A stretch of DNA of 64,000 nt from a phage, in the sequence record PZ445454.1. The stretch is one strand, 5' to 3'. A model generated the notes under the pieces. That model did not search any database. It was not told the origin of the DNA and saw nothing but the letters and a program-made list of their open reading frames with translations. The position numbers were made by a program, and so were the translations under genes. Below are positions 1 to 64,000 of this stretch, in pieces. Position 1 is the first letter of the stretch, and the number at the start of each line of letters is the position of its first letter.

Positions 1-1602
1 ATGGACTTAAATGCTGTTAAGCAGAAGCGAGTGGAAGATGTTAGGAAAGTCCTAGCTGGAGAGTTGGGGCTTTCTGATGAAGTAAAAGAAATTATCAAAT
101 CATTCGGTAAAGACCCCTCTAAATTCCTTCCAACTCAAATTCTGACTTTATTAAGATACACACCAGACCAAGTTAGACTTATCTTCAAATTGATGACTGA
201 TAAGAACTATGTAGCCCCTCAGCCGGGTTCTCAAGAGGTCTTTTTAAATACTAATGCTGACTTGGTTCTCTATGGTGGTGCTGCGGGTGCTGGTAAGACT
301 GCTGCATTGTTGATGGACTCTTTAAGATTTATTGAAGACCCTAACTATAATGCTGTGTATTTCCGTCGAAACACAACACAGTTACAAGGTGGTTTATGGC
401 CTGCTGCAAAGAAACTATTTGGTAAGTTTGGTGGGGTTCCTCATGAGCAGAAGATGACTATCACATTCCCTTCTGGGGCAACTATCAAGTTTACCTACCT
501 AGAACTTGAAAAGCACGCTGAAGGTCATCAGGGTATTGAATACTCAGCTATTTACTTTGACGAAGGTACGCACTTTTCTGCTTCACAGATTTCATACCTA
601 CAGACTCGTCTACGTTCTGGGGCTGAAGGTGATTCATACATGAAGATTTCTATGAACCCAGACAGAGACCACTTTATTTACGATTGGGTAGAACCATTCT
701 TAGATGAAGAAGGTTACCCAGACCCTGAAAAGTGTGGTCGTATTCGTTGGTATGTAATGAATGATGGTGTTATGGTTTCTGATTGGGAGAGAGACAAGAT
801 TCTTGAAATGTTTCCTCTTGAGATTCCTCAAACATATACATTCATCTCTGGTACGATTGATGATAACCCAATTCTTGACTTCCTAGAACCTAAATATCGT
901 GGTAAGTTGGAAAACAACACCCCTGTAAACGTTGCAAGACTTCGTTTTGGTAACTGGAAGGCTCGTGCAGAAGGTTCAAACTATTGGCAAAGACAATGGT
1001 GTGAAATTGTTGATTCACTCCCAGAAGATGTATTCGATGTCAGAGCATGGGACTTAGCAGCAACTTTACCATCTGAGATTAACCCTAATCCAGACTGGAC
1101 AGCAGGTGTTAAGATGGGTAAATCTAAAAAAGACGGTTGCTATTATATCATTGATGTAGTAAGATTTAGAGATAGACCCTCTGGAGTCGAAACACAAATT
1201 AATTTGACTGCTGAAAGTGACGGTAAGCGAACTGGTATTTTTATCCCTCAAGACCCAGGCGCTGCTGGTAAATCCTACGCAACATCCCTCATCAGGAAAC
1301 TTGCCGAGAAAGGTTATCGAGCAAGGGCTAAACCAACAAATAAAGATAAAGTTACCCGATTTGCGGGGTTTTCTGCTGCTTCTGAAGCTGGACTTGTAAA
1401 AGTCTTGAGAGGTAGTTGGAACGAAGCTTACTTCCAAGAACTTGAAGGCTTTTGTGGTGATGGTAAAACTAAAGATGACCAAGTGGATGCTACCAGTGAT
1501 GCTTTCAACAGTCTTAACGAAGTTAAATTATTCAAGCCACCATCAATGGGTGCTCACACAGACTTAGTGAGAGGAAACCCATATGAGGGGCTTAGACGTT
1601 GA
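1..1602 (+). CDS. terL: terminase large subunit (ORF starts at first base of window; true start may lie upstream)
   Basis: 533-aa ORF; Walker A-like LYGGAAGAGKT about 90 aa in; immediately followed by portal-like gene. Confidence 0.75.
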   Translation: MDLNAVKQKRVEDVRKVLAGELGLSDEVKEIIKSFGKDPSKFLPTQILTLLRYTPDQVRLIFKLMTDKNYVAPQPGSQEVFLNTNADLVLYGGAAGAGKTAALLMDSLRFIEDPNYNAVYFRRNTTQLQGGLWPAAKKLFGKFGGVPHEQKMTITFPSGATIKFTYLELEKHAEGHQGIEYSAIYFDEGTHFSASQISYLQTRLRSGAEGDSYMKISMNPDRDHFIYDWVEPFLDEEGYPDPEKCGRIRWYVMNDGVMVSDWERDKILEMFPLEIPQTYTFISGTIDDNPILDFLEPKYRGKLENNTPVNVARLRFGNWKARAEGSNYWQRQWCEIVDSLPEDVFDVRAWDLAATLPSEINPNPDWTAGVKMGKSKKDGCYYIIDVVRFRDRPSGVETQINLTAESDGKRTGIFIPQDPGAAGKSYATSLIRKLAEKGYRARAKPTNKDKVTRFAGFSAASEAGLVKVLRGSWNEAYFQELEGFCGDGKTKDDQVDATSDAFNSLNEVKLFKPPSMGAHTDLVRGNPYEGLRR

Positions 1603-1609
1603 TAGCTAG

Positions 1610-3085
1610 GTGAGAAGAATGGCAGAAATTACAGAAACACAAGAAAGCTTACCACCATTTAGAATGGGTGAAGTAGGTTCTTTGGGTCTGAAGGTTAAGA
1701 ATGGAAGAATCTATGAAGAACCTCGTCAGGCACTAAGGTTCCCTGAAAGTATTAAAACTTTCCAATTAATGATGCGTGACCCTGCTGTAGCAGCATCTGT
1801 AAATATTATTAAGATGTTTGTCAGAAAAGTCAACTGGAGATTCGTACCTCCAAAGGGAAAAGAGCAAGACCCTAAAATGCTTGAAAGAGCAGACTTCTTT
1901 AATTCTTTAATGGATGACATGGAGCATGATTGGGCAGATTTTATTAACTCTGTAATGTCATTCTGCACTTATGGGTTCTGTGTTAACGAAAAGGTTTATA
2001 AGAAACGTCAGGGTAAAAAAGGAAAGTACCAGTCAAAATTTGATGATGGTCTAATTGGGTGGGCTAAATTACCAATCAGAAACCAGTCAACACTTGATAA
2101 GTGGTATTTTGACGAAGACTTTAGAAAAGTTACTGGTGTTAGACAGAATCTGAGAAATGTTTCACATATTGCTGGAGCAATCAATCTCGGAGAAAGACCA
2201 CTAACAAGAAAACTTCCACGAGCTAAATTCATGCTGTTTAAGTATGATGATGAGTATGGTAACCCAGAAGGTCGTTCACCATTACTTAATGCTTATGTAC
2301 CGTGGAAATATAAAGTACAGATTGAAGAGTATGAAGCTGTTGGTGTTTCAAGAGATTTAGTAGGTATGCCAAAGATTGGTTTACCACCAGACTATCTGGA
2401 TGAAAATGCAGAGCCTGAAAAGAAAGCTTTCGTACAATACTGCAAAACTGTTGTTAATGATATGATTGCTAATGACAGAGCAGGTTTAATCTGGCCTAGA
2501 TATATCGACCCAGATACTAAAGAGGATATCTTTGAGTTCTCATTGGTTTCTAGACAGGGTGCTAAAGCATACGATACAGGTTCTATTATTGACAGATATT
2601 CCAAGCAAATTATGATGGCATTTATGTCAGATGTTCTTGCTATGGGTCAATCAAAATATGGTTCATTCTCTCTTGCAGATTCTAAGACAAGCCTATTAGC
2701 AATGTCAGTAGATATTCTGCTGAAGCAAATTAAGAACGTAATTAACCGTGATTTAGTTGCACAGACTTATGCTCTTAATATGTGGGATGATGAAGAACAT
2801 GTACAAATCACATATGATGATATCGAAACTCCAGACCTTGAAGCAATTGGTTCTTATATTCAGAAGACTGTTGCAGTAGGTGCTTTGGAAGTTGACAAAG
2901 AGCTATCTAACAAACTTAGAGAGCATATTGGTCTTCCTCCTGCTGATGAGTCTCAGCCAGTATCTGAAAAGCTTTCTCCAAATAGCCAAAGCCGTTCAGG
3001 AGATGGTTATAAGACCGCTGGAGAAGGTACTGCAAAGACACCTTCAGCGAAAGACCCAAGCACAGCAAATAAGGCAAATAAATAA
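1610..3085 (+). CDS. portal protein
   Basis: 491-aa ORF directly downstream of terminase; size and acidic C-terminus typical of portal; position-based call. Confidence 0.6.
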   Translation: MRRMAEITETQESLPPFRMGEVGSLGLKVKNGRIYEEPRQALRFPESIKTFQLMMRDPAVAASVNIIKMFVRKVNWRFVPPKGKEQDPKMLERADFFNSLMDDMEHDWADFINSVMSFCTYGFCVNEKVYKKRQGKKGKYQSKFDDGLIGWAKLPIRNQSTLDKWYFDEDFRKVTGVRQNLRNVSHIAGAINLGERPLTRKLPRAKFMLFKYDDEYGNPEGRSPLLNAYVPWKYKVQIEEYEAVGVSRDLVGMPKIGLPPDYLDENAEPEKKAFVQYCKTVVNDMIANDRAGLIWPRYIDPDTKEDIFEFSLVSRQGAKAYDTGSIIDRYSKQIMMAFMSDVLAMGQSKYGSFSLADSKTSLLAMSVDILLKQIKNVINRDLVAQTYALNMWDDEEHVQITYDDIETPDLEAIGSYIQKTVAVGALEVDKELSNKLREHIGLPPADESQPVSEKLSPNSQSRSGDGYKTAGEGTAKTPSAKDPSTANKANK

Positions 3086-3585
3086 TGGCTGAAGTTATCT
3101 CTATTTCAAATGCTACACGAGTGCATTCGTATAGGGGCGTACTTATCATTACTGATAAGCTATCTGTAGAGGCTGGCTCAAGGGCCAGCCTTTCAGGTTA
3201 TATTAGTGATGGTGGAACCTCTGACGTTTTCACTATTTGCAGGTTACTTGATGCACCAATGAGTGGAAAACCGTTTATTTCAGGAAATTGTAGTGAAATT
3301 GTTAAAATTCCATTTGACAGTTCATGCCTTTTGGGTGTAAAGTTATATAACTGCGAGAATAAACGTATCAATGTTAATAGCATTGAAGCCGCTTTCATTA
3401 CCCTCGATACTGCATTTCAATCCCCGATGACAGTTAACAAAGATACAAACAGACTTGAATACATTTTTTCACAAAATGATTACAAAGTACTTGTCAAAGG
3501 TAAAGTATATGATATGATTGTAAATGTGGTAGATGAATCTGGTAACCATTCAACAGTCCTTAAACAAAAAGTAAGGTTTAATTAA
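3085..3585 (+). CDS. hypothetical head-module protein
   Basis: 166-aa ORF start-stop coupled to portal gene; no recognisable motif. Confidence 0.45.
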   Translation: MAEVISISNATRVHSYRGVLIITDKLSVEAGSRASLSGYISDGGTSDVFTICRLLDAPMSGKPFISGNCSEIVKIPFDSSCLLGVKLYNCENKRINVNSIEAAFITLDTAFQSPMTVNKDTNRLEYIFSQNDYKVLVKGKVYDMIVNVVDESGNHSTVLKQKVRFN

Positions 3586-3917
3586 TGGGAACATTAACTA
3601 TTGATGGTAAGAATAAAATCCTCGCCACGCTAACCCCAACGACTATTATTTTACACAATGTAGACCCAACGGCAGACCCTACAGCAAATAAGGTTACTCA
3701 GCCAGTGGCTATTTATTTTTCTGAACCGGATAATGGCTTAATTGCCTCAGAAGACACAGTTAATATTACTGTTCCAGCTTCTGCAACGGTCTCACACTAT
3801 AGCTTGTGGGATGCTAACGATAAATGCGTGGCAACTGGTGCTCTTAGCAAACCTCAATTCTTTGCTGAAGAAGGTATCTATGTTATCTCTTCAGTCTCTG
3901 TAGATTTAAACAAATAG
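3585..3917 (+). CDS. hypothetical head-module protein
   Basis: 110-aa ORF, ATG overlaps previous stop. Confidence 0.45.
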   Translation: MGTLTIDGKNKILATLTPTTIILHNVDPTADPTANKVTQPVAIYFSEPDNGLIASEDTVNITVPASATVSHYSLWDANDKCVATGALSKPQFFAEEGIYVISSVSVDLNK

Positions 3918-3928
3918 GGTGAGTAAAA

Positions 3929-5275
3929 ATGAGTTCGAATATCTTCAGACTTGCTGATAGATTATTCAACCAACCTTTACTAGCCACTGAATCATTAGCT
4001 CACTCAGCAGCAACTTATGTGAATAACAGATTGCTGGGTGATGTCCAAGCAGCAGTAAACTTTGATAAACCCAAAGGTGAAGCAAGAAGTCTTTTAAAAG
4101 TAAAAGATGATATTGCTATTATCCCTATTATGGGTGGTTTAACTCACCGTATGACATTCATTGATGCAATGTGTACAGGTGGTTTAAGCTCTTATGAAGG
4201 TTTACGCAGAGGCTTTGACGAAGCTTTAGCAGATGAGTCAATTAAGACTATTGTTCTGCACATCGATTCTGGTGGTGGTGAAGCTTCAGGTTGCTTTGAA
4301 TTAGCACGTCACATTATGGCTTCAAGAGGCCAAAAGAAAATTATTGCTTATGTAGATGAGTTCGCTTGTTCCGCTGCATATGCTCTTGCATCTTCTGCTG
4401 AAGAAATTATTGCATCACCAGATGCAGATGTTGGTTCTATTGGTGTAATCATGGTTCATCAGGAATTAACTAAGGCATTTGAAAAGAATGGCGTAACAAT
4501 TAACGTCATCAAAGCTGGTGAGTTTAAAGGTATGGGTTCACCATTCCAAGCACTTTCAGAAGAAAGCAAAGAAAGACTTCAAAAGAGAATTAATGATACC
4601 TACGCAACCTTTACAGGTTTTGTAGCCGAATCTCGTAATATCTCTGAAGAAGCTGTAAAGAATACTGAGGCGAATGTTTATTCTGCTCAGGAAGCTCTTG
4701 AACTTGGTTTAATTAACTCAATCATGTCTCAAGATGATTTCTTAAATTACTTACAAGGTTCTGAAGAGGCTCCTGTAAGTTTAAACGTTAACAATTCAGG
4801 TGAAGAAATGACTGAACAAGAAAAGCAAGAACTAGAAGCTTTGCGTCTTCAGGTTGCTCAAATGAAAGCTAAAGAACAGGAAGCTGCTTTGTCAGATTTG
4901 ACTAATAAGATTTCTGCTTCTGCTGAAGCTTTTGGATTTGATGCAAAAGAAGCTGCAACGACTATTTTAGGTGCTGGTCTTGATAACCCTCTAAGTGTTC
5001 TGTTTATGAATGCTATGGAAGGTGCTAACCAGAAACTTAATGAAACTATCGCGTCCCATGCTTCTGCAATGGAAGAAAAAGAATCAGAAATCACCAAGCT
5101 GAAAGAAACTGCTGGTGCTGTTCTTGAACATTCCAACGCTATGGAAGAAGTGGGTAATGACGGCGAAGCTGATTTGGTTGAAGAAGAAAAAGAACCAGCT
5201 AAAAATGCTTCCGAAGACACCGCTGAACAACGCAAACTGGCTCTCCAGAATGCTCTAAAATCTCTTATCAAATAA
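3929..5275 (+). CDS. prohead protease (S49/ClpP-like) fused to acidic coiled-coil scaffold-like C-terminal half
   Basis: N-terminal half has S49-like signature (IVLHIDSGGGEASG, ACSAAYALASSAEEIIASPDADVGSIGV); C-terminal 200 aa Glu/Ala/Lys-rich; lies between portal and capsid. Confidence 0.6.
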   Translation: MSSNIFRLADRLFNQPLLATESLAHSAATYVNNRLLGDVQAAVNFDKPKGEARSLLKVKDDIAIIPIMGGLTHRMTFIDAMCTGGLSSYEGLRRGFDEALADESIKTIVLHIDSGGGEASGCFELARHIMASRGQKKIIAYVDEFACSAAYALASSAEEIIASPDADVGSIGVIMVHQELTKAFEKNGVTINVIKAGEFKGMGSPFQALSEESKERLQKRINDTYATFTGFVAESRNISEEAVKNTEANVYSAQEALELGLINSIMSQDDFLNYLQGSEEAPVSLNVNNSGEEMTEQEKQELEALRLQVAQMKAKEQEAALSDLTNKISASAEAFGFDAKEAATTILGAGLDNPLSVLFMNAMEGANQKLNETIASHASAMEEKESEITKLKETAGAVLEHSNAMEEVGNDGEADLVEEEKEPAKNASEDTAEQRKLALQNALKSLIK

Positions 5276-5286
5276 GGAACACAATA

Positions 5287-5664
5287 ATGGCATATCAAGG
5301 TTTTACTAAGTTAGGTAACAGAGAACCTCTGAATGATATCATTCTTTGGGAACAGATTACCCCAACAGGCCACTCTCGTAAAGAGTACACTCCACAGGCA
5401 TCTACAGAATACCGTGTAGGTGAAGTTCTGAAAGCAGATGGTACTAAGGTACAAGCTGGAGAAGAAGCCCAAGCAGACTCTGTATGTATCGTTAATTTCT
5501 ACGCAGACCTGCAACTGTCTTATCATGGTCAGTTGAAAGTAGTAGGTATCCACCGTGATGCAGAACTGAAAGACCTGCTTACTCTTGAAGCGAGCGTTGA
5601 TGCTGCTGCCGTCAAGACAGCTCTGGCTGCTAAAGGTATTGATTTCGTACCAACTGGCCTGTAA
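5287..5664 (+). CDS. hypothetical head protein (decoration or scaffold candidate)
   Basis: 125-aa ORF immediately upstream of major capsid gene. Confidence 0.4.
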   Translation: MAYQGFTKLGNREPLNDIILWEQITPTGHSRKEYTPQASTEYRVGEVLKADGTKVQAGEEAQADSVCIVNFYADLQLSYHGQLKVVGIHRDAELKDLLTLEASVDAAAVKTALAAKGIDFVPTGL

Positions 5665-5697
5665 TAACAATAATAAGACATTCTGGAGAATTTTACA

Positions 5698-6804
5698 ATG
5701 TTGACTAATTCTGAAAAAAGCAGATTTTTCCTTGCTGACCTGACTGGTGAAGTCCAGTCTATCCCAAATACTTATGGGTATATTTCCAACTTAGGTCTGT
5801 TCCGTTCAGCACCAATCACCCAAACTACTTTCCTTATGGACTTGACTGATTGGGATGTTAGCTTGCTTGATGCGGTAGACCGTGATAGCCGTAAAGCAGA
5901 GACTAGCGCACCTGAGCGTGTTCGTCAAATCAGCTTCCCAATGATGTACTTCAAAGAAGTTGAAAGCATTACTCCTGATGAAATTCAGGGTGTACGTCAG
6001 CCAGGCACTGCAAACGAACTGACTACTGAAGCTGTAGTACGTGCTAAGAAGCTGATGAAGATTCGTACCAAGTTCGATATTACTCGTGAGTTCCTGTTTA
6101 TGCAAGCTCTGAAGGGTAAAGTTGTTGATGCTCGTGGTACTCTGTATGCTGACCTGTACAAGCAGTTCGACGTTGAGAAGAAGACTGTTTACTTCGACCT
6201 TGACAATCCTAATGCTGACATCGACGCTTCTATTGAAGAACTGCGTATGCACATGGAAGACGAAGCTAAGACTGGCACTGTAATCAACGGTGAAGAAATT
6301 CACGTAGTTGTTGACCGTGTATTCTTCAGCAAACTGGTTAAGCATCCTAAGATTCGTGACGCTTATCTTGCACAGCAGACTCCACTGGCTTGGCAACAGA
6401 TTACTGGTTCTCTGAGAACTGGTGGTACTGACGGAGTTCAGGCTCACATGAACACCTTCTACTACGGTGGTGTTAAGTTTGTCCAGTACAACGGTAAGTT
6501 CAAAGACAAGCGTGGTAAGGTTCACACTCTGGTGAGCATTGATAGCGTAGCAGCAACTGTTGGTGTTGGTCATGCCTTCCCTAACGTATCTATGCTGGGT
6601 GAAGCTAACAACATCTTCGAAGTTGCATATGGTCCATGTCCTAAGATGGGTTATGCAAATACACTTGGTCAGGAACTGTACGTATTCGAATACGAAAAAG
6701 ACCGTGACGAAGGTATTGACTTCGAAGCTCACTCTTACATGCTGCCATACTGTACTCGTCCTCAGTTGCTGGTAGATGTTCGCGCTGACGCTAAAGCTGA
6801 CTAA
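5698..6804 (+). CDS. major capsid protein
   Basis: 368-aa ORF after protease/scaffold; good RBS (GGAGAA); biased codon usage (CGT/CTG/GGT rich) suggesting high expression. Confidence 0.6.
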   Translation: MLTNSEKSRFFLADLTGEVQSIPNTYGYISNLGLFRSAPITQTTFLMDLTDWDVSLLDAVDRDSRKAETSAPERVRQISFPMMYFKEVESITPDEIQGVRQPGTANELTTEAVVRAKKLMKIRTKFDITREFLFMQALKGKVVDARGTLYADLYKQFDVEKKTVYFDLDNPNADIDASIEELRMHMEDEAKTGTVINGEEIHVVVDRVFFSKLVKHPKIRDAYLAQQTPLAWQQITGSLRTGGTDGVQAHMNTFYYGGVKFVQYNGKFKDKRGKVHTLVSIDSVAATVGVGHAFPNVSMLGEANNIFEVAYGPCPKMGYANTLGQELYVFEYEKDRDEGIDFEAHSYMLPYCTRPQLLVDVRADAKAD

Positions 6805-6825
6805 TATTCTTAAGGAGGGTTATGA

Positions 6826-7275
6826 ATGTGTTATACAGGCGACCCAGCCAATAACCCTCTTGATAGAGTAAGAATCCTCTGCACAGACACCAATAATGAT
6901 GAAATTCTTATTGAGCAGTCTGTGCTAGAGTGGTTCTATCTAGAATCTGGAAAGGATGAAAAGAAAGCAGCCATCAAAGCTCTTAAATATTTACTCTTTC
7001 AAGTAGCCAAGATGGGAGATGAGAAGGTTGGTGGTGTTTATTTGCGTAACTCTTCCAGATTCAAATCTCTGAAAGCTGTTTATGACGACCTTGTTAAAAG
7101 CTCTGTTTCAGGACTACCCTATGCAGGTGGTATTAATCAGTGCGACATTGATATGCGTCGTCAGAATCCTTGCTCTGTCAAGAAATACACAGAATATGGT
7201 GATGCTGCCAGATACGAAGGCAGAGATTACTGCAACCGTGTTAATGGCGTATTTATTATCGAGCGAGATGAATAA
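6826..7275 (+). CDS. hypothetical head-tail joining protein
   Basis: 149-aa ORF with RBS AAGGAGGG; position after capsid gene. Confidence 0.4.
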   Translation: MCYTGDPANNPLDRVRILCTDTNNDEILIEQSVLEWFYLESGKDEKKAAIKALKYLLFQVAKMGDEKVGGVYLRNSSRFKSLKAVYDDLVKSSVSGLPYAGGINQCDIDMRRQNPCSVKKYTEYGDAARYEGRDYCNRVNGVFIIERDE

Positions 7276-7757
7276 TGGTTAAAAGGGTTATTCACCCCGC
7301 TAGAGCAAAATTAGTCGGGGCTATGAAGAACTTGCAAACGGCTAATGCTCAAGTTGGGTATTTTCAAGAACAAGGTCAACATAGCTCTGGTTTTTCTTAT
7401 CCTGCTTTAATGTATTTACAAGAAGTTATTGGGGTTCCTTCAGCTTCTGGTAAAGTATATCGTAGGTTGTTTGAAATCACTATGATGCTAAACAAACAGG
7501 CCTTGTTAGAGCAGACTAAGAAGAATCTATATAAGCAACTTAGCAGTCTCAACACAGACCCTTCAAATACCTTAGAAGCGTTTGCAAAGAATGCTCAAAA
7601 GGTAATTAAAAGAGGTTTTGGTAATTCTGCTATCCTCCCTCCTAACGCACCTTCCACAGTCAAGAAAAAAGGCTTTAACGCACCTCTTGTTGAGACAGGT
7701 GACTTAAGAGATAACCTTGCTTATAAAATTTCTACTAAGAAGGGTATTAAGAAATGA
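7275..7757 (+). CDS. hypothetical head-tail joining protein
   Basis: 160-aa ORF, translationally coupled. Confidence 0.4.
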   Translation: MVKRVIHPARAKLVGAMKNLQTANAQVGYFQEQGQHSSGFSYPALMYLQEVIGVPSASGKVYRRLFEITMMLNKQALLEQTKKNLYKQLSSLNTDPSNTLEAFAKNAQKVIKRGFGNSAILPPNAPSTVKKKGFNAPLVETGDLRDNLAYKISTKKGIKK

Positions 7758-8155
7758 GACTCTTAAACAGACACAGCTTTGTAGTAAAGCGTAAAGTCTC
7801 TGAAGATGGTTATTATAATGATGATGGTGATTGGGTAGCTTCACAAGATATTGTAGAGGTTAACTGTAAAGGTAATATCCAGCCATATATCAAAGGTTCT
7901 GTAAAGAATGGTACACAGATTGCTTTACCGGAAGGTATCAGGCTTACCGATACAAGAATCCTGTATACCACATATAAACTTAGAACTTCAGATGATGTAG
8001 AGTGGAATGAGTCTGATATTGTTATGATTGATGGTCATGAGTATGAAGTATTTATGACTATGGATTGGTCACAACAATTAGCCCATACATCCCATTATGA
8101 ATATATCATTATTAGAAGGGATAAAATGAATGCAGTTAGAAACAGCAGAACTTGA
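7754..8155 (+). CDS. hypothetical head-tail joining protein
   Basis: 133-aa ORF overlapping neighbours by 4 and 26 nt. Confidence 0.4.
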   Translation: MRLLNRHSFVVKRKVSEDGYYNDDGDWVASQDIVEVNCKGNIQPYIKGSVKNGTQIALPEGIRLTDTRILYTTYKLRTSDDVEWNESDIVMIDGHEYEVFMTMDWSQQLAHTSHYEYIIIRRDKMNAVRNSRT

Positions 8156-8729
8156 AAAAGGTCTAGTTAGAACCTTAGTGGATGTTATTGGTCACAGACT
8201 AGCTCGTGATAAAAATAATAGACCAAACGTAATCAGAGCTTACCCTTCTGATAACTCAAATGACAAAGGTTTAAAACCTGACCAGCCATTTATCACCGTA
8301 TATTGTCAAGATGCTGCAACACCTTATGGTTGGGTTCTTGATAAGTTTGTTGAGGATGATGTAGTTTGCTACAGAATTGCTTTTCAGATTCCTGTATTGA
8401 TTACGGTAAATGGTAAAGGTGCTCACAGTATTATGCTTGAGCTTAAACAACGATTAGAGATGAGTTCAGTCAGAGATTTAATCCTTGAAGAAACAGGAGC
8501 TACAGTACTAGACACTGGAGCAATCCCAAATGATTATACTTATCTCAATACAGATTTCGAAAATTCTGCACCTCTTGTTGTAACTCTTGTAAAAAACTCA
8601 GTCCTGAAGGATGAACGTGGAAGTATTATTGAGCGTGTCATTGTTGATGGTGAGTTGGTTTATGAAGAAGGACAAGAGCCACCAGAATATACTATCCATC
8701 TAGATGTAGACTCCAAAGGGGTAAAATAA
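8130..8729 (+). CDS. hypothetical tail completion protein
   Basis: 199-aa ORF preceding putative sheath. Confidence 0.4.
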   Translation: MQLETAELEKGLVRTLVDVIGHRLARDKNNRPNVIRAYPSDNSNDKGLKPDQPFITVYCQDAATPYGWVLDKFVEDDVVCYRIAFQIPVLITVNGKGAHSIMLELKQRLEMSSVRDLILEETGATVLDTGAIPNDYTYLNTDFENSAPLVVTLVKNSVLKDERGSIIERVIVDGELVYEEGQEPPEYTIHLDVDSKGVK

Positions 8730-10082
8730 ATGTGGAATCCAATTGTTAATGTAGATATTACATTGAACACCGCAGGAACTACAAGAGAAGGTTTTGGTTT
8801 GCCACTATTCTTAGCTTCAACAGATAACTTTGAAGAAAGAGTGCGTGGTTACACTTCCTTAACTGAAGTTGCTGAAGATTTCGATGAGAATACTGCTGCA
8901 TATAAGGCTGCTAAACAACTTTGGAGTCAGACTCCTAAAGTAACTCAGCTTTATATCGGTAGACGCGCTATGCAGTACACTGTATCAATTCCTAATGCTG
9001 TTACTGAAAGTACAGATTACTCAATTACTGTAGCTGCTGGCGGTGGAATTTCTCAACCATATCAGTATACAGCGCAAGCTGAAGACACTGCTGAAAACGT
9101 GTTGCAACAGTTTAAAACACAGATTGAAGCTGACCCAACAATCAAAGATAAGGTTTCTGTGAATGTAACTGGTAGCAATGGCTCTGCCACAATGATTATT
9201 ACCAAAGCTGGTGATAATGACTTTGTGAAAGTAACAACCACAGCACAGACTGTATATATTGCAAGTACAACTGCTGATACAGCATCAACTGCTCTGGCAG
9301 CTATCGAAGCTTACTCTACCGACTGGTATTTCATTGCAGCAGAAGACAGAACTCAACAGTTTGTCTTAGCAATGGCTTCTGAGATTCAGGCTCGTAAGAA
9401 AATCTTCTTTACAGCTAACTCCGATGTAACAGCCCTACAAGGTACAGAGTTAGCCAGTGCAAATGATGTTCCAGCACAGCTTGCTAAGAATATGTACACT
9501 CGTACAGTTTGCTTGTGGCATCACGCAGCAGCAGAAGATTATCCAGAGATGGCATACATTGCTTATGGTGCTCCATATGATGCAGGTTCAATTGCTTGGG
9601 GTAATGCTCAGCTAACTGGTGTAGCAGCTTCTCTACAACCATCTAATCAGAGACCTCTGACAAGTATTCAGAAGTCTGCTTTAGATGTACGTCACTGTAA
9701 CTTTATTGACCTTGATGGTGGTGTTCCAGTGGTTCGTAGAGGGATTACTTCTGGTGGGGAATGGATTGATATCGTCCGTGGTGTTGACTGGTTAGAATCA
9801 GACCTGAAAACTTCTCTGAGAGACTTGCTAATTAACCAGAAGGGTGGTAAGATTACTTATGATGATACTGGTATTACCCGTATTCGTCAAGTCATTGAAA
9901 CCTCTCTGCAAAGAGCAGTCAACAGAAACTTCCTGTCATCTTACACAGTTAATGTTCCTAAAGCCTCTCAAGTTGCTTTAGCAGACAAGAAAGCGCGTAT
10001 CCTGAAAGACGTTACCTTCGCAGGTATCTTAGCAGGGGCTATCTTGGATGTTGACTTGAAAGGTACAGTGGCTTACGAATAA
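8730..10082 (+). CDS. putative tail sheath protein
   Basis: 450-aa ORF in the canonical sheath-tube-chaperone-tape measure order; no motif confirmed. Confidence 0.45.
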   Translation: MWNPIVNVDITLNTAGTTREGFGLPLFLASTDNFEERVRGYTSLTEVAEDFDENTAAYKAAKQLWSQTPKVTQLYIGRRAMQYTVSIPNAVTESTDYSITVAAGGGISQPYQYTAQAEDTAENVLQQFKTQIEADPTIKDKVSVNVTGSNGSATMIITKAGDNDFVKVTTTAQTVYIASTTADTASTALAAIEAYSTDWYFIAAEDRTQQFVLAMASEIQARKKIFFTANSDVTALQGTELASANDVPAQLAKNMYTRTVCLWHHAAAEDYPEMAYIAYGAPYDAGSIAWGNAQLTGVAASLQPSNQRPLTSIQKSALDVRHCNFIDLDGGVPVVRRGITSGGEWIDIVRGVDWLESDLKTSLRDLLINQKGGKITYDDTGITRIRQVIETSLQRAVNRNFLSSYTVNVPKASQVALADKKARILKDVTFAGILAGAILDVDLKGTVAYE

Positions 10083-10097
10083 TAGAGGTAAATTGGA

Positions 10098-10544
10098 ATG
10101 GCTATGTATCAGCAATATTCCCCTAAAGACGTTGTATGTAGCTGGAACGGCATTGCTATTGAAGGCTTTGCTCCAGACTCATTCTTGCGTCTACAGAGAA
10201 CATCACCACTTGTGACACCAGTTGTTGGTGCAGGTGGTCAGGTTGCTCTGACACGAAATGCAGACAAGACAGGTACTATTGAGATTGAGCTAATGCAGAC
10301 TTCTCTCTCTAACCAGATGCTTTCTGCAATTCAAGCTAAACAAGACAATATGGAACTTGAAGAAGATATCTCTTCTAACTTCGTAATCTACGACCCATCA
10401 GGCTCTGTTCTGGCAACTGGTATTAACGCTTGGTTGCAGGAGTTACCACAGATTGAACTTGGTCGTGACCAGAACTCTAAAACTTGGATTTTTGGTTGTG
10501 AGAAGTTAGACTACACTTCTACAATTCCAGCGTCAAGTGTTTAA
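10098..10544 (+). CDS. putative tail tube protein
   Basis: 148-aa ORF after putative sheath, followed by strong terminator. Confidence 0.45.
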   Translation: MAMYQQYSPKDVVCSWNGIAIEGFAPDSFLRLQRTSPLVTPVVGAGGQVALTRNADKTGTIEIELMQTSLSNQMLSAIQAKQDNMELEEDISSNFVIYDPSGSVLATGINAWLQELPQIELGRDQNSKTWIFGCEKLDYTSTIPASSV

Positions 10545-10554
10545 TAAATCCTAT

Positions 10555-10590
10555 AAGGGGGAGACTTTAAAAGGTCTTCCCCTTTTTTGT
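10555..10590 (+). terminator. rho-independent terminator
   Basis: hairpin gggggagac/gtcttcccc followed by TTTTTTGTTTC. Confidence 0.6.
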
Positions 10591-10617
10591 TTCTTTTAAA
10601 AGTATTAAGGAATCACA

Positions 10618-11016
10618 ATGAAAACAGAATCTAGAGTAATTAATGGTAAGAAAGTAAATATCGTTCTGCTTGGGGCAAGAGATGGTATTAAAATGTCTAT
10701 GAAGTTGGGTAAAATTGTTGTTCCAACTTTTGCACAGATGCTGTCAAGTCTGACTGACAAGGGTAAGAAGGAGGCTCCGATGGTTCCATTTAAAGAACTT
10801 GTTGAAGCTTGTTTTGACAGAATTGAAGAAATTAACCTTGAAGAGATGGCAACCCTGTTATTTCAAGGGGCAACTGTTGACGACTTCCCACTTAATATTG
10901 ATACGTACTTCCAAGCAAACTACGGTGAGTTCATTGATTACTTAGCATTTGCGCTGGAGGCAAACTTCGGAAGTTTTTTCGAAGCAAGCATTTTCAAAAG
11001 CCTAACTTCTCAGTAA
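10618..11016 (+). CDS. tail assembly chaperone (G-like)
   Basis: 132-aa ORF immediately upstream of tape measure gene; contains slippery site near 3' end. Confidence 0.5.
   Translation: MKTESRVINGKKVNIVLLGARDGIKMSMKLGKIVVPTFAQMLSSLTDKGKKEAPMVPFKELVEACFDRIEEINLEEMATLLFQGATVDDFPLNIDTYFQANYGEFIDYLAFALEANFGSFFEASIFKSLTSQ
10974..10980 (+). other. candidate -1 programmed ribosomal frameshift slippery heptamer T_TTT_TTC
   Basis: X_XXY_YYZ heptamer in frame of 10618..11016; -1 frame is open from here through ORF 11019..11258. Confidence 0.5.
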
Positions 11017-11018
11017 AC

Positions 11019-11257
11019 ATGGGTAACACTCTACAGACACCACTAACTGATGCTGCTGTAGAGGCAACCTATGAAGAAGCAGACGAGATGAAATTTGTGC
11101 TTGCTATTTATGGTATGGAAGGGTGTAAAGAAACACTTGACCAACTCTTTGCTATGACATTCTCTGATTTATTATCATTGAGACAATTTCTTGAAATTCA
11201 GAGGTCGTATAAAGAGGAAATTGCTTACAACGAACTTAGAAGAGCAGGAAAAATGTA

Positions 11258-11258
<1 letters not shown>
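11019..11258 (+). CDS. tail assembly chaperone frameshift extension (GT-like C-terminal part)
   Basis: 79-aa ORF in -1 frame relative to preceding chaperone ORF; open upstream back to the slippery site. Confidence 0.45.
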
Positions 11259-19274
<8,016 letters not shown>

Positions 19275-19276
19275 TA

Positions 19277-20425
19277 ATGGCAGTAGGTGAAATTCAAATT
19301 AGTGCCTTGCCTCAAGCAGCCTTACCGATTGACCTTAGTGATATCTTCCATCTTAAGCAGGGTATTGAGGATAAGAGATGTACTCTTGAGCAACTACTTG
19401 CTCCACACTCAAGCCTAAGAAATAACCCTCATGGTGTTACTAAGACACAAATTGGTTTAGATAATGTTATTAATGCTCTTCAGTTAGTTGCTGCAAATAA
19501 CTTATCAGATATTGTTAATGTAGCTGAGGCAAGAAAAAATCTACAGATTATGTCTTCAGAAGAGGTTAATAGCCTTATTCAACAGCATATTAATGACAAG
19601 AGCAACCCACACAATACAACTAAGGCGCAGGTTGGTTTAAGTAATGTCCAGAACTGGACAACATCTAACCTTTATAATGAAGATGCAGATAAGTATGCTA
19701 CAGCAAGAGCAGTAAATAACTTGTACAAGGCTGTTCAGGCTTCTTATCCAGTAGGTACTATCCATCTCTCTATGAATCCTGCAAACCCCTCTACATATTT
19801 AATTTGTGGAGGTACTTGGGAGTTAGTCTCAAAAGGGAGAGCACTTGTAGGTTATGATAGTGATTCTAGGCCAGTTGGTTCAACGTTTGGTTCACAGACT
19901 ACTGCACTGACGGTTAATAACATCCCTGCACATACCCACTCAGTGTACGTCACTGGTGGTGGTCACACTCATGGTGCAACGGCCTCTATCAGTGCTTTTG
20001 ATTATGGCACTAAAGGTACTACAACGTTTGACTACGGAACAAAGACCGTATCTACTTATGACTATGGCAACAGAACAACAAGTGCTGCTGGCTTAACACA
20101 AACAACATTCATTAACCGTGGCTATGCTGATGGTGGCTGGAGAGGTTTATCGGTTGAGGGGGCAAGCTATGACCCAAGAGCTACATTGACAACAGCTAAC
20201 AACCACACTCACTCTGTAGCAATTGGTGCACATAATCACACGGTTGGTATTGGTGCTCACAGCCATACTGTTGCAATTGGTTCCCACAACCACTCAGCAA
20301 CAGTAACAGTAACCGGAGCAGGTGAGCATTCACACTCTGGTACAACTGGTACAACTGGTTCTGGTCAAGCATTTAGTGTTGAACAGCCATCCTTCGTACT
20401 GTATGTATGGCAGAGAACAGCTTAA
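19277..20425 (+). CDS. tail fiber protein (short paralog) with His-x-His repeat tip
   Basis: N-terminal NPHxxTKxQxGLxNV repeats; C-terminal GAHNHTVGIGAHSHTVAIGSHNHS repeats; C-terminus GSGQAFSV...WQRTA shared with next gene. Confidence 0.65.
   Translation: MAVGEIQISALPQAALPIDLSDIFHLKQGIEDKRCTLEQLLAPHSSLRNNPHGVTKTQIGLDNVINALQLVAANNLSDIVNVAEARKNLQIMSSEEVNSLIQQHINDKSNPHNTTKAQVGLSNVQNWTTSNLYNEDADKYATARAVNNLYKAVQASYPVGTIHLSMNPANPSTYLICGGTWELVSKGRALVGYDSDSRPVGSTFGSQTTALTVNNIPAHTHSVYVTGGGHTHGATASISAFDYGTKGTTTFDYGTKTVSTYDYGNRTTSAAGLTQTTFINRGYADGGWRGLSVEGASYDPRATLTTANNHTHSVAIGAHNHTVGIGAHSHTVAIGSHNHSATVTVTGAGEHSHSGTTGTTGSGQAFSVEQPSFVLYVWQRTA
19920..20340 (+). repeat. His-x-His (HTHS/HNHT/HSHT) coding repeats in tail fiber tip
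   Basis: repeated cac-ac(t/c)-cac codon triplets encoding HxH, spaced by GIGA/VAIG. Confidence 0.6.
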
Positions 20426-20435
20426 TTTCTTTACA

Positions 20436-20455
20436 GGGGCTTTATAGCCCCTTTT
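20436..20455 (+). terminator. rho-independent terminator between tail fiber genes
   Basis: hairpin ggggct/agcccc then TTTT. Confidence 0.5.
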
Positions 20456-20471
20456 AAGAGGAAAATTTATA

Positions 20472-22826
20472 ATGGCAGATTACAAGTTGAGTGAATTAAA
20501 CTCAATCGACACAATCCGTTCAGACGACCTTCTTCATGTCAGGGTTAAAAAGAGACCTGAAATGCTAGGTGATGAAGACCGTCGAATGACCTATCAAGAC
20601 TTCTTAGCATCTTTTAAACTTGAGAGATTTGTTCAGATTGCTGGCAGCACTATGACGGGTGACTTAGGAATTGTCAAGTTACTTTATGGTGGTAAGGCAG
20701 TCTTTGACCCTACAGGTTCTTCTGAGATTAATATTGGGGATGCTTTAAAGGCTTTTAAAATCAACGCAAATGGTCTTAAGTTAACTGTTGCAGATGCTTC
20801 AAGGTCAGCAACTGTTTATCATACTCTGAATAAACCAAGTCCTAATGAACTTGGCATGAGAACTAATGAAGAGAATGATGCAAGATATGCAAGATTAGCT
20901 GTAAATAACACCTTTAGAGCCACTCAGACTATTGTTGCTGACAATGAAGGGTTAATTATTAAGAATTTGACACAAAATCAACCTTTGTATATCCGTGGCG
21001 TGGACACTGCGAATGTATCTAGGTGGTGGTTAGGTGTAGGTGGCATGGACTCTACTGATGTATCCTTAAACAATAGCTTCTCTGGGACACAAATTACTCT
21101 TTCGAGGTCAGTGATTACGGCTAACAAGAATCTCCAAATCACTGGTCAAGTTCAGCCTTCTGACTTCTCTAACTTAGATGCTAGATACTTTACTCAGACA
21201 GCAGCTAATCAGAGATTTGCACAGTTAACTGCTAATAATACTTTTAGTGGTTTAAATACATTCAATAATGCTGTTAACATCATCTCTAATTCTGCTGCTA
21301 TCATGCTGCAAAATAAATCTACAAATGAATCTTTATTCATCCTAGCAAAAGATAGTGAAAATAATAACTTGTGGTATCTTGGTAAGGGTAGTGCAAACTA
21401 TAGTACCACATTACACGATTATAAGGGCAACACCTCGATGGTCTTAGACTCGTCTGGTGCTACATTCAGCAAGACTGTAAAAATCACTGGACAGGTTCAG
21501 CCTTCAGATTGGGCTAACATTGACGCTAGATACATCCCAGCAGGAACTTTGAGTAATCTCGCTAAGCTAAGTGATGCAAACACTTTCAGGTCTGCACAGA
21601 TTATTAATCAGAATGGCTCATTATTACAGCTAAAGAATACTACACAAGATGGAGAGCTATACTTGGCTGGTTATAATGTTGATGGTGTTAGAAGGTGGTA
21701 CATTGGGAATGGGGAAGCATCCAACCCAGAAAGACTTATTATCCATAACAGCAAAACTGCAACTACGATTTATATGATAGATGATTTCTTGCTGACTAAA
21801 ACTGTTAGAATCATTGGTCAAGTTCAGCCTTCTGATTGGACTAACTTAGATGCTAGATACTACGTTCAATCTTCAGCAGATGCGAAGTACATCTGGTCAG
21901 CAGTCAGGGAGACAGTAAGAGCAGAGGATGGTGGTGTAGCTTGGAATAAACCTTCAGGAATCTATCTTGAGATGCTTAAGGGTGGTGGGTCAAACCGTTT
22001 AGTCTCGCACATGTTCGTTAATACGGGAGCATCAACACCTGCTGCACAATTGATGTTTGATTATAGAAATGGTGGGATGTGGTACAGAACAGCCAGAGAC
22101 GCACATGGTTTTGAGGAGGATTGGTCTAAGATTTACACAGAGGCTCAGAAACCAACCCCTTCAGAGATTGGTGCATACACTAAAACTGAAACTGACCAGA
22201 AGATTGCACAGGCAGTAAGTGACTCTACAGACCTTAATAAAATCTATCCAGTGGGTATTGTGACATGGTTTAACAGTAATGTTGACCCTAATACAGCACT
22301 GCCTGGTCTAACTTGGACGTACCTCAACAATGGTGTTGGTAGAACTATCAGAATTGCAGCAGCAAATGGTTCAGATGTTGCTACAACTGGTGGTTCGGAC
22401 TCTGTGACGTTAGCTGTTGGGAACTTGCCTTCACACACGCACAGTTTTTCTGCTACCACTTCATCTTTTGACTACGGAACAAAAAGCACTAACACGACTG
22501 GTTCTCACGCTCACTCTGTAAGTGGCTCTACTTCATCTGCTGGTCACCACAACCACGCTATCTCGTGGATTGGTCAGAACTCTACACACTATTCTGGTGG
22601 TGGTGGTGGTAGAATCGGTACAGGTCCGGGTTACACTGATGGGGGTGGTGACCACGCGCATTCAATTAGTGGTACTGCCGCCTATGCTGGTGACCATGCT
22701 CACAGTGTTGGTATTGGTGCTCACAGCCATACAGTTAGCGGTAACACTGGTGGTACAGGTTCTGGTTCAGCATTTAGTGTTACTAACCAGTTCTACAAGT
22801 TAATGGCTTGGGTGAGAACTGCTTAA
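20472..22826 (+). CDS. tail fiber protein (long paralog) with triplicated internal motif and His-x-His repeat tip
   Basis: three copies of I(T/I)GQVQPSD(F/W)xN(L/I)DARY; C-terminal HTHS, HAHS, HSHT repeats and GSGSAFSV...WVRTA ending. Confidence 0.7.
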   Translation: MADYKLSELNSIDTIRSDDLLHVRVKKRPEMLGDEDRRMTYQDFLASFKLERFVQIAGSTMTGDLGIVKLLYGGKAVFDPTGSSEINIGDALKAFKINANGLKLTVADASRSATVYHTLNKPSPNELGMRTNEENDARYARLAVNNTFRATQTIVADNEGLIIKNLTQNQPLYIRGVDTANVSRWWLGVGGMDSTDVSLNNSFSGTQITLSRSVITANKNLQITGQVQPSDFSNLDARYFTQTAANQRFAQLTANNTFSGLNTFNNAVNIISNSAAIMLQNKSTNESLFILAKDSENNNLWYLGKGSANYSTTLHDYKGNTSMVLDSSGATFSKTVKITGQVQPSDWANIDARYIPAGTLSNLAKLSDANTFRSAQIINQNGSLLQLKNTTQDGELYLAGYNVDGVRRWYIGNGEASNPERLIIHNSKTATTIYMIDDFLLTKTVRIIGQVQPSDWTNLDARYYVQSSADAKYIWSAVRETVRAEDGGVAWNKPSGIYLEMLKGGGSNRLVSHMFVNTGASTPAAQLMFDYRNGGMWYRTARDAHGFEEDWSKIYTEAQKPTPSEIGAYTKTETDQKIAQAVSDSTDLNKIYPVGIVTWFNSNVDPNTALPGLTWTYLNNGVGRTIRIAAANGSDVATTGGSDSVTLAVGNLPSHTHSFSATTSSFDYGTKSTNTTGSHAHSVSGSTSSAGHHNHAISWIGQNSTHYSGGGGGRIGTGPGYTDGGGDHAHSISGTAAYAGDHAHSVGIGAHSHTVSGNTGGTGSGSAFSVTNQFYKLMAWVRTA
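21130..21870 (+). repeat. three dispersed direct repeats inside long tail fiber gene
   Basis: near-identical about 47-nt segments (ggtcaagttcagccttctga...ttagatgctagatac) at about 21140 and 21812, diverged copy at about 21484. Confidence 0.6.
22425..22745 (+). repeat. His-x-His coding repeats in long tail fiber tip
   Basis: LPSHTHSF, GSHAHSV, GHHNHAI, GDHAHSI, GDHAHSVGIGAHSHTV. Confidence 0.6.
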
Positions 22827-22833
22827 TCCCTTG

Positions 22834-22862
22834 TTGACTGATTGTTAAGATGGTGTTAATAT
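22834..22862 (+). promoter_or_regulatory. sigma70-like promoter candidate TTGACT-N17-TAATAT overlapped by 9-bp inverted repeat
   Basis: TTGACT then 17 nt then TAATAT; inverted repeat aagatggtg (about 22847) / caccatctt (about 22879) spans the -10 and start region. Confidence 0.4.
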
Positions 22863-22905
22863 TCTTTATGGGTATTCTCACCATCTTGGCTGATGAGGTG
22901 ATTAA

Positions 22906-23103
22906 ATGCCTACAATCCTAGCAATTCTTCTAAAAAATCTAGGTAGCTTCTTCTGGAAACTCATTTTATCCCTTCTAAGTGAATACATGATTGAGAAAGT
23001 GTTCTTTAGGCTTGCAAGATATCTTGCGAGTAAAACAGACACACCTATTGATGATGAGTTCGTAGATAACTTAGAAAAAGCTTTTAAGGGGGAGAATAAA
23101 TGA
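22906..23103 (+). CDS. small hydrophobic protein (membrane; holin or fiber-associated candidate)
   Basis: 65 aa; hydrophobic N-terminus ILAILLKNLGSFFWKLILSLL. Confidence 0.4.
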   Translation: MPTILAILLKNLGSFFWKLILSLLSEYMIEKVFFRLARYLASKTDTPIDDEFVDNLEKAFKGENK

Positions 23104-23471
23104 AGTGGCTAGAGGAAGCTTTTAAAAATAATATTGGTGCAATTGTAGTTGGTATTTTTAGTGTTATTGGGATGTATACCACCATGCAAGTCTCGGATGG
23201 TAAGCAAGAAGTGTCTATCACAACAAAGTTACAGCAGTTAGATAATTATTCCAAAAGTAATTATTCAGCTATTCGTGATTTACAGTCTGATATGAGGCTG
23301 CTTCAGCTAGGGATGGAGAACCAGAAAGTCCAGTTAGAGAATGTTAAGGGTGAGAACGCAAAACTTACTAAGACTCTTGATAAATTCTCTGATAGTGTGA
23401 ACAATCTGGCTCAATCAGTATCAGCCCTCCAAGCTATTACTGAAAAGAACACAAAGAATACTGAAAAGTAA
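23100..23471 (+). CDS. membrane-anchored coiled-coil protein
   Basis: 123 aa; N-terminal TM IGAIVVGIFSVIGMY then heptad-like QLDN...LQLGMENQ region. Confidence 0.4.
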   Translation: MKWLEEAFKNNIGAIVVGIFSVIGMYTTMQVSDGKQEVSITTKLQQLDNYSKSNYSAIRDLQSDMRLLQLGMENQKVQLENVKGENAKLTKTLDKFSDSVNNLAQSVSALQAITEKNTKNTEK

Positions 23472-23477
23472 AGTTTA

Positions 23478-23506
23478 AGGCTCCTTTTTACGGGAGCCTT
23501 TTTTGT
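23478..23506. terminator. terminator hairpin between convergent blocks
   Basis: aaggctcc / ggagcctt stem followed by TTTTTTGTTTT on plus strand. Confidence 0.6.
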
Positions 23507-23507
23507 T

Positions 23508-24407
23508 TTATTTACCTACTGACAAAGGTGCTTCAATCTTCCCTGCATGTTGATAGTTGCTAATACCACCAATAAAGTCACTTGCAGTAAGATGTTTCAG
23601 GTCACTTAAAGTATTAAGTTGTAAACCAATCTCAAAAGTAGGTGCATGGAACTCTTCATTGCTCATCAGTTCATAAACCTGCTTCATATGGTTCTGATAA
23701 ATCTGAGTATCCCCAAAGACACCTATCAAATATCGTGGAGTGTATCCAGTCATCTTACAAAGAACTTCCAGAATAAAACCATAAGACGCAATGTTAAAGG
23801 GAAGTCCTAGAAAGGTGTCTACAGAACGCTGATACCATTGTAAGTCAACTTCACCTTCATTAGTGATATAAATCTGAAACAGAACATGACAAGGTGCTAA
23901 AGCCATTGAGTTTGCTGCAATATCTGCTGCATTCCAAGCATTAACTAGCATGTAACGGTCTGTGATATCACCCTTCATCTTTGTTACTAAGGTCTCTAAC
24001 TGGTCTACAACACAACCATTATGACCTTCAAAGTTTCTCCACTGAACTCCGTAGATTCTTCCACCTGCATCTTCTAACCAATCCTGTTCAGAAGAATAAT
24101 TAGAGCTTAACCAGCGTTTAAAATCATCTGACCAGATTGTCCAGCGTTCTCCGTCATTTTCACCCCAAGTACGGTAACGAAGTTCACCAAGCTTATTCTC
24201 ACCGTTCAGGAACCATAAAGCTTCCCCAATAACTTGCCGTGTAAACACCTGTTTAGATGTTAAGAGCGGGAAACCAGTTCGCATATCAAAACGAAACTGA
24301 GGTGGAGCAAATGCAGAGATAACATCTCCAGTTCGTGTAGTACGCAGTTCGCCAACAGATAAAACATGGTTCAGGATATTTTTGTAACTTGTATCTGCTT
24401 GTGACAT
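23508..24407 (-). CDS. thyA: thymidylate synthase (or related dUMP/dCMP pyrimidine C5-modifying enzyme)
   Basis: ThyA-like signatures: catalytic-Cys region LAPCHVLFQIY, and YQRSVDTFLGLPFNIASY. Confidence 0.7.
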   Translation of the reverse strand: MSQADTSYKNILNHVLSVGELRTTRTGDVISAFAPPQFRFDMRTGFPLLTSKQVFTRQVIGEALWFLNGENKLGELRYRTWGENDGERWTIWSDDFKRWLSSNYSSEQDWLEDAGGRIYGVQWRNFEGHNGCVVDQLETLVTKMKGDITDRYMLVNAWNAADIAANSMALAPCHVLFQIYITNEGEVDLQWYQRSVDTFLGLPFNIASYGFILEVLCKMTGYTPRYLIGVFGDTQIYQNHMKQVYELMSNEEFHAPTFEIGLQLNTLSDLKHLTASDFIGGISNYQHAGKIEAPLSVGK

Positions 24408-24408
24408 A

Positions 24409-24954
24409 TCAAAAGTGTCCTTTTACTTGTGGAACATAAATTTCAAAAGTTGCTTTACCATCCTCTGATGGTTTTGACTGTACCTTTGTAAACACACGGT
24501 TATCATACAGCTTCTCAAAGAAGTTTTCAAAAGGTAAATGCACGGTGGCCTCTTCAGTAACTTTATGGAAAACAGTATGGAACACCACACTAGCATACGG
24601 TAAAGCATTGACAAGGATACCTGCACCACCAATTACAAAGACATCTTCATCAATAGAGCTATCAAGATACTTCAAAAATGCTCCAAATGACTCTTTACTG
24701 GCTTTAGCATACATTACATCATCTTTGCCAAAGTCTATGCCTAAGTATGGTACAGAATTTGTTAAGATGAGGTTTGCACGTTCTGGTAAAGGTTTACTAC
24801 CCAGAGTCTTGAAAGTTTCATTACCCATCACTACTAAGTTATTTTTAGTGAGTCTCTTAAACTCTTGCATGTCCTGTTTATGTCGAGGCCACGGCATACC
24901 AGTTGGAGTACCAAACTCACCATTTTCACCACTTGCAAAGATTAATTTAATCAT
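24409..24954 (-). CDS. folA: dihydrofolate reductase
   Basis: 181 aa; N-terminal IFASGENGEFGTPTGMPW DHFR signature; adjacent to thyA. Confidence 0.7.
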   Translation of the reverse strand: MIKLIFASGENGEFGTPTGMPWPRHKQDMQEFKRLTKNNLVVMGNETFKTLGSKPLPERANLILTNSVPYLGIDFGKDDVMYAKASKESFGAFLKYLDSSIDEDVFVIGGAGILVNALPYASVVFHTVFHKVTEEATVHLPFENFFEKLYDNRVFTKVQSKPSEDGKATFEIYVPQVKGHF

Positions 24955-25211
24955 TTTGTAAATCCTTTCTTAATAAACCAGTTGATAACATTCTTCACAG
25001 CTTTATTGCTATGGTAGATTAAGTGTGGTGTAGGTTGGTATGAACCATAAGCCCAGAATGATAGATGCTCACCACAACCAACACATGTTGTACTCTCTTC
25101 AGCTATATGACCATTAACAATCACATGAACTTCACCTTGTAAGTCTGTACATCCACAATGTGGGCATCGGATAGGTGTTCCATCAGACTCATAGCAGTGT
25201 TCAATTTTCAT
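24951..25211 (-). CDS. small zinc-ribbon protein
   Basis: 86 aa; CPHCGC ... CVGCG cysteine pairs. Confidence 0.45.
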   Translation of the reverse strand: MKIEHCYESDGTPIRCPHCGCTDLQGEVHVIVNGHIAEESTTCVGCGEHLSFWAYGSYQPTPHLIYHSNKAVKNVINWFIKKGFTK

Positions 25212-25733
25212 CTATTTAACCTCAAAAACTGGCTCAAGAACCAATATAAAGTCTACACAGTCATCTTCTTCATCCAGAATACCATCAAAGTTCTTAGGAA
25301 CGAAGTCGAAGAGGCTCATAACAAAACAGTCAGAAGTAACCCTAATAGTCCCTCCCATGTTCTCTACAGTCAACACTGTACGACTTTCTTTTACCTCCCT
25401 CAGAAGATTACTCACAAAGTCATCTAAGAAATACTTCATTAGTGACTTGAAACCTTTAGGGTAATCTGTACCAGAGTATGTTTCAATCTGTGGTACAAGC
25501 TTAACATTTATACTAGTCTTTGTTAAGAATGTATTAGAGAACATACTATCAGGTAACTTACAAACAGTCTTTCCAGTACCTTCATGTTCAATCTCAACAA
25601 AACCAGCTTCATCGCCACATGTAACTATTTTAAAAGATGCTTCATTCTCATACTGTGAAGCCATAAACTTTTTAAGCATCACTTTAAGGAAGTCTGCATG
25701 AGCATCTTGTAAGAAGATATCAATCATAGTCAA
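25212..25733 (-). CDS. hypothetical protein
   Basis: 173-aa ORF in tightly packed minus-strand operon. Confidence 0.45.
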   Translation of the reverse strand: MTMIDIFLQDAHADFLKVMLKKFMASQYENEASFKIVTCGDEAGFVEIEHEGTGKTVCKLPDSMFSNTFLTKTSINVKLVPQIETYSGTDYPKGFKSLMKYFLDDFVSNLLREVKESRTVLTVENMGGTIRVTSDCFVMSLFDFVPKNFDGILDEEDDCVDFILVLEPVFEVK

Positions 25734-25740
25734 TCACCTA

Positions 25741-26100
25741 TTATGGGAACAAGCACTTAATGTCATCGTTTTTGAAAACAAAACTTGTGTAGTTATGACC
25801 ATCAACATCCAGCCAAACAGCCTGAACATCCACACCATCAAGATTTTGGTAAAGCTCTTTGATGAAGTGGTCTTTTACAATCTGACTGCTAGTTGTTTCC
25901 AACTTAATGTTCGAGATTGCTGAACCTACAGCCATATAGCCCATGACACGTTTCTTCTCAGTATGCTTAATCTTACCATCTTTGTAAGCCATAATGAGAT
26001 TGGAAAGAATCTTTACACCATAATACTTTTCAAGGTGAGTAGGTACACCATAAAAGCCTAATGCGAAGTTTTCAGAGTGGATAATGTTTTCACGTTTCAT
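25741..26100 (-). CDS. hypothetical protein
   Basis: 119-aa ORF. Confidence 0.45.
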   Translation of the reverse strand: MKRENIIHSENFALGFYGVPTHLEKYYGVKILSNLIMAYKDGKIKHTEKKRVMGYMAVGSAISNIKLETTSSQIVKDHFIKELYQNLDGVDVQAVWLDVDGHNYTSFVFKNDDIKCLFP

Positions 26101-26101
26101 A

Positions 26102-26401
26102 TTAATCTGCCAACCTTAAATTGAAATTAACACCAAATTTTTCACATACTTCCAACATATACTCAAGGGAGACGTTACCAGTGAGATGGATTATGTTGGA
26201 TACACGAGCCTGAGAGATACCACAAATTTTAGCAACTTGCTCTTGAGAAAGACCTCTTGATTTAATCTCTCTCTTAAAACGATGTGCAACAAAGTCTCTC
26301 ATTTCGTCTACATCCATTGGACAAATATAACTCTCCATTTCAGCCTCTCTATCAGCCTCCCAATCATCTTGTGGGGCATAAGGGTCAAAAACCTCATTCA
26401 T
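26102..26401 (-). CDS. helix-turn-helix DNA-binding protein (putative transcriptional regulator)
   Basis: LSQEQVAKICGISQARVSNI HTH motif; start chosen at internal ATG (MNEVFD) with RBS GGAAGAAGAAAG; track ORF extends to 26431. Confidence 0.5.
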   Translation of the reverse strand: MNEVFDPYAPQDDWEADREAEMESYICPMDVDEMRDFVAHRFKREIKSRGLSQEQVAKICGISQARVSNIIHLTGNVSLEYMLEVCEKFGVNFNLRLAD

Positions 26402-26606
26402 CTTTCTTCTTCCGTTTGCGTGAAGTATCAATCAATGAATCTATATTTGTAGCCCTAACCTTTTCACGTTCATCATTAAGATAATCATCAAGAGCCTTTT
26501 CAATCTGTGAATCATCTTGACAAATGACTGTAAAGACTGTAAAGCCGTCTGTATCATCAATTATCTTACCATAACCGCTTCTGGGATGTAACTTTTTAAG
26601 AGCCAT
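26394..26606 (-). CDS. hypothetical small protein with basic C-terminus
   Basis: 70 aa; ends RKRKKKDE. Confidence 0.4.
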   Translation of the reverse strand: MALKKLHPRSGYGKIIDDTDGFTVFTVICQDDSQIEKALDDYLNDEREKVRATNIDSLIDTSRKRKKKDE

Positions 26607-26607
26607 A

Positions 26608-26991
26608 TCAAATACCTGTGCAGCTTCTGTTTTCTAAGAAATACTCAACACCATACATAGCTTTTTGCATCAAATCTTCTTTAAACTGGATACGATGATT
26701 GAGCATAACCTGTACATCAATATCATCATGGTGTTTCTCTTTAATATTTGCAGATTGCAGGAAATACTCTGCAAGAACGCGATACTGGTAGTCAGTCACC
26801 TTATCAGTCATCTCTGTCAAAGACTCTTCAGAGATTGGTTTAAGTAACTCACCTTTAGATAGCGCAACACCTTTAACAATCTGGCAAGTGTCTTCTGGAA
26901 CACCTGATAAGTCCACATTTGGAAGTTCTGTTGCATTAACTGGTAAATTCATTGCCATAACCATTGCAGCAGCTAATAAAACCTTTTTCAT
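26608..26991 (-). CDS. predicted secreted/periplasmic protein
   Basis: 127 aa; N-terminal signal peptide MKKVLLAAAMVMAMNLPVNA. Confidence 0.5.
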   Translation of the reverse strand: MKKVLLAAAMVMAMNLPVNATELPNVDLSGVPEDTCQIVKGVALSKGELLKPISEESLTEMTDKVTDYQYRVLAEYFLQSANIKEKHHDDIDVQVMLNHRIQFKEDLMQKAMYGVEYFLENRSCTGI

Positions 26992-27110
26992 AATGACCTC
27001 AAAGTTATATTAAATTTTGTATTACATTGAGTATAAAAATAAGCTATAACACCTGACTTGTCAACAGATTTTATAGCTTATTTGGCAGATTTTTTATAAG
27101 GCTACTGCCA

Positions 27111-27204
27111 TCCTTCCATACCTTACCTTACCACACCTAACCATACCTAACCATACCTAACCATACCTAACCATACCTAACCAAACTACACCATACAATA
27201 CCTT
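27111..27204. repeat. tandem 10-bp repeat array (CCATACCTAA, 4 perfect copies plus about 5 degenerate)
   Basis: read directly: tccttccata ccttacctta ccacacctaa (ccatacctaa)x4 ccaaactaca ccatacaata. Confidence 0.85.
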
Positions 27205-27270
27205 GTTAAAAGACCCTCTTAAAAGACCTTTTAAAAAGGTAAGTCTCATTTTAATGTAGTTGAGACTAAC

Positions 27271-27330
27271 TACCCATACCAAACAGCACCGCACTATGCC
27301 TTACCCCACCTCACCGAGCCTCGCCCCACA
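27271..27330. repeat. C/A-rich low-G tract (plus strand) in otherwise AT-rich genome
   Basis: tacccataccaaacagcaccgcactatgccttaccccacctcaccgagcctcgccccaca. Confidence 0.6.
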
Positions 27331-27410
27331 TCACTTAAAAACCCTTTTCAAAGACTCTTAAGTGATGCTGGTGAGTACCCGTTGGTTTATGCTGCTCAGT
27401 ATACTCACCA
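27329..27410. promoter_or_regulatory. pair of inverted repeats (10-bp catcacttaa/ttaagtgatg; 9-bp tggtgagta/tactcacca)
   Basis: read directly; arms separated by about 19 and 24 nt. Confidence 0.6.
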
Positions 27411-27431
27411 AATTTTCTATGTCAACAACTT

Positions 27432-27578
27432 TTATATAAAAGTCCTGATAGCTATATGTGTTACAAAACAGAAGATTGTGAACAAGACACCCATTGCAAA
27501 GGATGTGTTCAAAAGTTTACTTGTTATGTAAGACAACACAAAGATAACTAATGCAAATAGTATGATTATGCTTAGCAT
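27432..27578 (-). CDS. possible 48-aa hydrophobic peptide downstream of ligase
   Basis: ATG 3 nt after ligase stop; translation MLSIIILFALVIFVLSYITSKLL...; no clear RBS, below ORF-track size cutoff. Confidence 0.25.
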   Translation of the reverse strand: MLSIIILFALVIFVLSYITSKLLNTSFAMGVLFTIFCFVTHIAIRTFI

Positions 27579-27581
27579 AGT

Positions 27582-28685
27582 TTACTCATAATCCCTAATA
27601 ACTAGTCCGACAGGGAACTGTAAAGAACCCTTACGAGTCATCTTCTGGAACTGAACCGTTAAAGGCTTCCCGATAAACTCATCAGGATGCTCAGCAAGAT
27701 ACTGTTTCTTCTCATGAGTAGTCTTCCATGAGACATCTACAAAGACGTTAGGAAGAGTCTCTACAACGAACTTACCATGACCACGTTTATCGGTCTTTAC
27801 ACCAGTCACTTTAAACTCTTCAGTGTGCATCTTCTTGTGCTTAATCAAGAAGTATGAACGGTGACCACACTCATAGAAGGAGTCTTCAGAGATTGAACGG
27901 TACATTGCACCTTCAAACTTGGCTTCAACCCACTTATCATGAGCTTCATCAAACTCTTCCCAAGAATTTACACGACGAGATTTAACAGGGACAACTTTAC
28001 AGCCATCTCTAAAGTCATTCAATGGTGAAGTCTCAATAATATCTCTACGCTCAGGCCACGTTTTAGTACTGTCACAGATATCATACCAGTAGAACTTAAG
28101 TAAGTGTCTGTCAGGATTGTCTTCATTTTTAATCATGGAGACAATATCTTCTAAGTCCCACCCATGAGCATAAATCTCTCCATCAAATTCATCAACATCT
28201 TTGTGGAGCCTTAACATTGCCATAATGTCAGGTATTAGTTCAGTAGGGATTTTGTAAACAGTATTCTCACGAGAATATGCTGTAAATACACTGCCAATAC
28301 TTAAGTGTCTTGAAATTCTACAACGTACACCATCAAGTTTTGGTTGAGCATCAGCAGGGAACTTCAGATACTTTGCATGACTAACCTTTGCAGCGTCATG
28401 AGCAAGCTGTACACCTACCTTTTCAGTATTCTGTGCAGACTCTTTTGTGTAAGCATAACCTTTACGGTCAACTTGCTTTTTATACTTAGCAGCAACTTCA
28501 AAGAGAGCTTGCTGTTCAGCGTTACGCTCATTCTTTTTACCGATGTTTTTCGGTTCTGCTGTATACTCTTCAAACATCATCTTGCCATTTTCTTTACCGT
28601 AGGTTGTAATAACTTTGTCACCTACAGCAACGCATGACCAGACGTTAAAAGAGCCATCTTTATTTTGTTTGTACAGAATTGTCAT
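27582..28685 (-). CDS. lig: ATP-dependent DNA ligase
   Basis: adenylation motif I KLDGVRC (KxDG); start chosen at MTILYK with RBS AGAGGT; track ORF extends to 28721. Confidence 0.7.
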   Translation of the reverse strand: MTILYKQNKDGSFNVWSCVAVGDKVITTYGKENGKMMFEEYTAEPKNIGKKNERNAEQQALFEVAAKYKKQVDRKGYAYTKESAQNTEKVGVQLAHDAAKVSHAKYLKFPADAQPKLDGVRCRISRHLSIGSVFTAYSRENTVYKIPTELIPDIMAMLRLHKDVDEFDGEIYAHGWDLEDIVSMIKNEDNPDRHLLKFYWYDICDSTKTWPERRDIIETSPLNDFRDGCKVVPVKSRRVNSWEEFDEAHDKWVEAKFEGAMYRSISEDSFYECGHRSYFLIKHKKMHTEEFKVTGVKTDKRGHGKFVVETLPNVFVDVSWKTTHEKKQYLAEHPDEFIGKPLTVQFQKMTRKGSLQFPVGLVIRDYE

Positions 28686-28878
28686 TTTTAACCTCTGAGT
28701 GATACCAAGTGTAACAAGCATTACATGCGTAAAGCTCTAAGTCATTTTTATCTGGTTTATGGAAACAGTTTGACCCACAACGACACCGGAATAGTTTACC
28801 ATCAACACGAAGAATGAATGTTTCAAGCTCACCATCTTCTGTAAGAACTGCGTTCTTAAGTTTATCTTCTACAGTCAT
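28660..28878 (-). CDS. small zinc-ribbon protein
   Basis: 72 aa; CRCGSNC ... CNAC. Confidence 0.45.
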   Translation of the reverse strand: MTVEDKLKNAVLTEDGELETFILRVDGKLFRCRCGSNCFHKPDKNDLELYACNACYTWYHSEVKNDNSVQTK

Positions 28879-29081
28879 TTTCTCTTACCACCAATCTCTA
28901 CGTCAATCACTTGAACATCACCAGCAACATCAAACTTATGAATGATGCTTTCCACAGTGTAAGTCCAACCCTCGATTCGAACCAACTCACCTTCTCGTGG
29001 GACGATTGGGTTACGTTGAGCTACGGTTGTAGTGGAGTGAACAACATCATAACAGTAGATATAGTTTACTAGGACTTCCAT
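28875..29081 (-). CDS. hypothetical small protein
   Basis: start set at internal Met (MEVLVNY) preceded by GAGG; track ORF extends to 29180. Confidence 0.4.
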   Translation of the reverse strand: MEVLVNYIYCYDVVHSTTTVAQRNPIVPREGELVRIEGWTYTVESIIHKFDVAGDVQVIDVEIGGKRK

Positions 29082-29091
29082 CTTGAAAACC

Positions 29092-29328
29092 TCACTCAAT
29101 AACAGTAGTGTGTGATTGACCATTTTTGCCATAGCTATAAGATGTTGTTGTTTGAGAGTTTGGGCATCTGACAACAACAATATCTCTGCTTATGGCATCA
29201 CCATGTAACTTATAGGCTCTGCAATCTTGCATCTCTGGTGGGAGGCTATAAGAAGCATTTTTGTCCTCGTAAGAGGGATTACAGCCAGATAGAAGGATAA
29301 CACTAAGCACAATTACTGCTTTCCACAT
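29092..29328 (-). CDS. predicted lipoprotein
   Basis: signal peptide with lipobox LLSGC; start at MWKAVIV. Confidence 0.5.
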   Translation of the reverse strand: MWKAVIVLSVILLSGCNPSYEDKNASYSLPPEMQDCRAYKLHGDAISRDIVVVRCPNSQTTTSYSYGKNGQSHTTVIE

Positions 29329-29341
29329 AATACTTCTCCTA

Positions 29342-29497
29342 TTACTGTTCACGATGTTCTACTTCTCTGTACGTTCGTCGATAGTTTATAATAAGCTGTG
29401 CTAACTCGTTGCTTTTAACACCTGAACGTAGAAGTTGCCAATCAAAACCTTTACCGACTCTTCCATACAAACTAAAGAATTTTACTTTGCGTTTCAT
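29342..29497 (-). CDS. possible small basic protein (51 aa)
   Basis: ATG preceded by GGAGATACCAAA; MKRKVKFFSLYGRVGKGFDWQLLRSG...; below ORF-track cutoff. Confidence 0.3.
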   Translation of the reverse strand: MKRKVKFFSLYGRVGKGFDWQLLRSGVKSNELAQLIINYRRTYREVEHREQ

Positions 29498-29514
29498 TTT
29501 GGTATCTCCAATAC

Positions 29515-29742
29515 TCAGATGTCAATGCTAATACGTTCACCCTTAAGGACTCCTGTACGGTCCCTTGCAATCTTACCGTCAACAATAAGGATATGTGCAG
29601 ACCTTAAAGATTCGCCATTAAAAGCTTTTACGAACTTACAAGGCATTACCACAATAGACATCTCCTGAATCAACTCTGGAGTATAGCAATTGTCGTGAAG
29701 TTGCTGAATAACGTCTGCAAGTGTCATTTTTGATGTCTCCAA
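29515..29742 (-). CDS. hypothetical protein
   Basis: 75-aa ORF in co-directional array. Confidence 0.4.
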   Translation of the reverse strand: METSKMTLADVIQQLHDNCYTPELIQEMSIVVMPCKFVKAFNGESLRSAHILIVDGKIARDRTGVLKGERISIDI

Positions 29743-29933
29743 TACTCAATATCAATAAGTTCTTGTGCAATACTTTTCAGATTACCTTTCAAGAAAACCT
29801 TCTCAGAACCTGAAAGAGATGAATTGTCAATTAGCCTGTTCATTCTCTCAAACAACTTCTGCTTACGGTTCTTGATAGTTTCCTTTGAAGCACCTTTCAT
29901 CATCGCTGCATGGGTTCTTCCACGGTGGCTCAT
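29724..29933 (-). CDS. hypothetical small basic protein
   Basis: 69-aa ORF. Confidence 0.4.
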   Translation of the reverse strand: MSHRGRTHAAMMKGASKETIKNRKQKLFERMNRLIDNSSLSGSEKVFLKGNLKSIAQELIDIEYWRHQK

Positions 29934-29984
29934 AAGCCCTCCTATACAAGATATAGTATAAGGTACTCTTCCCTGAGCACCTTG

Positions 29985-30512
29985 TCAACTTAGTTTTGCA
30001 AACTCTCCGTGGAGTTTAATAGCAGCTTCACAGTAAGCTTTATGGGCTTCTTCAGGTGTGTCATAGTAGCCTAATGACATCTTTTTACCTTTATAGCTTA
30101 TTTGCGCAAGCCACCTACCAGACTTCTTCTTCAGGCTTACACCCTTATAGCCTGATTTATTGGTAGATAGTTTGCTTTTATTCCAAGCACTTTGGCAGTC
30201 ATCTGCTTCTCTTAAGTTTACAACCCTGTTATCAAGGGAGTCCCCATTAATATGGTCGATAACACCTCTCGGTAGCCTACCATACACGTACAGCCATGCG
30301 AGTCTGTGTGCTTTATGTGCTTTCTTGTCAAAATAGATAGTAATCTGCTTATGACCAGTTGAGTCAATCTGGATGCTCCCCGCTACCTGTCCTGCGTACT
30401 TACTATTAAAGACTTTAACAGCCCTTGAGTCACCCTCTCTACGAAGCCAAGTAAAGACCCCTGTTTCGGGGTCATAGTGTAGTAGCTCCTTTAAACGTTC
30501 TTGTGTAATCAT
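29985..30512 (-). CDS. HNH homing endonuclease with AP2-type DNA-binding domain (freestanding)
   Basis: HNH region HRLAWLYVYGRLPRGVIDHINGDSLDNRVVNLREA; AP2-like YKGVSLKKKSGRWLAQISYKGKKMSLGYYDTPEEAHKAY; start at MITQER overlapping DNA polymerase stop. Confidence 0.65.
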   Translation of the reverse strand: MITQERLKELLHYDPETGVFTWLRREGDSRAVKVFNSKYAGQVAGSIQIDSTGHKQITIYFDKKAHKAHRLAWLYVYGRLPRGVIDHINGDSLDNRVVNLREADDCQSAWNKSKLSTNKSGYKGVSLKKKSGRWLAQISYKGKKMSLGYYDTPEEAHKAYCEAAIKLHGEFAKLS

Positions 30513-30551
30513 TTTGTCACCATTAATGCACTTCCAACCACGATTTACCAA
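29985..30551 (-). mobile_element. freestanding homing-endonuclease gene inserted at 3' end of DNA polymerase gene
   Basis: HNH-AP2 ORF abutting and overlapping polymerase gene end. Confidence 0.5.
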
Positions 30552-33252
30552 CCTTGCCAGTACCAGTTACCAGTGTTTCACTCTTTAGTCCTAAGTTCTT
30601 AGAGGCTTGCCCGTAATACCAATCAGTGACAGCCTTCACCTCTGCCGTCATACTTTCTGGGCATTCCCAACTCGTCTCGTCGTGATAGGAGCACAATAAA
30701 CGAGCACCTATAGCTGGTTTGCGACCGTTCAACTTCATCAAACCTTCGTCAATCATACGACGGCAAGCAAGGTTAATTGCCTCGTTCTGAATCTGACTTT
30801 CCGAACCCATGAGCAAATAATTCAATAACTTATGTGGAGATTTACACCACAACCAAGCTCCAGCAACCTTTACAAAACCCCCTTTAGAGATTGCAGCAGT
30901 CTTACCAAACACCTCTTCAAGTGCCTTTTTAGTTGCTTTGTAGTCAGCTTCCAAGTCATCTAACAGCTTCTTAATTTTAGGTAAACGAATAAAGTAAGTC
31001 TGTTTAGTCAGTGCGCCTTCCTGAGTAGTTGCAGCTTTAATCGTCTTAGCAAACTTCTCATCCCCTGCACCGAACAGTAGTGCATAGATACCATTCTTAG
31101 CTTTCTTACGACCTTTGCTAATCTCATGAAGAAGACTCTCATCCTGAGTAGCTCGACAAGTCAAGATGTCCTGCTCATCATTCAAGCTAAAGTAAATACT
31201 GTTCAGGGTGTGTGCATCAGTCCCTGAATAGACAACGTACAGGTCATTCTCAGAGTCATAGTGAAGGTACTTATCAATCTCTGGGTTGAGATACTCATCG
31301 AAGTGTTTGCAGTAATAGCGTCCATCTTCTTGACGAGTAAACTCAATTTCTTCTTTACCTTGCGTTACCGCTTTGGTGAAATCTTTATCACCCATAAAGT
31401 TACAAAGAAGAACTAACTGGGCTGAGTTCATGTCTACAGAGACAACGTTAGTACCTTCCTCACAAATCCACACTGCCCTCATTGGTTCCCCATAGACAGC
31501 AGCACCAGACGGTACGTTTACAATACCATATTGTGTCATACGTCCAGTTGAAGTACCAAACACCATTGCACCAGCACTAAGGCGACCATCAGGACGAATC
31601 TGGTTCAACCAACCTTTTTCATCATCCTTTGAGTTCTCAATAGTTCTGCGTCTGTGCATCAAAGTGTAGTATTTCGCAATCTTCTGTCCAAGCTCACCTT
31701 CAATCGTATCATAAGATGATTCAGTAAGTTTTGGTGAAGTACGGATTAAGCAAGGCTCAAGCAAATCTGTGTACTTCTTCACAGACCAGTTATGCTCAAT
31801 GTACTGTACACCTTCATGTTCAACATAACTCAAGCCACACCGCTCAACCATTTCCTGCCACTTAGGATGTTTTGTAATCATCTTTTTATTGTCTTTGAAA
31901 CGACAAACTTTGACAGGGCGACCATCAGAGTCTTTCTTGTAGTTCCAGTCATCTGGAATCCAACCAACTGATTTCAAGTAGTCTTTAACAACTGCTACCT
32001 GAGTCATACGAGAAACTTCAAACTCAATTGGTGTATACGGTGCATCAATCAAACCTGTGTAGCGACTTGACTCAAGTTCAAAGTGGTTAACAACGTGACT
32101 GTTATAATACTTCACAGTTTTAACTGTTTTTACTGGCTTCCAATCTTTGCATTTCTTACCCATCTTTGCATTCAACTCATTGCAAATTGCACGAGCATCC
32201 TTCATTGCTACAAAACCTTCCTTGTACTCTTCACCAGTTACAGTGTTGGTTGGTGTATAGCAATTCCTTTTTTCAATGTTAAAAATCTTTGTAGTTGGCT
32301 TACCAAATGGCTTGATTTCATATGTTTGCATCTCACCATTACGTACCTGCTGACGATACTTTGTCTTAGGGTACTTGGTAATTCTTTTCAGTCCATCTGC
32401 ATGACCAAATGTTTCAACATACTCATTCCAAGCTTTTGCAAACTCTTCTCCAGTGACTTTACCTTTGGTCTTAATAGTTGGAGGAAGATGTGGTTCAACC
32501 TCTGAAGCAAGCTCATTAGTCAACTTGTCAAGTTCCTTTACATGGAACTCCATAAGCTCTTTATCAGCTTTCCAACCATTAATAGCTTGTTGACTCATCC
32601 AGAAAGATGTTTCTTTAGCTCGCATGTAGGTTTCATAAGTATCTATACCACACTTCTTAAGCTTGAGATATTCATTATCAAGTGCCCGTTTAGTTTTGGC
32701 GTTAATACGAATATCTTCTACAACACGAGTGAAGATTTCTGCATTCCACACACCCCAATGCTCAATCTCTGGTTTACGAACACCAACACGAGCACCCCAT
32801 GCAGCCAAACCATGAGCACCTTTATAACCCTTTGGAGTTGGTCTATCCATCCACTGAACACGAGACTGGATAAGAGAGTCCTGAAAGAAATTACTCCACG
32901 GTTTACACTTTGGATTATCAAAGTTCCATAAATCCGGTGCAATGTGATTGAAAACCCACCAGTCATAACCGAGGCCATTATGGATACAAAGACGTTTTGC
33001 CTTTAACGCAAACTCAATACCTTCACGTAAACCACCCTTAATGTACTTAGTGTACTTGTGACCGAGGATAGGCTCATCTGTAAAGACCCATACAGGCGGC
33101 TCTTCATCGTCAGATTTATAGTCTGCAAAGGCCATTACGTGAACTTTAGTGAACTCAAGGAGTAAACCATCAGTTTCTGTATCACCAACCAAATGTAAGT
33201 TTTTAAAATCTACGTTTTCCATTTTTACTCCCTCTAAAACCATTAACCTCAT
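30523..33252 (-). CDS. DNA polymerase, family A, with 3'-5' exonuclease domain
   Basis: Exo I DTETDG; motif A-like VSVDMNSAQLVLL; motif B-like KAKNGIYALLFGAG; motif C-like YHDE; 909 aa. Confidence 0.8.
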   Translation of the reverse strand: MRLMVLEGVKMENVDFKNLHLVGDTETDGLLLEFTKVHVMAFADYKSDDEEPPVWVFTDEPILGHKYTKYIKGGLREGIEFALKAKRLCIHNGLGYDWWVFNHIAPDLWNFDNPKCKPWSNFFQDSLIQSRVQWMDRPTPKGYKGAHGLAAWGARVGVRKPEIEHWGVWNAEIFTRVVEDIRINAKTKRALDNEYLKLKKCGIDTYETYMRAKETSFWMSQQAINGWKADKELMEFHVKELDKLTNELASEVEPHLPPTIKTKGKVTGEEFAKAWNEYVETFGHADGLKRITKYPKTKYRQQVRNGEMQTYEIKPFGKPTTKIFNIEKRNCYTPTNTVTGEEYKEGFVAMKDARAICNELNAKMGKKCKDWKPVKTVKTVKYYNSHVVNHFELESSRYTGLIDAPYTPIEFEVSRMTQVAVVKDYLKSVGWIPDDWNYKKDSDGRPVKVCRFKDNKKMITKHPKWQEMVERCGLSYVEHEGVQYIEHNWSVKKYTDLLEPCLIRTSPKLTESSYDTIEGELGQKIAKYYTLMHRRRTIENSKDDEKGWLNQIRPDGRLSAGAMVFGTSTGRMTQYGIVNVPSGAAVYGEPMRAVWICEEGTNVVSVDMNSAQLVLLCNFMGDKDFTKAVTQGKEEIEFTRQEDGRYYCKHFDEYLNPEIDKYLHYDSENDLYVVYSGTDAHTLNSIYFSLNDEQDILTCRATQDESLLHEISKGRKKAKNGIYALLFGAGDEKFAKTIKAATTQEGALTKQTYFIRLPKIKKLLDDLEADYKATKKALEEVFGKTAAISKGGFVKVAGAWLWCKSPHKLLNYLLMGSESQIQNEAINLACRRMIDEGLMKLNGRKPAIGARLLCSYHDETSWECPESMTAEVKAVTDWYYGQASKNLGLKSETLVTGTGKVGKSWLEVH

Positions 33253-33282
33253 ACATTACTGCAAAAAATTATAAAAAGCAAG

Positions 33283-33312
33283 TTGACAATGTACTTGACA
33301 AGGTGTTAATCT
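33283..33312 (+). promoter_or_regulatory. tandem TTGACA -35-like hexamers in divergent control region
   Basis: agTTGACAatgtacTTGACAaggtgttaatct; -10 assignment ambiguous. Confidence 0.3.
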
Positions 33313-33394
33313 TTGCGAAGTGGGTTTTTACTTAAAAGGTTACTTAACAGTTTAACTATACAGATACTTTAAAACTCTTAAAAGATTATTTAAT

Positions 33395-33435
33395 AGCTTT
33401 TAAAAAGCTTTAAAGTATAACGTATAGAATACGTT
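33395..33435. promoter_or_regulatory. two palindromes (agctttt-a-aaaagct and aacgtat-aga-atacgtt, latter containing TAGAAT) 45-85 nt upstream of first plus-strand early gene
   Basis: read directly from sequence. Confidence 0.5.
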
Positions 33436-33479
33436 AAGATAAAAGATTAAAACTTAATAGTTACTTAAAAGAGGCTTAC

Positions 33480-33902
33480 ATGCAGAAAATGTTTGTTCAC
33501 CCAGACATAGCTGACTTTGTTAGAGCTTTGCAGAAGTTGGAAGAACTTGACATTGCTGCTCAACGGGAATATGCTCACCATCACAGGAGAATGGTTGATA
33601 TACAACATGAGATAGAGTTATCAGAAGACTATGAAGATGACTTAAAATGCTCTGTGTTTGAGCATATGAAAGATGTTGCTACGGCGAGACGTAAAGCTAA
33701 AGACACAGTTGCTTTACTAGATTCTCTTAAAAAGAGGTTGCAAAGTGGTACAGACCTGTGTAATCTAGCATCACTGATTAACGATGTTGAAACTTCTTGG
33801 GATAGGCACTATTATCCGCGTTCTGAAAAGACACTTGACTTTTCTTCATCAGAAAACTTAAAATGTTCTAGAAAGAAACTTAACCAACTGAGAGAGAAAT
33901 AA
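33480..33902 (+). CDS. hypothetical early protein
   Basis: 140 aa, charged/coiled-coil-like; RBS AAGAGG. Confidence 0.45.
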   Translation: MQKMFVHPDIADFVRALQKLEELDIAAQREYAHHHRRMVDIQHEIELSEDYEDDLKCSVFEHMKDVATARRKAKDTVALLDSLKKRLQSGTDLCNLASLINDVETSWDRHYYPRSEKTLDFSSSENLKCSRKKLNQLREK

Positions 33903-33903
33903 T

Positions 33904-34704
33904 ATGAATATCGATGTAGAAAAGATGCTTGAAGAAAAAGGTATTGACGAAGCGTTCTTAATCAATGCCGTAGAAATCATGGCTATGATTCTTCGTGGCA
34001 ACAACTACACAGAACAGTTTATGCCTGCAAGTTATAACTTGCCTGAAGACAAGTCTGATAACGGTGCTTTTGCAGAACAGGTCAACATGATGCTTTGCGA
34101 CAAAACACTCGCTTTAGCATCTATCGTTGTAGGTGTTGATGCTCTTGCAGAGTTCATTTTTTATGAGATGCAGAAAAATGACTATATTGCCATGACCACT
34201 GAAGAAAAAGACTTGCTACTACTCGCAGGTAATGATGAACTAATTGACCTGTTAATTTCATCAACAAGTGCTGTTATGGCTGCTCTTGAGAAGCGTATGG
34301 AAGAGAAACTTTCACGATATGAAAAGCTTGATTGGGGCGTAGAAGAATTAAGCCCACGAATCAAGGAGATTATCCAGCAAACTAAAGAGTCTTTGGAAGA
34401 AGCTGTTGAAAATGACTCTGTAGCTGATATAGAACCACTTCAGGTGAAAGTTGCACTGATGATTCCAGCTATCTCTACGATGATGAATATCGTTGCACTA
34501 ATCCAGCTTTCACAGATGATGGGTGTGAGTATTGAGTTCATTGAGGAGATGACTGGCGGTGTTAGTATGCAAGCAATCAATGATGTTTTGGTGAACATTG
34601 GTGCTTCAATCATTGAAGAGAAACTACGCATTAACTTCGGTGATGATTTTGTGAAGCAACTCTCAGCTATGGCTGAAAAAGAGTCTGCTGAGCAACTGCA
34701 CTAA
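33904..34704 (+). CDS. hypothetical acidic early protein
   Basis: 266 aa, strongly acidic. Confidence 0.45.
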   Translation: MNIDVEKMLEEKGIDEAFLINAVEIMAMILRGNNYTEQFMPASYNLPEDKSDNGAFAEQVNMMLCDKTLALASIVVGVDALAEFIFYEMQKNDYIAMTTEEKDLLLLAGNDELIDLLISSTSAVMAALEKRMEEKLSRYEKLDWGVEELSPRIKEIIQQTKESLEEAVENDSVADIEPLQVKVALMIPAISTMMNIVALIQLSQMMGVSIEFIEEMTGGVSMQAINDVLVNIGASIIEEKLRINFGDDFVKQLSAMAEKESAEQLH

Positions 34705-34721
34705 GTCTTTATAAATCTTAC

Positions 34722-34748
34722 AAGCCTCCTTAGTTGGGGGCTTTTTAG
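34722..34748 (+). terminator. rho-independent terminator
   Basis: aagcctcc ... gggggctt hairpin then TTTTT. Confidence 0.55.
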
Positions 34749-34765
34749 TAATTAATGGAGATAAA

Positions 34766-35509
34766 ATGAGTAATATTATCGCATTTACTGGAAAGGCACG
34801 TTCTGGAAAAGACACCTCATGTTCTATTGTGAAGAACATCTTAGAGGATGAGTATGGCTACAATGTTGAAGTAATGGCCTTTGCAGACAACCTTAAACTA
34901 TCTGCATCAAAGATATTTGACTTGACTTGGAATGACCTGTACGGTGAAACTAAAGAGACTCCACAGGTTTTTGACTTATCATATCCTGAACTGATGTTTA
35001 AAGTTACGGAAGCTATGGAGTTCACCTTCAGAGATGAACGTTACCATATGGACTTCAAGCTTATGTCAGAGTTAACCGGACGATTAATCATGGAGCTTAA
35101 GAAGGTTGCTAAACCGACTCTATTGACACGTCTGGGGTTTAGTAAAAAGTATAAATTCTCATCAAGACAAATTCAACAGATTTGGGGTACTGAAGTTGTC
35201 CGTAAAGTAATGGGCGACAAGTTCTGGTCTAAAGACCTTGAAAAAAGAATGGTTAGATTCCATGAAATGTGCTCACTTAGAAATCAATATGGTTTTGTCT
35301 TAATCAGTGATTTAAGATTTGACTCTGAAGCTGAATGGCTGAGTAGATTTGCACACCAAACTATTGAAGTAAAAAGAGACAATGTGGACAAAGTTTCATC
35401 ACATGTTTCAGAAAATGGTATTTCTACAAAATATGAGCGTGACATTATTCATAATAATGGTACTCTTGCAGACCTTGAGAACAAGCTAAGAGCCATCATT
35501 AAAGTTTAA
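34766..35509 (+). CDS. deoxynucleoside monophosphate kinase
   Basis: N-terminal P-loop FTGKARSGKDT resembling T4 gp1-type dNMP kinase. Confidence 0.6.
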   Translation: MSNIIAFTGKARSGKDTSCSIVKNILEDEYGYNVEVMAFADNLKLSASKIFDLTWNDLYGETKETPQVFDLSYPELMFKVTEAMEFTFRDERYHMDFKLMSELTGRLIMELKKVAKPTLLTRLGFSKKYKFSSRQIQQIWGTEVVRKVMGDKFWSKDLEKRMVRFHEMCSLRNQYGFVLISDLRFDSEAEWLSRFAHQTIEVKRDNVDKVSSHVSENGISTKYERDIIHNNGTLADLENKLRAIIKV

Positions 35510-35517
35510 AAGAGAGA

Positions 35518-35718
35518 ATGAAGATGAGAGTAAAAGACAATTTTAAAGTTATTGACCACCGTTTAGTGGAACTCTCATCTCTTTCCAATGAGGTAATGAT
35601 TGAACGTCTTAAGAGAGTTGAATCACGAAGGAAAGAGATTGCAGATGAAATTCATGAACTGGACAAGATTGAAAATGGATTGAGGGCAGAACTACAACGA
35701 AGAGGTGCTAATGTCTAA
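35518..35718 (+). CDS. hypothetical small coiled-coil protein
   Basis: 66-aa ORF. Confidence 0.4.
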   Translation: MKMRVKDNFKVIDHRLVELSSLSNEVMIERLKRVESRRKEIADEIHELDKIENGLRAELQRRGANV

Positions 35719-37696
35719 AGGTCGTAAATTGAAAGAGGCTGGTCAGTTTGTTGGTCATTGCGCATGTCCACGTTGTGGTTCATCAGATGCTGGTTCAATC
35801 TATCATCATGACGATGATTCTTATTCAATGACTTGCTTTAGTTGTAACAAAGGTTTCCCAGAATGGGATTTTGATAAAGGACAAATCGTGAGCACTTATT
35901 CTACTGGTTCAGACAATAAAAACCGTACTTTCCGTGGAATGGATTTAGACGATGTAAAAGAAAACCTAGAAGCAATGGACTTGAAAGATAGGAAGATTCC
36001 TGCAAAAGTCCTTGAACGCTTAGGTATCAAGGTTGACATTGACAGTGACGGTGAAATTGATGCGCACTTCTATCCAACTTACAAACGTAATGAAGATGGT
36101 AAGCTAGAACATGTTGGCTACCGTGTTCGTCACCGTTACCCAGAAGACCATCCAAAAGAGCACCTACGTGGTAAGCTAAAAGACTTTTCAGGTGGTGTTG
36201 GAGACATTAAAGGTGAACTGGCAATGTTCGGTTCATGGATTGCTCCAGAAGGTGGTAACCGTCTATTCATCTGGGAAGGTGAGATGGAATGTGCGACAGC
36301 AATCTATATGACCTCTCTTGCGATTAAAGACAAGTCTCGTCGTAAGAATTACTGTCATGTATCTGTTCCGTCAGGTGCAAACATCAAGTCTATCAAAGAT
36401 AACTATCAGTACATCACATCATTTGATGAAATCTACTTGTGCTTTGATAACGATGAAGCAGGTGCTAAAGCTACCAAAGAGGCTGCTGGTATCTTACCTA
36501 TTGAGAAGGTTCGTTTATTCCAGTATCCAGAGGGTGTAAAAGACCTTAACGAATGGTGGACAAAGTTCTATAAAGAGAAAGACACAGTTCTGGAAGGATT
36601 TAAGCAGCGTATCTACAACGCACCTCGTTACTGTCCTGCTGGTATCAAGAACTTTGCAGATGGTTTTGAGGCAATGAAGAATCGTGGTCAGATTCCATTG
36701 ATTCCTTTCCCAGAATCTTTCGGGGATTTGAACAGACTGACTTACGGTGGTTATGGTTTGGGTGAGATTACGACTATTGCAGCACCATCTTCAGTAGGTA
36801 AGTCAGCTTACACTCGTGAGATGATTTATTCAGCTTGGAAAGAAACTGATTACAATATCGGTGTAATTCCTGTAGAAGATACTTACGAAGAACTTATGGA
36901 AATGCTCTGTGCAATCCACCTGAGCAAGCAGATTTCTGAGATTCCTTATGACGAACGTGATTGGGATGAATTGAAGGAAGCACACGCAGAACTGTCTAAA
37001 GGCCGTCGTATACATATCGTTGACCATCAAGGGGCAATTGACCAAGATAACCTGCTGGAATTTGTTGACTATCTTGTTAACAGTTTAGATTGCAAGATTA
37101 TCATTCTTGACCCTATTACATTGGCTCTGTCACGTTCCGATACGGATGAAGAGGAAGTTTTGTCTGAGCTATTGCGTCGTTGTAAACGCTACCAGTATGC
37201 ACAGGTAAACGTCTGTCACGTTCGTAAGAGTGCAGGTGGTCAGAAAGCTAACTCTGAAGGTGGAGATATCTCTGAAGAGGATATTAAAGGCTCTGGTGCG
37301 TATTTCCAGATTTCTATGAACAACATTCTGTTAATGCGCAACAAGGTTGACCCAGACCCTGTTAAGAAAAACTTGACAAAAATCAAGTTAACTAAATGTC
37401 GTCGTCACGGTAAGTCAACGGGTATTGCTGGTCATACTTGGTACAATCCAGATACAGGGCGTCTCATTAAAGCATCTGGTTGTGGAGTTGACATTGATGG
37501 TGCAGCAGAAAATATCCGGCAACAGTTTGGTATTGGTGAGGCTGAAGACCATTACGATGACTCTTTGCCACATTATGAGGATGAAGTGTTTGACCGTGAG
37601 ACTGGTGAAGTCTATACTGATGAGCAGCGTCAAAGCTCAACGATTCCACCTGTATTAAGTGAGGATGCAGATGACTGCCCGTTCGAAACTGAGTGA
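35705..37696 (+). CDS. bifunctional DNA primase / DnaB-family replicative helicase
   Basis: N-terminal zinc finger CACPRCGS...CFSCNKG; TOPRIM-like FDNDEAG; helicase Walker A APSSVGKSAYT and Walker B IIILDPIT. Confidence 0.75.
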   Translation: MLMSKGRKLKEAGQFVGHCACPRCGSSDAGSIYHHDDDSYSMTCFSCNKGFPEWDFDKGQIVSTYSTGSDNKNRTFRGMDLDDVKENLEAMDLKDRKIPAKVLERLGIKVDIDSDGEIDAHFYPTYKRNEDGKLEHVGYRVRHRYPEDHPKEHLRGKLKDFSGGVGDIKGELAMFGSWIAPEGGNRLFIWEGEMECATAIYMTSLAIKDKSRRKNYCHVSVPSGANIKSIKDNYQYITSFDEIYLCFDNDEAGAKATKEAAGILPIEKVRLFQYPEGVKDLNEWWTKFYKEKDTVLEGFKQRIYNAPRYCPAGIKNFADGFEAMKNRGQIPLIPFPESFGDLNRLTYGGYGLGEITTIAAPSSVGKSAYTREMIYSAWKETDYNIGVIPVEDTYEELMEMLCAIHLSKQISEIPYDERDWDELKEAHAELSKGRRIHIVDHQGAIDQDNLLEFVDYLVNSLDCKIIILDPITLALSRSDTDEEEVLSELLRRCKRYQYAQVNVCHVRKSAGGQKANSEGGDISEEDIKGSGAYFQISMNNILLMRNKVDPDPVKKNLTKIKLTKCRRHGKSTGIAGHTWYNPDTGRLIKASGCGVDIDGAAENIRQQFGIGEAEDHYDDSLPHYEDEVFDRETGEVYTDEQRQSSTIPPVLSEDADDCPFETE

Positions 37697-37952
37697 TAGC
37701 TATAAAAGAGAGGGGTTCATACCCTTCTTTGAAGAAAAAAGTTTAAATAAATTTCAGGAAGAGTGTTTGACAAAGGTTGATAGGTTCTATAGAATGCTCT
37801 ACATGAAATGTGATGGTGGTGTCGAAGTAGAGAAAAAGTCCTATCACAATACTGTCACAGTCATCATCACTATGCCTGAACATAATATTGGTTGGCTGTT
37901 TGTAATAAAAGAAAATGTGTTTGAATATCAAGTATATCGGAGAATATCATGA
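37659..37952 (+). CDS. hypothetical protein (start uncertain, overlaps primase-helicase end)
   Basis: 97-aa ORF. Confidence 0.3.
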   Translation: MRMQMTARSKLSDSYKREGFIPFFEEKSLNKFQEECLTKVDRFYRMLYMKCDGGVEVEKKSYHNTVTVIITMPEHNIGWLFVIKENVFEYQVYRRIS

Positions 37953-38098
37953 AACACTCTAAAGCATTTGAAAAAGTTTTTGGGGATTCCTTAAAAGCCA
38001 CTGCTGGAAAACCAGCAAAATACTATGAAGAGAAGCGTGTAAGAACTGGAAAAACTGCACGTAAAGCAACTTCTAAAGATAAGCACAACTTCCAGTAA
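37949..38098 (+). CDS. possible small basic protein (49 aa)
   Basis: ATG overlapping previous stop (ATGA), RBS GGAGAA; MKHSKAFEKVFGDSLKATAGKPAKYYEEKRVRTGKTARKATSKDKHNFQ. Confidence 0.35.
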   Translation: MKHSKAFEKVFGDSLKATAGKPAKYYEEKRVRTGKTARKATSKDKHNFQ

Positions 38099-38105
38099 TT
38101 AATGT

Positions 38106-38134
38106 TTGACAATAGAGTATCAACAAATTAGAAT
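38106..38134 (+). promoter_or_regulatory. sigma70-like promoter TTGACA-N17-TAGAAT
   Basis: tgtTTGACAatagagtatcaacaaatTAGAAT about 35 nt upstream of SSB start. Confidence 0.55.
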
Positions 38135-38170
38135 TGGTACTCTTCATAAATTGAGATAGAGGTTTAAATA

Positions 38171-39028
38171 ATGTCTAAAGTTGTTAAAATGAAAGCTCCG
38201 GTAGAGAAGTACAACGGTACTGAACGTCAAACTCTGCGTTACCTTCTGAAAGATGTCTGGTTTTATTACCTGAACACTTCACCACGTCCGGGAAAAGGTA
38301 AGTCCATTGATAAGAAATTCCCAGGCAAAGACTGTAACTACAGCGTTTCAATTCTGGCAGAAGATGGTAACAAGCTGTTTAAAGAGTTTACTAAGTCTAA
38401 GAAAAACCCAGAAGGTTGGGATAAAGTTACTACTGAAGCAGTTGATGCAGATGACTTCGAAGAGAAGTTTGGTTGCAAACCACCATTTGAAGCAGATACT
38501 TACTACATCTTGAAAGTAAGTCGTGCAGCAGCTTATAAAGATGGTGCTGTGTGGACAGCTAAACAGTCATTCCCTGTAATGCTGATTGAAGAAGTAAATG
38601 GTAAGCGTGTAGCTGTTAAACAGCCGATGAAGAAAATCAAAGCTCAAGCATCTGACAAACATGAAGATGATAAGAACTATGATGTAATTCACCCAGATAT
38701 TGCAGTTGGTAACGGTTCTTTTGGTAGTGTGATTCTCTCTACTCACTTCTACACTTTTGAGAATAACGTTCTGACAAAACCTATTCAGGAACAGTTTATC
38801 ATTGATACTCTTGTACCTTACACTGGGGGTAACGGTGCTAACGGTGAACCTGAACTGGATGAAGATGAACTGGCTATGCTTGGTCTTGATGGCGTTGAAG
38901 ATAACGGTGAAATCACTGAAGAAGATGCAACAGACCACAAACCTTCGAATGACTCTGATGATGGTGATGACGAAGACTTGCCGGACCCAGATGACGAAGG
39001 AGAGGAAGACTTCGATACAGAAGACTAA
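38171..39028 (+). CDS. ssb: single-stranded DNA-binding protein
   Basis: 285 aa with extremely acidic C-terminal tail DDGDDEDLPDPDDEGEEDFDTED; own promoter and terminator. Confidence 0.6.
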   Translation: MSKVVKMKAPVEKYNGTERQTLRYLLKDVWFYYLNTSPRPGKGKSIDKKFPGKDCNYSVSILAEDGNKLFKEFTKSKKNPEGWDKVTTEAVDADDFEEKFGCKPPFEADTYYILKVSRAAAYKDGAVWTAKQSFPVMLIEEVNGKRVAVKQPMKKIKAQASDKHEDDKNYDVIHPDIAVGNGSFGSVILSTHFYTFENNVLTKPIQEQFIIDTLVPYTGGNGANGEPELDEDELAMLGLDGVEDNGEITEEDATDHKPSNDSDDGDDEDLPDPDDEGEEDFDTED

Positions 39029-39045
39029 TCTCTAAAAGTTACTTT

Positions 39046-39075
39046 AAAGCCCTGTACTTAGTATGGGGCTTTTTC
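39046..39075 (+). terminator. rho-independent terminator
   Basis: aaagccc ... gggcttt hairpin with TTTTT. Confidence 0.45.
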
Positions 39076-39090
39076 ATATGGAGAGCCATA

Positions 39091-40131
39091 ATGGAGAAGT
39101 ACACATTAACAAAGCTTCCCGATTCAGTTACACATGTCTTTATTGACTCTGACAGCATTGCCTATAAAGGTGCTTGTGTAGTTGAGAAAGCAAAGTATAA
39201 ATACGTTAATAAACTCACAGCAGAAGAATCTGAACCATTTGATAATGCGAAAGATGCTGCAAGATGGTTAGCAGACCAGAGAATCCTTGTGGAAGAGCTT
39301 GGCCTGACATTTGATGAAGATGAATGGGAAAGACAAACTTGGAAAGAAGCTAAGAGTGAAAAAGAAGCTATCATGGCTACTCAACAGGTTCTTCAGGAAT
39401 GGCTTAAGGTTGTTGGTAAAGAAAGAACTTGGGTGGGTTATTTAACAGAGAAAGGTGTGCATAAACATAAAGACATTAAAGGTCTTGAGCACCAATATCA
39501 AGGTAACCGTAAAGATGCTGTCACACCAACACACTTAGTCGCTTGTCGTGAATACCTTTTATCCAGACCAGAGTTCAAGCTCTTAAAGGGAGGCTTCGAA
39601 GCCGATTCAATCGTAATTGCTAAAGCTGAAAAGATGGGTAAGAAGGCTGCTCTTATGAGTATTGACAAAGACCTTCGACAAGCTGAAGGAACTTATTGTA
39701 TTGATATGACTTATGAAAAATCACCACTAATCTTTATTGCTGATAATAATGTTGGTGATATCTGGGATTGTCCTATCAAATCAAAACCAAAAGCTGCAAA
39801 AACAGTTGGTGTAGGTTTTAAATTCTTGTGCTATCAGGCTGTTGCTGGAGATAATGCAGACAACTACTTTGGCCTTAAAGGTGCTGGTAAAGTAGCTGTG
39901 ATGAATGCTTTAGATGGCAAAGAGACATACAAAGAGTGTCTTGATGCTATCTATGAACTCTATGCTAAAAAAGACTCTTACACCTATGTATCATGGGATG
40001 GACAGACAGTTACAAAGACACCGTTAGAGTTAATGGAACAGCATTTCTGGATAGCTTATCAAGAAAGAAATCCAAAAGATAATTTCTCTTTTAAGAAATA
40101 TAATTGGGAGCCACGTATGAATGAAGATTAA
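39091..40131 (+). CDS. 5'-3' exonuclease / RNase H (FEN family)
   Basis: FEN-like acidic clusters HVFIDSDSIAYKG and EADSIVIAKAE...SIDKDL; VAGDNADNYFGLKGAGKV helix-3-turn-helix-like region; polymerase lacks 5' nuclease domain. Confidence 0.5.
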   Translation: MEKYTLTKLPDSVTHVFIDSDSIAYKGACVVEKAKYKYVNKLTAEESEPFDNAKDAARWLADQRILVEELGLTFDEDEWERQTWKEAKSEKEAIMATQQVLQEWLKVVGKERTWVGYLTEKGVHKHKDIKGLEHQYQGNRKDAVTPTHLVACREYLLSRPEFKLLKGGFEADSIVIAKAEKMGKKAALMSIDKDLRQAEGTYCIDMTYEKSPLIFIADNNVGDIWDCPIKSKPKAAKTVGVGFKFLCYQAVAGDNADNYFGLKGAGKVAVMNALDGKETYKECLDAIYELYAKKDSYTYVSWDGQTVTKTPLELMEQHFWIAYQERNPKDNFSFKKYNWEPRMNED

Positions 40132-40618
40132 AGGATTTGGCAATTGCCCCACCTATGGTCATTGGGTATCTTTATGTGGGGAAGTTGACCCCACTAAACA
40201 TTTTGGTTTTGTCTATTTAGTACACTGTAAGAAAACCGGACAATATTATATCGGAAAGAAACAGCTTAATAGTGTGACTAAAAGAAAAGTTGCTGGCAAG
40301 ACTCGGAAGAAGGTAGTCACTAAGGAGAGTGATTGGATGACTTATGAAACTTCTTCTGAGTATATTAAAAAAGATATTGAGAGCTTTGGAAAAGAATTTT
40401 TTGACTTTTACATTATTCAGACCTACTACACGAAAGGTGGCCTAGTTTATGGTGAAGCAAACCTCCAACATAAATTCGATGTAATGACAAAAAGGATTGA
40501 CTCTAAGCTCAGACTCTTCTACAATGCCAATATTGCAGCAATTAAGTTTATCACTAAAGAAACTTATGAAGATGCTGAAAAAAGAATCCATAAGGTAATG
40601 AAAGCAAACTGCGCTTGA
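40121..40618 (+). CDS. GIY-YIG-like nuclease domain protein
   Basis: FGFVYLVHCKKTGQYYIGKK matches GIY-x10-YIG spacing. Confidence 0.4.
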   Translation: MKIKGFGNCPTYGHWVSLCGEVDPTKHFGFVYLVHCKKTGQYYIGKKQLNSVTKRKVAGKTRKKVVTKESDWMTYETSSEYIKKDIESFGKEFFDFYIIQTYYTKGGLVYGEANLQHKFDVMTKRIDSKLRLFYNANIAAIKFITKETYEDAEKRIHKVMKANCA

Positions 40619-40624
40619 TAACTA

Positions 40625-40888
40625 TTGAGAGAGAATAAAATGTTTAATAAAAGCAAAGCTGTGAGTCATGTAGCAAAAGTTGACAGTAAGATTGAAGAAC
40701 TTGAGCGCATTCTTGCAAATGCTAGAGAGTCGATAATTAAAGAAGTTGAAGCTGTTGAATCTCAAATGCAGCACCTAATGCTTAAACGTCAAGAGCTACG
40801 TGAACATCTGGAATATATTGAAACACGAGAGCTAAAGGTTAACAGATATTTTAAGGAGTCCGAATGTTTAACTCAAGAGAATCAGTAA
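40625..40888 (+). CDS. hypothetical coiled-coil protein
   Basis: 87-aa ORF. Confidence 0.4.
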   Translation: MRENKMFNKSKAVSHVAKVDSKIEELERILANARESIIKEVEAVESQMQHLMLKRQELREHLEYIETRELKVNRYFKESECLTQENQ

Positions 40889-41619
40889 AAAACTGGAATC
40901 TTCGTTGCGGAAAAACTCAAAAACAACCATACAGTAATGAGTATTGGGAGTCTTTGAAATCTCAATCTCTGTGTATGCTTGAAGAAGCAAAAGAGCTTGT
41001 AAAAGCAATTGAAGAGAAAGACCCCATTGAGACACTGGATGCTCAGGCAGATTTGCAATATGTTCTTGACGGTTTGATTTATCTGTCACAACATGACCAT
41101 AACGGTGCTATGAAAGCTGTTTGCCATAATAATGACCTGAAGTACACAGATGACTATGAAGAAGCTTTAAAACGTCTTGCAGATGTTGAGAAGCGTACTG
41201 GTCAAGAGTGTATCATCAGAATGTCAGTGGTTGATGGTAAAGAGTGGTATGCGATTGTCCGTGCAGCCGATGGGAAGATTATGAAGCAATCAAATCTCCC
41301 TAAAGTACAGCTTGGTGAATACATTGTAGAGCTTGAAAGCCAAGAACTTTTTGTGGTAGTATCTGAGACATGCGTTATCTGCAAAGGTATTGTAGGTAGC
41401 TTAAAGGATTTGGGTGTAGATGGTTTTGTAGAAGTTAATCCAATTACCTCTAAAGCAGATAAAGATTTCTGTAAAGAGAATGGACTATGGATTGCAGATA
41501 TTGTCTACTATGATGGTGAGCAGTTCCATGTAACCTCATACCCGAAACTGAATTATGATGCTAATAACCTGAAGTGCTGGTTAAAAGGGGTTGGTTATAA
41601 TGGATTCACAGAACATTAA
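40864..41619 (+). CDS. hypothetical protein with possible MazG-like NTP pyrophosphohydrolase N-terminal domain
   Basis: EEAKELVKAIEE...ETLDAQADLQYVLDGL resembles MazG/HisE EExxE...D metal-binding helices. Confidence 0.3.
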   Translation: MFNSRESVKNWNLRCGKTQKQPYSNEYWESLKSQSLCMLEEAKELVKAIEEKDPIETLDAQADLQYVLDGLIYLSQHDHNGAMKAVCHNNDLKYTDDYEEALKRLADVEKRTGQECIIRMSVVDGKEWYAIVRAADGKIMKQSNLPKVQLGEYIVELESQELFVVVSETCVICKGIVGSLKDLGVDGFVEVNPITSKADKDFCKENGLWIADIVYYDGEQFHVTSYPKLNYDANNLKCWLKGVGYNGFTEH

Positions 41620-41923
41620 TAAAGAGGGTGTGGCTCAGAAGAGCCACTTCTCAAACTACAATATTTCTATGACGGTGTTTATGAATGACCCGTTACTAGA
41701 AAAATATGGTGAGACTCCAGATACACTTCTGGACAATGAACAAGTTTTAAAAGCAGTCCTGTACAAATACGGGATTGATATTGAGAAAGAGTATTCCTTT
41801 GAAATCTGCCAACATAGGAATACTTTCGGTAAAGTTGTGATGGCTCCGCTCTTTATGGGTGTAGAAAGGACTGACTATGGTTGGTTGTATCTAAAAAGAA
41901 ACTTGGAGAAATACCGTGTCTAA
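41591..41923 (+). CDS. hypothetical protein
   Basis: 110-aa ORF. Confidence 0.4.
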   Translation: MVIMDSQNINKEGVAQKSHFSNYNISMTVFMNDPLLEKYGETPDTLLDNEQVLKAVLYKYGIDIEKEYSFEICQHRNTFGKVVMAPLFMGVERTDYGWLYLKRNLEKYRV

Positions 41924-42254
41924 AGCAAAAAAGCTATCTTATGATGACATTATCTCAGGTGTTAAGCTAGGTGTTGACAGCATCGGACAAGACGTTAAGC
42001 ACGGAGACACAGTTATGTACTGTGATGACCGAAGAGGTAGAAGTGCAATCTTGTTTGGAAGAGTTGTTTGCAAGATGCGAGGTAATTACGTTGTTGCAGA
42101 CATGGATGTGAACGTTACACAAAAACTTGAAACAATTATGGATGATAATACATCATCATGGTTCTCCCTGAATTGTATGCACACTTCTTCAGTCACAAAG
42201 GTAAGTGATAAGTTTTACGATATGTGGCAGAATGAGCAAATTTTCAAGATTTAA
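41916..42254 (+). CDS. hypothetical protein
   Basis: 112-aa ORF followed by terminator. Confidence 0.4.
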   Translation: MSKAKKLSYDDIISGVKLGVDSIGQDVKHGDTVMYCDDRRGRSAILFGRVVCKMRGNYVVADMDVNVTQKLETIMDDNTSSWFSLNCMHTSSVTKVSDKFYDMWQNEQIFKI

Positions 42255-42260
42255 ACTAGG

Positions 42261-42283
42261 GAGCCTCTTCGGAGGCTCTTTTC
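42261..42283 (+). terminator. rho-independent terminator (UUCG tetraloop)
   Basis: gagcctc-ttcg-gaggctc then TTTTC. Confidence 0.65.
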
Positions 42284-42300
42284 ATCTGTAGGATTCAAAA

Positions 42301-44535
42301 ATGATTAAGACAATTAAAAAATCAAATGGTACAGTAGTAAGCTTTGACCCAGAAAGACTGAATAAGTGGGCATCATGGGCAGATAAACGTGGAATTATCT
42401 GGTCAGAAGTCACTATGGAAGCTATGAAACGTGTTTATGAAGGATGCACCACAAAAGAGATGCACCAAGCCATGATTGATGTTTGTGTTGATAAACAAAC
42501 TCAAGAATACTCAGATATGGCTGGACGGCTACTTTTGGGTATTATCTACAAAGAAGCCTTTGGAGGCTTTACTAAGGTTCCTACACTAGTTACCTTCGTT
42601 AAAAATATGGAGAGAGCAGGACTTTGGGAGAAGATGGACTATTCACAGGAAGAGCTTGAATACCTGCAAGGTTACATCGTACATTCAAAAGATATCTCTT
42701 ACGGTTATGCAGTCTTGAAACAGTTCAGAGACAAGTATGGTATCCGTGATATTAAAACGGGAAGACTTTTTGAGTCACCACAATTTATGTTTATGGGTAT
42801 GGCTATGAAAGCCTTTGAGAAGCAACCAAAGCACCGTAGACTGCAAGATGTTATCAAGCTGTACACTTACCTATCTGACCTGAAGATTAACGCTCCTACA
42901 CCTTATTTAAACGGTTTAAGAGCAACTAAATCAGGCTATGCGTCATGCTGTTTGATTAAGGCAAATGATACTGCTGAATCACTTGGTATTGCTGCAAAGG
43001 TTGCTTATGATATGACTACAAAGCAAGCTGGTATTGGTATGCTGATGGAGACTCGCACTATTGGTGATGGTATCCGTCAAAATACGATTGAGCACATGGG
43101 TAAACTGCCTTATTACAAGCTTGTACGTTCATCTGTAGAGGCAAACAAACAGAAGAGCCGTGGTGGTTCAGCTAATAACTTCTACACTGCTCTAGACCCG
43201 CAGATTGAAGATTTACTGCGTTTGAAGCACCCTACAACGGTTCCTTCTAAACGTATTAATGAGATGGACTACTCATTCGGCACAAACGATTATTTCTGGC
43301 AGTGTGTTCAGTATGATACAGATTGGTTGCTATTCTCTTACAAAGATGCACCAAAACTCTATGACATGTTCTACACAGCATCTGCTGATGAGTTTGCTAT
43401 GGCAGTTGGTCACGCAGTACATTCAGGAGTTAAGCACAGACGAGTCAAGGCTCGTGAAATTGCTAAGCTGTTTATTCAACAGCGTTATGCTACAGGTCGT
43501 GTGTATCCATTCTTCACTAACAATGCAAACACACATACACCATTTAAAGAACCATTGAAGATGTCAAATCTTTGCATGGAAATTGTGTTGCCAGTGTATG
43601 GTTTTGAGAAAGAGACAGACCTTTACAGAGACGATGCTGTGAAAGAGGATGGTGAGGTGGCTCTTTGCTTCCTAGCTAGTTTGGTTGCAGGGAGAATTTC
43701 AGAAGATGAATACGCTGACGTTGCTTATTATGCTCTTGCAATGGTTGACTCCGTTATTGACCTTATGGATTATCCGTATCCGTCGATGCGTAACCATGTT
43801 CAGAAGCGTCGTTCTGTTGGGATTGGCCTTACAAATGTGGCTCATTACCTTGCGAAGAACTACGTGAACTACTCTTCACGAGCAGGTAAAACGAAACTTC
43901 ATGAACTTGCAGAGATGCACTCTTACTATCTGCATGAAGCTTCTCTGAGACTTGCTAAAGAGCGTGGCGTTCCAGAGTACATGAAGTTCACTAAGTATCC
44001 TGAAGGTTGGGTTCCTCCAAAGACAGCTAACAAGAAGATTGATGAAAAGCATGATGCAAAACTACGATATGATTGGGATGACTTAGCACAACGTATCAAA
44101 GAAAATGGTGGAATCCGAAACTCTGTATTAGAAGCTTACATGCCTAATGAGAGTTCTTCACTAGCAACTAATACGACAAATGGCTTGTACCCAATTCGTG
44201 ACTTTATTTTAACTAAAAAGTCTGCAACTGGTAACGTACTGTTTATTGTTCCAGATTATGAAGAGTTGAAGTATGTCTATGAAATTGCTTGGGATATCGA
44301 CACCTTTGACATGATTGACTGTTATGCAATTGTTCAAAAGTTCACTGGTCAAGCTATCTCTTCAGACTTCTATGTTGACTATGCAAAGTCTAAGAAGGTA
44401 TCATTGGCTCAAGCTTTGAAGTACATGATTTATGCCAACTCGGTAGGTATGAAAACCATGTACTACCTTAACAGTCGCATTGGTGTAGGTAAATCTGCAC
44501 TGCAAGATGCTTATTGCGAGGGTTGTGGTGTTTAG
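42301..44535 (+). CDS. nrdA: ribonucleotide reductase class I large subunit
   Basis: 744 aa; N-terminal ATP-cone-like IKTIKKSNGTVVSFDPERL; followed by nrdB and nrdH. Confidence 0.75.
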   Translation: MIKTIKKSNGTVVSFDPERLNKWASWADKRGIIWSEVTMEAMKRVYEGCTTKEMHQAMIDVCVDKQTQEYSDMAGRLLLGIIYKEAFGGFTKVPTLVTFVKNMERAGLWEKMDYSQEELEYLQGYIVHSKDISYGYAVLKQFRDKYGIRDIKTGRLFESPQFMFMGMAMKAFEKQPKHRRLQDVIKLYTYLSDLKINAPTPYLNGLRATKSGYASCCLIKANDTAESLGIAAKVAYDMTTKQAGIGMLMETRTIGDGIRQNTIEHMGKLPYYKLVRSSVEANKQKSRGGSANNFYTALDPQIEDLLRLKHPTTVPSKRINEMDYSFGTNDYFWQCVQYDTDWLLFSYKDAPKLYDMFYTASADEFAMAVGHAVHSGVKHRRVKAREIAKLFIQQRYATGRVYPFFTNNANTHTPFKEPLKMSNLCMEIVLPVYGFEKETDLYRDDAVKEDGEVALCFLASLVAGRISEDEYADVAYYALAMVDSVIDLMDYPYPSMRNHVQKRRSVGIGLTNVAHYLAKNYVNYSSRAGKTKLHELAEMHSYYLHEASLRLAKERGVPEYMKFTKYPEGWVPPKTANKKIDEKHDAKLRYDWDDLAQRIKENGGIRNSVLEAYMPNESSSLATNTTNGLYPIRDFILTKKSATGNVLFIVPDYEELKYVYEIAWDIDTFDMIDCYAIVQKFTGQAISSDFYVDYAKSKKVSLAQALKYMIYANSVGMKTMYYLNSRIGVGKSALQDAYCEGCGV

Positions 44536-44590
44536 TTTTAACAACTATGAGGGTCGTAAAAGACCCTCTAAAAATAGCTTTGGAGAGACC

Positions 44591-44848
44591 ATGAAAGATT
44601 TAATAGAAAAACATGAGCGACCAATATACTTGCTCTACAAACCCCGCAAAACATTGTACTATGTGAGCAGCACAGGTATCATGATAAAGCAGAATGATGA
44701 CTTATGGGTCACTGGAGCCTCTTACATCTCTACAGCAGATGGTAAAATCTACGCAAGACCTTATGAGATGTTTAACAAAGAAAATTGGGAAGTTTTAGAC
44801 AGAAAACAAGCCTTAGAAATGATAAAGAAAGGAGAAATCACGCTATGA
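44591..44848 (+). CDS. hypothetical small protein between nrdA and nrdB
   Basis: 85 aa from internal ATG with RBS GGAGAG; stop overlaps nrdB start (ATGA). Confidence 0.4.
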   Translation: MKDLIEKHERPIYLLYKPRKTLYYVSSTGIMIKQNDDLWVTGASYISTADGKIYARPYEMFNKENWEVLDRKQALEMIKKGEITL

Positions 44849-45918
44849 TTAACCAGCACCCAATCTTTTTAGGTGGTGAGAGAAAGACGTTTGACTCTCT
44901 TAATAAACACTACCCAAAAATCTTTGAACTTTATAAACAACAAAAGGCACAAGACTGGTCAGAAGATGAGTTCCCTTTTGAACAATCACGTCTTGATTTT
45001 GAGAGTGTTCCAGCATCAATGTCAGGTGTAATGCTTGAGATTCTTAAGTGGCAGTGGGAAGCAGATACTCAAGTCGCTAAAAGTTTAGCGTTTGCCTTTG
45101 CACCATTCATCTCTGATGACATCTATGCGACTGCAATTATGAAGCAGTCTGAGATTGAAAACCTACATGCTCTTACTTACTCAGAGATTGTAAGGCAATG
45201 TATTAAAAACCCTGAAACAATCTTAGATGAGATTAACCAGAATGTTGCTGTACAAGACCGATTAAAAACTGTGAATCGTGTTCTTGAAGAATTACTGGAT
45301 GAAGGTATAAACTATCGCCTGAGTTATGTGCGTGACTCACTTCTGGACAAAGACCCTTTACACTTCCATAAAGTGATTCTGAAAGGGCTGTTTGCAGTGA
45401 CTGCACTTGAAGGTATATCTTTTATGGCATCCTTTGCATGTACTTTTGCACTTGATGCTCAAGATAAATTTCAGGGTATTGCTCAAGCTGTCCAGAAAAT
45501 TATGCTTGATGAAATCCTTCACACTAAAATTGATATTGAAGTTTTAAAAGAAACTTTAAGAGATGATGAGTGGCAGAAAGCTTTTCAACAAATTCTTCCA
45601 GAGATTAAAGTAATCTTAGATGAAGTAGTTGAAAGTGAAGAGAAATGGTCGTATTATATCTTCTCCGAAGGACGTGCTGTAGTTGGCTTAAATACAAAGC
45701 TTCTTCATGAGTGGGTTTACTATAATGCTGCCCCACTGTATGATATGTTTGGCATTCCCAGAGATTTTGTAGCTCCTAAAGAACCACCTTTGAAGTACAT
45801 GATTAAGAAGATGGAAATTGATAAAGAGCAGAATGCTAATCAGGAGCAACAGAACGGTGCGTACCTATTGAATACTGTTGTAGATGATTTGAATAGTGGA
45901 TTTTTAGAGGTTCCTTAA
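44845..45918 (+). CDS. nrdB: ribonucleotide reductase class I small subunit
   Basis: start at MINQHP with RBS AAAGGAG; ferritin-like iron-ligand motifs (e.g. LDEILHT); track ORF extends to 44785. Confidence 0.7.
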   Translation: MINQHPIFLGGERKTFDSLNKHYPKIFELYKQQKAQDWSEDEFPFEQSRLDFESVPASMSGVMLEILKWQWEADTQVAKSLAFAFAPFISDDIYATAIMKQSEIENLHALTYSEIVRQCIKNPETILDEINQNVAVQDRLKTVNRVLEELLDEGINYRLSYVRDSLLDKDPLHFHKVILKGLFAVTALEGISFMASFACTFALDAQDKFQGIAQAVQKIMLDEILHTKIDIEVLKETLRDDEWQKAFQQILPEIKVILDEVVESEEKWSYYIFSEGRAVVGLNTKLLHEWVYYNAAPLYDMFGIPRDFVAPKEPPLKYMIKKMEIDKEQNANQEQQNGAYLLNTVVDDLNSGFLEVP

Positions 45919-46160
45919 TGACTTATGTAATTTACTCCAAAACTGGATGCCCTCAATGTGAGACTGCAAAGAATTTTGCAAAAGCTCGTGGTATTGAACA
46001 TGTTGTGAGAATGTTAGGGCAGGATTATGAGCTATCAGACCTGATGGATATTGCACAGATGCCAGTTCGTCAGATGCCATTCATCATGAAAACTGATGGG
46101 CAAAACCTAAAGCCTGTTGGAACGCTACAGAATTTTATGGCAGAGGTGAATAATGCTTAA
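45918..46160 (+). CDS. nrdH: glutaredoxin-like protein NrdH
   Basis: 80 aa; redox motif CPQC near N-terminus; coupled to nrdB. Confidence 0.65.
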   Translation: MTYVIYSKTGCPQCETAKNFAKARGIEHVVRMLGQDYELSDLMDIAQMPVRQMPFIMKTDGQNLKPVGTLQNFMAEVNNA

Positions 46161-46359
46161 ACGCCTTTGGGAAGGTTTGGTTGTTGATGCACCAGCTATT
46201 GTGATTGGTATGCTTATTGTTAACCTATTTACTGACTTTGAACAAGGTTCATTGTTTGGAGCTATGTTACTATGGGTTATCTTCGAAATATTAGAGATAC
46301 AGTTAGGTATCACTGAAAAACTAAGAGAACTCTTTGCGAAGTTTTCTAAAAAGATTTAA
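46153..46359 (+). CDS. small membrane protein
   Basis: 68 aa; hydrophobic segments AIVIGMLIVNLF and GAMLLWVIFEIL. Confidence 0.4.
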   Translation: MLKRLWEGLVVDAPAIVIGMLIVNLFTDFEQGSLFGAMLLWVIFEILEIQLGITEKLRELFAKFSKKI

Positions 46360-46366
46360 AATGAAA

Positions 46367-46388
46367 GGGTCTCTTCGGAGACCTTTTT
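46367..46388 (+). terminator. rho-independent terminator (UUCG tetraloop)
   Basis: gggtctc-ttcg-gagacc then TTTTT. Confidence 0.65.
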
Positions 46389-46407
46389 AGCATGTAAAGG
46401 GGCAATA

Positions 46408-47604
46408 ATGAACAAAGTACAGATTATTAAAAAGAATGGCTCACTCGAAGAACCTGATATCAAAAAAGTTTTAGCAGCAGTCACAAAGTCAGCTAATAGG
46501 GTTGGGTATAGAGAACTCCCACCAGATGTTACCCAAGCTCTTGAGTCAGCATTTATGAGGATTCTGGTAAAATCCACTAAGCAGAATAACTTGCTCATCT
46601 CGGTAAATGATATCCACAGTATCGTTGAAGGTGCTTTGGCAGAAGTCAATCACGAGATTTATGAGTCTTACTCAACATACAGAAATTACCGTAAAGAGGT
46701 TGCTCAAAATTGGGATGAACTCTACCAGAAGACTAAAGATACACTCTTCTTAGGTGACCGTGAAAATGCTAACTTTGACAGTAGTTTAATTTCTACGAAA
46801 GGTTCAATTATCCGTGGTTACCTGACTAAAGAAATCTTTAAACAGTATCATCTAACACCAGAGGAACTTGAAGCCATTGAGAAAGGCTTTATCTATATCC
46901 ACGATTTGAGAGACCTGATTTTTGGTGGTATTAACTGTTGCCTGTTTGACATTGGTAAAGTCCTGAAAGGTGGCTTTGAAATGTCTGGCATCGAATATTG
47001 TGAACCAAAGTCTGTGCTGTCGGCCTTACAGGTTATTGGTGACGTAGTTCTTTCAGCAACTGCACAGCAATTTGGTGGCTTTACTTTAGCAGAGATTGAT
47101 AAGGTACTTGTGCCGTATGCTAAGAAGTCTCTACGCTACCATGCTGAGAAAGCAGCATCTTATGGTATTCCTAAAGAACATTACCATAATTATGTCATGG
47201 AGCAGCTACAGCTTGAATTGACTCAAGGTTTTCAATCACTTGAAATGAAACTAAACACTGTACCTTGTAGCCGTGGGGATTTTGCATTCACAACTTTGAC
47301 ATTTGGTTTACTTGACTCAGATATGTCTAATGAAGACAACCGGCTACAATACATGATTGCAAGTACTCTCCTAGATGTTCGTATGAATGGACAAGGTAAG
47401 AGCAAGAAGCCTGTTGTATTCCCTAAACTGGTTTATATCTATGACCAGAAGAGACATGATGAAAATATCTGTCAAGGTCACCTGTACAGTAAAGCCATTG
47501 AGTGCTGCTCTAAAGCAATGTATCCAGATTTCTTAAGTGTATCTGGTCATGGTGCTGTAGCAGAGGCTTTTGAGCGTTCTGGTAAGGTTATTTCACCGAT
47601 GGGT
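46408..47604 (+). CDS. nrdD: anaerobic ribonucleoside-triphosphate reductase, exon 1
   Basis: N-terminal ATP-cone; ORF ends ...VISPMG then stop; joins in frame to exon 2 giving SPMG-CRAFL. Confidence 0.65.
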
Positions 47605-48346
47605 TAACAGGCTCTATAGCTCATCTAAAACGTGCCTAAACAGGGAAACTCTACAGATGTAGACAATCCTGTGCTAAATGATGTAAGATGTAAGAAACTA
47701 TATAACATAGGAGTATTACATGCCAAATTATCATGTTACTGAAGACGGAAGAGTCTTTAGAGAAAATGGTGTAGAGCTTACACAGTGGAAATCCAACACT
47801 GGGTATATGAAAGTAAAGTTTTACGGTAAGAAGAATCGTGACATGTATGTCCATAGGTTAGTTGCTGAGAAATATGTACCTAACCCAAACAATCTTCCAA
47901 TTGTAAAACACAAAGATGATAACAAACTGAACAACCATGCTTCTAACTTAGAATGGGGAACTCATTCTGAGAATGTTAAAGAAGGTTATGAGAACGGTTG
48001 CTACAAGTTTTGTAAGCGTTCATATGCTGTGAAGGCTACACACAAAGTGACAAAAGAAGTTATTGCTGCCAAGTCAATACGAGAGTTATCCAATATACTC
48101 GGATATAATCGCAAGACTATCTCTTCAATATTGAAGGGTGTAAAAGAGCATAATAACTTTGAACATGAATTTGAATACATCTAAATGCCGAACGACTAAC
48201 CGTGATGAATGTAGCGGTGTAGGGTCAAGCGACTCGAAATGGTACGCTACTTAGAAATAAGTAGAAGATATAGTCTGGACTTACTGGTGACAGTAAGCAG
48301 CTTGGATAAAGCGGGGTAAGCGTAGCGAACTTGCCTGAACAACAAG
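47605..48346 (+). mobile_element. group I intron (candidate) interrupting nrdD, carrying HNH endonuclease ORF
   Basis: 5' exon ends in T; 3' part has short helices with GNRA-like loops (ctactt-agaaat-aagtag; ttactg-gtga-cagtaa), P7-like gact/agtc elements and terminal G before exon 2; boundaries approximate. Confidence 0.6.
47720..48184 (+). CDS. HNH homing endonuclease (intron-encoded)
   Basis: NUMOD4-like YHVTEDGRVF; HNH region HRLVAEKYVPNPNNLPIVKHKDDNKLNNHASNLEWGTHSEN; C-terminal HTH-like SIRELSNILGYNRKTISSILKG; RBS AGGAG. Confidence 0.65.
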   Translation: MPNYHVTEDGRVFRENGVELTQWKSNTGYMKVKFYGKKNRDMYVHRLVAEKYVPNPNNLPIVKHKDDNKLNNHASNLEWGTHSENVKEGYENGCYKFCKRSYAVKATHKVTKEVIAAKSIRELSNILGYNRKTISSILKGVKEHNNFEHEFEYI

Positions 48347-49294
48347 TGTAGAGCATTTTTATCACCATACCATAACGAAGATGGTGAAGAGTTTTATGTA
48401 GGTCGTGCTAACATTGGTGCTGTGTCTTTGAACTTACCAATGATTTACCAGTATTCTAAAGAGAATGGTTTAGATTTCTGGAAAGAGCTTGATAAGTACC
48501 TAGAGATGATTCGTAGTTTCCACAAGAAACGCTATGAAATGATTGCCAATATGCCAGCAAGTTCTAACCCTCTTGCATTTACACAAGGTGGTCTGTACAA
48601 AGGAACTAAGAAGCCTACTGACAGGGTTGGTTGGGATATTGTGAAGTCCTTCACAGCTTCTTTTGGGGTTACTGCGCTTGATGAGCTATCTGTTCTTGCT
48701 GAAGGTAAACGACTTCATGAAGTTGGAAGTTATAGTTTTGCATATGATGTTCTGGCATACATCAACATGAAAACTGAAGAGTTTAAAAATGAAGATGGCT
48801 TCTTATATGCCGTCTATGGTACTCCAGCAGAATCACTTTGTGGAACTCAGCTAAAACAGTTCAGAGAAATGTTTGGTGTTATCAAAGGTGTTTCTGATAA
48901 GGAATATTTTACAAACAGTTTCCATATGAATGTTGCAGCAGACATCTCACCATTTGAGAAGCAGGACTTAGAAGAACCATTCTTCCATATCTGTAGAGGT
49001 GGCAGAATCCAGTATGTAAGGGTAGCTAACCCAGAAAACTTAACAGCACTTAAAAGTTGTATTACAAGAGGGATGTTGAAAGGTTTTTATCAGGGACTTA
49101 ACTTTGACTTAGCAATCTGTGAACATTGTGGTAACAGACCAAAGGCTGATGTCGAAGAATGTGAGGTTTGCCATTCACATGATATCTCTGTGATTAACAG
49201 GGTGTGCGGATATCTGGGATGGACTAAGATTAAAGGTGAATCCCGAATGAATGATGCAAAAATCGCTGAGATTCGTGACAGGATTTCTATGTAA
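48347..49294 (+). CDS. nrdD: anaerobic ribonucleoside-triphosphate reductase, exon 2
   Basis: glycyl-radical motif RVCGYLG near C-terminus; zinc-ribbon cysteines CEHCG...CEVCHS; frame open from about 48347. Confidence 0.65.
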   Translation, partial: CRAFLSPYHNEDGEEFYVGRANIGAVSLNLPMIYQYSKENGLDFWKELDKYLEMIRSFHKKRYEMIANMPASSNPLAFTQGGLYKGTKKPTDRVGWDIVKSFTASFGVTALDELSVLAEGKRLHEVGSYSFAYDVLAYINMKTEEFKNEDGFLYAVYGTPAESLCGTQLKQFREMFGVIKGVSDKEYFTNSFHMNVAADISPFEKQDLEEPFFHICRGGRIQYVRVANPENLTALKSCITRGMLKGFYQGLNFDLAICEHCGNRPKADVEECEVCHSHDISVINRVCGYLGWTKIKGESRMNDAKIAEIRDRISM

Positions 49295-49448
49295 AACTTG
49301 ACAAGATGGTGTGGGTCTTGATAGGCTTACATCACCTTTTTTATTGGATGTTAGATATGGCAGAGAGTATTATTGGGTTGTTCATAGGTTCTGTCTTACT
49401 AGGGTTCTTTTTAGGACTCTCTTATTGTGAATTGAGAGATAAGTTAAA

Positions 49449-49649
49449 ATGTTTAAGATATCAAAAACGATGATATACATACTCCACATTCTAATCTTCT
49501 TCTTTGGGGTTAGTGTTATGGTATGGGGTTTTTCAGACCCACAATGGAGTTTCTCATATCATGGTCAGATGGATTTATGGTCATGCTTCAAACCATTTTT
49601 AGGGTTAGCTATAGCATTCAGTGCATTACCAACTAAGGTGAAATTATGA
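49449..49649 (+). CDS. small membrane protein (2 predicted TM)
   Basis: 66 aa; MIYILHILIFFFGVSVMVWGF and FLGLAIAFSAL. Confidence 0.4.
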   Translation: MFKISKTMIYILHILIFFFGVSVMVWGFSDPQWSFSYHGQMDLWSCFKPFLGLAIAFSALPTKVKL

Positions 49650-50041
49650 TTAAGTTAAACCAAAAACAGTTAGAGTGGCTTAAAGATTACGCCTCAGAGT
49701 GTGGCTCTTGCGAAAAGAATCACGTAAAATACTCAACATTCCATACGACCTTCATATTGTATATCAGCGACAACGTTCTAAGCGATTCCGTAGAAGATGG
49801 TGTAGTATTGCCTAATGAGTTACTTGATAAATTAGCTGTAGTCACTGGAACTTGGTCTGAAGAAGATGGTCATGAATTATCTGATGATGTTGTCTTCTAC
49901 ACCCTTGAAAACATCATGAATCCAGAGTACATTATACTAATGACTTGCGCGCAAGATTGTGTTCCATTACAAGACTTTATTAAAGAACACTGTGAAGAGT
50001 TTATTACTAAACAGGTTCCTTGTGAGGTGGTGTTTGAATGA
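49646..50041 (+). CDS. hypothetical Cys-containing protein
   Basis: 131-aa ORF. Confidence 0.4.
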   Translation: MIKLNQKQLEWLKDYASECGSCEKNHVKYSTFHTTFILYISDNVLSDSVEDGVVLPNELLDKLAVVTGTWSEEDGHELSDDVVFYTLENIMNPEYIILMTCAQDCVPLQDFIKEHCEEFITKQVPCEVVFE

Positions 50042-50337
50042 GTAAAACAATTCGAAGAAAAGGTTTAAAGAACGTTCATGGACTCTATGAGTGGAGAAAT
50101 GAGGTACGTAACAGAGAAAATGCTTCAGAGGTCTACTACCACTCTGATATGATGTCCAGAAAAGGTGGCTCTTACGACTTTACAAGTCAGCCTTGCAGAG
50201 AGATTAAGAAGGCTACTAAACGTCTTACAAGAACACAAATAAGGCAGCTTTCTAAGACATCCTTCTTAGATGAAGACTTTGACATTGATAGCAAGTCTCC
50301 AAAGAAAGCCGCTAACAGCACTTATATGTATTGGTGA
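50038..50337 (+). CDS. hypothetical basic protein
   Basis: 99-aa ORF. Confidence 0.4.
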   Translation: MSKTIRRKGLKNVHGLYEWRNEVRNRENASEVYYHSDMMSRKGGSYDFTSQPCREIKKATKRLTRTQIRQLSKTSFLDEDFDIDSKSPKKAANSTYMYW

Positions 50338-50346
50338 GGTAACTAG

Positions 50347-50832
50347 ATGAATTACATGGAGATTCGACCATTTGACACAGCTAATGGTGAAGGGGTTCGT
50401 GTAAGCCTCTTCGTAGCTGGCTGTAAACATCACTGTGAAGGATGCTTTAACAGGGAGTCTTGGAAGTTTAATGCTGGTAAAGAGTTTACCTATGCAAACC
50501 TCTACGGCATCATTAAGTTAATGGATGATAATGCTATCAGTGGGTTGTCAATACTTGGTGGGGAGCCTCTGGATGACAGAAACATTCAAGAGGTCACCAA
50601 CATATGCAAGCGTATTAAAACTGTTTATCCAGAAAAGTCTATATGGCTTTGGACAGGTTTTCAACTGCACGAAAAAATCCACTTAGATGTGATGAAATAT
50701 GTTGACGTGGTGATTGATGGTAAGTATGATTCATCTAAACCAACAGTTAAACCATATCGTGGTTCTGATAACCAAAACCTCTGGAGAAAAGAGTATGGAT
50801 GGCAAGGCGATTGTCAGTGGAGAGCAGAGTGA
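50347..50832 (+). CDS. nrdG: anaerobic ribonucleotide reductase activating protein (radical SAM)
   Basis: CKHHCEGCFN radical-SAM-type cysteine cluster; about 160 aa. Confidence 0.65.
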   Translation: MNYMEIRPFDTANGEGVRVSLFVAGCKHHCEGCFNRESWKFNAGKEFTYANLYGIIKLMDDNAISGLSILGGEPLDDRNIQEVTNICKRIKTVYPEKSIWLWTGFQLHEKIHLDVMKYVDVVIDGKYDSSKPTVKPYRGSDNQNLWRKEYGWQGDCQWRAE

Positions 50833-51070
50833 TTATTCTGGCAAGTGGACTTATGACATCAACAAGTTAGATGCTTGGATGATTTATACGAGAGAAAAAT
50901 TTGGTGCACATTCATTATGTGCTCTTGCAACGATTGTAAAGAATGTCACCTTTGTCATAAACGAGTCAGATAAATTTGGAAACTTCTACAGGATTCAAAA
51001 CATTAGAGAAGGTATAACTCCAATCGGTATCACTGAAGAAGAACTTCATAAGTTCTGTATCAAACTTTAA
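50794..51070 (+). CDS. hypothetical protein (start uncertain; overlaps nrdG 3' end)
   Basis: track ORF 50714..51070; internal ATG at 50794. Confidence 0.35.
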
Positions 51071-51073
51071 TGA

Positions 51074-51352
51074 GTGAGACTAAAAATGGGAATTTTAGGT
51101 AATATGAAAGCTGGATTCTTGAAGGCACTGGCAAAAGCAGCAGCAATCATTTCTATGACTGGAAAGCAGGTTGGTGTGGATGCTTCAGCAATTGCACAGG
51201 TTCTTGCAAGCCAAATTGAACAGCAGCCTTACATCCACGTTGGACGTGGTAAAGGTGGTAAAAAACAAGCACATCGACCAACTGGTGCAGCAGCTATTAA
51301 ACGAGCAGCTAAGAAAGCTCGTAACCGTAAACGTAATAAGAAGGCTAAATAA
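51074..51352 (+). CDS. small protein with amphipathic N-terminus and highly basic C-terminal tail
   Basis: C-terminus KRAAKKARNRKRNKKAK. Confidence 0.4.
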   Translation: MRLKMGILGNMKAGFLKALAKAAAIISMTGKQVGVDASAIAQVLASQIEQQPYIHVGRGKGGKKQAHRPTGAAAIKRAAKKARNRKRNKKAK

Positions 51353-51354
51353 TC

Positions 51355-51675
51355 ATGAGCAAAGTTTATAACACTCGCAAATTACAGATTTTCGTACTGT
51401 GCCAGTTTATGGCTAAAGAATATAACTTCTACTATTGTGGTACAGGTTTTATTAGTGATGATGATGGCTCATACCTCCCATTCAAAGAAGCTGTAAAACT
51501 CTTTAATGAAGAGAAAAGCTCTAAGAAAGATATTGAAAAGGTTAAGCTAACCTACAGCAAGAAAGATAAGAAGATTATCTGCCTAGATAACTTTGTAAAA
51601 GTTACTGGAGAAGCAAAAGAGTTTATGGATGAGAGTGAGATTTCATTCACAAGCATCTTGAAAGTAGCTCAGTAA
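51355..51675 (+). CDS. hypothetical protein
   Basis: 106-aa ORF followed by terminator. Confidence 0.4.
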   Translation: MSKVYNTRKLQIFVLCQFMAKEYNFYYCGTGFISDDDGSYLPFKEAVKLFNEEKSSKKDIEKVKLTYSKKDKKIICLDNFVKVTGEAKEFMDESEISFTSILKVAQ

Positions 51676-51687
51676 ACAGATACTATA

Positions 51688-51716
51688 AGGGGACTGTAAA
51701 GGTTCCCTTTTATTTT
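51688..51716 (+). terminator. rho-independent terminator (weaker)
   Basis: gggac..gttccc stem with G-U pair then TTTTATTTT. Confidence 0.4.
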
Positions 51717-51725
51717 GGAGATGAT

Positions 51726-52241
51726 ATGTATCTGTCAAACCTAAAACGTTCTGCTGCAATGTCAGTGCTAAGACTCAGCTTTGAGGAACGTCAAGAGTTC
51801 ATTGACTCCCACCAATACGACCCTTCTAACTCCAATCACATGATTCTCTGGAATCGTGGCAGTACTCGTGAAAGAGCACTATTCCGTTACTACCCGCATT
51901 ACACCATAGATAACCTGTATGAGTGTTTTGTTGTGAAGAACACCATTACAGTACTCAATAAACTTTGCAGATACACAGGTAGTCAATCCTTCACATTAGG
52001 CCACCACAAACCTGTTACAAAGGGTGGTGAGCATCACTGTGCAAACTGGTTTATCCAGACTAAACTTGATAACCAGAAGCAAGGGGATAACCTTCTAAGC
52101 ACACCTAAGATGACCTATGAAGAGCAAGAGAAATATATCAAAAATAATATGCCAGGTGTGCTTGACAACAACTATACAGATTTGGCAATATCTCTCCTGT
52201 TGAAGTTCGAGACAGTTTATAGGGCAACTTACAATGGCTAA
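51726..52241 (+). CDS. HNH-like nuclease (candidate)
   Basis: LGHHKPVTKGGEHHCANWFIQTKLDNQKQGDN fits an HNH-type core. Confidence 0.35.
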   Translation: MYLSNLKRSAAMSVLRLSFEERQEFIDSHQYDPSNSNHMILWNRGSTRERALFRYYPHYTIDNLYECFVVKNTITVLNKLCRYTGSQSFTLGHHKPVTKGGEHHCANWFIQTKLDNQKQGDNLLSTPKMTYEEQEKYIKNNMPGVLDNNYTDLAISLLLKFETVYRATYNG

Positions 52242-52512
52242 AGAGAAGTGGGAGATTTTACCATTAGTCAGTGAAGGTGGTAATGGTTGTGAAATGTACA
52301 TGATACGTGGTCATGTTCCAGAACCAATTGCGCTTGAGATGGTAAACAACTTTACAGATGGCTCTTACAAAGACTTAGGGGAGCCAACTATAAAGCAGCA
52401 ATGGGTAAAGCCTGTACCAGACAGCACAGGTAACTGTAGTGTACTTTATCACGTTGTAGACCCTGCAAAATGCAAATCTGCAATGGCAGTAACAAACGTA
52501 ACTTTTGATTGA
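52234..52512 (+). CDS. hypothetical protein
   Basis: 92-aa ORF. Confidence 0.4.
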   Translation: MAKEKWEILPLVSEGGNGCEMYMIRGHVPEPIALEMVNNFTDGSYKDLGEPTIKQQWVKPVPDSTGNCSVLYHVVDPAKCKSAMAVTNVTFD

Positions 52513-52523
52513 GAGATAAAACT

Positions 52524-53405
52524 ATGAAAACTGTTATTGAAGCCGTCGTCACCGCACAAGAGAAATTCTTCCACACAGAAAAATTCAATATCATTCAATT
52601 CCCATCTGGAGAAATTGGTGGAAACTTCTCTGAAGATTTTGTTAAGTTTACTGAGCGTAATGCTGGTAAGATTGATAATGTTATAATTACTGTACAGGGA
52701 TATGACAAAGATACACTGTTTGCATTAGCTTTGGCTAAGGATGCCGTTGACAGTCTTGTTCCCCAGAAATCAGCGATGAAAACCATTGTTTTCGGGTTCT
52801 TACCAAATGCTCGATATGACCGCCACATGTTCAAAGGTGATGCAGCAGCACTGAAAGTCTTTGCCAACCTAGTTAATGCAATGGGTTTTGATGCAGTATG
52901 TGCTCTTGACCCTCACAGTAATGTTGCAGAAAACTTATTTAAGTGCTTTCAAAGCATGAAGCAAAAAGATGTGGCAGTACACTTTGCAAGTGACCCACGC
53001 ATTGATTTCTTGGTAGCCCCAGATGCAGGTGCAGCTAAGAAGACTGAAGACACCGCTAAAGAGGTGGATAAACCGTATATCACAATGTCTAAGGTGCGCA
53101 ATCTTAAGACTGGAGAAATTACTGGTATGCGAATCCTTGATGATGTTGATTTGACAGATAAAACTGTCATGATTCTGGATGATATTTGTGATGGAGGCCG
53201 AACCTTCGTAGAGGCAGCGAAACACCTACGCGAAGCAGGTGCAAAACGTGTGGAACTCTATGTAACACATGGAATTTTCTCTAAAGGTGTTGAAAACTTG
53301 CTTGACAACGGAATCGACCATATCTACACTACAAACACTTTAGGTGAAGCTAAAGACCGTGGCTTAACACATTACGGTCAAGTGACTGTAGCAACCATTG
53401 ACTGA
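52524..53405 (+). CDS. ribose-phosphate pyrophosphokinase-like protein (Prs family; possible ADP-ribose pyrophosphokinase of an NAD+ reconstitution pathway)
   Basis: type I PRTase fold signature VMILDDICDGGRTFVEAA; start at ATG with RBS GAGAG (track ORF starts 52509 at TTG); adjacent to NadV-like gene. Confidence 0.6.
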   Translation: MKTVIEAVVTAQEKFFHTEKFNIIQFPSGEIGGNFSEDFVKFTERNAGKIDNVIITVQGYDKDTLFALALAKDAVDSLVPQKSAMKTIVFGFLPNARYDRHMFKGDAAALKVFANLVNAMGFDAVCALDPHSNVAENLFKCFQSMKQKDVAVHFASDPRIDFLVAPDAGAAKKTEDTAKEVDKPYITMSKVRNLKTGEITGMRILDDVDLTDKTVMILDDICDGGRTFVEAAKHLREAGAKRVELYVTHGIFSKGVENLLDNGIDHIYTTNTLGEAKDRGLTHYGQVTVATID

Positions 53406-53415
53406 GATTTTATAG

Positions 53416-53435
53416 GGGCTTGAAAGCCCCATTTT
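53416..53435 (+). terminator. rho-independent terminator
   Basis: ggggctt-g-aagcccc then ATTTT. Confidence 0.55.
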
Positions 53436-53450
53436 GAGAGAGACTAAAAG

Positions 53451-55232
53451 ATGACTAAATCACTTTACGCAGTACCAGCAGGTTTAAATGCAGATGCTTA
53501 CAAATCTGGTCATGTTTACCAGTACCCTAGTGCAACAGAATACTTGATGTTCAACCTGACACCACGTAGTGATAAATGGTTTAACAGCCCCTTAGCAATT
53601 GATGGTGTAGTGGCTTTTGGTATTCAGCGTTTTGTTAAAGATTACTTGATAGACCACTGGAACGCAACTTTCTTTGAGCGTGATAAAAAAGAAGCAATTG
53701 ACGAAATCTTAGAAGTCATGAATGGTGTTCTGGGTAAAGATGCTATCGGTCGAGAGCATTGGGAAGCACTTCACGACTTAGGCTATCTACCAGTTGAAGT
53801 ATATGCTGTAGAAGAAGGTACAGTTGTCCCTATGCGTGTCCCAATGATTGTCTTCCAGAACACTGTTTCAGGCTTCCATTGGGTAGCAGGTTATCTGGAA
53901 GATGCTTTCTCTGCTGAGATTTGGAAGGCTTGTACCATTGCAACTATTGCATTGCACTACAAACGCATCTGTAAGAAGTGGGCTGACCTTACTTGCGACA
54001 ATGACTTACATTTACCTTATCAGTGCCATGACTTTGCTATGCGTGGTATGTCCGGCTTTACTGATGACGCATTTAACGCTGTAGGCCACTTAACCAGCTT
54101 TAAAGGAACTGATAGCTTCCCTGCTGTGTATACGGCTAAACGAATATATGGACAGTCTTACCCAATCTCTGATATTGGTAGTTCTGTACCAGCCACTGAG
54201 CACTCTGTAATGTGTGCAAACATTGCTTGGGAAGGTGGTAATGAGTTGATTGAAGAAGAAAGACGCTTTAAAGGTGAGTTGCAAACCTTCCGTCGTTTCT
54301 TAACAGAAACTTACCCAACTGGTATTGCAAGTATTGTTTCAGATACTTATAACTTCTGGAGAACCGTGTCAGAAATCTTGCCAGCACTTCGTAAAGAAAT
54401 TATGGAACGTGATGGTAAGCTGGTAATTCGCCCTGACTCTGGAGACCCTGTACATATTGTCACAGGTTATAAAGCAATCCACTTAGAGTGTGCTAAGAAG
54501 GCTTATTACGAGCATCTAAGCAAGCTGGAAGCTAGTGACACAATGTTGGATGCTGTTCTGAACATGAAGCTTGAAAACATCAGCTATGGTATTGCTGGAT
54601 GGCTACTATCAGAAGGCTACGAAATGGTTGTTGACAGAGAAGACTTTGAAGTTGCTGATACAGTGATGTTGAAAAATGCTTATATGGTTGGTTCTGCAAA
54701 CGTTGTAACACGTCCTGTAGCTGAGATTGATGGAGCTATTAAGACACTGTACAACATCTTTGGAGGAACTACTAACTCTAAAGGGTTTAAGGTGCTGGAT
54801 GAGCATATCGGCCTTATCTATGGTGACTCTATCACGCTGGAACGTGCAAACGAAATCCTGAAGCGTCTGTATGAAATGGGTTTTGCAAGCTCTAACGTAG
54901 TGTTTGGTGTAGGCTCTTACACTTACCAGTACATGACTCGTGATACCTTTGCATTTGCTGTCAAAGCAACCCTTGCAAGCATTGGTGGTAAAGAGATTAT
55001 GCTTGCAAAAGACCCTAAAACAGATAGTGGTGTTAAGAAGTCTGCCTTTGGTGGTGTATCACCTATGTGGGATGGTGATAAGCTGAAAGCTGTAGATGGC
55101 TATGGATTCCAGAGTTTTGCAGATGTACTTGACCACCCAGCTTGTGCTTTACGTTTAGTCTTTAGTGACTCTGAGCAGTTCGGTTACACAACTCTTGGTG
55201 ATATTCGAAACAATATTGACAAGCAGCTTTAA
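53451..55232 (+). CDS. nadV: nicotinamide phosphoribosyltransferase-like protein (NadV/Nampt family)
   Basis: 593 aa; N-terminal LYAVPAGLNADAYKSGHVYQYP typical of Nampt/NadV; RBS AGAGAG. Confidence 0.65.
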   Translation: MTKSLYAVPAGLNADAYKSGHVYQYPSATEYLMFNLTPRSDKWFNSPLAIDGVVAFGIQRFVKDYLIDHWNATFFERDKKEAIDEILEVMNGVLGKDAIGREHWEALHDLGYLPVEVYAVEEGTVVPMRVPMIVFQNTVSGFHWVAGYLEDAFSAEIWKACTIATIALHYKRICKKWADLTCDNDLHLPYQCHDFAMRGMSGFTDDAFNAVGHLTSFKGTDSFPAVYTAKRIYGQSYPISDIGSSVPATEHSVMCANIAWEGGNELIEEERRFKGELQTFRRFLTETYPTGIASIVSDTYNFWRTVSEILPALRKEIMERDGKLVIRPDSGDPVHIVTGYKAIHLECAKKAYYEHLSKLEASDTMLDAVLNMKLENISYGIAGWLLSEGYEMVVDREDFEVADTVMLKNAYMVGSANVVTRPVAEIDGAIKTLYNIFGGTTNSKGFKVLDEHIGLIYGDSITLERANEILKRLYEMGFASSNVVFGVGSYTYQYMTRDTFAFAVKATLASIGGKEIMLAKDPKTDSGVKKSAFGGVSPMWDGDKLKAVDGYGFQSFADVLDHPACALRLVFSDSEQFGYTTLGDIRNNIDKQL

Positions 55233-55246
55233 AAGTATATGATAAG

Positions 55247-55268
55247 AGGCTCCTACGGGAGCCTTTTT
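55247..55268 (+). terminator. rho-independent terminator (UACG loop)
   Basis: aggctcc-tacg-ggagcct then TTTTT. Confidence 0.65.
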
Positions 55269-55285
55269 AATTTCTGGAGAAGACT

Positions 55286-55630
55286 ATGGATAACCTTTCT
55301 ATATGGTTCAATAAGGAACCTGTACAACCTAAATACTTACAAGTTGCCTATACAGACATCCTTGAAGTTCTCGGTAAAGAAAAGTTTGAAAAGTTCTGTG
55401 AAGGTATCTATAATCACCACTGTCAGTTTGCTACGAAAGAGGGTATGTTTGTCATAGAACAGTTCTTTGGCAGAGACCCAGATGACTATGAAGAGATTAG
55501 CTTTGTAATGAAATACATGATAGAGTATATTGAGAATCGTGGATTCGAAGTTAATCCTGAATTTTATGAACATGAGGGTGTACCTTTAGCAAAAGGTTTT
55601 GACGGTATACTTGTTAACTGGACTTGGTAA
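55286..55630 (+). CDS. hypothetical protein
   Basis: 114-aa ORF. Confidence 0.4.
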   Translation: MDNLSIWFNKEPVQPKYLQVAYTDILEVLGKEKFEKFCEGIYNHHCQFATKEGMFVIEQFFGRDPDDYEEISFVMKYMIEYIENRGFEVNPEFYEHEGVPLAKGFDGILVNWTW

Positions 55631-55971
55631 AAGCTATGAAAATCAAAGAGATGAACATCAACGTTGTCCTAGAAGAACGTTGGGAGAATATTAAGAAACC
55701 CGAAGATGGTAAAAAGTTTCTTAACAAAATTTTAGTAGCAGCTAAAGAAGAACTGACTGGTAAGGTTGCAGCAGCAATCACAATAAAAGTCTGTGTAAAA
55801 GGTCTTCCACAACATCACCAATTTGCTCTTGATGAGTTTAAAGAAAACTTCTACAATCCAAACAAACAGATGCTTGAAAGTAACTTTGCAGTGTCTACAA
55901 GTATCGTCCATGACAGAAGTTTTATCCTTTACAAAAATATGAGAGGTGAGCCATGCAAGCATATTGGATAG
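55624..55971 (+). CDS. hypothetical protein
   Basis: 115-aa ORF. Confidence 0.4.
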   Translation: MVKAMKIKEMNINVVLEERWENIKKPEDGKKFLNKILVAAKEELTGKVAAAITIKVCVKGLPQHHQFALDEFKENFYNPNKQMLESNFAVSTSIVHDRSFILYKNMRGEPCKHIG

Positions 55972-56129
55972 AAATTTTACTGTCACTTGGTAGTGTAGCA
56001 GTATTTGTTTACCTTCTTTGCAAGTACTATGCAGAGCACAAGAAGTGTGACTACTGTAACGGAGAAGGGTATACAAGAGCAGGTTGTTGCCCTATGTGTG
56101 GCGGTTCTGGTAAAATGTTTAATAAGTAA
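55953..56129 (+). CDS. membrane-anchored mini-protein with DnaJ-type zinc finger (58 aa)
   Basis: N-terminal hydrophobic helix WIEILLSLGSVAVFVYLL followed by two CxxCxGxG repeats (CDYCNGEG, CPMCGGSG); below ORF-track cutoff. Confidence 0.4.
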   Translation: MQAYWIEILLSLGSVAVFVYLLCKYYAEHKKCDYCNGEGYTRAGCCPMCGGSGKMFNK

Positions 56130-56157
56130 TTTAACAGTAAACTAAGAGGAAAGTATT

Positions 56158-58524
56158 ATGCGCATGGTAAATGACCACGCAGAAGTGATTAAGAGTTCAA
56201 CTTCTTTGGAGACATCTCAAGCTCAGATTACAATGACACCTGAAATGTTCAGTCTTCTGAGTTCTGGTGTATATACCTTTAAAGAGAGGGCAGTGATTCG
56301 TGAACTGTCATGTAATGCAGTAGATGCTCAGAAAGAAGCTGGAAAAGAGAATATCCCGTTCCATGTGCATTTACCTACTCGTTTTGAGCCTTACTTTGAA
56401 GTCCGTGATTTTGGAACTGGATTGACTCATGATAAAGTTATGAGTTTGTATCTGAACTACGGGGCTTCTACGAAGAATGACTCTAATGATTACATTGGCG
56501 CAATGGGTATCGGCTCAAAATCCCCATTTGCAATTGCTCAGTCATTCACAGTATCTAGTTATGTTGATGGTGTTGTTAATAAGTACTCTGTTTACCTTGA
56601 GAATGGTATCCCTCAAGTAACTAAGCTTACTACTAACCCAACAAATGAACCCAATGGTTTAGCTGTACGTGTAGCAGTTGCTGACCACCGTATTTCAAAG
56701 TTCTTTGAAGAGGCTGGTCACGTATATTCATACTTTGCTGTAAAACCAGAAAGCAATATTGTATATGATGATGTGTTAGCAGATATGAACGTCATTGCCC
56801 GTGAAGAGGGTGTTTATGATGCTATGATTCATAAGCAAAGTTGGCGTTCTAGTGGTAACAGGACAGAGTTTAATGTGGTGATGGGTAACATTGCCTACCC
56901 TGTTAACATGGAAGCATTACTTGGTGATGATTTCTTCAAAGTCTTGCCAGAGTTTTTCCGTAGGAGTGTAGACCTTGTAAACATCTACATGCCTATTGGT
57001 TCAGTTGCTATAGCAGCTTCTCGTGAAGCATTGCAGATGAATGATACGACAAAAAATGTTATCATTGAGGCTACTAAAAAGATAACTGAAGCAATTACAA
57101 AGGATGTTATCAAGAAAGTTAATAGTCAACCTACACTCATGGATGCTGCACAGGCTTATGCTGAGTTACGTTTGAACTCACGAGAGATGTTTAATGCTGT
57201 GTGTCCGAAGCTGGAGTGGGGTGGCGTTAAGCTTGATTCTCTGGAAGAAGAATTACTAAACATTCGTCGTGGGATTATCTACGCAGAAGACGGCTCAGTC
57301 ATTTATGAACGTGACGGCAAAGGTAATATTAAGGTTGACAGTAAAGGAAACAACATTCCTAAAGTGGACTACCTATACAATCCAGTTGCTTATGTCAAGT
57401 TCAACTCTTTAGAGAGTAAGATTCGTGCAACAGCACTTTCCTACACTCAAGAGGCAAGTATGTTCAATATCTTTGGTGCAATGCGTAAAAGCCAAATTGA
57501 ACAGTTTTTGTTCGTGATTAATGACCGTCGCAATAAAAACGGAACTGAGAAGACTGTAGGACGCAATCAAATCTTGCGTGGTGCATGTCGAGACTACGCC
57601 AATGAGTCAAGTCTGTTTCACAGATACAATGGTATTGTGTTTGTTTTCTCGACTGAAAAAGAGCTAGATGACTTAATCAACCTACACAAACTTGATAAAA
57701 GCTTGTTAAAGATTGTGAAGATGTCTGATAAGGAACATCACTATCAGCGTAAAGAAGCTGTGAGGGGTGTTGTAAAACTCTGGAAAGCTGTTCCAGCAGA
57801 AGGTGTAGCTTCCTATAAAGAGGTTTCAGAGGACTTTGATACAATTGAAGAACCTCAGCTTTACATTAAGGCAGTTGGTGACACAGTTGATGGCGAATGT
57901 TTTTGCTCATCTCCAGAAGATGTAGCTAAGTCAGTCGCTAATGTTATAGGGAAGACAGTCTATGTTTTCCGAAAAGCAAATTGGAAAAAGATACCAGAAG
58001 ACTGGATTGAAGTAGATGAGAAACTATTGAATGACAGCCTAACTGATGTTCACTGGATTAATCATAACAGGTATATGACACGTATCTATATGAATGGTGT
58101 CCTTGACCTTACAAGTAGTTGGATTATTGCCAGAAACTTTACGTTTAATAACAAGAAGATTTCTCGCGGGTATTGCTATTCACGAGATACATACAAAACC
58201 ATCTTCTTAGAAGGTAATGAGAATGCTGTTGAGGCAATGTTTGGTAAGATTCAGTATGTGGCTGCACCGTTTGCATACACTTACACTATCAGTGTTCTTC
58301 AGGATTTGAAGTCATGCCTTGACAATGATACAAAACTGTACAAAAAGATTAAGAAAGCGGGTGACCGCATGGTTATCAAACTGACAAACTACCTTTCAAA
58401 AAGAAAACAAGAAAACTTCTTGCTTTCCCATTTAGATTGGAATAAAGTGTCACCCATCGAAGTGAGTAAGTTCTTAGGCTTTGATGTGAAGTGTGTTCCA
58501 GAAGGGACTACAATTTACGATTAA
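56158..58524 (+). CDS. rIIA: rIIA-like protein (GHKL/HATPase_c N-terminal domain)
   Basis: Bergerat-fold boxes: N box RELSCNAVDA, G1 box VRDFGTGL, G2 box GAMGIGSKSPF; 788 aa; followed by rIIB-like gene. Confidence 0.65.
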   Translation: MRMVNDHAEVIKSSTSLETSQAQITMTPEMFSLLSSGVYTFKERAVIRELSCNAVDAQKEAGKENIPFHVHLPTRFEPYFEVRDFGTGLTHDKVMSLYLNYGASTKNDSNDYIGAMGIGSKSPFAIAQSFTVSSYVDGVVNKYSVYLENGIPQVTKLTTNPTNEPNGLAVRVAVADHRISKFFEEAGHVYSYFAVKPESNIVYDDVLADMNVIAREEGVYDAMIHKQSWRSSGNRTEFNVVMGNIAYPVNMEALLGDDFFKVLPEFFRRSVDLVNIYMPIGSVAIAASREALQMNDTTKNVIIEATKKITEAITKDVIKKVNSQPTLMDAAQAYAELRLNSREMFNAVCPKLEWGGVKLDSLEEELLNIRRGIIYAEDGSVIYERDGKGNIKVDSKGNNIPKVDYLYNPVAYVKFNSLESKIRATALSYTQEASMFNIFGAMRKSQIEQFLFVINDRRNKNGTEKTVGRNQILRGACRDYANESSLFHRYNGIVFVFSTEKELDDLINLHKLDKSLLKIVKMSDKEHHYQRKEAVRGVVKLWKAVPAEGVASYKEVSEDFDTIEEPQLYIKAVGDTVDGECFCSSPEDVAKSVANVIGKTVYVFRKANWKKIPEDWIEVDEKLLNDSLTDVHWINHNRYMTRIYMNGVLDLTSSWIIARNFTFNNKKISRGYCYSRDTYKTIFLEGNENAVEAMFGKIQYVAAPFAYTYTISVLQDLKSCLDNDTKLYKKIKKAGDRMVIKLTNYLSKRKQENFLLSHLDWNKVSPIEVSKFLGFDVKCVPEGTTIYD

Positions 58525-58529
58525 AGTGT

Positions 58530-58559
58530 TTGACAAGGGGCTTCAAAGCCCCTTAGAAT
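58530..58559 (+). promoter_or_regulatory. promoter candidate TTGACA-N18-TAGAAT with embedded hairpin
   Basis: gtgtTTGACAaggggcttcaaagcccctTAGAAT; hairpin aaggggctt/aagcccctt lies in the spacer; no U-tract. Confidence 0.45.
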
Positions 58560-58603
58560 AGCCTTACAAAATGATTTATTAACTAACAAGAGAGAGTAAT
58601 AAG

Positions 58604-59710
58604 ATGACTACTAAAACTAAAGCACAGATTGACGCAGAAATTTACGAACTGGTTAAAGAAGGTAAGCTGACTAAAACAGCTATTGCACAGAAGTTCAATA
58701 CTTCAACCCGTTCAGTTGGTCGTGCTGTAGAGCGTCATGAAGCAACCTTAAAAGGTAAGAAAAAGGTAGCTTCTAAACCAGCTACGAAGACTTTGAAGCA
58801 AGTTGCTAAATCAGTTAAAAAGAAAGCTGACAAGCCAGTTAAAAAGGCTGTTAAAGAGCCTGTACAGAAAGCTCCGGTAAATAAACTGCATGAAGCTATG
58901 CAGAATGGTAACCAGATTGAGTATATGATTACTGGCGATTCTGTTATCATGACTTTCGGTGCAGATTCTGAAATCGTTGAATCTACCCATCCGAACTACA
59001 AAGAAATTGTGATGGCTGTTGTATCCGGTGAGTATAAGAAAGCTTTCGAACTGATGAACATTCGTAAGTCTATCGAAAACTTCACTCAGGGTGCTATCAC
59101 CATCAAAGGTGATAAGCTATTCTATGGTGCTGTTGAGATGCGTTCTACTCTGGTTGACCGTATTCTTCACATGATGAAGACTGGTGATAAAGGTTTTGAA
59201 CGACTTGTAATGTTCTTCGAAAAACTGATGGAAAACCCATCTAAAGGTTCTGTAGAACAACTGTGGGGATTCATATCTCACCTTGATGTTGAAATTGATG
59301 AAGAAGGCTACATTATCGGTTGGAAAAAGGTACAAAGTAAAGCTGACGGTTCTCTGGTAGACAGCCACACCCATAAAGTACCTAATGACTTAGGTAACCT
59401 AGTTGAGATGCCTCGTTGGATGGTTGATAGTGACCCTAACCGCACTTGCTCTCAGGGTTTACATGTTGGTGCATGGGAATACGTATCATGTTTTGGAGGT
59501 GATACCATCCTGAAAGTTCGTGTCCACCCACGAGATGTTGTATCTGTTCCGATTGATTACAACGATATGAAGATGCGTGTATCAGCTTATGAGTCTTTTG
59601 CGATTGTTGACAGCAACCGTAAAGTTATCAAGACTCACTCTGGCTCTGGTGGTCATCGTGTAGTAATTGGTTCTCACGGCGAGTTAATCTCCAAGACACC
59701 ACGCGTTTAA
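58604..59710 (+). CDS. rIIB: rIIB-like protein
   Basis: 368 aa immediately after rIIA-like gene; strong RBS AGAGAG; C-terminal KVRVHPRDVVSVPIDYNDMKMR segment. Confidence 0.55.
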   Translation: MTTKTKAQIDAEIYELVKEGKLTKTAIAQKFNTSTRSVGRAVERHEATLKGKKKVASKPATKTLKQVAKSVKKKADKPVKKAVKEPVQKAPVNKLHEAMQNGNQIEYMITGDSVIMTFGADSEIVESTHPNYKEIVMAVVSGEYKKAFELMNIRKSIENFTQGAITIKGDKLFYGAVEMRSTLVDRILHMMKTGDKGFERLVMFFEKLMENPSKGSVEQLWGFISHLDVEIDEEGYIIGWKKVQSKADGSLVDSHTHKVPNDLGNLVEMPRWMVDSDPNRTCSQGLHVGAWEYVSCFGGDTILKVRVHPRDVVSVPIDYNDMKMRVSAYESFAIVDSNRKVIKTHSGSGGHRVVIGSHGELISKTPRV

Positions 59711-59721
59711 TAGTTTACAAT

Positions 59722-59745
59722 AGGCTGCTTCGGCGGCCTTTTTTA
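59722..59745 (+). terminator. rho-independent terminator (UUCG tetraloop)
   Basis: aggctgc-ttcg-gcggcct then TTTTTT. Confidence 0.7.
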
Positions 59746-59746
59746 T

Positions 59747-59774
59747 TTGTATTTTGTGCAGAGTGCTGTATAAT
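59747..59774 (+). promoter_or_regulatory. promoter candidate with consensus -10 TATAAT
   Basis: TTGTAT-N16-TATAAT about 30 nt upstream of 59806 start. Confidence 0.4.
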
Positions 59775-59805
59775 TGATGTCACGATAAACTAAACAGGAG
59801 AACCA

Positions 59806-60354
59806 ATGAAGAAGTTGATTCTAGGTTTGTGCTTAATGTTTACAGCACACTTATCTTATGCAGTTGACTGCCCAGAGCTATCAATTAGCCAAAAAGTAAA
59901 CATGTTAAAAGCTTACCAGTATGGTGAGAATAACATGGGTAAAGGTTGGGGTATCACTCTAGCTGCTATAGCCTTACAAGAGTCAGAGTTAGGTCTGAAG
60001 GTAGAGAATAAAAAGACACATGATTATGGTATTTTCCAGAATCACTTGAAGACTGTTGTAAAGCGTAACAAAATCAGTCCTAATGTGGCTAAAAAGAAAC
60101 TCTTAAGAGACTTTGATTATGCTGCGAAGGAAACTCACAAAGAGCTTGAGTTTTGGACAAAGGTGCATGGTCAGCCAAAGTCAAAGAAGACTTTACAAAA
60201 AGTTTTAGCATCATATAATGCTGGGTATTCGTACAGAATCCCTAAAGCTAAGAAATATTCTCAAGATGTCTATAACAACATGAAAGTCATCGCTCAATGT
60301 GAATTTGCAACAAACATTTCTAAGGTAAACCATGAAAAAATTAAGAAAGTCTGA
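59806..60354 (+). CDS. secreted lytic transglycosylase (SLT domain; endolysin candidate)
   Basis: signal peptide MKKLILGLCLMFTAHLSYA; SLT-like AIALQESELG and DYGIFQ, YNAG. Confidence 0.55.
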   Translation: MKKLILGLCLMFTAHLSYAVDCPELSISQKVNMLKAYQYGENNMGKGWGITLAAIALQESELGLKVENKKTHDYGIFQNHLKTVVKRNKISPNVAKKKLLRDFDYAAKETHKELEFWTKVHGQPKSKKTLQKVLASYNAGYSYRIPKAKKYSQDVYNNMKVIAQCEFATNISKVNHEKIKKV

Positions 60355-61027
60355 TGAAGTACTGTGTCATGCTTATGACTTACATCCTCATGAGTTAGGT
60401 CTTGATTCCTGTGTATGGACTCCAGAACAGTGTAGGGATTTTGAAGACACCGCAAGAGAAGTTGTATGTTCACTTGAAGAGTTCCACACATCAGAGCCAA
60501 TTGTGAATGTTGTAGATAAAGAGACTGGACAAACTATAGGTGTAAGTCGTGATAGCTTAGTCATAGTCAATAAAGACCTTGTAGAAAAAGGGAATCTTAT
60601 CTTAGCAGATATTGATGGTGTTCTTACAAATTTTAATCACGAAGATTGTTCAACGGAATTGACTGATGGTTCATTTTCACAGTATACTAATCTTCTTGAC
60701 TCTGTAAGAGCAAAACCAACGTATGTTTTCAATATCATTGATGCAATTGCTAATCATGCTGCTGTTGGACTCTTGACAGCAAGAGGTGAATCTCAGAGAA
60801 TACCTACTGAGATGTTTTTAAGGCATAATACAGAGCATGATTACATGCTTTTTATGCGTGGTTTTGGAACTAACTCTATAAGTGCAGAAAGTTTAAAAGT
60901 AAGGATGATTCAGTCTTGCATTCTACCTTACTTTAATATAGTATGTTTTATAGAAGATACAGAGAAGAATGTTCAGAAGGTAAACAGAATCCTTCCACAC
61001 ATTAAAACTATGTTAGTAAAACATTGA
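60332..61027 (+). CDS. HAD-superfamily phosphatase-like protein (possibly nucleotidase) with N-terminal extension
   Basis: motif I ILADIDGVL (DxDG); later GLLTARGE and FIEDTEKN resemble HAD motifs II/IV. Confidence 0.4.
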   Translation: MKKLRKSDEVLCHAYDLHPHELGLDSCVWTPEQCRDFEDTAREVVCSLEEFHTSEPIVNVVDKETGQTIGVSRDSLVIVNKDLVEKGNLILADIDGVLTNFNHEDCSTELTDGSFSQYTNLLDSVRAKPTYVFNIIDAIANHAAVGLLTARGESQRIPTEMFLRHNTEHDYMLFMRGFGTNSISAESLKVRMIQSCILPYFNIVCFIEDTEKNVQKVNRILPHIKTMLVKH

Positions 61028-61037
61028 GAGAAAACTT

Positions 61038-61502
61038 ATGAACAATATCATTACGGTAGCACTGGACGTTACGGCAAACAAATCTGAAGTAGTTCGTAAC
61101 ATTATCAAAAGCAACTTTGAGGGTAAAATCTTCCGTGCTGTCAATGTAAAAGCAGACGGTAACATCCGAGAATACCGTGCTCTTCTGAATGTTAAGAAAC
61201 ACGTCAAAGGTGCTGGTTCAACGACTGCACACAAAGAAAACCTGATGACTATCTATGATATGGGTATGGCTTCAGAGTTAGGTGCTGAAGGTATCGTCAA
61301 AGAAGGTGCTCCGTATCGCTCTTTCAATCTGGAAACTGCTCTTATGCTTTCCTTTACAAGTGGTTCTAAAACAACTACTTATCTCTTTACTGATGCTGCA
61401 ACGGTATCTGCTATCAAGGATAACGCTATCAAAGCTGGGGTAGCTGCTGCTGCAAAAGCTTCTTCGATGGCTGCAAATGTCCTTGCTAAAGTCCTCGGTT
61501 AA
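61038..61502 (+). CDS. hypothetical protein
   Basis: 154-aa ORF with Ala-rich C-terminus, followed by strong terminator. Confidence 0.4.
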   Translation: MNNIITVALDVTANKSEVVRNIIKSNFEGKIFRAVNVKADGNIREYRALLNVKKHVKGAGSTTAHKENLMTIYDMGMASELGAEGIVKEGAPYRSFNLETALMLSFTSGSKTTTYLFTDAATVSAIKDNAIKAGVAAAAKASSMAANVLAKVLG

Positions 61503-61513
61503 GGTTAAGATAC

Positions 61514-61536
61514 AGGCTCCTTCGGGAGCCTTTTTC
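61514..61536 (+). terminator. rho-independent terminator (UUCG tetraloop)
   Basis: aggctcc-ttcg-ggagcc then TTTTTC. Confidence 0.7.
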
Positions 61537-61554
61537 ATTTCAGGAGATTGTTAA

Positions 61555-61902
61555 ATGACATTTAAAGAGTTCTGTCAAGCTACTTTCATAATTGTTTTCT
61601 TAGTTGGGGCAGGTGTCTGGGGAGGATACTCTTACAGAGACTATCAAGTTGCTGAAGCTGAGCTAAATAATGAGAAACTAATAAGTGTGGCTAAAGATGC
61701 TTATCAGGAAGGTTTAGCCACACTCAGCACCAATTACAAAAATGATTTGAAAGATGTGCTTGCTAAGAATAAGCATACAAAAGAGGTACTAACATATGAA
61801 AAAACTAAGCCAGAGTTTTATAATGTTTGTGTTACTGATAATTATGTCAGGGTGTTCAACGAACAAAGTGAACAGTACATTCAAAAACTCCCAAGTAAGT
61901 GA
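61555..61902 (+). CDS. i-spanin (Rz-like) candidate
   Basis: N-terminal TM ATFIIVFLVGAGVWGGY then periplasmic helical domain; contains start of overlapping lipoprotein ORF in another frame. Confidence 0.5.
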   Translation: MTFKEFCQATFIIVFLVGAGVWGGYSYRDYQVAEAELNNEKLISVAKDAYQEGLATLSTNYKNDLKDVLAKNKHTKEVLTYEKTKPEFYNVCVTDNYVRVFNEQSEQYIQKLPSK

Positions 61903-62065
61903 GAGTGACAAGTACACTCAAGAAGAATCAAGATTCACTGTCAAAGGCAACACTGGTAGTGATGTGGCAGCAGCCCTTGAGTTTTATCGTGATGGTTTTT
62001 ACCAGTGCACAATCAAAGCTAATAACCTTATTGATATGATTTTATTAGGGAACAAACAGCAATGA
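61796..62065 (+). CDS. o-spanin (Rz1-like) outer-membrane lipoprotein candidate
   Basis: lipobox LLIIMSGC; ORF starts inside Rz-like gene in a different frame and extends beyond it. Confidence 0.5.
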   Translation: MKKLSQSFIMFVLLIIMSGCSTNKVNSTFKNSQVSESDKYTQEESRFTVKGNTGSDVAAALEFYRDGFYQCTIKANNLIDMILLGNKQQ

Positions 62066-62331
62066 CAGAGAATGAAGACACTTTCTATGTAGAAGGGTAC
62101 TTACTGCTACCACGACCAAAAGAAACTTATATGCGAATTGATTTCTCACCGACCATTATGGATAACGTGATGTGTCATATTTTTATGCAAGGTATCACAG
62201 CACAACTGAAGCATGTTGGTAAAGAGTGCAAAATAAAGGTTGACACTCATCCAGAAATCAAAGAGAATCACTACACATGGTTCTTACCAGACTCTAAAGA
62301 AATCTTAGCAGTTCTTAAAACGAGGAAGTAA
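62062..62331 (+). CDS. hypothetical protein
   Basis: 89-aa ORF. Confidence 0.4.
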   Translation: MTENEDTFYVEGYLLLPRPKETYMRIDFSPTIMDNVMCHIFMQGITAQLKHVGKECKIKVDTHPEIKENHYTWFLPDSKEILAVLKTRK

Positions 62332-62333
62332 CT

Positions 62334-62660
62334 ATGCAGATTAACGGAAGAGACTTTGTAGCCGTTTACTATGAGAAAGGCAAAGAAGTTGGCGTAGCAC
62401 AAGTATCTTATGGCAATGGTAAGTGGTTATATGGAACAATCGCAGTAGTCGGAACAAGAAGTGATACAAAAACTTTTAAAGATTGTGTTGACCTTCTTGA
62501 AGAATCCATCCACAATCATTGGTGTCTGATATGGATGACTGACAACGAAGTGATAGAACGCTTCAAAAAGATTGACATCAACATTGATAGCATTGAGCAT
62601 GTTGATTTGTATGAGCTAACTGAGAAGGTAAACTATGAAAGTAATACTAGCCAGAGATAA
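62334..62660 (+). CDS. hypothetical protein
   Basis: 108-aa ORF. Confidence 0.4.
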   Translation: MQINGRDFVAVYYEKGKEVGVAQVSYGNGKWLYGTIAVVGTRSDTKTFKDCVDLLEESIHNHWCLIWMTDNEVIERFKKIDINIDSIEHVDLYELTEKVNYESNTSQR

Positions 62661-62862
62661 AAAGACACGGAAACTTATCAGGTCAGCAGTGTTCATTGGA
62701 CGAAATGAAGTCATACCATTTACAGCAAATGATGTGATAGCTTACCGGAAGAACTTAGTATTCGCTGACTGTTTACGTGGATTCATCTCTGAACCATTGG
62801 AAGACTTTAAAAGTCGTTGTGGTAAAGGCATCATCATTCAAGAGGCAATTATTCATGGCTGA
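62635..62862 (+). CDS. hypothetical protein
   Basis: 75-aa ORF. Confidence 0.35.
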   Translation: MKVILARDKKTRKLIRSAVFIGRNEVIPFTANDVIAYRKNLVFADCLRGFISEPLEDFKSRCGKGIIIQEAIIHG

Positions 62863-63055
62863 CTTCTGCAAAGATTGTGCTATCGAAATGTTCGGACGTG
62901 ATACAGGTGACTTAAAAGGTCTTATCACTGAAGATGACTTTAAGGCTGGCTATGCAATGCCAGTAATCTGTGAAGGTTGTGGATGTATCTGGGTAGACCA
63001 CGAAGGACAGCGTGTAAAACCTTCAGAAGATAAAGAATCTTGGGAGAGATGCTAA
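62858..63055 (+). CDS. small zinc-binding protein
   Basis: MADFCKDCAIEMF...VICEGCGCIW cysteine pairs; internal start of track ORF 62777..63055. Confidence 0.35.
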   Translation, partial: ADFCKDCAIEMFGRDTGDLKGLITEDDFKAGYAMPVICEGCGCIWVDHEGQRVKPSEDKESWERC

Positions 63056-63841
63056 ATGGGTATTGTAAAAATCATCAATGGGGATATCTTCTCCGCATTT
63101 GATAAAGGTAAGTTTGATATTATTGGTCACGGTTGCAACTGTATGAACTTAATGGGTGCAGGTATCGCTGACAAGATTTCTAAACTTTACCCAAAAGCAT
63201 ATGAGACAGATACAGAAGTTTATCTGTATGCAGGTGGTATAGGCCACAAACCCTGTGAAAATTTACTAGGCAACTTCTCTGTAGCACGTTTAAAACAAGG
63301 CCGTATAGCTAACCTTTACACTCAGCTTAAGACTGGTAAAGATGCCCGATACAGTGCTTTAGAGTCATCTCTGAAACAGCTTAACAGATACTGTGAAGTT
63401 AATCAGTTGAAGAAAGTTGGTTTACCTATGATTGGTGCAGGTATCGGTGGACTTGACCCTCAAGCCGTCACCGTTATCATTAATCAGGTGATGAAGAGCG
63501 TAGATGTCTATCTATATGTCTACGAAGGAGAGATGTACTACAAGTTACGCTCAGGTTGGAAGAACTACTGTGAACCAGAATACTTTGCAGGTGTAGTAGT
63601 GTTCACTGACAATGCAGTTACCCTCTTCAGACGAAGAAAAGGTAAGATACATCAAAGTAACCCTCCGGTTGAAAAGATGTCTCTAAGTAACGCTCTAGTT
63701 ACCCACCTGTCGAAGAGCAATCACAGAATTGCCGTGACGTTTGGTAGTGATGCCGATACATATATCTATGCAAGAACTGATGAGGATATCGAGACAGTTT
63801 TCTCTTCACCAGAAGTTACCTTCTTAGACGCAAAGAACTAA
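63056..63841 (+). CDS. macro-domain protein (ADP-ribose binding/processing) with about 110-aa C-terminal extension
   Basis: macro-like paired glycine-rich loops GHGCNCMNLMGAGIADKI and VGLPMIGAGIGGLD in first about 150 aa. Confidence 0.5.
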   Translation: MGIVKIINGDIFSAFDKGKFDIIGHGCNCMNLMGAGIADKISKLYPKAYETDTEVYLYAGGIGHKPCENLLGNFSVARLKQGRIANLYTQLKTGKDARYSALESSLKQLNRYCEVNQLKKVGLPMIGAGIGGLDPQAVTVIINQVMKSVDVYLYVYEGEMYYKLRSGWKNYCEPEYFAGVVVFTDNAVTLFRRRKGKIHQSNPPVEKMSLSNALVTHLSKSNHRIAVTFGSDADTYIYARTDEDIETVFSSPEVTFLDAKN

Positions 63842-63846
63842 GAAAC

Positions 63847-63962
63847 TCTGTAGAATATTCACAATAGATTAAGCCTTTCTTATCTGGTAAATTTTTCAGG
63901 TAAGGAGGGCTTTTTCATTTTAGAATTGTGCAGGTAGAGTTCTGTAGAGAAATCTGTAGAGA
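63847..63962. repeat. three copies of TCTGTAGA(A/G)A plus two TAGAAT hexamers in terminal intergenic region
   Basis: tctgtagaa at about 63847; tctgtagaga at about 63941 and 63953; TAGAAT at about 63851 and 63921. Confidence 0.6.
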
Positions 63963-64000
63963 GAATTTTGAACTCCAAAGAGAAAATTCATTTTCAAACT

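Follow-up and report, generated by a model that had tools for sequence, protein, structure and literature searches.

The locus and its expression signals

The window analysed here, 64,000 nucleotides of phage DNA, carries on its plus strand a 58-aa open reading frame at 55953-56129, with the ATG at 55953 and the TAA at 56127-56129 according to the ORF listing and the sequence. Its product is MQAYWIEILLSLGSVAVFVYLLCKYYAEHKKCDYCNGEGYTRAGCCPMCGGSGKMFNK. The peptides CDYCNGEGYTR and AGCCPMCGGSGK belong to this product. The gene is found in a non-structural region between NAD-salvage genes and rIIA/rIIB, with the following features.

55244..55267, plus strand: terminator-like hairpin downstream of NAMPT (the records of Tribble, Mordin and phiEa21-4 carry a terminator annotation for it)
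55943..55949, plus strand: Shine-Dalgarno motif GAGGTGA, 3 nt before the ATG, read directly
55953..55971, plus strand: 19-nt overlap between the start of the 58-aa ORF and the end of the preceding gene
55953..56129, plus strand: 58-aa coding sequence, stop included; small membrane zinc-knuckle protein of the Felix O1 p243 type, PHROG 3931
55965..56021, plus strand: predicted transmembrane helix, residues 5-23 (WIEILLSLGSVAVFVYLLC), from hydropathy
56022..56045, plus strand: basic/aromatic juxtamembrane linker KYYAEHKK, residues 24-31
56046..56069, plus strand: first CxxCxGxG motif, CDYCNGEG (C32, C35, G37, G39)
56088..56111, plus strand: second CxxCxGxG motif, CPMCGGSG (C46, C49, G51, G53)
56158..58524, plus strand: rIIA, the downstream neighbour, whose N-terminus matches GHKL/HSP90-like ATPases (as a partner, context only)

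The hairpin opens a transcription unit that comprises two small genes together with the 58-aa ORF and rIIA. The ribosome-binding site of the ORF is strong, and all 37 relatives extracted keep a GAGG or GGAG motif ahead of the start. The position, the length and the ATG overlapping the preceding gene had been described in the initial annotation and are as claimed there; the overlap measures 19 nt, and the gene that it enters belongs to PHROG 4262 (about 55636-55971). An overlap of identical length is annotated in SUSP1, Mordin, Silverhawkium, EcSzw-2 and Sf14, and the first seven codons of the 58-aa gene show zero synonymous differences within Felixounavirus. Translation of the ORF is probably coupled to that of the PHROG 4262 gene.

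A conserved gene under purifying selection

The 58-aa ORF is a genuine, conserved gene under purifying selection. The initial annotation had left its conservation to be checked, and the reading frame and its ribosome-binding site proved intact in 37/37 relatives extracted. The gene is conserved across six genera, pN/pS is 0.09 within Felixounavirus, the median dN/dS is 0.13 within Mooglevirus/Suspvirus, and the variable sites are distributed over the three codon positions as 6/5/30, a bias towards the third position. A chance reading frame might have been suspected, since the ORF is short and other open frames overlap it on both strands; however, the selection values, the codon-position bias and the conservation across genera argue against it, and the competing frames carry stops in relatives. 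The comparative data therefore already refute this reading, which has a negligible probability. One of the competitors, a 114-aa ORF on the minus strand (55732-56076), is interrupted by stops in 22 of 23 relatives and was rejected as a real gene. Some deposited phage genomes contain frameshifted alleles of the 58-aa gene. A 46-aa ORF in the +2 frame is entered by such frameshifted database alleles; it lacks independent support and was likewise rejected.

Family membership and homologues

The description of the gene as unannotated is true only against the 60-aa cutoff that was applied when the ORF was first noticed, because public records already list the protein. An identical protein is recorded for Felix O1 as a 'hypothetical membrane protein' (AAQ14745.1/NP_945023.1), many relatives annotate the gene, and one UniRef cluster of close relatives has been named 'Heat shock protein'. 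By its sequence the product is a member of PHROG 3931, whose HMM matches it over the full length (residues 1-58 against profile positions 1-59, E 9.2e-34). The protein is thus real, was correctly spotted, and is an already catalogued hypothetical protein.

Homologues are found in other phages. RB49p046, which matches PHROG 3931 at 4.4e-10, and phiEa21-4 gp117 are true ones; they measure 52-55 aa and likewise combine a transmembrane helix with two CxxCxGxG motifs. The RB49 copy is placed after nrdH, whereas the 58-aa gene is placed before rIIA. The similarity of gp117 to RB49p046 had already been noted by the annotators of phiEa21-4. A scan of 185,579 species genomes returned no cellular orthologue, no prophage copy and no small protein combining a transmembrane helix with the finger, the matches being to DnaJ-type zinc fingers only; in 54 of 67 cellular loci matching the motif region, these were true DnaJ proteins with an HPD motif. 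The 58-aa protein matched none of the PADLOC defence-system families. A literature search on Felixounavirus transcriptomics and proteomics and on phage DnaJ-like zinc fingers, with partly loose query wording, yielded nothing specific, and experimental support for translation, zinc binding, topology or any partner of this protein was not found.

The predicted membrane helix and its orientation

A single membrane helix is predicted. The best 19-residue Kyte-Doolittle window covers residues 5-23 with a mean of 2.11, equivalent hydrophobic segments are found in all homologues, and the AlphaFold model places a helix at residues 3-28 with a pLDDT of about 74-88. Lysine and arginine are absent before the helix, and K24, K30 and K31 follow it. 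Because K/R residues sit on the C-terminal side of the helix only, the product is most simply read as a bitopic inner-membrane protein with a predicted N-out/C-in topology, a call behind which stand few charges.

The opposite orientation would give a periplasmic, disulfide-bonded tail and a possible role in superinfection exclusion or lysis timing. The homologue of Arno162 has ambiguous charges, with a lysine ahead of the helix (K4) as its only positive flanking residue and SEHE on the other side, and a search of 1.84 billion representative proteins found classical signal peptides on many CxxCxGxG-repeat proteins, so that the motif also occurs outside the cytoplasm. In addition, neighbouring genes are annotated as 'lysis inhibitors', and other small phage membrane proteins act in such roles. 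However, members from Felixounavirus, Mooglevirus, Kolesnikvirus and Krischvirus have K/R directly after the helix and none before it, the 58-aa protein has neither a signal-peptide n-region nor a cleavage motif, and cytoplasmic zinc domains are what it matches in fold and sequence. A periplasmic tail is thus unlikely. A role as holin or spanin was also set aside, the motif being atypical for such proteins and Bas63 having such genes elsewhere. The Bas63 gene list places the annotated holin, endolysin and spanin genes away from this locus.

The putative zinc knuckle

The hydrophobic helix followed by CDYCNGEG and CPMCGGSG, as first reported, was confirmed at residues 5-23, C32-G39 and C46-G53. 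When the 64-kb window is translated in six frames, no other CxxCxGxG motif appears, and block shuffles of the window contain on average 0.22 such motifs and never a pair. The four cysteines and the four motif glycines (G37, G39, G51 and G53) are invariant in 14 diverse homologues, down to 25% identity, so the conservation of the motif pair in relatives that the initial annotation had put forward for checking is borne out. An additional cysteine before the second motif, C45, is usually conserved, with a proline in its place in some members.

Profile comparisons point to two known domains. The family profile matches the cysteine-rich domain of E. coli DnaJ (1exk) with an E value of 7e-9, DnaJA3 (2ctt) with 3e-5 and 6jzb with 9e-4, and it matches Anti-TRAP with 0.03-0.06. 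The Anti-TRAP alignment is ungapped and pairs residues 31-54 with Anti-TRAP residues 11-34; the C-x2-C-x10-C-x2-C spacing is therefore identical. Sub-threshold matches to DnaJ_CXXCXGXG were obtained for 13 of 14 family members and to Anti-TRAP for 5 of 14. The 58-aa protein itself scores 15.6 bits against PF00684 (E 0.02, profile positions 37-65 only), below the gathering threshold of 32.7 bits, and the best family member reaches E 5.8e-5. A protein with two motifs can cover only half of the PF00684 model. PF15777 (Anti-TRAP) has no match to the window protein, and the matches of five of the 14 relatives (best E 2.8e-4) are all below its threshold of 32 bits. A weak Pfam Gad1 match in two of 14 members (E 0.0064) was regarded as motif noise.

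The AlphaFold model (pLDDT 80) consists of a helix followed by beta knuckles, and its best structural matches are Anti-TRAP and DnaJ cysteine-rich domains. The reading as a membrane anchor with a DnaJ-type zinc finger is thus supported by the invariant motifs, the hydropathy, the family profile and the AlphaFold matches. Judged from sequence, the part outside the membrane is similar to the cysteine-rich domain of DnaJ; in size and cysteine spacing, and possibly in fold going by the ranking of the matches, it resembles the single-zinc Anti-TRAP. By analogy with these domains, a single Zn(Cys)4 centre shared by C32/C35 and C46/C49 is the most likely arrangement. A RiPP precursor with a Zn-tetracysteine motif (cysimiditide-type) was also considered and set aside, a modifying enzyme not being adjacent.

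The 58-aa sequence contains no J domain and no HPD motif, and no Pfam or NCBIfam J-domain model matches it; against TIGR02349 it scores 17.6 bits, the cutoff being 377 bits. Because the J domain is absent, it is not a DnaJ. The initial annotation had suggested interference with a host chaperone or with the membrane. The protein might thus interfere with the host DnaK/DnaJ system, the membrane-bound zinc knuckle being a decoy for DnaK or for clients of DnaJ. In sequence, the knuckle indeed comes closest to the cysteine-rich domains of bona fide DnaJ proteins, and the UniRef cluster name mentioned above points the same way. Yet it represents only half of the DnaJ zinc module and lacks the parts named above, and in Anti-TRAP, BSD2 and FIP the CxxCxGxG-type motif is used with partners that are unrelated. 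A chaperone decoy therefore seems improbable.

Genomic neighbourhood and relation to rII

The order NAMPT – (0-2 small genes) – 58-aa gene – rIIA is kept in five genera, and in Felixounavirus, Mooglevirus and Suspvirus the gene lies immediately upstream of rIIA within one terminator-bounded unit. In Kolesnikvirus and Arnovirus the homologue follows NAMPT as the last gene of the record. This last-gene position is consistent with a convention of opening these genomes at rIIA. In Krischvirus (RB49-like) the homologue is found after nrdH, far from rII.

The vicinity of rIIA suggests that the protein might be an accessory subunit or membrane anchor of rIIA/rIIB, required for rII-type protection against membrane-acting defence systems. 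This would fit the adjoining position, if co-expression is assumed, and the annotation of RIIA and RIIB as membrane-integrity proteins in related records. Fitness data for Bas63 are at variance with it. In the PhageMaP qatABCD sheet the values are +0.77/+0.66/+0.81 for g83, which was taken as the homologue from gene order and product name, not from alignment, and in the same sheet they are -1.26/-1.30/-1.61 for g84 and -1.05/-2.46/-2.45 for g85 (rIIA/B); the PhageMaP authors name only g84 and g85 as QatABCD counters. The link to rIIA implied by the initial annotation is thereby weakened, knock-outs of g83 being positive on the QatABCD host where those of rIIA/rIIB collapse, and it is weakened further by the RB49-type homologue, which is not adjacent to rII. 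Moreover, rIIA.1, the T4 gene upstream of rIIA, encodes a Cys-free soluble protein of 67 aa that is unrelated and was rejected as a counterpart, and T4-genus records are absent among the tblastn matches. An rII accessory function is accordingly doubtful.

The nrdH neighbourhood of the Krischvirus homologue raises another alternative, namely a redox-active thiol-disulfide protein, possibly tied to glutaredoxin and ribonucleotide reductase. Precedents are LQY1 and CYO1, plant DnaJ-like zinc-finger proteins credited with disulfide-isomerase activity. In 3/3 RB49-like lineages examined, the homologue and the stop of the glutaredoxin gene nrdH overlap by 11 nt, and the protein has two CxxC pairs in addition to C45. 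However, in Ounavirinae about 10 kb separate the gene from that for glutaredoxin, and what follows the latter there encodes an unrelated membrane protein devoid of Cys. The CxxCxGxG sites of DnaJ and Anti-TRAP are structural zinc sites, and position 45 is occupied by proline in some members. A redox function is thus not probable. In the window, the gene following glutaredoxin encodes a 68-aa protein (46153-46359) that is Cys-free and unrelated, and it was dismissed as a paralogue.

Homologues are dispensable in the laboratory and independent of rII function, g83 being taken as a homologue on the basis of synteny. SUSP1 gp080 (agp080) was 'Not Fit' in CRISPRi-ART (PMC11879866 supplement), and the fitness of Bas63 g83 was mostly above 0 on laboratory hosts and defence-system strains in the sheets covered (10.1101/2024.10.10.617714 supplements). 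The frameshifted alleles in deposited genomes are in keeping with an accessory status.

Discussion

Strong purifying selection together with laboratory dispensability is the pattern that marks accessory genes for host range or counter-defence. The reading that we favour, with somewhat better than even confidence and largely by analogy, is that of an accessory gene of Felix O1-like phages encoding a bitopic inner-membrane protein with a predicted cytoplasmic zinc knuckle that binds a partner protein. About 4 residues would lie outside the membrane, residues 5-23 would cross it, and a 35-residue tail would extend from the membrane surface into the cytoplasm. The knuckles C32/C35 and C46/C49 would fold into a pair of beta-hairpins, most likely with a single tetrahedral Zn(Cys)4 centre between them; Anti-TRAP and either zinc centre of the DnaJ cysteine-rich domain are built in this way. 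As a J domain is lacking and the size does not suffice for catalysis, the protein would most likely be a membrane-tethered protein-binding module, that is, an adaptor, decoy or inhibitor, which during infection may hold or block its partner on the cytoplasmic side of the membrane. It should be noted that 'binding module' is a generic mechanism, which we infer from analogous proteins.

A more specific version, which we regard as rather unlikely, is that the protein is the founding member of phage-specific, membrane-tethered Anti-TRAP-like knuckles that modulate a host inner-membrane machine or disarm a membrane-associated defence. This would explain both the strong purifying selection in nature and the dispensability in the laboratory. 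In the defence variant, the membrane-associated system would be one that is absent from laboratory strains. FtsH would be the obvious candidate machine; the analogy is with plant FIP and with chloroplast Ycf2-FtsHi complexes, in which a DnaJ-like zinc-finger subunit has been seen.

Phages of the Felix O1 type are widely used in typing and biocontrol of Salmonella and E. coli, and the majority of the small genes in their early region have yet to be characterised. The present gene lies between two modules whose action against bacterial immunity has been demonstrated in the related phage Bas63, PRS/NAMPT against Sir2-HerA and rIIA/B against QatABCD. If its partner is identified, a minimal membrane-tethered zinc module of about 35 residues would join the host-manipulation devices of phages, and a counterpart of the plant anchor-plus-knuckle proteins would be known from the bacterial world.

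Comparison with known systems

The best sequence relative of the 58-aa protein is the cysteine-rich domain of DnaJ/Hsp40 (1exk, PF00684). In DnaJ this domain comprises four motifs and two zinc centres and is situated between the J domain with its G/F region and the C-terminal client-binding domains, whereas the phage protein has two motifs and a membrane anchor, is devoid of a J domain, and ends 5 residues after the second motif.

A similar layout has been described for the plant protein FIP (FtsH5-interacting protein, At5g02160): it is anchored in the membrane, its two CxxCxGxG motifs are predicted to face the stroma, the equivalent of the cytoplasm, and it binds FtsH5 (PMC5915565). By this description, FIP and the phage protein both have a C4 finger at the C-terminal end, preceded by a hydrophobic anchor. 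Other thylakoid membrane proteins with a DnaJ-like zinc finger but no J domain belong to the same group of comparable systems. FIP is encoded by a eukaryotic nuclear gene, has a transit peptide, and has been reported only from mosses and higher plants (PMC5915565).

Anti-TRAP has 53 aa, two CxxCxGxG motifs and a zinc-dependent oligomerisation, and it inhibits by binding TRAP (PMC2896485). The proposed binding role of the phage protein would parallel that of Anti-TRAP, in which the same minimal zinc domain blocks TRAP, and that of FIP in binding FtsH5. Anti-TRAP of Bacillus (RtpA; PDB 2bx9/3lcz/3ld0, PF15777) and the phage protein have their two motifs at the same spacing; however, Anti-TRAP is soluble and builds trimers and dodecamers via a C-terminal helix, and in the phage protein the helix is a transmembrane one at the N-terminus. 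To our knowledge, enterobacteria have no TRAP, and the target of the phage protein must therefore differ from that of Anti-TRAP.

Locus organization and annotation

The open reading frame under study (ORF58) has 58 codons, its product being MQAYWIEILLSLGSVAVFVYLLCKYYAEHKKCDYCNGEGYTRAGCCPMCGGSGKMFNK; its position, start and length were confirmed from the sequence, as the initial annotation had described them. It is flanked by the following features:

upstream of NAMPT, ribose-phosphate pyrophosphokinase gene
53451-55232, nicotinamide phosphoribosyltransferase (NAMPT)
55244-55267, terminator-like hairpin with a 10-bp stem, just 3' of the NAMPT stop codon
55286-55630, small gene, PHROG 20372
about 55636-55971, small gene, PHROG 4262
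55953-56129, plus strand, ORF58 (ATG at 55953, TAA at 56127-56129)
56158-58524, rIIA, downstream of ORF58
58604-59710, rIIB, after rIIA

The initial 19 nt of ORF58 are shared with the 3' end of the PHROG 4262 gene, and a Shine-Dalgarno motif, GAGGTGA, lies 3 nt 5' of the ATG. The surrounding DNA is 93-96% identical to that of many Felix O1-like phages (Ounavirinae, genus Felixounavirus), with a value of 96.4% for vB_Eco_Tribble. The 55216-55267 region contains a near-consensus sigma-70-like promoter (TTGACA-16-TATGAT, 11 of 12 matches), the end of which is the exact start of the terminator hairpin; a second promoter-like site, also with 11 of 12 matches, is located at 55386-55414 inside the gene after the hairpin. 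Over its N-terminal ~130 residues, RIIA gives matches to models of GHKL/HSP90-type ATPases (NCBIfam HSP90 family, E 2.9e-11; sacsin ATP-binding domain, 4.8e-7; Pfam HATPase_c, weak), so that, in terms of gene order, an HSP90-like ATPase gene adjoins a DnaJ-type zinc-knuckle gene.

The gene had been taken to be unannotated, which is not the case: its product has the same sequence as Felix O1 AAQ14745.1 ("hypothetical membrane protein"; 100% identity), matches PHROG 3931 with an E value of 9e-34, and is annotated as a hypothetical or membrane protein in Tribble, TP1, SUSP1, Mordin, Silverhawkium, Sf14 and others. The 90%-identity cluster has 262 members, the exact sequence is found on 147 contigs, and a UniRef cluster of close relatives carries the name "Heat shock protein", evidently owing to the similarity to DnaJ. 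The gene is already catalogued, though uncharacterised.

Evidence for a genuine gene

ORF58 is a real gene on several grounds. The initial annotation had made its reading depend on conservation, and ORF58 is intact in all 37 Ounavirinae relatives taken from public phage and viral-contig collections, each with an ATG start and an upstream GAGG/GGAG motif. For codons 8-58, the part outside the overlap with the upstream gene, pN/pS is 0.088 within Felixounavirus, and pairwise dN/dS has a median of 0.13 within Mooglevirus/Suspvirus; the variable sites of ORF58 fall 6, 5 and 30 at codon positions 1, 2 and 3, respectively. The literature yielded no direct proof of ORF58 translation by Ribo-seq or proteomics.

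The minus strand has a 114-aa ORF (55732-56076) that overlaps ORF58 and the upstream gene. It was rejected as a chance ORF, being open in this window only: of 23 distinct Felixounavirus relatives, 22 have stops in it. The other frames all carry stops in the Mooglevirus/Suspvirus copies. The +2 frame across ORF58 is open in 19 of 23 relatives. Four 63-aa database proteins (P0003 and P0005-P0007) start like the ORF58 product and then enter the +2 frame (56005-56145) at four different places, and a frameshift allele in phiWec177 results from the loss of 1 nt from a GGGG run (at about 56090). Such frameshifted alleles may reflect homopolymer errors in sequencing or be null alleles that occur in nature.

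Distribution and synteny

By tblastn, the gene was found in 274 phage records, about 214 of which are Felixounavirus at at least 90% identity and about 60 of which are below 60% identity. The order NAMPT, zero to two small genes, ORF58 homologue and rIIA is retained in five genera. The 19-nt overlap with PHROG 4262 is identical in Felixounavirus, Mooglevirus and Suspvirus; in Kolesnikvirus, the phiEa21-4 genome is opened at rIIA, and its final gene is the homologue gp117; and in Arnovirus, the homologue of Pectobacterium phage Arno162 follows NAMPT immediately, without PHROG 4262 in between. T4 rIIA.1, considered as a counterpart, proved unrelated.

A distant branch occurs in the RB49-like T4-type phages (Krischvirus; RB49p046 and relatives, 52-58 aa), where the homologue always shares 11 nt with the stop of the nrdH glutaredoxin gene, 55.2 comes next, and rII is distant. 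This coupling to nrdH could point to a redox role; however, it is absent in Ounavirinae, and zinc sites of this kind are structural in nature.

No small homologue combining a transmembrane helix and a zinc finger was found in 185,579 bacterial and archaeal species (one genome each), so that the family as a whole looks phage-specific. Confirmed cellular matches number 67 and span the motif region alone; 54 are genuine DnaJ proteins, HPD motif included. The full short architecture is limited to about ten clusters among 1.84 billion representative proteins, which also include hundreds of longer multi-CxxCxGxG proteins, some with signal peptides or N-terminal anchors.

Elsewhere in the window, the last 8 nt of a glutaredoxin gene (45918-46160) overlap the next gene, which encodes a 68-aa Cys-free membrane protein (46153-46359); the glutaredoxin-coupled slot thus holds two unrelated small membrane proteins, the Cys-free one here versus the zinc-knuckle homologue in RB49. 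In SUSP1, Arno162 and a metagenomic Suspvirus-like contig, the pyrophosphokinase and NAMPT genes are separated by an HNH endonuclease gene that Tribble lacks at this position, a difference that indicates a polymorphic mobile insertion. The anaerobic ribonucleotide reductase of Tribble (8833-11719, corresponding to about 46.2-49.1 kb of the window) is annotated as two CDSs split by an HNH endonuclease gene, suggesting an intron or homing-endonuclease insertion.

Protein architecture and topology

Both CxxCxGxG motifs were confirmed (C32-G39 and C46-G53). Six-frame translation of the whole window revealed such motifs nowhere else, and block shuffles gave a mean of 0.22 motifs and never a pair in one open frame. 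The hydrophobic helix was likewise borne out, residues 5-23 being the top 19-residue hydropathy window, and all homologues have a hydrophobic segment. In an alignment of 14 diverse homologues, down to 25% identity, M1 and the motif Cys and Gly residues are invariant (C32, C35, G37, G39, C46, C49, G51 and G53); E7 is nearly invariant, but sits in the dual-coding overlap, and C45 is mostly Cys, with Pro in some homologues. As just four conserved Cys are present in two knuckles, one Zn(Cys)4 center per chain is a straightforward prediction.

Most lineages have no Lys or Arg before the hydrophobic segment and one to three right after it (K24, K30 and K31 in ORF58, KYR in phiEa21-4, KK-K in RB49), which, under the positive-inside rule, would place a short N-terminus in the periplasm and the zinc-binding tail in the cytoplasm (N-out/C-in). 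The reverse orientation, with the Cys-rich tail in the periplasm, would be in line with the existence of CxxCxGxG proteins with signal peptides and with the ambiguous Arno162 homologue (K4 before the helix, SEHE after it), but the charge pattern in most lineages argues for the cytoplasmic tail. An AlphaFold2 model from an eight-sequence alignment (mean pLDDT 80) has a helix at 3-28, followed at once by short beta elements around both knuckles.

Fitness screens and possible function

In a transcriptome-wide CRISPRi-ART screen of SUSP1, the ORF58 homologue AVU07_agp080 (listed as PHROG 3931 and Felix01p243) was "Not Fit", that is, infection of laboratory E. coli was unimpaired by the knock-down (PMC11879866 supplement). 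In Bas63, a Felixounavirus with a PhageMaP knock-out library, NAMPT (g80) is followed by two hypothetical genes, the "putative membrane protein" g83 and the "membrane integrity protector" genes g84/g85 (rIIA/B); synteny and product name served to identify g83 as the homologue. Its fitness was mostly above 0 in laboratory hosts and defence strains in the sheets examined; in the QatABCD strain, the values were +0.77/+0.66/+0.81 for g83, -1.26/-1.30/-1.61 for g84 and -1.05/-2.46/-2.45 for g85, and the authors name only g84 and g85 as QatABCD counters (10.1101/2024.10.10.617714). Sir2-HerA, an NAD-depleting defence, is countered in Bas63 by g79/g80 (PRS/NAMPT) (10.1101/2024.10.10.617714), which the NAMPT gene of the window and the upstream pyrophosphokinase gene match as an NAD-salvage pair.

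Together, the two screens imply that the small protein is dispensable in the laboratory and that the rII function assayed there does not require it. The synteny with rIIA would suit an rII accessory subunit, but the PhageMaP data and the Krischvirus context speak against it. ORF58 is an accessory gene, and its strong purifying selection, laboratory dispensability and place between two counter-defence modules fit, as guilt by association, a role that is conditional and lies in counter-defence or in taking over the host. Most likely, the product is a bitopic inner-membrane protein, N-out/C-in, with a 35-residue cytoplasmic tail that would fold, at the membrane surface, into a single Zn(Cys)4 knuckle of the Anti-TRAP/DnaJ type; the protein could serve as a tethered protein-binding module, an adaptor or inhibitor, for a host or phage partner.

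Comparison with known zinc modules

In single-sequence Pfam searches, all matches were below threshold (DUF5351, E 0.0024; DnaJ_CXXCXGXG, E 0.02, 15.6 bits versus a threshold of 32.7, with the second half of the model alone covered). Within the family, DnaJ_CXXCXGXG matched 13 of 14 members (best 5.8e-5) and Anti-TRAP 5 of 14 (best 2.8e-4). Weak matches to Gad1 (Gabija anti-defense 1) in 2 of the 14 (best E 0.0064) are probably Cys-motif noise. Against PDB sequences, the family profile retrieved the cysteine-rich domain of E. coli DnaJ (1exk, E 7e-9), to both halves of which the two-motif unit aligns, DnaJA3 (3e-5) and Anti-TRAP (0.03-0.06).

The DnaJ-like motif is the sole support for interference with DnaK/DnaJ, as proposed initially; the protein has no J domain and is therefore not a DnaJ co-chaperone. 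Residues 31-54 align without gaps to residues 11-34 of Anti-TRAP, so that the Cys spacing is identical. Ranked after Anti-TRAP were DnaJA2, DnaJ, DnaJA3 and BSD2, a coherent ranking with scores that are weak in absolute terms, as expected when only about 30 residues are compared.

Genome papers mention soluble two-motif phage proteins in passing, and no paper was found on a phage protein combining a membrane anchor with a single DnaJ-type knuckle. What ORF58 adds, for lytic enterobacterial phages, is a predicted J-less DnaJ/Anti-TRAP-type zinc knuckle that carries a transmembrane anchor. Anti-TRAP, with 53 residues and two CxxCxGxG motifs, acts simply through binding TRAP and needs zinc for oligomerisation and function (PMC2896485). 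The closest architectural analogue in the literature, likened by its described layout only, is plant FIP, in which a hydrophobic anchor precedes a C-terminal C4 finger, stromal in location and built from two CxxCxGxG motifs, and which binds the FtsH5 protease (PMC5915565).
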